Below the pieces are notes generated by a model, which saw only the letters and a program-made list of their open reading frames with translations, was not told where the DNA came from and did not search any database. Of a DNA stretch of 24,985 nt, positions 1 to 24,985 are shown one piece after another (positions within the stretch are counted from its first letter, which is position 1; each line of letters begins with the position of its first letter). The stretch spans positions 1 to 24,985 of the forward strand of contig JAFWDK010000025.1 of NCBI GenBank assembly GCA_017513085.1, read 5' to 3'. The translations under genes were made by a program, and so were the position numbers. This stretch comes from Clostridiales bacterium. GTDB taxonomy: Bacteria > Bacillota > Clostridia > Saccharofermentanales > Saccharofermentanaceae.

Positions 1-2
1 AT

Positions 3-2717
3 CGCGTTCTTAGATGCACGCTCTGCCTTCGCTGTCGGCGCACCGGACTTTACTCCGTAATCCGCACAGACATTGCACCATTCTTTCGAATCAATGAAGC
101 CCATAATGACCTGATCTCTAGTCATCGTCTTATTCTTCAACTGTCCAACCCAGAATGCCTTACCCTCTGCTTCAGAAGCACGGTCGAAGAATGTCTTATA
201 AAGTGTTTCAACGAAGTCTTCGTCACTCAATCCTCTGTTTTTAAACTCAGGTGCTTCAATCAAGAAGAAGTATGCACAGTCACCACCTGTACGGTTACCA
301 TCCTCGATCTCTTTGACCCAGAATGCCTTTCCTTCAGGCTCGGAAGCACGGTTCAAAGCGATCGTGTAGAGACGCTCTACGAAATCTGCGATAGACGGTT
401 CTTTATCCGGAATCGGTGTAGGTGTCGGATCATCCGGTTTCGGCGTAGGTGTCGGATCATCCGGTTTCGGCGTAGGAGTATTGGTTGGTGTAGGTGTTGC
501 AGGAAGTGCTTCGAAGATCGCCTTGATCTCTACATCTTCCGTACCGATCACGAACTTGTCATCCGTGATCGTCACACCACCGGAAATGACCTGCCATTTC
601 TTGAACTTATAACCTTCTTTCGGATCCGCCTTCAGGGTAACTTCCGTGCCCATCACGCCGGACGCTACGGATGAAGTTGCCGTACCATGTCCATCATCTG
701 TAACTTTTATAAAATAAACTATATCTTTCCATTGTGCCTTGACGACCGTGTCTGCTGTAATCTCTACTGAATCACCAACTGCACCGAGATCCCAACCTGC
801 GAATTCCTTGCCTTCCGGAGCAACAAACCCGGATTCAGGGAGTACAAATTTCTTGCCTACAAATGCTCTCCTCCGATCCATCGCACCACTTCCGCCATTG
901 GCATCAAATGTTACATCATAATAGTCGGCAAACACAAAGGCGATTTCTTTATAATACGTTCCCGGCAATTGATCTTTTGTAAATACGATTTCATCTTCGA
1001 TACTGCAAGTATCTGCCTTCTTAAGGAACGTGTATCCAACCAAAAGATAATCGACATCAATGTTACCATCACAGTCCAAGTCCATATGAATGATCTGATT
1101 TTCCGAATCAAATACACAATCAAACAGGCTGTCTGATTCACACTTTTGCAGAAGTACAGAAACTGCATCAAGAAGATCCTCGTTATCTGTATATGGGATA
1201 TCGCCATTTGAAAGATCAATTTCAATACTTCTCGAATTCAGCTTCGGAGTAGGTGTTGTCGTCGGATGCTGTCCTCTCATCCACACGTACGTATGCCTAT
1301 CCACAGCAAGTTCAGAAGCGACATATGGTCCTTCAGAGCCCCATGCATACTCATCGAAGACATATATATCTACGCCATCCCTTTTCTCTTCCACTCGTTC
1401 TACCGATAAGCACAATTTATTCAATAGCATAGCATGGTTGACATCCAGTTCCTTGATTTCATTGGCAAAACAAGAAAGGTATTTCAACGCATCTTTTCCA
1501 CGCACATCCAGTTTCTTCAGTTTATTGAAAGAACAATTCAAAGCAAACAGCTTCTCCTGCTCGCGTATATTCAGAATCTCCAGTTGGTTTTCTTCGCAAT
1601 ACAATAGAGACAGTTTTGTATTATTGGTCAAGTTCAGGCTCTTTAGGTTGTTACTACTGCAATCCAATTCATACAGATTTACGTTCTTACTTACATCCAG
1701 AATTTGCAGTTGATTTTCCCAACAATGAAGTGTCTTCAGTTCTGTACTCTTGCTCACATATAAGCCAGTCAGTTTGTTTTTATAACAATCAAGGCGATCA
1801 AGAACCGGACATCCTCTCATATCCAGACTTGTCAATTGGTTTTCATAGCAAAAAAGTGTAACAAGAGCCGCATTTTTGCTAAGATTCAAACTCGTTATTT
1901 TGTTATTATCACAATACAAATCTCGCAGTACTGTACTCTTGCTCACATCCAAGCTTTTCAGTTGATTATCCGAACAACTAAGCAGATCCAGTTTCGTATT
2001 CTTGCTCACATCCAAACTCTCAAGCTGGTTCGACTGGCATTTCAGGCTAGTCAGATTCGCATTCTTGCTCAAATCCAAGCTCGTCAGCATGTTATTGCGG
2101 CAATCAAGTTTAGACAGTATAGAATTATTACTCAAGTCCAAACTCTCAAGTTGGTTGTCATAACAACTGAAATCGTGTAAGTCATTACATTTGCTCACAT
2201 CTATGCTCTTCAATTGATTAGAAAAGCAATAAAACCGAGTCAGTTCCTCACATTTGCTCACGTCCAACTCCGCTAGTTGGTTAGAAGAGCAATCAAGACT
2301 TTCCAAATATTTACAACCACTCACATTCAAACTAGTCAGTTGGTTACCATCACAACACAACTCCATCAGATTTACATTCTTGCTCACATCCAGACTCGTC
2401 AGATTGTGTTGTCTGCAATATAATCGCTTCAACTTGGTAAAATACTCAATTCCCTTTAAATCAGATATTCCATCTGAGTAAGATAATCGATTAATAAGTA
2501 GTTCTTCCACGGTTGCCGCCTCTGCTTCAGCAAGCACACCGTCAGAATTACTGTCGAACTTTTTAACTATTTTCCGGAATTTCTCATCCGGAAAATTCGT
2601 CTCATCGATCGCTACATCACCCGCAGCAAGAATCTGCTTCTGAGGAATCATGGTGATTCCAACTGCAACGATAGTTGCAAGTAGCAACGTCCCTGCCACA
2701 CGTATCATTCTTTTCAT
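3..2717 (-). CDS. Secreted cell-surface protein (partial, 3' end outside window): signal peptide, internalin-like LRRs, B-repeat-like domains, PT linker, DUF4214-like repeats
   Basis: Not in the ORF track because the stop lies outside the window. ATG at 2717 follows a GGAGG RBS and reads MKRMIRVAGTLLLATIVAVG...IDETNFPDEKFR. About 16 LRRs of 21 aa (LxCxxNQLxxLDVSKN), then YDVTFDANGGSG, a PTPKPDD linker and FVERLYTIALNRASEPEGKAFW. Frame checked at 2717, about 915 and position 3. Confidence 0.9.
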   Translation of the reverse strand, partial: MKRMIRVAGTLLLATIVAVGITMIPQKQILAAGDVAIDETNFPDEKFRKIVKKFDSNSDGVLAEAEAATVEELLINRLSYSDGISDLKGIEYFTKLKRLYCRQHNLTSLDVSKNVNLMELCCDGNQLTSLNVSGCKYLESLDCSSNQLAELDVSKCEELTRFYCFSNQLKSIDVSKCNDLHDFSCYDNQLESLDLSNNSILSKLDCRNNMLTSLDLSKNANLTSLKCQSNQLESLDVSKNTKLDLLSCSDNQLKSLDVSKSTVLRDLYCDNNKITSLNLSKNAALVTLFCYENQLTSLDMRGCPVLDRLDCYKNKLTGLYVSKSTELKTLHCWENQLQILDVSKNVNLYELDCSSNNLKSLNLTNNTKLSLLYCEENQLEILNIREQEKLFALNCSFNKLKKLDVRGKDALKYLSCFANEIKELDVNHAMLLNKLCLSVERVEEKRDGVDIYVFDEYAWGSEGPYVASELAVDRHTYVWMRGQHPTTTPTPKLNSRSIEIDLSNGDIPYTDNEDLLDAVSVLLQKCESDSLFDCVFDSENQIIHMDLDCDGNIDVDYLLVGYTFLKKADTCSIEDEIVFTKDQLPGTYYKEIAFVFADYYDVTFDANGGSGAMDRRRAFVGKKFVLPESGFVAPEGKEFAGWDLGAVGDSVEITADTVVKAQWKDIVYFIKVTDDGHGTATSSVASGVMGTEVTLKADPKEGYKFKKWQVISGGVTITDDKFVIGTEDVEIKAIFEALPATPTPTNTPTPKPDDPTPTPKPDDPTPTPIPDKEPSIADFVERLYTIALNRASEPEGKAFWVKEIEDGNRTGGDCAYFFLIEAPEFKNRGLSDEDFVETLYKTFFDRASEAEGKAFWVGQLKNKTMTRDQVIMGFIDSKEWCNVCADYGVKSGAPTAKAERASKNA
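418..476. repeat. 27-bp tandem repeat (2.2 copies) encoding a Pro/Thr linker (PKPDDPTPT)
   Basis: gtaggtgtcggatcatccggtttcggc at 418 and 445, partial copy at 472. Confidence 0.9.
1430..2460 (-). repeat. Degenerate 63-bp coding repeats (21-aa LRR units)
   Basis: A ttgctcaca-like motif recurs at about 63-bp multiples (near 1750, 1939, 2002, 2065, 2192, 2255, 2380). Confidence 0.85.
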
Positions 2718-2808
2718 TTTACCAAACCTCCATTTACCATTCATATACAACCTGATTCTATTATCTTACGGCAACATATTTATGTAAAGAGTTCTTGAGA
2801 CTAATAAA

Positions 2809-2854
2809 GGAAGATCGTCTCTTCATGATCTTTTCACGTTCAAGACGATCTTCC
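2809..2854 (-). terminator. Probable intrinsic terminator after the ABC permease
   Basis: 12-bp inverted repeat GGAAGATCGTCT...AGACGATCTTCC followed by TTTATT on the minus strand; the loop is long (22 nt). Confidence 0.55.
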
Positions 2855-2878
2855 CGGAGGGTATTATTCTTTTGGAAA

Positions 2879-5233
2879 TTACTCGACGACCAGTTCTCTT
2901 GTCTGCACCTTCTTCACCTTACGGGAAACAAAGTATGCGAAGATAAAGAATCCGACAAGGAGCAACACTAACGGGACCAGGATGGTTTCGGTCTTGTAAA
3001 CCGAGAGGAAGTTGGTCACTCCCATGCTGTAGAGCATCTTGTTCAGTGCTTTTGCCGAGAACAAAATACTCATTACGCAACCGAGAGTAGAACCGATCAC
3101 GCCAATGATCAGGAAGCGGATCGCGAACATGAGACGCAACTTGGTGGATGTGAATCCGATAGCTTTGTAGATGCCGAGGTCTTTTCTCTCCTGCGCGAAG
3201 ATCTTGCTGCAGATCATGGAGACTACGACCAGTACAAAAACAATGGAGAACACATAGATCGTATACCGCATAACGTCTACGGCAGTCGTGATCGACTTCA
3301 TATCATCACTATCACTCATATCCTCTTCGATCCTGTAAATGAAGCTATCGCCGAACCTGGCCCGAAGAGCATCTCCCACTTTGTAGCAGTCCTTCGGATC
3401 GGCAAGACTGGCGCCGTACCAGGAAAAGCCTCCGCAATGCAGTTTTTTACCGCCTTCGTAAGTCAAGCCGAATACTTTTCCTGTATCATTGATCTTAGCA
3501 AATTTACCGCACACGATATACTCGCCTTTGTATTCGCGACGGGCTACTTCGATTTTATCGCCTTCTTCTATGCCTAACATATCCGCGATGACATCTGTGA
3601 TCACGATCTCGTTATCGTAGATCGGTGCGCGACCGGAAGTGATCATCATGAAATCCGGATTGGTATCGATTTCGCACATAATAGAATGCCCTTCCAGTGT
3701 CATGTATTCGTGGCGGATGAAACCGTCCACCAGCACTTCTGCAGCGTCCGCGGTAATCGCCTGGATCTCTTTCATTTCCTCTTCTGTAAATGAGCGATCG
3801 GACAAACCGACGGTCACTTCACTCACAGTTTCGCCCATAGCCTTCATTGCCTGTTTAGATTTCATGCTGCTCCCCATGAGGTTGACCGTCAGCATGAAAA
3901 ACATCAGTACGGCACTGATCAGGATCGCCACGAAATAACGTCTCTTTCTGGAACTGAATTGGCGATATGCCAGGCTCAACGAGAGATTCCTACCGGAAAC
4001 AGGCGCATTCAGAAGATTATCGAAATGCACATCACTGTGCTCACCGGTGAGTGCTTTTACCGGCGAGATCCTGCCGACTTTTCTTGTCGCAAGGAAGACG
4101 ATTGCAATTGAGACCAAAAGAACGACAAGAAGCACGATCCCGCCTGAAACAACATCCACATTATTCTTGGCGAGGATACCTGTGATCGGCTGGAAGATAC
4201 CACCGAACTTAATGATCAACGGAATCGCGAGGAACGCGCCGATCACCATGCCGATGACCTGAGCCAGGATGTACTGGAGCGTATAGATCGCACGGATCCG
4301 CAGTATGCTGAAGCCCTGGGCTTTTAATATACCCAGCTCGGTATAGCTCATCTCGATCGTGACGGATATATTATGTGCCATGATGATCAAGACAACCGCT
4401 GCGAGGATCCCGCAGAATACCAGCATGATCTTGCATGTCAATTCGGAAAACAGGCTCGTGTAATACTTCATTTGGCTTGCCGTCTCCGATGCATAGGAGA
4501 AGTTCTGGATGCCCGTATCTTTGTTGATCTGTACGGCAAAAGCATTGTCGCTTAATTCGCAGTCTGCCTTCTTATAAACATACACGATCGTAACACGACC
4601 GACCAGGTCCGTTTGCTGATCAGCATCAATGTCAGAAGCTATTTTCTGAAACGTCTCTTTGGAAGTATAGATCGTCTTCCAACCAACCATGGAAGAACCA
4701 CAGATCGGTTCTACAATAAATCCTTTGATCTTCAGTTTATATTCACCCGATCGAGTCACCAAGGTCAGCTCGTCATCGATCTTGCAGCCGTAATCGGTTG
4801 CAATACCCTGCGGCAAGTAGACCTCTCCTTCATTTATCGGACGCACTTCGTCCTCATAGGCAGTCAGGTCTTCGTTATAGAAATGTGTCACTCTGTCATT
4901 GATCTCCGTGATCAGCCAAGACTCCGTCGCTTCTTTCCCACACAAGATCTGTTTTCTGATCAGGATCGCATCACATGTATCTATGTGATCGACCATGTCG
5001 TGATCTTTCACCTGCTGCAAAAGCTCATCAGAAAGTCTTTCTGACGGGATATTCATCATGACATCACTGGCGTTGGCATCGATATACGCCTCATCGATAC
5101 TCTCGGAAACATTTTTCTTTAAACTGAAGATGGTGATCAGAAGCATCGACACAATGATCATCAGGAGCATGATCCCGAAGAACGCGCCCTTCTTTCTTCT
5201 GATATTGGCACGAAGTAAAGTAAGGATATCCAT
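2879..5233 (-). CDS. ABC transporter permease, FtsX/MacB-like (two permease modules)
   Basis: 784 aa; hydrophobic helix clusters with ELGILKAQGF and DLGIYKAIGF motifs and large extracellular loops; adjacent to an ABC ATPase. Confidence 0.9.
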   Translation of the reverse strand: MDILTLLRANIRRKKGAFFGIMLLMIIVSMLLITIFSLKKNVSESIDEAYIDANASDVMMNIPSERLSDELLQQVKDHDMVDHIDTCDAILIRKQILCGKEATESWLITEINDRVTHFYNEDLTAYEDEVRPINEGEVYLPQGIATDYGCKIDDELTLVTRSGEYKLKIKGFIVEPICGSSMVGWKTIYTSKETFQKIASDIDADQQTDLVGRVTIVYVYKKADCELSDNAFAVQINKDTGIQNFSYASETASQMKYYTSLFSELTCKIMLVFCGILAAVVLIIMAHNISVTIEMSYTELGILKAQGFSILRIRAIYTLQYILAQVIGMVIGAFLAIPLIIKFGGIFQPITGILAKNNVDVVSGGIVLLVVLLVSIAIVFLATRKVGRISPVKALTGEHSDVHFDNLLNAPVSGRNLSLSLAYRQFSSRKRRYFVAILISAVLMFFMLTVNLMGSSMKSKQAMKAMGETVSEVTVGLSDRSFTEEEMKEIQAITADAAEVLVDGFIRHEYMTLEGHSIMCEIDTNPDFMMITSGRAPIYDNEIVITDVIADMLGIEEGDKIEVARREYKGEYIVCGKFAKINDTGKVFGLTYEGGKKLHCGGFSWYGASLADPKDCYKVGDALRARFGDSFIYRIEEDMSDSDDMKSITTAVDVMRYTIYVFSIVFVLVVVSMICSKIFAQERKDLGIYKAIGFTSTKLRLMFAIRFLIIGVIGSTLGCVMSILFSAKALNKMLYSMGVTNFLSVYKTETILVPLVLLLVGFFIFAYFVSRKVKKVQTRELVVE

Positions 5234-5246
5234 TTCTTTTTCCTCC

Positions 5247-6013
5247 TTACCACTTCATGGAAGACAGCCATGCATTGACTTGTGTCTCGCGGCTCTTCTC
5301 TTCTTCTTTCGCATAAAGCGGAAGCGTCAGTTCTCCGATCACATTTCCGTCCTCAAGGTACAAGATCCTGTTCGCCCGAAGTGCCGCACGAAGATCATGC
5401 GTCACCATCAGGACACTTTGTCCCTCATGGTTTAGTTCAGTCATGAGATCCAACACTTCTTTCGTATTCGTACGGTTCAGCGCCCCGGTCGGCTCATCGG
5501 CAAAAAGCAGTTTCGGAAGATGAATAACGGCTCTAGCGATGGCGCAACGCTGCTGCTCACCACCGGAAACCTGGGACGGACGATGTGTCTTCACATCAAA
5601 GATGCCCATCTGCTTAAGAAGAGCATCGGCACGAGCCTTAACATCTGCGGTAGTCCGCTCATTATTGAGATAACCCGGAACCGCCACATTCTCAAAAAGT
5701 GTGAGATTGCTGATCAGGTGCATCTGCTGAAAGATGAAACCGAAATCATGGCTTCTCAACTTCGCCAATTCCTTTTCCTTCATTTTCACCAGATCTTTTC
5801 CATCAAAAAGCACTTGTCCTGATGTGGCTTTGTCCATGCCGGAAAGCGCATAGAGAAGGGTGGATTTCCGGAACCGGATGCACCCATGACTACAGTAAAA
5901 TCACCCTCGTAGATCTCCAGGTTCACATGGCTTAACACATGTACCTGTCCACCATTGTGGGCAAAGCTTTTGCATAGATCCTTCGCACTTAAGATCGTTT
6001 TTTTCATATTCAT
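5247..6013 (-). pseudogene. ABC transporter ATP-binding protein (LolD/MacB type) with a 1-nt deletion frameshift in Walker A
   Basis: ORF 5786..6013 gives MGASGSG and ORF 5247..5837 gives VSGGEQQR, LFADEPTG and VTHD. GGA AAT CCA should read GGA AAA TCC ACC (GKST), so one A is missing at about 5865-5867. May be a sequencing error. Confidence 0.8.
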
Positions 6014-6059
6014 AGAACTCCTTTTTGCTGTGTTTCGAAGATATTATTCTTCGAAACTT

Positions 6060-6075
6060 ATTAAGAAGTCCTTAA
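6060..6075 (-). promoter_or_regulatory. Putative OmpR-family regulator box (TTAAG-N6-TTAAT direct repeat) upstream of the ABC operon
   Basis: Minus strand reads TTAAGgacttcTTAAT (11-bp period), just upstream of an AT-rich -10-like AATAAT. Confidence 0.5.
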
Positions 6076-6212
6076 CCTTCCTTCTCACACTCACAAAATG
6101 ATTATATCATGATTCTTTTTTTCATTTTCAAAGACCGGGAAGCACGTTCTTTTCACAACACACCACGCCTATGATACAATAATATAAGTTTTTTGAATCA
6201 GGAGGCATACAA

Positions 6213-7232
6213 ATGGATCATTTCCGAAGAAAACGGCTCTCTTTTATCCTTGTTATGATTTCTTTGCTTCTTTGCTCCTGTTCATCTTCAGAAACCTCCC
6301 AAGCTACAAGGACGAGCCGCGAAACGAAGCAAACAACGGCCACTTTCAGGCAGACTGTATCGTCCACTTCTGCGTCTTCGACTTCCTACGACCCGTCTTC
6401 TCCACCTGCCGATCTGATCAGGATGGAAGATATAGCCGATCTGGATTGGGCGAAAAAACAGGCACCTCACTTCGTCGTGACGACACCGGAAGAATTTGCC
6501 GGCGCCGTCGTCTATCTCAACACTTATGGAAGTCAGGATTTTCCAACGATCACTTTACAGGCCGACCTGGATCTGGATGCCTACGATTGGGCGCCCATTG
6601 AGGATTTCTCCGGAAACATCAATGGTGGAGGACACACGATCCGGAATATCCATCTGGTTACCCGAAACAGACAGCATAACGGTATTATCGGTGTTAATGG
6701 CGGAGCAATCGGTGTTTTTGATTTGAATGTTCTGGATGCGACTGTATATGGCGGCAAATTTGCCGGTATCATTGTCGGAGAAGGATATATGCTGAATTTC
6801 GTTAATGTATATGCCAGCGGAGAAGTCTATTCTGACGGAGAATATGTAGGCGCTTTGATCGGACGAACCAGTCCTAAAATGACATACGATACCTGTTCCA
6901 TGGATGTTATGATCAACGGCAAAAGAGCCGAATTTCTTTCCTATACCCAGGAGAACGAAGCTCGCGCTTTCCAGTTTGAAGACGAGATTTACATCCTGAC
7001 TCTCCGGGATGACCACACAGTCGTGCGGACTTCAGTCGACAGACGATCACATAATCTTACCTGGCGGATCATCTATAACGACGAAATCGTATTGGAGCGC
7101 GGAGCGGATGATGAACTTGAATATAGATACAGCAGTACGAAACCGGGGAAATACAAGATCTATCTGACTGAGTTCAACAGTGAATTCGATGGTTACGTAC
7201 GCGTCAGCAATATCGTTGAGTATACGATCTGA
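6213..7232 (+). CDS. Putative lipoprotein with S/T-rich linker and glycine-rich GLUG-like beta-solenoid region
   Basis: Lipobox-like LLLCSC; AGGAGG RBS; extended -10 TGaTACAAT at about 6172-6180; motifs WAPIEDFSGNINGGGHTIRN, GGKFAGIIVG and YVGALIG. Confidence 0.7.
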   Translation: MDHFRRKRLSFILVMISLLLCSCSSSETSQATRTSRETKQTTATFRQTVSSTSASSTSYDPSSPPADLIRMEDIADLDWAKKQAPHFVVTTPEEFAGAVVYLNTYGSQDFPTITLQADLDLDAYDWAPIEDFSGNINGGGHTIRNIHLVTRNRQHNGIIGVNGGAIGVFDLNVLDATVYGGKFAGIIVGEGYMLNFVNVYASGEVYSDGEYVGALIGRTSPKMTYDTCSMDVMINGKRAEFLSYTQENEARAFQFEDEIYILTLRDDHTVVRTSVDRRSHNLTWRIIYNDEIVLERGADDELEYRYSSTKPGKYKIYLTEFNSEFDGYVRVSNIVEYTI

Positions 7233-7235
7233 CCT

Positions 7236-8408
7236 TTATTCCATAGGAAGAATGAGTTTCACCAACAGTCCGTCAGGCGTATTGTTCAGAAGCACGTCCC
7301 CGTTCATCTGCGTCATCAGATACTTCACAATATAAAGGCCCAGTCCGGAACCCGGTTTCTGCCCGTGATTATGTCCGCGATAGAATTTATCGAAAATAAA
7401 AGGCATGTCCTCGTCCGGTATTCCTTTACCGAAGTCTTTGACACAGACCGCCACTTCACCGGAATGATTTCCTCCTGGCCCGCTCTTGTCCCCGTCCCTT
7501 TCCTGACCCTTCTCAAAGTACACCAGGATGTTGGTTTCCGCATATTTTCTTGCATTGGTGATCAGATTCTCGATACATTGGCGCAGACGGTCCGGATCCG
7601 CCATCACGTCTGCGGAAATACCACGCGAATCGAACGACACTTCTTTTTCATCTGGATCAAGGGATCTTACGGTTTCCTCCACAAAAGCACTTAGCGGGAG
7701 CTTCTGCGGTTCTACTTTCAAGCGGCGCATATCTGACAGGGAATGAAGCAGGAGATCGTCCGTGACTTTACTGACCTCATCACTCTTTTTCATGATGGTA
7801 GAAAGATACAAAGCACGCTTCTCGGGAGAACTGTCCATATTCGCTTCCAAACCTTCCGCGTAGGCTCGGATCGAAGCGATCGGCGTCTTGATATCGTGGG
7901 AAAGTGTTGCGATGACCGTCTTATTATTTTCGATAGCCTCCCTCTCCGATGCACGTGCTTTTCGAAGCTCAATACGCATACTGTCAAACGCCCAGGAAAA
8001 CTCTCCGACTTCGCTTCCTCTTTCATAACGGAGCGGAATATCCAGATTGCCTTTGGCGATCTCCGATGAGAATTTCGAGATGCTTTTTAATGGATGTAAC
8101 ACTGTTACAAACACGAAGATTCCGGCTATCAGAAGTGAGACCGTGCAGATCCCGCCCACGACAAGGATACGCATATCCCGTTTCACGGCTTCGTCATTCT
8201 CGCGAAGTTTCTCTTCAAGACCAAAGAGTTTTTCGGAAGCTTCTTCGACGTCCCCTCGTTCCAATAACCGCTCGATTTCATTGACGGCCACGAGGTGGCC
8301 GGTATCCTTTTTCGATTCGTGTTGGTCCGGGTAAAAATACAAAAAAAGTGTCAGCGCTATAACGATGACCGGAAGGATGATAAACAAAACGGCGACCCGC
8401 TTACGCAT
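7236..8408 (-). CDS. Sensor histidine kinase (2 TM, HAMP, HisKA, HATPase)
   Basis: LSHDIKTP H-box, NLITNARKY N-box, DFGKGI and GSGLGL. The likely start ATG at 8408 overlaps the regulator stop (ATGCGTAA) and has a GGAGG RBS. Confidence 0.93.
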   Translation of the reverse strand: MRKRVAVLFIILPVIVIALTLFLYFYPDQHESKKDTGHLVAVNEIERLLERGDVEEASEKLFGLEEKLRENDEAVKRDMRILVVGGICTVSLLIAGIFVFVTVLHPLKSISKFSSEIAKGNLDIPLRYERGSEVGEFSWAFDSMRIELRKARASEREAIENNKTVIATLSHDIKTPIASIRAYAEGLEANMDSSPEKRALYLSTIMKKSDEVSKVTDDLLLHSLSDMRRLKVEPQKLPLSAFVEETVRSLDPDEKEVSFDSRGISADVMADPDRLRQCIENLITNARKYAETNILVYFEKGQERDGDKSGPGGNHSGEVAVCVKDFGKGIPDEDMPFIFDKFYRGHNHGQKPGSGLGLYIVKYLMTQMNGDVLLNNTPDGLLVKLILPME

Positions 8409-9093
8409 TCTCCGGCACCTCCAAAATGTATCCCACCTTGTAGACCGTCTTGATATATTTCGGGTCAGCCGGATCGTCTTCGAGTTTTTCACGAAGCCAC
8501 CTTATGTGCACGGTCAGCGTGGATGCTTCCGAGGTCATAAAAGCACCCCACACCGAGGTAAGGATCTTCTCTTTCGGTTGCGCCTGATTCTTATGCTCGC
8601 ATAGAAAAGCCAGCAGATCGAATTCTCGAAGAGATAAAGAAACCGGTTCGCCTTTCTTAGTCACTGTGCGGGCTGTGATATTTACATTCACATCTCCAAA
8701 AGAAAACGTCTTCTCTTCGTCGGAAAAGCCATAGGTCCTCCGCATCAAAGCATTCACACGGGAAAGCATTTCCTTCATCGAATAAGGCTTCGGAAGATAG
8801 TCGTCACCGCCTATGTCAAAGCCTGCTATACGATCTGTCTCGCAGGTCCTTGCGCTGGCAAAGATCACCGGAACAGTAGACACTTTCCGAAGCTCTGAAC
8901 AAAGTTCAAAGCCCGTGCCATCCGGAAGATTGATGTCAAGGATCAAAAGCTGGAAGGATTTCTTCTCTAAAACGGAAAAAGCTTCTTCGACAGATGTTAC
9001 CGATTCCACCTTATACCCGTATCCGGAAAGCATATCTGCCATGATAAATGTCAGATCCGCGTCGTCATCGATGATTAAGATAGTCCGCTCCAT
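8401..9093 (-). CDS. OmpR/PhoB-family response regulator
   Basis: LIIDDD, LDINLPDGTG, DDYLPKPY, and a winged-helix C-terminus (LTVHIRWLREKLE..IKTVYKVGY). Confidence 0.95.
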   Translation of the reverse strand: MERTILIIDDDADLTFIMADMLSGYGYKVESVTSVEEAFSVLEKKSFQLLILDINLPDGTGFELCSELRKVSTVPVIFASARTCETDRIAGFDIGGDDYLPKPYSMKEMLSRVNALMRRTYGFSDEEKTFSFGDVNVNITARTVTKKGEPVSLSLREFDLLAFLCEHKNQAQPKEKILTSVWGAFMTSEASTLTVHIRWLREKLEDDPADPKYIKTVYKVGYILEVPENA

Positions 9094-9118
9094 AATGTCC
9101 TCCGAAGGCCGGTCCGTC

Positions 9119-10147
9119 TCAGGCTTTCTTTTCGAAATAATAAGCGTGCCAATCGCCCTTCTGCTTCTCTTCGATCAGAGTCAGACCCGCTTCCTGACAG
9201 GCAGAAAGCGCAATCTCTTTCTTGTGGTCAATAATGCCGCTCGTGATAAAACGCCCGCCCGGAAGAAGCTTATCCGGAACCAAGGGGGCAATGCCCGCGA
9301 TGATCTCTGCCACGATGTTGGCAATGATCAGGCTGTACCCTTCTTTCTTCGCATCTTTCAGTTCGCCTGTATAGCAGTCTACGTCCACATGGTTTTCTTC
9401 GCAGTTGGCGATGGCGACATCTACGGCAAGCCGGTCGATGTCACAGGCGTCCACCGATGCTGCGCCAAGTTTACTGCAGATAATTGACAGGATTCCGGAA
9501 CCGCAGCCTACATCCAATACCGTATCTTTCGGATCCAGATGCTCATCGATCAGCTCCGCGCACATGGATGTGGTCTCATGCGTACCTGTTCCGAAAGCAG
9601 AACCCGGGTCAAGATATACGACCTTCATATCAGGAGTCTCCGTGACAGACTCTTTCTCCCAGGATGGTGCGATCGTGATACGAGGAGACACGGTAAAAGC
9701 GTGATAATCCTTCTTCCACTCGTTCTCCCAGTCTTCGTCTTTCACATATTTATACGAGACTTTCCCATTTCCCACAGGCAGGAACTCACCGATTGCTGCC
9801 AATCGTTCCTCCAAAAGCGAGATCGTCTCGGCGAGGCTCTTCGAACCTTTCGCGATGTTACCATAGATCGTGCCGACACCTTCAGGGTTCTCATATTCTT
9901 CTTCTTTTGCCCCAAGACGGATACCGTCTTCAAACTCAGCAAAATACGCCTGGATCTTCACATCCGATCCCAAAGAATCCACAAATCCGTCGTCAGCATA
10001 GGCCAGCGAATCCGGATCTTCGATGATCCTCTTGATCTCAAGCGGATCACAAACAGCAATACCATCCGCGCCAAGCTGGGAAAGCATCTCGCAAATCGCA
10101 TCGGAAGCTTCTTCTGTCGTCGTGATCTCAATTTCCACCCATTTCAT
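9119..10147 (-). CDS. prmA: Ribosomal protein L11 methyltransferase
   Basis: MKWVEIEI N-terminus, DEDWENEWK, LDPGSAFGTGTHETT, VLDVGCGSGILS, IIANIVA; an alternative GTG start lies at 10162. Confidence 0.95.
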   Translation of the reverse strand: MKWVEIEITTTEEASDAICEMLSQLGADGIAVCDPLEIKRIIEDPDSLAYADDGFVDSLGSDVKIQAYFAEFEDGIRLGAKEEEYENPEGVGTIYGNIAKGSKSLAETISLLEERLAAIGEFLPVGNGKVSYKYVKDEDWENEWKKDYHAFTVSPRITIAPSWEKESVTETPDMKVVYLDPGSAFGTGTHETTSMCAELIDEHLDPKDTVLDVGCGSGILSIICSKLGAASVDACDIDRLAVDVAIANCEENHVDVDCYTGELKDAKKEGYSLIIANIVAEIIAGIAPLVPDKLLPGGRFITSGIIDHKKEIALSACQEAGLTLIEEKQKGDWHAYYFEKKA

Positions 10148-10269
10148 ATCGCACACTCTCACATCTTCGTATTGTATTGTTCACCATTGTACATCCGAAG
10201 GAAAACAGTTGCAAACCAGATATAGATATTCTAAACTAATATCAAGATAAATAGAGGGGTTTTCGGCAT

Positions 10270-12285
10270 ATGGGCAAACGTAGTCGTGGAAGTGTTTGTA
10301 AAGCAATCTGTAAGATTCTGATCATTCTAATCGTTGTCCTGCTCTCCCCTATTCTTCTTCGTACAGAAGCATCTTCCGCATCCGCCGAAGAGATTTCCTA
10401 CCTTACCCGTCATGCACCTGTTTCCGGAATCGAAGGACACGAATTGGACATTTCCGCTGAAGGCAATTCTTCCTTCGAAGAGAACGAAGGAGAACCGGTC
10501 AACGATTCCGTCGAAGGATTCGTCAATCACATCTATACGACCATTCTTGAGCGTGACGCCGACAAAGATGGTAAAGCATTCTGGATCCAGGCCATTGAGA
10601 ACGGTAAAGTTAACGGTGCGGATTGTGCTTTGACTCTTCTTACCAGTTCTGAATTTCTCGAGAAGAGACTATCTTCTTCTCGTTTTCTGGATGTATTGTA
10701 TCTCTCGCTTCTTAACCGAGAATCCGACGAAGCCGGCAAGAAATACTGGCAGGGCGAACTGGATTCCAAGAGAATGAGCCGCAAGCAAGTCATCGAGTGT
10801 TTCCTTGACACGACAGAATGGTGCAATACCTGTGCAAGTTTCGGAGTATATGCCGGTGCGCCGAATGCTCATGCCACCCGTGCATCGAGCAATGCAACCG
10901 CTTTTGCGACGCGTCTTTATACCTGTTGCCTCAATCGCGAACCGGAATTGGACGGACTCCGTTACTGGAGCCTGGCACTGACCAATCTGGACAAGTCCGG
11001 TAAGGAAGCGGCACAGTTTTTCTTCGAATCGTCGGAATTTCTGTCATTCGGCACATCTAACCAAGAGTTCCTGACAAGACTATATACGACCTATATGGAC
11101 AGAGAACCGGAGAAAAACGGCATGGATTATTGGATGAATCAGATGAAGTCCGGGATGGGGCGTCATCAGGTGCTTTCGTATTTTTCTGATTCTCCCGAGT
11201 TTACATCGCTTTGCAAAAAGCACGGTCTGTATCGCGATCCGACCCCGACACCGACGCCTTCCGTCAAGTATGTGAATCTGGTTGCCGTAGGCGATAATCT
11301 CTATCACGATAAGATCATCAAGTCCGGCAGGCGAGGTGACGGTTCGTATAACTACGATTTTATCTATTCGAACATCAAGAGTTACATCTCGGAAATGGAT
11401 GTCAAGATCATCAATCAGGAAGTTCTCCTTACCGGCAATTCTTCACTTTGGTCCGGATATCCGAACTTCGCCTCTCCTCTTCAGGCTGGTCAGGCAGTCG
11501 TCAACGCCGGTTTTAATGTGGTTACCCATGCGACGAATCATAGCTGGGACAAGGGCCGTGATGTAGCGATGGAATCGATCGGCTTCTGGAAGAGCAATCC
11601 GGGGCTTCTGCTTACAGGTATGTATTCTTCCTGGCAGGATTACAATAGCCTGGTCATCGGCGAATATAACGGAATCAAGATCGCATTCCTGAATTATACT
11701 TATGGCCTGAACGGAAGGTCTCTGCCTCTGGATTCTCAGTATATGGTCAAGCTTTTAGACATCAACCTCGTCCGTTCCGAGATCCAGCGGGCAAGATCCC
11801 AGGCGGATATCGTAATCGTGCTTCCTCACTGGGGCGAAGAATATAAGACTTTTGCCAATCCTTATCAGAAGAACATGGCCATGCAGATGGCCGAAGCGGG
11901 CGCTGACCTGATCATCGGATGTCACCCGCACGTGATCCAGCCTCTGGAGATCCTTACGACCAGTAGTGGAAAGAAAGTTCCTTGCTACTATTCTCTTGGC
12001 AATTTCGTTTCCAATATGACCCAGTCCGAAAGATGTGTCGAAGCGATGGCCAGAGTACGTATCAAGAAGGAAAACGGCAGAGCTTCGATCGAGTGCGTGG
12101 AAGCTGTACCGCTCGTCAATTTCATAAACGCCGATAGCACCTATTATACGGTATATCCGGCAGAATACTATACAGATGACATAGCGAGAAGGCACCGCAA
12201 TACAGGTGTCACACCGGGCTTTGTCTGGTCATTCTGGAACCGGGTCTTCTCGGCCGGAAGCTATGCTTATCTGGGCAATGAATAA
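10270..12285 (+). CDS. DUF4214-repeat surface protein fused to a CapA/PgsA-like metallophosphoesterase domain
   Basis: N-terminal signal/TM; DUF4214-like repeats (IYTTILERDADKDGKAFW and others); PT linker; CapA motifs VGDNLYH, NQE, ATNHSWDKG, PHWGEE, GCHPHV, YSLGNF. Confidence 0.85.
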   Translation: MGKRSRGSVCKAICKILIILIVVLLSPILLRTEASSASAEEISYLTRHAPVSGIEGHELDISAEGNSSFEENEGEPVNDSVEGFVNHIYTTILERDADKDGKAFWIQAIENGKVNGADCALTLLTSSEFLEKRLSSSRFLDVLYLSLLNRESDEAGKKYWQGELDSKRMSRKQVIECFLDTTEWCNTCASFGVYAGAPNAHATRASSNATAFATRLYTCCLNREPELDGLRYWSLALTNLDKSGKEAAQFFFESSEFLSFGTSNQEFLTRLYTTYMDREPEKNGMDYWMNQMKSGMGRHQVLSYFSDSPEFTSLCKKHGLYRDPTPTPTPSVKYVNLVAVGDNLYHDKIIKSGRRGDGSYNYDFIYSNIKSYISEMDVKIINQEVLLTGNSSLWSGYPNFASPLQAGQAVVNAGFNVVTHATNHSWDKGRDVAMESIGFWKSNPGLLLTGMYSSWQDYNSLVIGEYNGIKIAFLNYTYGLNGRSLPLDSQYMVKLLDINLVRSEIQRARSQADIVIVLPHWGEEYKTFANPYQKNMAMQMAEAGADLIIGCHPHVIQPLEILTTSSGKKVPCYYSLGNFVSNMTQSERCVEAMARVRIKKENGRASIECVEAVPLVNFINADSTYYTVYPAEYYTDDIARRHRNTGVTPGFVWSFWNRVFSAGSYAYLGNE

Positions 12286-12298
12286 AGAAGGAAAATAC

Positions 12299-13669
12299 AT
12301 GAAGATCAATAAACTCCTGGCAGGTGTGGGCGTCTGCCTCTTAGTAGCCGGTGGAACCTATCTCATCATCAGATCCGTAACCGGAAAGGACAATCAGGAC
12401 GAAGAAAAGCCTTCTTCTGTTTCCTCGTCTATCTCTTCAGAAGCGGAAGGTTCTTCTTCCGAGACATCTAACTCAATCCAAACATCTGATACATCAGCAG
12501 ACGAAACCACGGTGTCTTCCCTTCCTGAGACTTTGCCGTCCGAAGAAGGCGTGGACTATATCGATGCAGTTTTTCTCGGTGTAAACGATTACGGAGCCGA
12601 TCAAACTAAGAAAGAAAATGCTTCTTCTTTCTATTACCGTTTCCGCGTCAATGGCGCCGAACAGCTGCTTGCCATCGACAATTCAAGTCTGGATGAAAAC
12701 GGTAAGCCTGCCTACCCGATTCAGAACAAACTGAAAGAAGGCTATGCCTATACGCTTTCCGTCAAAGATAACATCATTATCGATGTGCGCGAACTTCCAT
12801 GCGAAGATGAGATATCGTATCACCCGGTAGTTTCCGGAAATCCCGGAGAGAGAACCGTAATGAACTTTATCAAGACATCTCTGATGCCTGTTGGAACTTC
12901 CCTTTATGTTTTCGGAGGAGGATGGGACTGGCAGGATACCGGAAGCGCGATCCAGGCAAGAACACTGGGTGTCTCCGACGATTGGGTACGTTTTTTCAAC
13001 CAGCAGGACGAAAACTATACGTTCCGTGATGTGGACAATGATCCTTCCAAGCGCGATCCGAAGACCAGTTACTATCCTTTCGGAGGTTTTAACGAGTATT
13101 ACTATGCGGGCCTAGACTGTTCCGGTTTTGTGGGCTGGGTCACGTATAACACTTTTGAAACCGAAAACGGTCGTCCCGGCTATGTCTGTTCTTCCACCAA
13201 AATGGCAAAAAGAATGGCGGACGAATACGGCTGGGGTGCTTTTTCCAAAGAAGCAGCGCCGACAGCAGAGAACAAACTCCGTCCCGGCGACGTGGTCAGC
13301 ATGAAGGGACATGTGTGGATCTCTTTGGGAACTTGCGCGGACGGAAGTGTCGTGATCGTGCACTCCACCAACGGATATGTCAGCCGAAAAGGCCAGCCCG
13401 GCGGCGGAGTAGCCATCGGCGCCATCGGCCGTTCAAAGGAATGCGAAGCTTACAAACTGGCTGACTACTATATGTCAACATTCTACCCGGAATGGTATCG
13501 CCGTTATTCGGTCTCGCTAAGCGATCCGGACAAATACTACAACATGGAAGCGGATACCGCAGGACGGTTCACCTGGGATACTTCTTCTCCGCAAGGGCTT
13601 TCCGACGATCTGGGCGCACAGGACATGACACCGGAACAGATCCTGAAATACTGTTTTGGAGAAAAGTAA
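12299..13669 (+). CDS. Membrane-anchored NlpC/P60-like cysteine peptidase (putative cell-wall hydrolase)
   Basis: Start MKINKLLAG with one TM and a Ser-rich linker; YVFGGGW, GLDCSGFVGW (Cys), LRPGDVV, GHVWI (His). Confidence 0.75.
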   Translation: MKINKLLAGVGVCLLVAGGTYLIIRSVTGKDNQDEEKPSSVSSSISSEAEGSSSETSNSIQTSDTSADETTVSSLPETLPSEEGVDYIDAVFLGVNDYGADQTKKENASSFYYRFRVNGAEQLLAIDNSSLDENGKPAYPIQNKLKEGYAYTLSVKDNIIIDVRELPCEDEISYHPVVSGNPGERTVMNFIKTSLMPVGTSLYVFGGGWDWQDTGSAIQARTLGVSDDWVRFFNQQDENYTFRDVDNDPSKRDPKTSYYPFGGFNEYYYAGLDCSGFVGWVTYNTFETENGRPGYVCSSTKMAKRMADEYGWGAFSKEAAPTAENKLRPGDVVSMKGHVWISLGTCADGSVVIVHSTNGYVSRKGQPGGGVAIGAIGRSKECEAYKLADYYMSTFYPEWYRRYSVSLSDPDKYYNMEADTAGRFTWDTSSPQGLSDDLGAQDMTPEQILKYCFGEK

Positions 13670-13673
13670 ACGG

Positions 13674-15992
13674 TTATTTGTCGTCCAGACTTCTTTCGAT
13701 CTTTTCGATCTGCTCATTCACCTGATCCTTTACACGATCGAACAGCCATGTGAAGAACTGGATGATCAGGAATTCCACCAGCGCGAAGGATAAGAATATG
13801 ATCCATTCTTGTTTGGTCAAAGAACTGATCATGTAGATATTTCTTGTTAGTGGAATGAGGTTGCACAGAACAAAGCCTCCGATAGCGATTCCTACAACTA
13901 TGGAGCGGTAGAGGTTAAATGGACGCGCCACATGCAGGAGAATAAGGACAGCGGCAAGTTCAAGCATATAAAGACTGATCATGCCGACACTTGTGTTGGA
14001 AAGATGATTGGCCTCTCCAACAACGACCAATATGGCTATCGAGACAAATGCCGTCAAAGCGGCCGGCCCCGCAGTCAGTAGCGTCTTTTTGAAAAAGCTT
14101 ATCTTCTGTTTTCGGATATTCGTTTCCAATGAAAGTAAAAAGGCCGGAATTCCGATATTAAATGTAGTTACGATGGAAAGATGAGACGGGACCAGCGGAT
14201 AGTTAAATACCGCCAGGATGGAAAATACCGCCAGAAGGAATGAAAAGATATTCTTAAACAAGAACAGCGTCGCGGAACGGGTAATGTTGTTGATGATCTG
14301 TCTTCCGCGGGATACGATGTACTTCATGCGGGAAAAATCCGAATCCAGAAGGACTACCTGAGCCGCCTGTCTGGCAGCATCACTTCCTGAACCCATCGCG
14401 ATCGAGCAATCCGCTTCTTTCATGGCCAGGATATCGTTGACACCATCACCGGTCATCGCAACTTTCAACTTCTGTTTCTTCAATGCGAGAACGATGCTCT
14501 TCTTCTGTTCCGGTTTCACTCGTCCGAATACCGTATATTTCTTGACTGCTTCTTCGATATCCTCATCTGTAGCCAGCGTCGTGGCATCGACATACTCGTC
14601 CGCATGAGGGATTCCGACAGAACATGCGATCTTGGATACCGTCACCGGATTGTCTCCGGAGATGACCTTGACGCGCACACCCTGACGCTTAAAGTATGTA
14701 AATGTCTCCGGGGCATTCTTACGTATGCCATTCTTCAGCACGACAAAAAGAAGCGGAACATTTCTCTGTTCTTCATCTACCTTAACAAAGACAAGAACAC
14801 GAAGACCTTGTTCGGCACGTTCTTCAATCATGGGGCCGCATGTTTTCATGTCATCTTCAGAAAGAAGGATATCCGGCGCGCCAAGGCGGTACATCGTTCC
14901 GTCGGTTTCCACCTGAGAATACTTCAGTTTAGAAGTGAACGGGATAACATCGGCATTTTGAAAAGCTTCACCCTCGCCGAAGAACTCTTTCATCGCCGTC
15001 ATCGTGATATTTCCATCATCCACGGTTTGGATATACCGCGTCAGGAGCGCTTGTTCCGAAGAAGGATCATCGCCTTCCGGCAAGAAGACCTCGGTGACGC
15101 TCATCTCGTTAGAAGTGATCGTACCGGTCTTATCTACGCAGAGTACGTCAACACGTGCCAGTGTTTCGATACTTCTCATATCGTGAAGGAGCACCATCTT
15201 TTGAGCCAGGAACATCGCACCGAGAGCAAGAGCCACAGTAAGCAAGAGATAAAGGCCCTCAGGGATCAATCCGATAATGGCGCCGACCATAGAAACGATA
15301 GCCTCGCTGACAGTCTTGTGATTCAGCGTAACTGCTTCCACATAAAGCGCAATAGCGATCGGGATAATAACGATACCGGCCACTTCGATGACCAGCTCGA
15401 TATTCTTGACCATGTCTGATTTCTTATTCTTGATCTCCTTGGCTTTTGTCGTAAGCTGTGCGGCATAACAGTCGCTTCCTACAGCCGTAAGTTTTGCCTT
15501 GCCTTTTCCTGAAACGACAAAGCTTCCCGACATCAGAGTACTGCCGTCAATCTTTTCGATCTCGTCTTCCTCACCGGTCAGAAGCGCCTCGTTGACATTC
15601 AGCGTACCCTCACAGAGCGTGCCGTCTGCCGGTATCTGCTGTCCGCCTTCGAGAAAGATCACATCTCCGATCTCCAGCTCGTCCATCGGCACGGTCATTT
15701 CTTTTCCCTCACGTTCCACCGTGTAGGAAGCCTGCGCCAAAACATTGAGTTTATCGAGAACTTTCTTAGAGCGAAGCTGCTGGAAAATACCGATGCCCAT
15801 ATTGGCAATAATGATCGGCAGGAATGTAAGGCTCCGATAAGATTTGGCAATCAGGAGCAATACCGTGATAATAGCAAAAACCAGGTTAAAATATGTAAAA
15901 ACGTTCTTTCGGATAATCGAAAAAACTGTATCTTCCGAATTGATATTCGCCGTATGTCTTCTACGTGAACTTATGTTATGATCCTTATTCAA
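13674..15992 (-). CDS. Cation-transporting P-type ATPase (HAD-IC, CtpE-like)
   Basis: LTGE, IPEGL, DKTGT phosphorylation site, ISGDN, MTGDGVND, multiple TMs. Confidence 0.93.
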   Translation of the reverse strand: MNKDHNISSRRRHTANINSEDTVFSIIRKNVFTYFNLVFAIITVLLLIAKSYRSLTFLPIIIANMGIGIFQQLRSKKVLDKLNVLAQASYTVEREGKEMTVPMDELEIGDVIFLEGGQQIPADGTLCEGTLNVNEALLTGEEDEIEKIDGSTLMSGSFVVSGKGKAKLTAVGSDCYAAQLTTKAKEIKNKKSDMVKNIELVIEVAGIVIIPIAIALYVEAVTLNHKTVSEAIVSMVGAIIGLIPEGLYLLLTVALALGAMFLAQKMVLLHDMRSIETLARVDVLCVDKTGTITSNEMSVTEVFLPEGDDPSSEQALLTRYIQTVDDGNITMTAMKEFFGEGEAFQNADVIPFTSKLKYSQVETDGTMYRLGAPDILLSEDDMKTCGPMIEERAEQGLRVLVFVKVDEEQRNVPLLFVVLKNGIRKNAPETFTYFKRQGVRVKVISGDNPVTVSKIACSVGIPHADEYVDATTLATDEDIEEAVKKYTVFGRVKPEQKKSIVLALKKQKLKVAMTGDGVNDILAMKEADCSIAMGSGSDAARQAAQVVLLDSDFSRMKYIVSRGRQIINNITRSATLFLFKNIFSFLLAVFSILAVFNYPLVPSHLSIVTTFNIGIPAFLLSLETNIRKQKISFFKKTLLTAGPAALTAFVSIAILVVVGEANHLSNTSVGMISLYMLELAAVLILLHVARPFNLYRSIVVGIAIGGFVLCNLIPLTRNIYMISSLTKQEWIIFLSFALVEFLIIQFFTWLFDRVKDQVNEQIEKIERSLDDK

Positions 15993-16047
15993 TGTCTTTT
16001 TCTCTTCTTTTCATAATATATATGTTATTACGTATCGTATCATACCG

Positions 16048-16082
16048 AAAAGCTCTCCGCTTCGCAATACGAAACGGAGAGC
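16048..16082 (-). terminator. Intrinsic terminator of the dnaK operon
   Basis: Minus strand: GCTCTCCGTTTCG-tattg-CGAAGCGGAGAGC followed by TTTT, about 50 nt after the dnaJ stop. Confidence 0.8.
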
Positions 16083-16133
16083 CTTAATACAATCTTTAGC
16101 TTTTCCGGTTACAGGAAGTTCTACTGAAGCGAC

Positions 16134-17264
16134 TTATTTTCCAAACATGCTCTTGACCCGGTCGAAGAAGCTGCCCCGCTTCTGGTAATTCTTCTCCGTC
16201 AGAGTCGAATCGAAAGAACGAAGCTTGTTTTTCTGGTCGTCCGTCAGTTTTACAGGCACTTCAATAATGAATCGTACTGTATGGTCGCCACGCACACCGG
16301 CTCTGTTCTTAAACGGAATACCCTTGCCTCGAAGCGTCAGCGTGTCGCCCGGCTGGGTTCCTTCTTTCACATGTACGGTCTGCTCACCATCGATCGTCAC
16401 CACATTCACATCGGCGCCCAGAGCAGCCTGGGTAAATGTGATCGGCACTTCGCAATAGGTGTTGTTGCCCTGTCTCTGAAGGATCGGATGCGGCTTTACA
16501 CGGAACTGGATATAAAGTGTACCATACGGACCGCCACGTGTGCCCGGCTCACCTTCGCCGGAGATCGGGAGCATATCTCCCGTATCCACACCGGCAGGAA
16601 TGTGGACCTTCAGTTCTTTTCGAATAACAGCACGGCCACGGCCACGGCAGTTCGGACACGGATTCTTGATCACAGTACCACGGCCGTTACAAGCCGGACA
16701 GTCACGCGTCACCATCGTCATACCGAAGAGAGTCTGTGTCTGTTGCTGGATACGTCCGCTACCACGGCAGGTCGGACAGGTTTCCGGATTGGAACCGGCC
16801 GCTGCGCCGGAGCCCTTACAAACGCCGCAGATGTCTTCCTTGTTGATCGTAATGGTCTTATCGACACCAAACGCCGCCTCCATAAAATCCAGCGACATAT
16901 TGTACTTAAGATCTGCGCCACGCTGCGGACCATTGTTTCTTCTTCCGCCGCCGCCAAAAGCACCGCCGAAGAAAGATCCGAAGATATCGCCAAGGTCCAC
17001 GGCTGTTCCGTTAAATCCGGAGAAGCCCTGACCATCTACGCCGGCATGACCAAACTGGTCGTAAGCACGGCGCTTGTCCGCATCGGAAAGCACTGCATAG
17101 GCCTCGTTGCACTCTTTGAACTTGGCTTCCGCTTCCTTATCACCTGGATGAAGGTCCGGGTGATACTGCTTCGCCATCTTTCGGTAGGCTTTCTTTAATT
17201 CTTCATCGGAGACACCTTTGTTGACTCCTAAAACCTCATAATAATCGCGCTTTTGCTCAGCCAA
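16134..17264 (-). CDS. dnaJ: Chaperone DnaJ
   Basis: J-domain with HPD, G/F region, four CxxCxGxG motifs; TTG start after an AAGGAGG RBS. Confidence 0.98.
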
Positions 17265-17293
17265 AGCTTCTTCCTCCTTGTTAGTAGCAACGG

Positions 17294-17322
17294 GAGGCTG
17301 TCACGAAATCACGCGCAGCCTC
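17294..17322 (-). other. Intercistronic hairpin between dnaK and dnaJ
   Basis: GAGGCTG...CAGCCTC inverted repeat with no strong U-tract; possible mRNA stabiliser or attenuator. Confidence 0.45.
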
Positions 17323-17379
17323 ACCATCACGTACATCTTTTTTCTTTAGATGAGGTTATCTTGTTTAACCTCTACAGGA

Positions 17380-19873
<2,494 letters not shown>

Positions 19874-19914
19874 AATGTTAACTCCTTTTCATTAGATATA
19901 TTTTCGATTACTCG

Positions 19915-20511
19915 TCAGTTTGCTACTTTAACTACCGTGTGGCGGATAACTTTACCTTTGCAGGTATATCCCTTCTGGAACACCTGTGCGATCTCCTGTT
20001 CTCCAAGAGAGTCATCTTCCACATGCATTACGGCTTCGTGAAGGTTCGGATCGAAGCTTGTACCTTCTTTTCCTTCGATCTCCTCGACACCCAGCTTACC
20101 CAGGACACTTCCTGCCTGCTTGCCGATCAGCTTGATACCCTCGGCGACCTTCTCAACAGAAGATTCATCCATATTCTCGGAAGAAGCCACGGCACGCTCG
20201 ATATCGTCTACCAAAGGAAGCCACTCTTTAACCACTTCTGCCACAGCATCCGCGTAGATCGCTTCTTTCTCCTTCTGTGTACGTCTTCTGAAATTATCAT
20301 ACTCGGCCAGAAGTCTCATGTAACGGTCCTTCATCTCAGCAAGTTCCGCATCTTTACTATCTTCTTCAGACGTCTCCTCGGATCCTTCCGACCCTTCATC
20401 TTCCGGAAACTCCAGAACATCTTCATCGGAAGACTCTTGCTCTTCCGTTTCCTTGTTCTCTTCCGGGAGCTCTACGTCAAGCTCTTCGTCTTTTTCATGT
20501 TTCTTCTTCAT
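19915..20511 (-). CDS. grpE: Nucleotide exchange factor GrpE
   Basis: Acidic N-terminus, RLLAEYDNFRRRT, FDPNLHEAV, QKGY...VIRH..VKVAN. Confidence 0.97.
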   Translation of the reverse strand: MKKKHEKDEELDVELPEENKETEEQESSDEDVLEFPEDEGSEGSEETSEEDSKDAELAEMKDRYMRLLAEYDNFRRRTQKEKEAIYADAVAEVVKEWLPLVDDIERAVASSENMDESSVEKVAEGIKLIGKQAGSVLGKLGVEEIEGKEGTSFDPNLHEAVMHVEDDSLGEQEIAQVFQKGYTCKGKVIRHTVVKVAN

Positions 20512-20536
20512 TTCCTAGCCTCTTTTCCTATTGCTA

Positions 20537-21580
20537 TTATTGTTTCAACTTCTCATCAAGCATCATACGCACAAAATTGATCTGCGAAATGACCTTACTG
20601 TATTCCATTCTCTTCGGTCCGATGACCCCGATGTTTCCGGCCACCTTCCCGCCAACGTTATATGTCGTCGTGATAAAGCTGCAATCATCCAGACCCTCGA
20701 GCGTGATCTCCTGGCCGATCCGGATCATGTACTCTTTCTTCTCATCCTGCTTGGTAACTTCATCAACGTATCCCGCTACCAGACCGTCATGCGAAAGCGT
20801 ATCGAAAAGCCCTTGCGCCCGCTTCGTATCGGAGAACTCCGGGAGGGACAGCATCCTGTGCTTGCCCTGCATATACACGTCCAGGTTATCCGCCTGCTTG
20901 ATCGCCGTATACGCCTCGTAAAGCACTTGATTCAGCAGTGCTTCCGGAAGCTCGACTTTCTGGTTGTCTTTTGCCGCCGTAGCGACCGTGATCAATGAGA
21001 TTTCAGAAAGAGGAAGTCCGCTTAATCCCTGTTCCACAGCGTTGGAGATCTGCGCGATCTGTTCCTGTGTCAGAAAATCCGGTATACGGACCATACGGTT
21101 CTTCACGACGCCGGCCGAAAGCACAACGACCACCAGGACCTTACCCGGTTCGATCATGAGCATCTTCAGCTGAGTCAGATAACTGCTGGTAAGCTTCGGA
21201 GTCATCGCAAGGGAAATATAACCGGTCTGATCTGCCAATGCAGTAGAAGCCGCCTTCAGAAGCTCCGCGATCTCATCAAAGCTGACACTCAGCTTCTCTT
21301 TGATCTCTTTCCCTTCCGCATCAGAGAGACGGTCGACCTTCATGAGGGAATTTACATATTCGCGATAGCCCTTGTCCGAAGGTATACGGCCGGCAGATGT
21401 ATGCGGCTGCTCAAGATAGCCCATGCGCTCCAGTTCCGCCATATCATTACGAAGAGTCGCGGAACTGACCATAAAATCATGGCGATCGATCAAAGCCTTG
21501 GAACCGACAGGCTCACATGTGGCTACATAATCATCCACAATAGCCTGGAGCACTTCTTTCTTACGATTGTCTAAAGCCAT
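20537..21580 (-). CDS. hrcA: Heat-inducible transcription repressor HrcA
   Basis: LDNRKKEVLQAIVDDY, PVGSK, SATLRNDMAELE, QPHTSAGRIPSDKGYR, GVIGPKRMEY; ATG at 21580 after AAGGAGG. Confidence 0.97.
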   Translation of the reverse strand: MALDNRKKEVLQAIVDDYVATCEPVGSKALIDRHDFMVSSATLRNDMAELERMGYLEQPHTSAGRIPSDKGYREYVNSLMKVDRLSDAEGKEIKEKLSVSFDEIAELLKAASTALADQTGYISLAMTPKLTSSYLTQLKMLMIEPGKVLVVVVLSAGVVKNRMVRIPDFLTQEQIAQISNAVEQGLSGLPLSEISLITVATAAKDNQKVELPEALLNQVLYEAYTAIKQADNLDVYMQGKHRMLSLPEFSDTKRAQGLFDTLSHDGLVAGYVDEVTKQDEKKEYMIRIGQEITLEGLDDCSFITTTYNVGGKVAGNIGVIGPKRMEYSKVISQINFVRMMLDEKLKQ

Positions 21581-21615
21581 GTCCGCACCTCCTTCGCCTT
21601 GTGTCAAAGTACGGT

Positions 21616-21642
21616 TTAGCACTCTACCTTTCTGAGTGCTAA
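21616..21642. promoter_or_regulatory. CIRCE operator
   Basis: Perfect consensus TTAGCACTC-N9-GAGTGCTAA. Confidence 0.98.
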
Positions 21643-21646
21643 ACCA

Positions 21647-21675
21647 ATCATATACTTAAAGTCAAAGAATGTCAA
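21647..21675 (-). promoter_or_regulatory. SigmaA promoter of the hrcA operon
   Basis: TTGACA-N17-TATGAT on the minus strand, immediately upstream of CIRCE. Confidence 0.9.
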
Positions 21676-21772
21676 TCAAAAAGACAAAGCTTTTTCTCAA
21701 TCTTTATAAAACTACGTATCAGAGTACTTTTCGGATGGATTTTGCGGGAAGATAAACCGTTAATATTTTAAC

Positions 21773-22252
21773 TTAGAGTCCCTCAGCCCAAGTCTTCAGC
21801 TCAGATTCTGAAGCATCCGGCTTAAAAAGTTTCGCGTCCACAACTTCAGCAGACTCCGAAACATACGCTTTTAACTTTTCTGCTGTTTTTCCGATCCCGC
21901 TGCCTCCGGACGTTGCAAAAGCCGCAATCTTCTTTCCTGCGGTATCGTATCCCTTAATGAAAGTATTGACTACGTTCGGCGCGCAACCGTACCAGATCGG
22001 GAACCCCAGAAGGATCAGATCGTAGCCGGCAAAGTTCTCGACTTTGCCCGCCACCGGGACATCCTTCTTGCCGAACTTTTCTTTATTACAACGCGAGACA
22101 GGATTGGTCCAGCGGATATCCGCCTTCGTATATGGCACCTCCGGCACGATCTCGAAAATATCCGCACCTATGGAATCCGCAAGTCTCTTGGCCACTTTCT
22201 CTGTGACTCTCCGTTCACTTGCGGTAAAATATGCAACTAAAACCTTTGCCAT
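21773..22252 (-). CDS. Flavodoxin-like protein
   Basis: KVLVAYFTAS, YDLILLGFPIWYG, FATSGGSG. Confidence 0.88.
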   Translation of the reverse strand: MAKVLVAYFTASERRVTEKVAKRLADSIGADIFEIVPEVPYTKADIRWTNPVSRCNKEKFGKKDVPVAGKVENFAGYDLILLGFPIWYGCAPNVVNTFIKGYDTAGKKIAAFATSGGSGIGKTAEKLKAYVSESAEVVDAKLFKPDASESELKTWAEGL

Positions 22253-22278
22253 ACGATTCTCCCCTCGCGCAACTCTTG

Positions 22279-22830
22279 TTATTTCAGTTTTGCCCCGTCT
22301 TTAAAAGCATCGGCCACTTTTGCGCCGATTGCTACATATGCATTGTTCGCAGGGTCAAATGCAATCGGACGTAGTTTGGCCATGTCGATCTTTCCGTTCG
22401 TAACAACGCTTTCGTCGGCAGACACATTCACGATCTCGCCGATCAGGATCCCGTCCTCGAAGCTCTTCACCTTGCACTCCAGTGCCATCGGCAGCTCGTC
22501 GATCAAAGGCGCATTGACGAAAGTGCTTCTCGTAGCGTGAAAACCGGCACGTGCGAACTTGTCCGGAACCTCCCGAGCCGAGACGATGCCCACATAATCA
22601 CAGGCCACCACCTGTTCTTCCGTCGCCATGCTCACGGTAAAAGCACCATTTATTGCGAGATTATCTGTTGTTTTATGTTCACCGAGACTGATCGTGATCT
22701 CGTTAAAATCCGTCGTGATTCCCCACGCCGCATTCATCGCATCCGGTACCCCGCTTGCATCGTACGTCGCAATGATCAGCACCGGTTGCGGCACCATGAT
22801 CGGCTTCGCTCCAAAATCCACTCTACTCAT
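22279..22830 (-). CDS. Flavin reductase-like (flavoredoxin-type) FMN-binding protein
   Basis: PQPVLIIATY, DAMNAAWG, DYVGIVS, APLIDELPMALECK, GEIVNV; ATG at 22830 after AGGAGG. Confidence 0.85.
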   Translation of the reverse strand: MSRVDFGAKPIMVPQPVLIIATYDASGVPDAMNAAWGITTDFNEITISLGEHKTTDNLAINGAFTVSMATEEQVVACDYVGIVSAREVPDKFARAGFHATRSTFVNAPLIDELPMALECKVKSFEDGILIGEIVNVSADESVVTNGKIDMAKLRPIAFDPANNAYVAIGAKVADAFKDGAKLK

Positions 22831-22865
22831 AGATAAATCCTCCTGCACAGGAAATAATTATTTAG

Positions 22866-23150
22866 TCAACCTTGAATTGATTTACGATAGTGCGATTCAA
22901 CGATTATCGCCAATCCGCCTAACACGCATTTAATGATATATCCGCCAAAGAAAGTAGCCAGCAGACAAAAAAGGTTTTTCAAACACTCTGCCCCATCACG
23001 GCCGGAATATTCGGCTACAAAGAGAAACAGAAAAAGAGATACCATGATACAAACGACCATAACGACCCAACCGCAAACATAAAGATTCTTCGCCGCCTTA
23101 CAGCGGTACATGCTCTCAGCATACGTATTCATTTCCTTGTTCTCTGACAT
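22866..23150 (-). CDS. Small two-TM membrane protein of unknown function
   Basis: MSENKEMN start after a GGAGG RBS; 94 aa with two hydrophobic segments. Confidence 0.65.
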   Translation of the reverse strand: MSENKEMNTYAESMYRCKAAKNLYVCGWVVMVVCIMVSLFLFLFVAEYSGRDGAECLKNLFCLLATFFGGYIIKCVLGGLAIIVESHYRKSIQG

Positions 23151-23265
23151 AAAACGACCCTCCAAGTTACAAAGATTATTCTTTCTTCCCGATTCCCTAC
23201 TCAGTTGAGTAAAACTCATAAAGTTATTTTAATACTTCGCATGCTCTCACTCAAACATTACCAAC

Positions 23266-23292
23266 AAAAAAACGCCCGGAGTGATCCGAGCG
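23266..23292 (-). terminator. Intrinsic terminator downstream of the putative nuclease gene
   Basis: Minus strand: CGCTCGGA-tcac-TCCGGGCG followed by TTTTTTT. Confidence 0.8.
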
Positions 23293-23479
23293 GGTGCTTC
23301 TTAATTTGAAAACGTCTTACACATTGCCTATGTCACTCAACCCCCGATTCTCTTCACACCTGCGAGTAGTTCTGCATGCAGAGGATGCCGGTGCCGATGG
23401 GGAAGGATATCGATCAGGTCCCGGATGCCTTCGTAATAAGGGTTCAGAGCCTGGATGTGACGATAGCACTCCAGTGCTT

Positions 23480-24280
23480 TTAGCAACAAAAGAGTTCCTT
23501 CGTGTTTTTGCGGATCGCGTCCATGTTCAGCGGGCTACCTTCGATGTCGTGGGTGAGGATGAGGTTTTTGCCGACGTAGATCCCGCTTTGGCGGTACTGG
23601 TCCAGTTTGACCATGTTGTCGAGGAGATATTGCGAGGAGTCGAGCTTGCCGAAATGCTCGTGGTAGATCACCTGGCGGGTCGTTTTGTGAAGCAGCGCGA
23701 AGTCGACGTATTTTACTTGCCCGTCGATGAGGACCACCGGATAGTCGTATTTGTAGGGAATGTTCATGTCAAAGTACATGTCCGCGATCATCGCCTCCGC
23801 CTTCGAACGCACTTTTTCGCCGCGTTTGGTCGAGTAGACAAGGTCTTCCGGGAATCCGGGATTGGGGACATAGGGTTGTTGCTGCCACCACGTGGCATAG
23901 GTCTCGTCATCGGCAAGCAGCGGGCGGACTAGCCTTTTGCGTGCATCATGTAGATTCGCATATACTTTTTCCGAGCTGAAAAGGATGTCCTTCTCCAGGA
24001 GCTCGTGGATGGCTTCTAGCTCGCGGCGGGAAGCTTTCAGCAACCGCTCAAGATAACCCCTCTGAGAAAGGTCCTGGGCAAGTGCTTTTGCAGAGGAATT
24101 CAGATACACCCTCTTCAACGCCGCGTCGTCTTCGATTATCTTATAAAATCGTGCGGTTTTTCTTGAATTGGATACCCAAAGCCGGCCTTCAGGCAAGTCG
24201 GCCAGATCCTTCTCTATCCTCTGGATAGCCTTCTGCAGCGCGCGTTCTCTTCTCATTAGTTGTTGAATCAGTTCTTCCAT
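23480..24280 (-). CDS. Hypothetical protein: N-terminal coiled-coil/beta-hairpin region plus C-terminal PD-(D/E)XK-like (Vsr/DUF559-type) putative nuclease domain
   Basis: 266 aa from ATG 24280 (GAGG RBS). GEKVRSKAEAMIAD...IPYKYD...YVDF...IYHEHFG...KLDQY matches the E...(P)DF...ExxG pattern of restriction-fold nucleases. Function is inferred. Confidence 0.65.
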   Translation of the reverse strand: MEELIQQLMRRERALQKAIQRIEKDLADLPEGRLWVSNSRKTARFYKIIEDDAALKRVYLNSSAKALAQDLSQRGYLERLLKASRRELEAIHELLEKDILFSSEKVYANLHDARKRLVRPLLADDETYATWWQQQPYVPNPGFPEDLVYSTKRGEKVRSKAEAMIADMYFDMNIPYKYDYPVVLIDGQVKYVDFALLHKTTRQVIYHEHFGKLDSSQYLLDNMVKLDQYRQSGIYVGKNLILTHDIEGSPLNMDAIRKNTKELFCC

Positions 24281-24608
24281 CGTTTTTCCTCTCAAATGAT
24301 GTATTTTCGACATCTCGAGGTTTCTGGAACAGCACAAACTACGTATACACAGGCAGCGGGAGCTCGGGGGCCAGTGCAGAAACACGGTTCGGGAGCCGGC
24401 GCAGCGCGCGACTAGACTGCTCGCTCTAGCAAGGCACGGCTACATAGTCGCTGAGGCAACAAAAAACCGTGCATATAGTGCCGTTGTTTCATATCAATAC
24501 ATCATTTCATTAGGATAAACACAAACATAAACTTCAAGATGAAGAATAATTATATCTAACAACGATTGACGTAAAAATGCAAGACTTTCGAGGCAGGTTT
24601 GCTTATAA

Positions 24609-24985
24609 AATCAGTGAAAACCTCATTTTCTGGTATTTACACTGATTATCTTTTCGCGTAATTGTCCTGTGTTCAGTGTTTTTCGAGAAAAACGGTGATC
24701 GCACTGACTGCTGAGAGAAAACTGTCAGTGTTTTTATGGAATACTCTGATTTCCACTGACACAGGGCTACCGGGAGTCAGTGCTTTTCGAGAAAAACAGT
24801 GATCGCACTGACTGCCGAGAGAAAACTGTCAGTGTTTTTATGGAATACTCTGATTTCCACTGACACAGGGCTACCGGGAGTCAGTGTTTTTCGAGAAAAA
24901 CAGTGATCGCACTGACTGCAGACGGAAAACTGTCAGTGTTTTTATGGAATGCTCTGATTTCCACTGACACAGGCTACCGGGAGTC
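24609..24985. repeat. Array of palindromic 37-bp units (xTCAGTG-N23-CACTGAx), 52-bp period, alternating A/B types forming 104-bp tandem repeats; truncated by the window end
   Basis: Units at 24610-24646 (divergent), 24672-24708, 24724-24760, 24776-24812, 24828-24864, 24880-24916 and 24932-24968; the next begins at 24983. Linkers are 15 nt, except 25 nt after the first unit and 14 nt after the last. Confidence 0.95.

Follow-up and report, generated by a model that had tools for sequence, protein, structure and literature searches.

As described in three papers (PMC2817692, PMC3333891, PMC8266576), REP/BIME repeats and RAYT (TnpA-REP) proteins together form the systems referred to as REPtrons. 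An earlier note on the DNA analysed here, a stretch of 24,985 nucleotides corresponding to the whole contig C21 (hereafter, the window), had proposed that a nuclease gene and the palindromic array beside it might constitute a REPtron-like element.

Other protein/repeat systems differ in the nature of the protein and in the way its target is arranged. I-Bth0305I is the prototype of the "EDxHD" homing endonucleases, a dimeric, multi-domain enzyme with a long pseudo-palindromic target; the genes of these endonucleases are located in group I introns or inteins, their target being the intron-less allele. The sopC/SopB centromere of the F plasmid and the iteron origins consist of tandem phased units, each with an inverted repeat bound by a dimer, lying beside the gene of the binder. 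In the type III toxin-antitoxin (TA) systems (ToxIN), the repeats act as an RNA antitoxin and are located upstream only, on the same strand, and the toxin is an endoribonuclease.

The gene, its protein and the adjoining array

The analysis of the window revealed the following features:

23273..23292, minus strand: terminator-like hairpin with a T-run, 188 bp past the stop codon of the gene
23480..24280, minus strand: nuclease-family gene, an open reading frame of 266 aa (start ATG at 24280, stop at 23480)
24281..24610, no strand: spacer of 330 bp between gene and array, GC-rich at ~24340-24460 and AT-rich at ~24470-24600
24611..24645, no strand: first, lone dyad unit TCAGTG-N23-CACTGA, 62 bp ahead of the regular array
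24673..24985, no strand: regular array of six dyad units with a 52-bp spacing (exact pattern and Tandem Repeats Finder)
Protein residues 1-100: predicted helical hairpin with a three-stranded beta tip at 33-60
Protein residues ~148-264: predicted PD-(D/E)xK (Vsr/EDxHD-like) nuclease domain

The start codon was chosen on the basis of the agreement among homologues. In the place of the terminator supposed by the earlier note, the gene has a terminator-like hairpin whose stem is made up of eight pairs (six of which are G-C), followed by a T-rich tail. The PDB sequence search, performed with both the protein and its profile, gave nothing meaningful and no sequence-level match to any chain; nothing beyond one chance match was retrieved from Pfam at E <= 1, and none of the PADLOC toxin models matches the protein. 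In the AF2 model (pLDDT 93.3), the C-terminal domain is predicted to adopt the alpha-beta-beta-beta-alpha-beta core of the PD-(D/E)xK superfamily, modelled with high confidence (helices 160-171 and 216-231; strands 176-183, 189-197, 204-212, and 240-246). The best Foldseek match has an E of 2e-3 and the structural matches of the C-terminal domain reach Z 8.1-8.5, the highest being with the catalytic domain of I-Bth0305I (3r3p_B, Z 8.5, rmsd 3.1, 91 aligned residues) and with Bax1 (8gy8_B, Z 8.3); the model, Foldseek and these matches together agree with the nuclease assignment originally proposed, pointing to a restriction-endonuclease-like fold. Across 96 diverse members of the family, E162, D193, and E208 never change; G211 is also a family-wide invariant, and R158, S159, K160, and H209 come close to being so. 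The (D/E)xK motif lacks its canonical lysine, reading E-H-F-G with F at that position, and K160, located like the conserved E162 in the first helix, might take its place.

Residues 143-263 also match the C-terminus of the PADLOC model PDC-S68 (positions 1094-1218 of 1221, E 2e-22). Since PDC-S68 is a single protein of ~1200 aa, and the 266-aa protein has a different N-terminus and matches it in this segment only, an identity between the two was rejected. The N-terminal domain, when folded alone, has structural neighbours without significance (best VIA Z 4.0, best Foldseek E 0.35). Among the weak Foldseek leads for this domain, integrase arm-binding domains (E 0.5 and 1.1) and an AP2 domain (E 2.2) were observed.

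The prediction of a homodimer gave a score of 0.57, while the best of three controls gave 0.00; of 30 proteins solved as one-chain pairs, 20 reach this mark, versus one of 23 single-chain structures. At least 89% of the contacts agree between runs, with a partner pLDDT of at least 81, and the predicted interface involves helices 3-25 and 68-97, the linker 99-122, and a 94:94 contact on the two-fold axis.

On the other side of the spacer lie the repeats: the ordered palindromic array proposed to begin about 330 bp from the gene was confirmed, its first unit being located 330 bp from the start codon. Seven exact TCAGTG-N23-CACTGA units are present in the window (starting at 24611, 24673, 24725, 24777, 24829, 24881, and 24933). 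In the regular array, two unit types alternate, giving a super-period of 104 bp (Tandem Repeats Finder: period 104, 3.0 copies, 95% matches). Over the 3.06-Mb genome, this pattern has 15 matches, versus none for the reversed one. The promoter and the 5' UTR presumably fall within the spacer. The scan of the array-to-gene interval for sigma-70-like promoters found no site. The GC-rich segment had been considered foldable, and possibly a structured leader; this is not supported, since, as RNA, 24281-24480 (minus strand) folds no better than shuffled sequences do (z = -1.24; 23 of 200 shuffles fold equally well or better) and Rfam gave no match at E <= 1, and a structured leader or riboswitch was thus rejected.

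The right end of the window falls inside the array. Contig C14 opens with the last 20 bases of C21, and seven further units are found there (G000:C14:1-365), so that the joined array is composed of ~14 units; in two other public DNA runs, contigs with loose ends at 24917 pass from an array unit directly into the C14 flank. The array therefore crosses the edge of the window, and its far end is located 140 bp ahead of a small gene on C14. The possibility that it belongs to an element past the right edge does not hold, the nuclease gene being its constant neighbour throughout the family. Homologues of the left-flank gene were found in 9 of 23 genomes of the genus and those of the right-flank gene in 8 of 23, never both together; one species has the right flank of the window with a different array there. 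At least four contigs of the source genome terminate in such arrays.

Distribution of the family and organization of its arrays

The family comprises 9,682 representative clusters at 50% identity (3,849 with E <= 1e-30), i.e., thousands of variants from gut and rumen Clostridia. It has no name: no Pfam or NCBIfam model matches it, and the ESM Atlas matches are "hypothetical protein" clusters only. The label DUF6788, carried by 14% of one near ESM Atlas cluster, was rejected, as Pfam scans do not confirm it, and it is absent from the papers found in a full-text literature search. A sister branch was recognised (hhalign probability 99.8, E 6e-29). Every searched genome of the source genus carries the family, mostly in several copies; the source genome harbors five, each with an adjoining array and each with different arms (among them TCAGTG, TTCATAC, and TTACGGGC).

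Loci of the family were seen, among others, in the cultured strains Butyrivibrio hungatei XBD2006, B. proteoclasticus P18, and Lachnospira multipara ATCC 19207. In the neighbourhoods of 85 loci, the family itself is the sole protein common to all. As had been noticed in the window, cas, RAYT, integrase, and Nop genes are missing from its surroundings, and so are a partner ATPase and any other conserved neighbour; no transposase family or Pfam domain matched in scans of 35 or 96 members. Carriage by mobile elements was rejected: no full-length member turned up in 72,556 plasmid records, 50,697 phage records gave one match (a doubtful phage-labelled contig of 4.2 kb), and 2.9 million viral contigs gave no confirmed locus. 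In some cases, the chromosomal position is conserved; as an example, the same three genes lie upstream of the family gene in 14-15 Lachnospiraceae loci, and in four species of the genus the gene is embedded in one syntenic block. Such long-conserved synteny of several family genes suits a host function no less than a selfish role.

The expected enrichment of palindromic arrays within 1 kb of homologues was found. The strictest test required three or more exact dyad pairs within 900 bp; none of the 267 control windows passed it, compared with 39 of the 80 loci of homologues. When the detectors were pooled, 63 of the 85 loci had an array next to the gene, the array lying upstream only in 40 cases, downstream only in 18, and on both sides in five. 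No array was detected by these criteria in the other 22 loci, several of which show sub-threshold signals at 52-54, 63, 73, or 84 bp. In the sister branch, an array lies beside the gene in nine of the 11 loci fetched and in two it does not. The upstream arrays often stop 15-40 bp ahead of the start codon and hence must overlap the promoter. Adjacency is not obligatory, since arrays also occur without an adjoining family gene.

The units are 34-43 bp long, with arms of 6-11 bp and a non-conserved centre of 17-26 bp. Within an array, loops and spacers drift while arms and spacing are kept; the arms differ between loci. When 46 arrays were aligned on their dyads, positions 11-18 bp away from the dyad carried 1.6-1.9 bits of within-array information, compared with ~0.6-0.7 bits for loops and spacers. 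A family-wide half-site frame (T-T-W-G-G-A-Y-M-A-A-A) is found at fixed distances from 19 to 9 from the dyad. The periods of the arrays (n = 63 after removal of duplicates) fall mainly at 52-54 bp (22 arrays), 62-64 (9), 73-75 (17), and 83-85 (8), that is, at whole turns of the DNA helix (5, 6, 7, or 8), with a Rayleigh R of 0.83 at 10.5-10.7 bp, whose significance is overstated because related arrays are not independent. An unbiased scan of the whole source genome retrieved 17 arrays, 16 of which have these helical spacings. Spacing in whole turns points to double-stranded DNA.

The arm sequence co-varies with the protein, a point that the earlier note had proposed to check. Over 44 loci (946 pairs), a Mantel-type test gave a rho of 0.215 (as high in 0 of 500 permutations), and the strongest correlation was that of the beta region 28-61 (rho 0.282, 0 of 500), the significance of both values being inflated by the kinship among arrays. 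In the four-species syntenic block, the proteins are 58-67% identical and the arms are wholly different (GATAAGATC, GTGGGACTA, ATAGGATC, and TAGTACC); in three of these species, a second array located 10-11 kb away has the same arms as the gene-adjacent array of that species, and where related species have arrays at corresponding places of the chromosome, these bear each species' own arms. The source genome harbors ~17 arrays (in the order of 100 units), several of them orphans; one of these, on C10, has the arms of the window. Arrays with the same arms are found there at two to five unlinked intergenic loci, with unrelated flanks and often near-identical loops, and a composite array of ~450 bp is present at four loci, three of which have in common a 130-bp stretch with 98-100% identity. 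Single units are almost never met, one case being that at C14:33902.

Candidate mechanism and rival explanations

On the basis of these sequence patterns, it can be proposed that the gene encodes a sequence-specific DNA-binding endonuclease and that the array is a row of its own sites on duplex DNA, a reading to which we assign slightly less than an even chance. The first step is, on its own, probable: one protein dimer would read one two-part dyad unit, with its neighbours helically phased. The unit would offer two half-sites of ~9 bp flanking an A/T-rich centre, the midpoint of each being ~15 bp away from it. According to the prediction, the dimer is joined via the bases of the two helical hairpins, so that the two beta-sheet tips would face away from each other; judging from the helix length, the tips would be ~100 Angstrom (~30 bp) apart. 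Since the units are spaced by whole turns, neighbouring dimers would lie on one face of the DNA, being able to pack as one nucleoprotein structure. The second step is plausible, but more tentative: the conserved active site would nick or cut inside the bound units, and the break would be repaired using other arrays of the same kind as the template. Cutting and repair of this type would explain the growth and shrinkage of arrays, the near-identical units at unlinked loci, the sharing of arms among the arrays of one genome, and the tracking of the protein by the arms across species.

The duplex binding of the first step might instead have a structural job, the nuclease fold serving for binding only or for a rare, regulated cut; in this case, the array might allow cooperative auto-repression (if it overlaps the promoter), act as a roadblock to transcription or replication, bridge arrays to one another, or represent a centromere-like anchor. 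The helical phasing and the fixed half-site frame, the arrays ending just before the start codon and hence over the promoter, the conserved positions in Lachnospiraceae and in the four-species block, the near absence from plasmid, phage, and viral records, and the presence of several orthogonal protein-arm pairs in one genome are all in agreement with this explanation, which is nevertheless rather unlikely: the (nearly) invariant E162, D193, E208, H209, K160, and R158 are unexpected in a fold used for binding only, the downstream arrays (18 of 63 positive loci) cannot repress initiation, neither a partner ATPase nor another conserved neighbour is found, and near-identical units at unlinked loci require a copying process.

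Two other explanations assign the units to single strands. Many arrays abut the open reading frame, on its 5' or 3' side, closely enough for co-transcription, and the units are able to form hairpins as single strands (-5 to -13 kcal/mol, z -1.6 to -3.3), so that a role as RNA or single-stranded DNA is possible in principle. The earlier note had considered RNAs derived from the array or the leader; the array, transcribed together with the gene or separately, would then be processed into hairpin RNAs inhibiting the nuclease, as in type III TA systems, whose ToxIN layout resembles that of the tandem repeats and the nuclease-fold gene, or guiding it, as in CRISPR or TIGR systems. Several data make this improbable: a spacing in steps of 10.5 bp is meaningless for RNA, the 89 mismatched arm positions counted on the sense strand of 254 units show no wobble bias (15 of G:T type, 30 of A:C type, 44 non-pairing), loops and spacers resemble drifting copies rather than acquired spacers, the arrays flank either end of the gene and also occupy orphan sites in all orientations, and Rfam is empty, with a leader not unusually structured. 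A transposition of single-stranded hairpins, analogous to the true REP/RAYT systems, in which the nuclease would excise and insert units on the lagging-strand template, might account for the dispersal of same-arm arrays between unrelated flanks, for the composite array at four loci, and for the five loci with arrays on both sides of the gene. It appears very improbable, as the fold is PD-(D/E)xK and not HUH, hairpins with arms of 6-11 bp around loops of 17-26 nt are weak, helical phasing and an A/T-rich centre suit duplex binding, single units are so rare, and arrays occur at orthologous sites in different species.

Returning to the endonuclease reading, its broadest version appears doubtful: the pairs would represent an unrecognised class of chromosomal element, made up of orthogonal nuclease/site-array pairs in which a dimeric Vsr-like endonuclease would polymerise on phased arrays and cut them, the resulting homing-like gene conversion keeping the arms identical, with protein specificity and dozens of sites evolving in concert. 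In this version, since the frame is fixed and the letters vary with the protein, the family would also be a natural library of re-targetable DNA-reading heads. Should the protein read the arrays as proposed, many natural pairs of protein and 9-bp half-site within one fixed frame would be available, from which a recognition code might be derived; the family would then also provide a new case of a protein and its dispersed sites evolving in concert, and possibly a new chromosome-organising or selfish element in dominant fibre-degrading rumen and gut bacteria. The association also offers a practical annotation rule for "mystery repeats" in the genomes of Clostridia, where arrays with such a very regular geometry break short-read assemblies.

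Comparison with known systems

The comparison with I-Bth0305I concerns the C-terminal domain, of which it is the best structural match; the family, however, has a different N-terminal domain, lacks an intron or intein context in the 85 loci, and has arrays of sites beside its own gene. As in plasmid centromeres, phased units with an inverted repeat adjoin the gene of a (here putative) binding protein, but ParA/ParB or Rep genes are missing, the putative binder has a nuclease fold, and each chromosome carries numerous arrays as well as several orthogonal pairs; a partition centromere of the ParB/SopB type, whose array lies by ParA and ParB genes on a plasmid or at a chromosomal origin, was rejected, given that conserved neighbours are lacking in the 85 loci and full-length homologues in the 72,556 plasmid records. 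The ToxIN systems share with this locus tandem repeats immediately by a nuclease-type gene, with a spacer between them. Here, however, the fold is another one and the spacing tracks the DNA helix; type III TA was rejected on these spacings, on the downstream-only and orphan arrays, and on the lack of a PADLOC toxin match. Short conserved repeats, regularly arranged, with variable sequences between them and a nuclease gene nearby recall CRISPR and TIGR systems. CRISPR-Cas was rejected, since the arms are inverted and not direct, the variable parts are drifting copies and not acquired spacers, and the neighbourhoods lack cas genes. TIGR-Tas was rejected as well, in view of the lack of a Nop or other Pfam domain and of periods of 52-106 bp, versus the 18-nt TIGR period given in a preprint. 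A full-text search covering the main texts of openly readable papers, and passages of one preprint, retrieved no description of this gene-array class.

The closest parallel is represented by REPtrons. In both cases, a chromosomal nuclease gene of single-copy type adjoins palindromic repeats of a class of its own, further copies of which are scattered between genes, often in regular clusters with alternating orientation; the repeat class is specific to the protein lineage, and the inheritance is largely vertical. Here, 63 of the 85 loci have own repeats next to the gene (five of them on both sides) and the same arms are found at two to five unlinked loci; the recurrence of these arms in orphan arrays elsewhere in the genome gives the analogy more weight. 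The components differ. RAYT is an HUH Y1 transposase of the IS200/IS605 type, whereas the enzyme described here is predicted to be PD-(D/E)xK (Vsr/EDxHD-like). REPs are tight imperfect palindromes of 20-40 bp occurring in more than 100 copies per genome, hundreds of them scattered; the units reported here are two-part, with a non-conserved centre, and number from tens to the order of 100 in ~17 arrays, with helical-turn spacing and several paralogous genes per genome. Membership in the REPtrons was hence rejected, on the fold, on the units not being tight palindromes, and on the lack of transposase families in the members scanned. What remains of the proposal of a REPtron-like element is the analogy in logic, and the best reading, by analogy, is that of a resident pair, i.e., a nuclease and a dispersed family of repeats, selfish or domesticated, that would follow the logic of REPtrons with different parts.

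The gene-array locus and its protein

The right-hand part of the window harbors the gene of the 266-aa protein (hereinafter, with its homologues, the family), an array of units composed of inverted arms around a loop, and a group of genes on the same strand; the array continues on another contig of the genome, C14.

Within 16134-21622, minus strand: DnaK-like and DnaJ-like ORFs, after the GrpE-like one (read from translation)
19915-20511, minus strand: GrpE-like ORF (read from translation)
20537-21622, minus strand: HrcA-like ORF (read from translation)
23292-23273, minus strand: terminator-like hairpin after the family gene
23480-24280, minus strand: family ORF, 266 aa (start set by homologue alignment)
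Upstream of the gene, between gene and array: spacer of 330 bp
Start 24611: lone exact TCAGTG-N23-CACTGA unit
Starts 24673 to 24933: six exact TCAGTG-N23-CACTGA units at 52-bp spacing
C14, from position 505, plus strand: small gene after the array

The array, comprising seven exact units in the window, does lie 330 bp from the gene, as the earlier note had it; Tandem Repeats Finder assigns it a period of 104 bp (95% matches), because two unit types alternate. The window contig (C21) ends within the array, and C14 opens with the identical 20 bases and adds seven units, up to position 365. The join is confirmed by contigs of two other public DNA runs, which pass from an array unit straight into the C14 flank, and in public DNA runs the summed contig depth in most array bins is about 2-8x that of the flanks. 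On the basis of the C14 units, the join and the raised depth, the assembled array amounts to about 14 units, and its true length may exceed this. The structured GC-rich leader that had been proposed between gene and array was not recovered, its foldability being not unusual (z -1.24) and no Rfam family being matched.

The locus is contained in public DNA runs from animal gut samples. A low-depth contig of one run matches just the 107 bp at 23366-23473, immediately downstream of the stop codon of the family gene, and diverges on both sides; it could represent a related locus or a strain arranged differently. The surroundings are ordinary for a chromosome: the minus-strand ORFs at 16134-21622 make up a putative heat-shock gene cluster, and between 12000 and 24985, the stretch read, no gene of a mobile element was noticed.

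The 266-aa protein has no NCBIfam match and a single, chance-level one in Pfam (E 0.15), and PADLOC aligns residues 143-263 with the C-terminal end of the model, 1,221 positions long, that represents the candidate defence protein PDC-S68 (E 2e-22). In the AlphaFold2 model (pLDDT 93.3), helices 2-27 and 62-96 make a hairpin in the N-terminal part, with a three-stranded beta sheet (33-60) at its tip and a linker after it; the C-terminal part is an alpha-beta-beta-beta-alpha-beta domain. The nuclease fold anticipated for this protein is supported by both structural searches: the best Foldseek rows are restriction-fold nucleases throughout, all of them weak (Bax1 at the top, E 2e-3, then R2 endonuclease, DrdV, MunI, TnsA and Hjc), and VIA-align, run against 48,161 chains, matches residues 145-266 with the catalytic domain of the homing endonuclease I-Bth0305I (3r3p_B; Z 8.5, rmsd 3.1, 91 residues) and with Bax1 (Z 8.3). 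The N-terminal part matches only generic helical hairpins within the full model and, folded alone (pLDDT 92.1), has no significant structural neighbour. Among 96 diverse members, W132, E162, D193, E208, G211 and Y218 are invariant and R158, S159, K160 and H209 nearly so; although the usual (D/E)xK lysine is replaced, the family motif being E-H-F-G, these residues look like a live active site.

The homodimer prediction passed its controls, with a score (0.57, best control 0.00) that 20 of 30 proteins solved as one-chain pairs reach, compared with 1 of 23 single-chain structures; contact agreement between runs is at least 89% and partner pLDDT at least 81. The predicted interface involves the helices and the linker, with residue 94 contacting residue 94, thus placing the two-fold axis at the base of the hairpins with the beta tips pointing apart. 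With a length of about 52 Angstrom for a 35-residue helix, the tips of the modelled dimer would lie roughly 100 Angstrom, or about 30 bp, from each other.

Family distribution and array geometry

A word-indexed search retrieved 51 clusters, all of about 266 aa and from Clostridia metagenome bins, and an exhaustive profile search 9,682 representatives at E <= 1e-3 (3,849 at E <= 1e-30). A relative is encoded in 243 of 270 candidate stretches (one genome per species), of which the best 80 loci were kept. In many of these, Tandem Repeats Finder detects arrays whose periods are 52-54, 62-64, 73-77, 83-85, 96 and 104-107 bp and which directly precede or follow the gene. The predicted enrichment of homologues for palindromic arrays was found: three or more exact 7-mer dyad pairs that do not overlap lie within 900 bp of the gene in 39/80 loci and in 0/267 control windows taken from the same loci more than 1.5 kb away. 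When a locus was counted either by this test or by a hexamer autocorrelation of 12 or more (at least 325 of 332 controls stayed at 11 or below), 63 of 85 loci were positive, with the array upstream only in 40, downstream only in 18 and on both sides in 5; the set consisted of the 80 loci, the window and four paralogues from the window genome, leaving out ten duplicates and locus L099. Among the 22 negative loci, several have peaks below the threshold (52-54, 63, 73-74 or 84 bp), and the upstream sequence is shorter than 320 bp in three. The family itself is the only protein common to all 85 loci. The next commonest neighbours, found at 13-15 of them and resembling in sequence lysyl-tRNA synthetase, GreA, a tRNA-dihydrouridine synthase and a sugar-transporter ATPase, mark conserved chromosomal positions rather than a partner gene.

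A sister branch, divergent in the N-terminal half and with the same nuclease domain (columns 16-266 aligned, hhalign probability 99.8, E 6e-29), is also linked to arrays, which have periods of 50, 61-62 and 73 bp, adjoin the gene in 9 of 11 fetched loci and are absent from two. The family occurs in all 23 other genus genomes searched, most with several full-length copies, but in only 2 of the 16 genomes that represent the order's other families; a few copies contain stop codons. The full-length protein is absent from 72,556 plasmid records, occurs once (27% identity, on an unannotated 4.2-kb contig) in 50,697 phage records and was not found with two peptide patterns in 2.9 million viral contigs; the family is therefore chromosomal. 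Plasmid matches are limited to the nuclease domain at the end of large ATPase or helicase proteins, such fusions being seen in Vibrio, Rhizobium and Sphingomonas plasmids. A 1,220-aa ORF of the length of PDC-S68, with the same domain at its C-terminus, lies at L113:2499-6161 (G012:C21), minus strand.

In many arrays, conservation is limited to the arms and the period is exact; loops and inter-unit spacers vary between units, yet resemble drifting copies. When 46 arrays were aligned on the dyad, within-array information was 1.6-1.9 bits at 11-18 bp from it and 0.6-0.7 bits elsewhere, a value to which the arm-finding seeds contribute, the constant distance from the dyad being independent of them. 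Across arrays the half-sites share a frame, T-T-W-G-G-A-Y-M-A-A-A from distance 19 to 9 (positions 16 and 15 are G in 55-58% of arrays, 14 is A in 56% and 13 a pyrimidine in 92%), and the dyad centre is A/T-rich; the window arms (TGTCAGTG) fit this frame with other letters. The periods (68 arrays, 63 after duplicate removal) fall at 52-54 (22), 62-64 (9), 73-75 (17) and 83-85 bp (8), with almost none between, and give a Rayleigh peak at a 10.5-10.7 bp repeat (R 0.83, nominal p about 1e-19, overstated since related arrays are not independent). Whole-turn spacing, a fixed half-site frame and an A/T-rich centre are expected of dimers on one face of the duplex, and not of RNA or single-stranded hairpins.

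Dispersed arrays and concerted change of arms and protein

The window genome contains five family genes, each with its own array and arms.

Family genes of the window genome and their arrays
C21 (window): arms TCAGTG; array upstream; period 52 bp
C24: arms GAGCTAATC / GATTAGA type; array upstream; period 53 bp
C15: arms TTACGGGC; array downstream; period 63-73 bp
C32: arms TTCATAC; array downstream; period 63 bp
C4 (broken copy): arms ATTACGGGTGAA; array downstream; period 63 bp

The broken copy (G000:C4:16248-17043, loci L089/L090) is in two frames, with three in-frame TGA codons in the N-terminal part; its arm class, ATTACGGGTGAA, accounts for the most arrays in the genome and the most uniform ones (C4, C7, twice on C14, C15). 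Pattern searches disclosed the window arms TCAGTG-N23-CACTGA also at a gene-less locus on C10 (an orphan array at about 38002-38357, with four exact units, eight counted by eye, and spacings of 42 and 51 bp), TTCATAC arms at three loci and 35 TTACGGG-type units at ten places; control patterns read backwards gave no match for any arm class searched. Of 17 arrays found by a whole-genome scan for any 7-mer dyad array, 16 are spaced 52/53, 63/64, 73/74 or 104/106 bp, the exception (G000:C26:705-874) consisting of five CGGTACC-N18 units at 24-30-bp spacing. The arrays of this genome lie between genes, in every orientation relative to them, and their flanks are unrelated to one another.

Four loci that differ in their left flanks share a composite array of about 450 bp (G000:C8:39503-39857, C12:56388-56809 and C32:48797-49152, all three at contig ends, and C26:169500-169951); over a 130-bp stretch common to three of them, identity is 98-100%. 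This array is made up of three to four TTTACTGG...CCAGTAAA units followed by two to three TTACGGGC...GCCCGTAA units, with small tight hairpins (GGTTAGT-N4-ACTAACC type) between units; the window genome yielded no family gene whose arms are TTACTGG. Moreover, loops of one arm class are often near-identical at different loci. Given this identity and these loops, units must be copied or homogenised between loci.

The suggestion that arm sequence co-varies with the protein finds agreement in 44 loci (946 pairs), where protein and half-site identity are correlated (rho 0.215, 0/500 label permutations as high), most strongly for the beta region 28-61 (0.282, 0/500), more weakly for the nuclease domain (0.184, 0/500) and not for the first helix (0.061, 59/500), all these tests being inflated by shared ancestry. 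Synteny provides stronger evidence. Four species of the genus have one block containing the family gene, the array, a lipase-like gene, a heavy-metal ATPase-like gene, a small gene and a gene for a 409-aa zinc-ribbon protein; the four family proteins are 58-67% identical, and the arms are GATAAGATC, GTGGGACTA, ATAGGATC and TAGTACC. In three of the four species (the contig of the fourth ends before the site) a second, gene-less array is located beside the 409-aa gene, 10-11 kb away, carrying the same arms as the gene-adjacent array of that species; in two it begins directly after the same conserved flank sequence. Since syntenic arrays carry each species' own arms, a fixed chromosomal site has different arms in different species, and the change extends to every array of a genome and goes along with that of the protein.

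In the window genome, the C10 array adjoins the orthologue of the 409-aa gene (L119:4496-5725, G000:C10:38495-39724, minus strand). At each terminus of the protein lie CxxC pairs resembling a zinc ribbon, and it also contains a long repeat region rich in Gln, Pro, Gly and Met. Conservation extends to 18 of the 23 genus genomes, and in four species its gene adjoins an orphan array. One species has the right flank of the window (83% identity) and there a seven-unit array without a family gene beside it:

L118:5695-6065 (G013:C70): orphan array at the orthologous site, period 53/106 bp, arms GACGGTA...TACCGTC

This array is upstream of the same small gene, its other neighbour being the gene of a 456-aa membrane protein.

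Possible mechanism and comparison with known systems

The most economical reading has two steps. A dimer of the protein probably reads both half-sites of each unit on duplex DNA, the array being a row of phased sites. More tentatively, the conserved active site might cut or nick bound units, and recombinational repair from sister arrays would then copy units within and between loci; this would explain why arrays expand, why unlinked loci hold near-identical units and why arms and protein change in concert. The main rival retains the binding of dimers and regards the complex as architectural or regulatory, without cleavage; conserved synteny and the absence from mobile elements speak for it, the invariant catalytic-type residues and the need for a copying process against it, and it is held to be less likely than the two-step reading.

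Weak hairpins are possible for the units; 254 units contain 89 arm mismatches, of which 15 are G:T-type on the gene sense strand, 30 A:C-type and 44 unpairable on either strand. Readings based on RNA fit the array geometry poorly and are improbable, and single-strand transposition, with the same poor fit, is still more so.

REP/BIME elements with their RAYT genes follow the same logic of a nuclease with dispersed repeats. At L040:1381-1714 and 2575-2982, as well as in L046, L076 and L081, the family gene is embedded in its array, units with one set of arms occurring on either side of it, as is typical of RAYT genes located between REPs. Of the REPtron-like element that the earlier note envisaged, the gene beside its own repeats and the dispersal of the arms are retained; differences lie in the fold of the enzyme, in the two-part duplex site, in helical phasing and in copy numbers, which place the family outside that class. 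Periodic non-coding arrays are the subject of a 2026 preprint that recovers CRISPR, TIGR and VIPR arrays and reports candidates without an identified effector from Chloroflexota and Patescibacteriota; neither passages of that preprint nor the openly accessible main texts searched yielded a description of the family or of such arrays. On present evidence, the putative nuclease family and its phased arrays represent a new kind of gene-array system.
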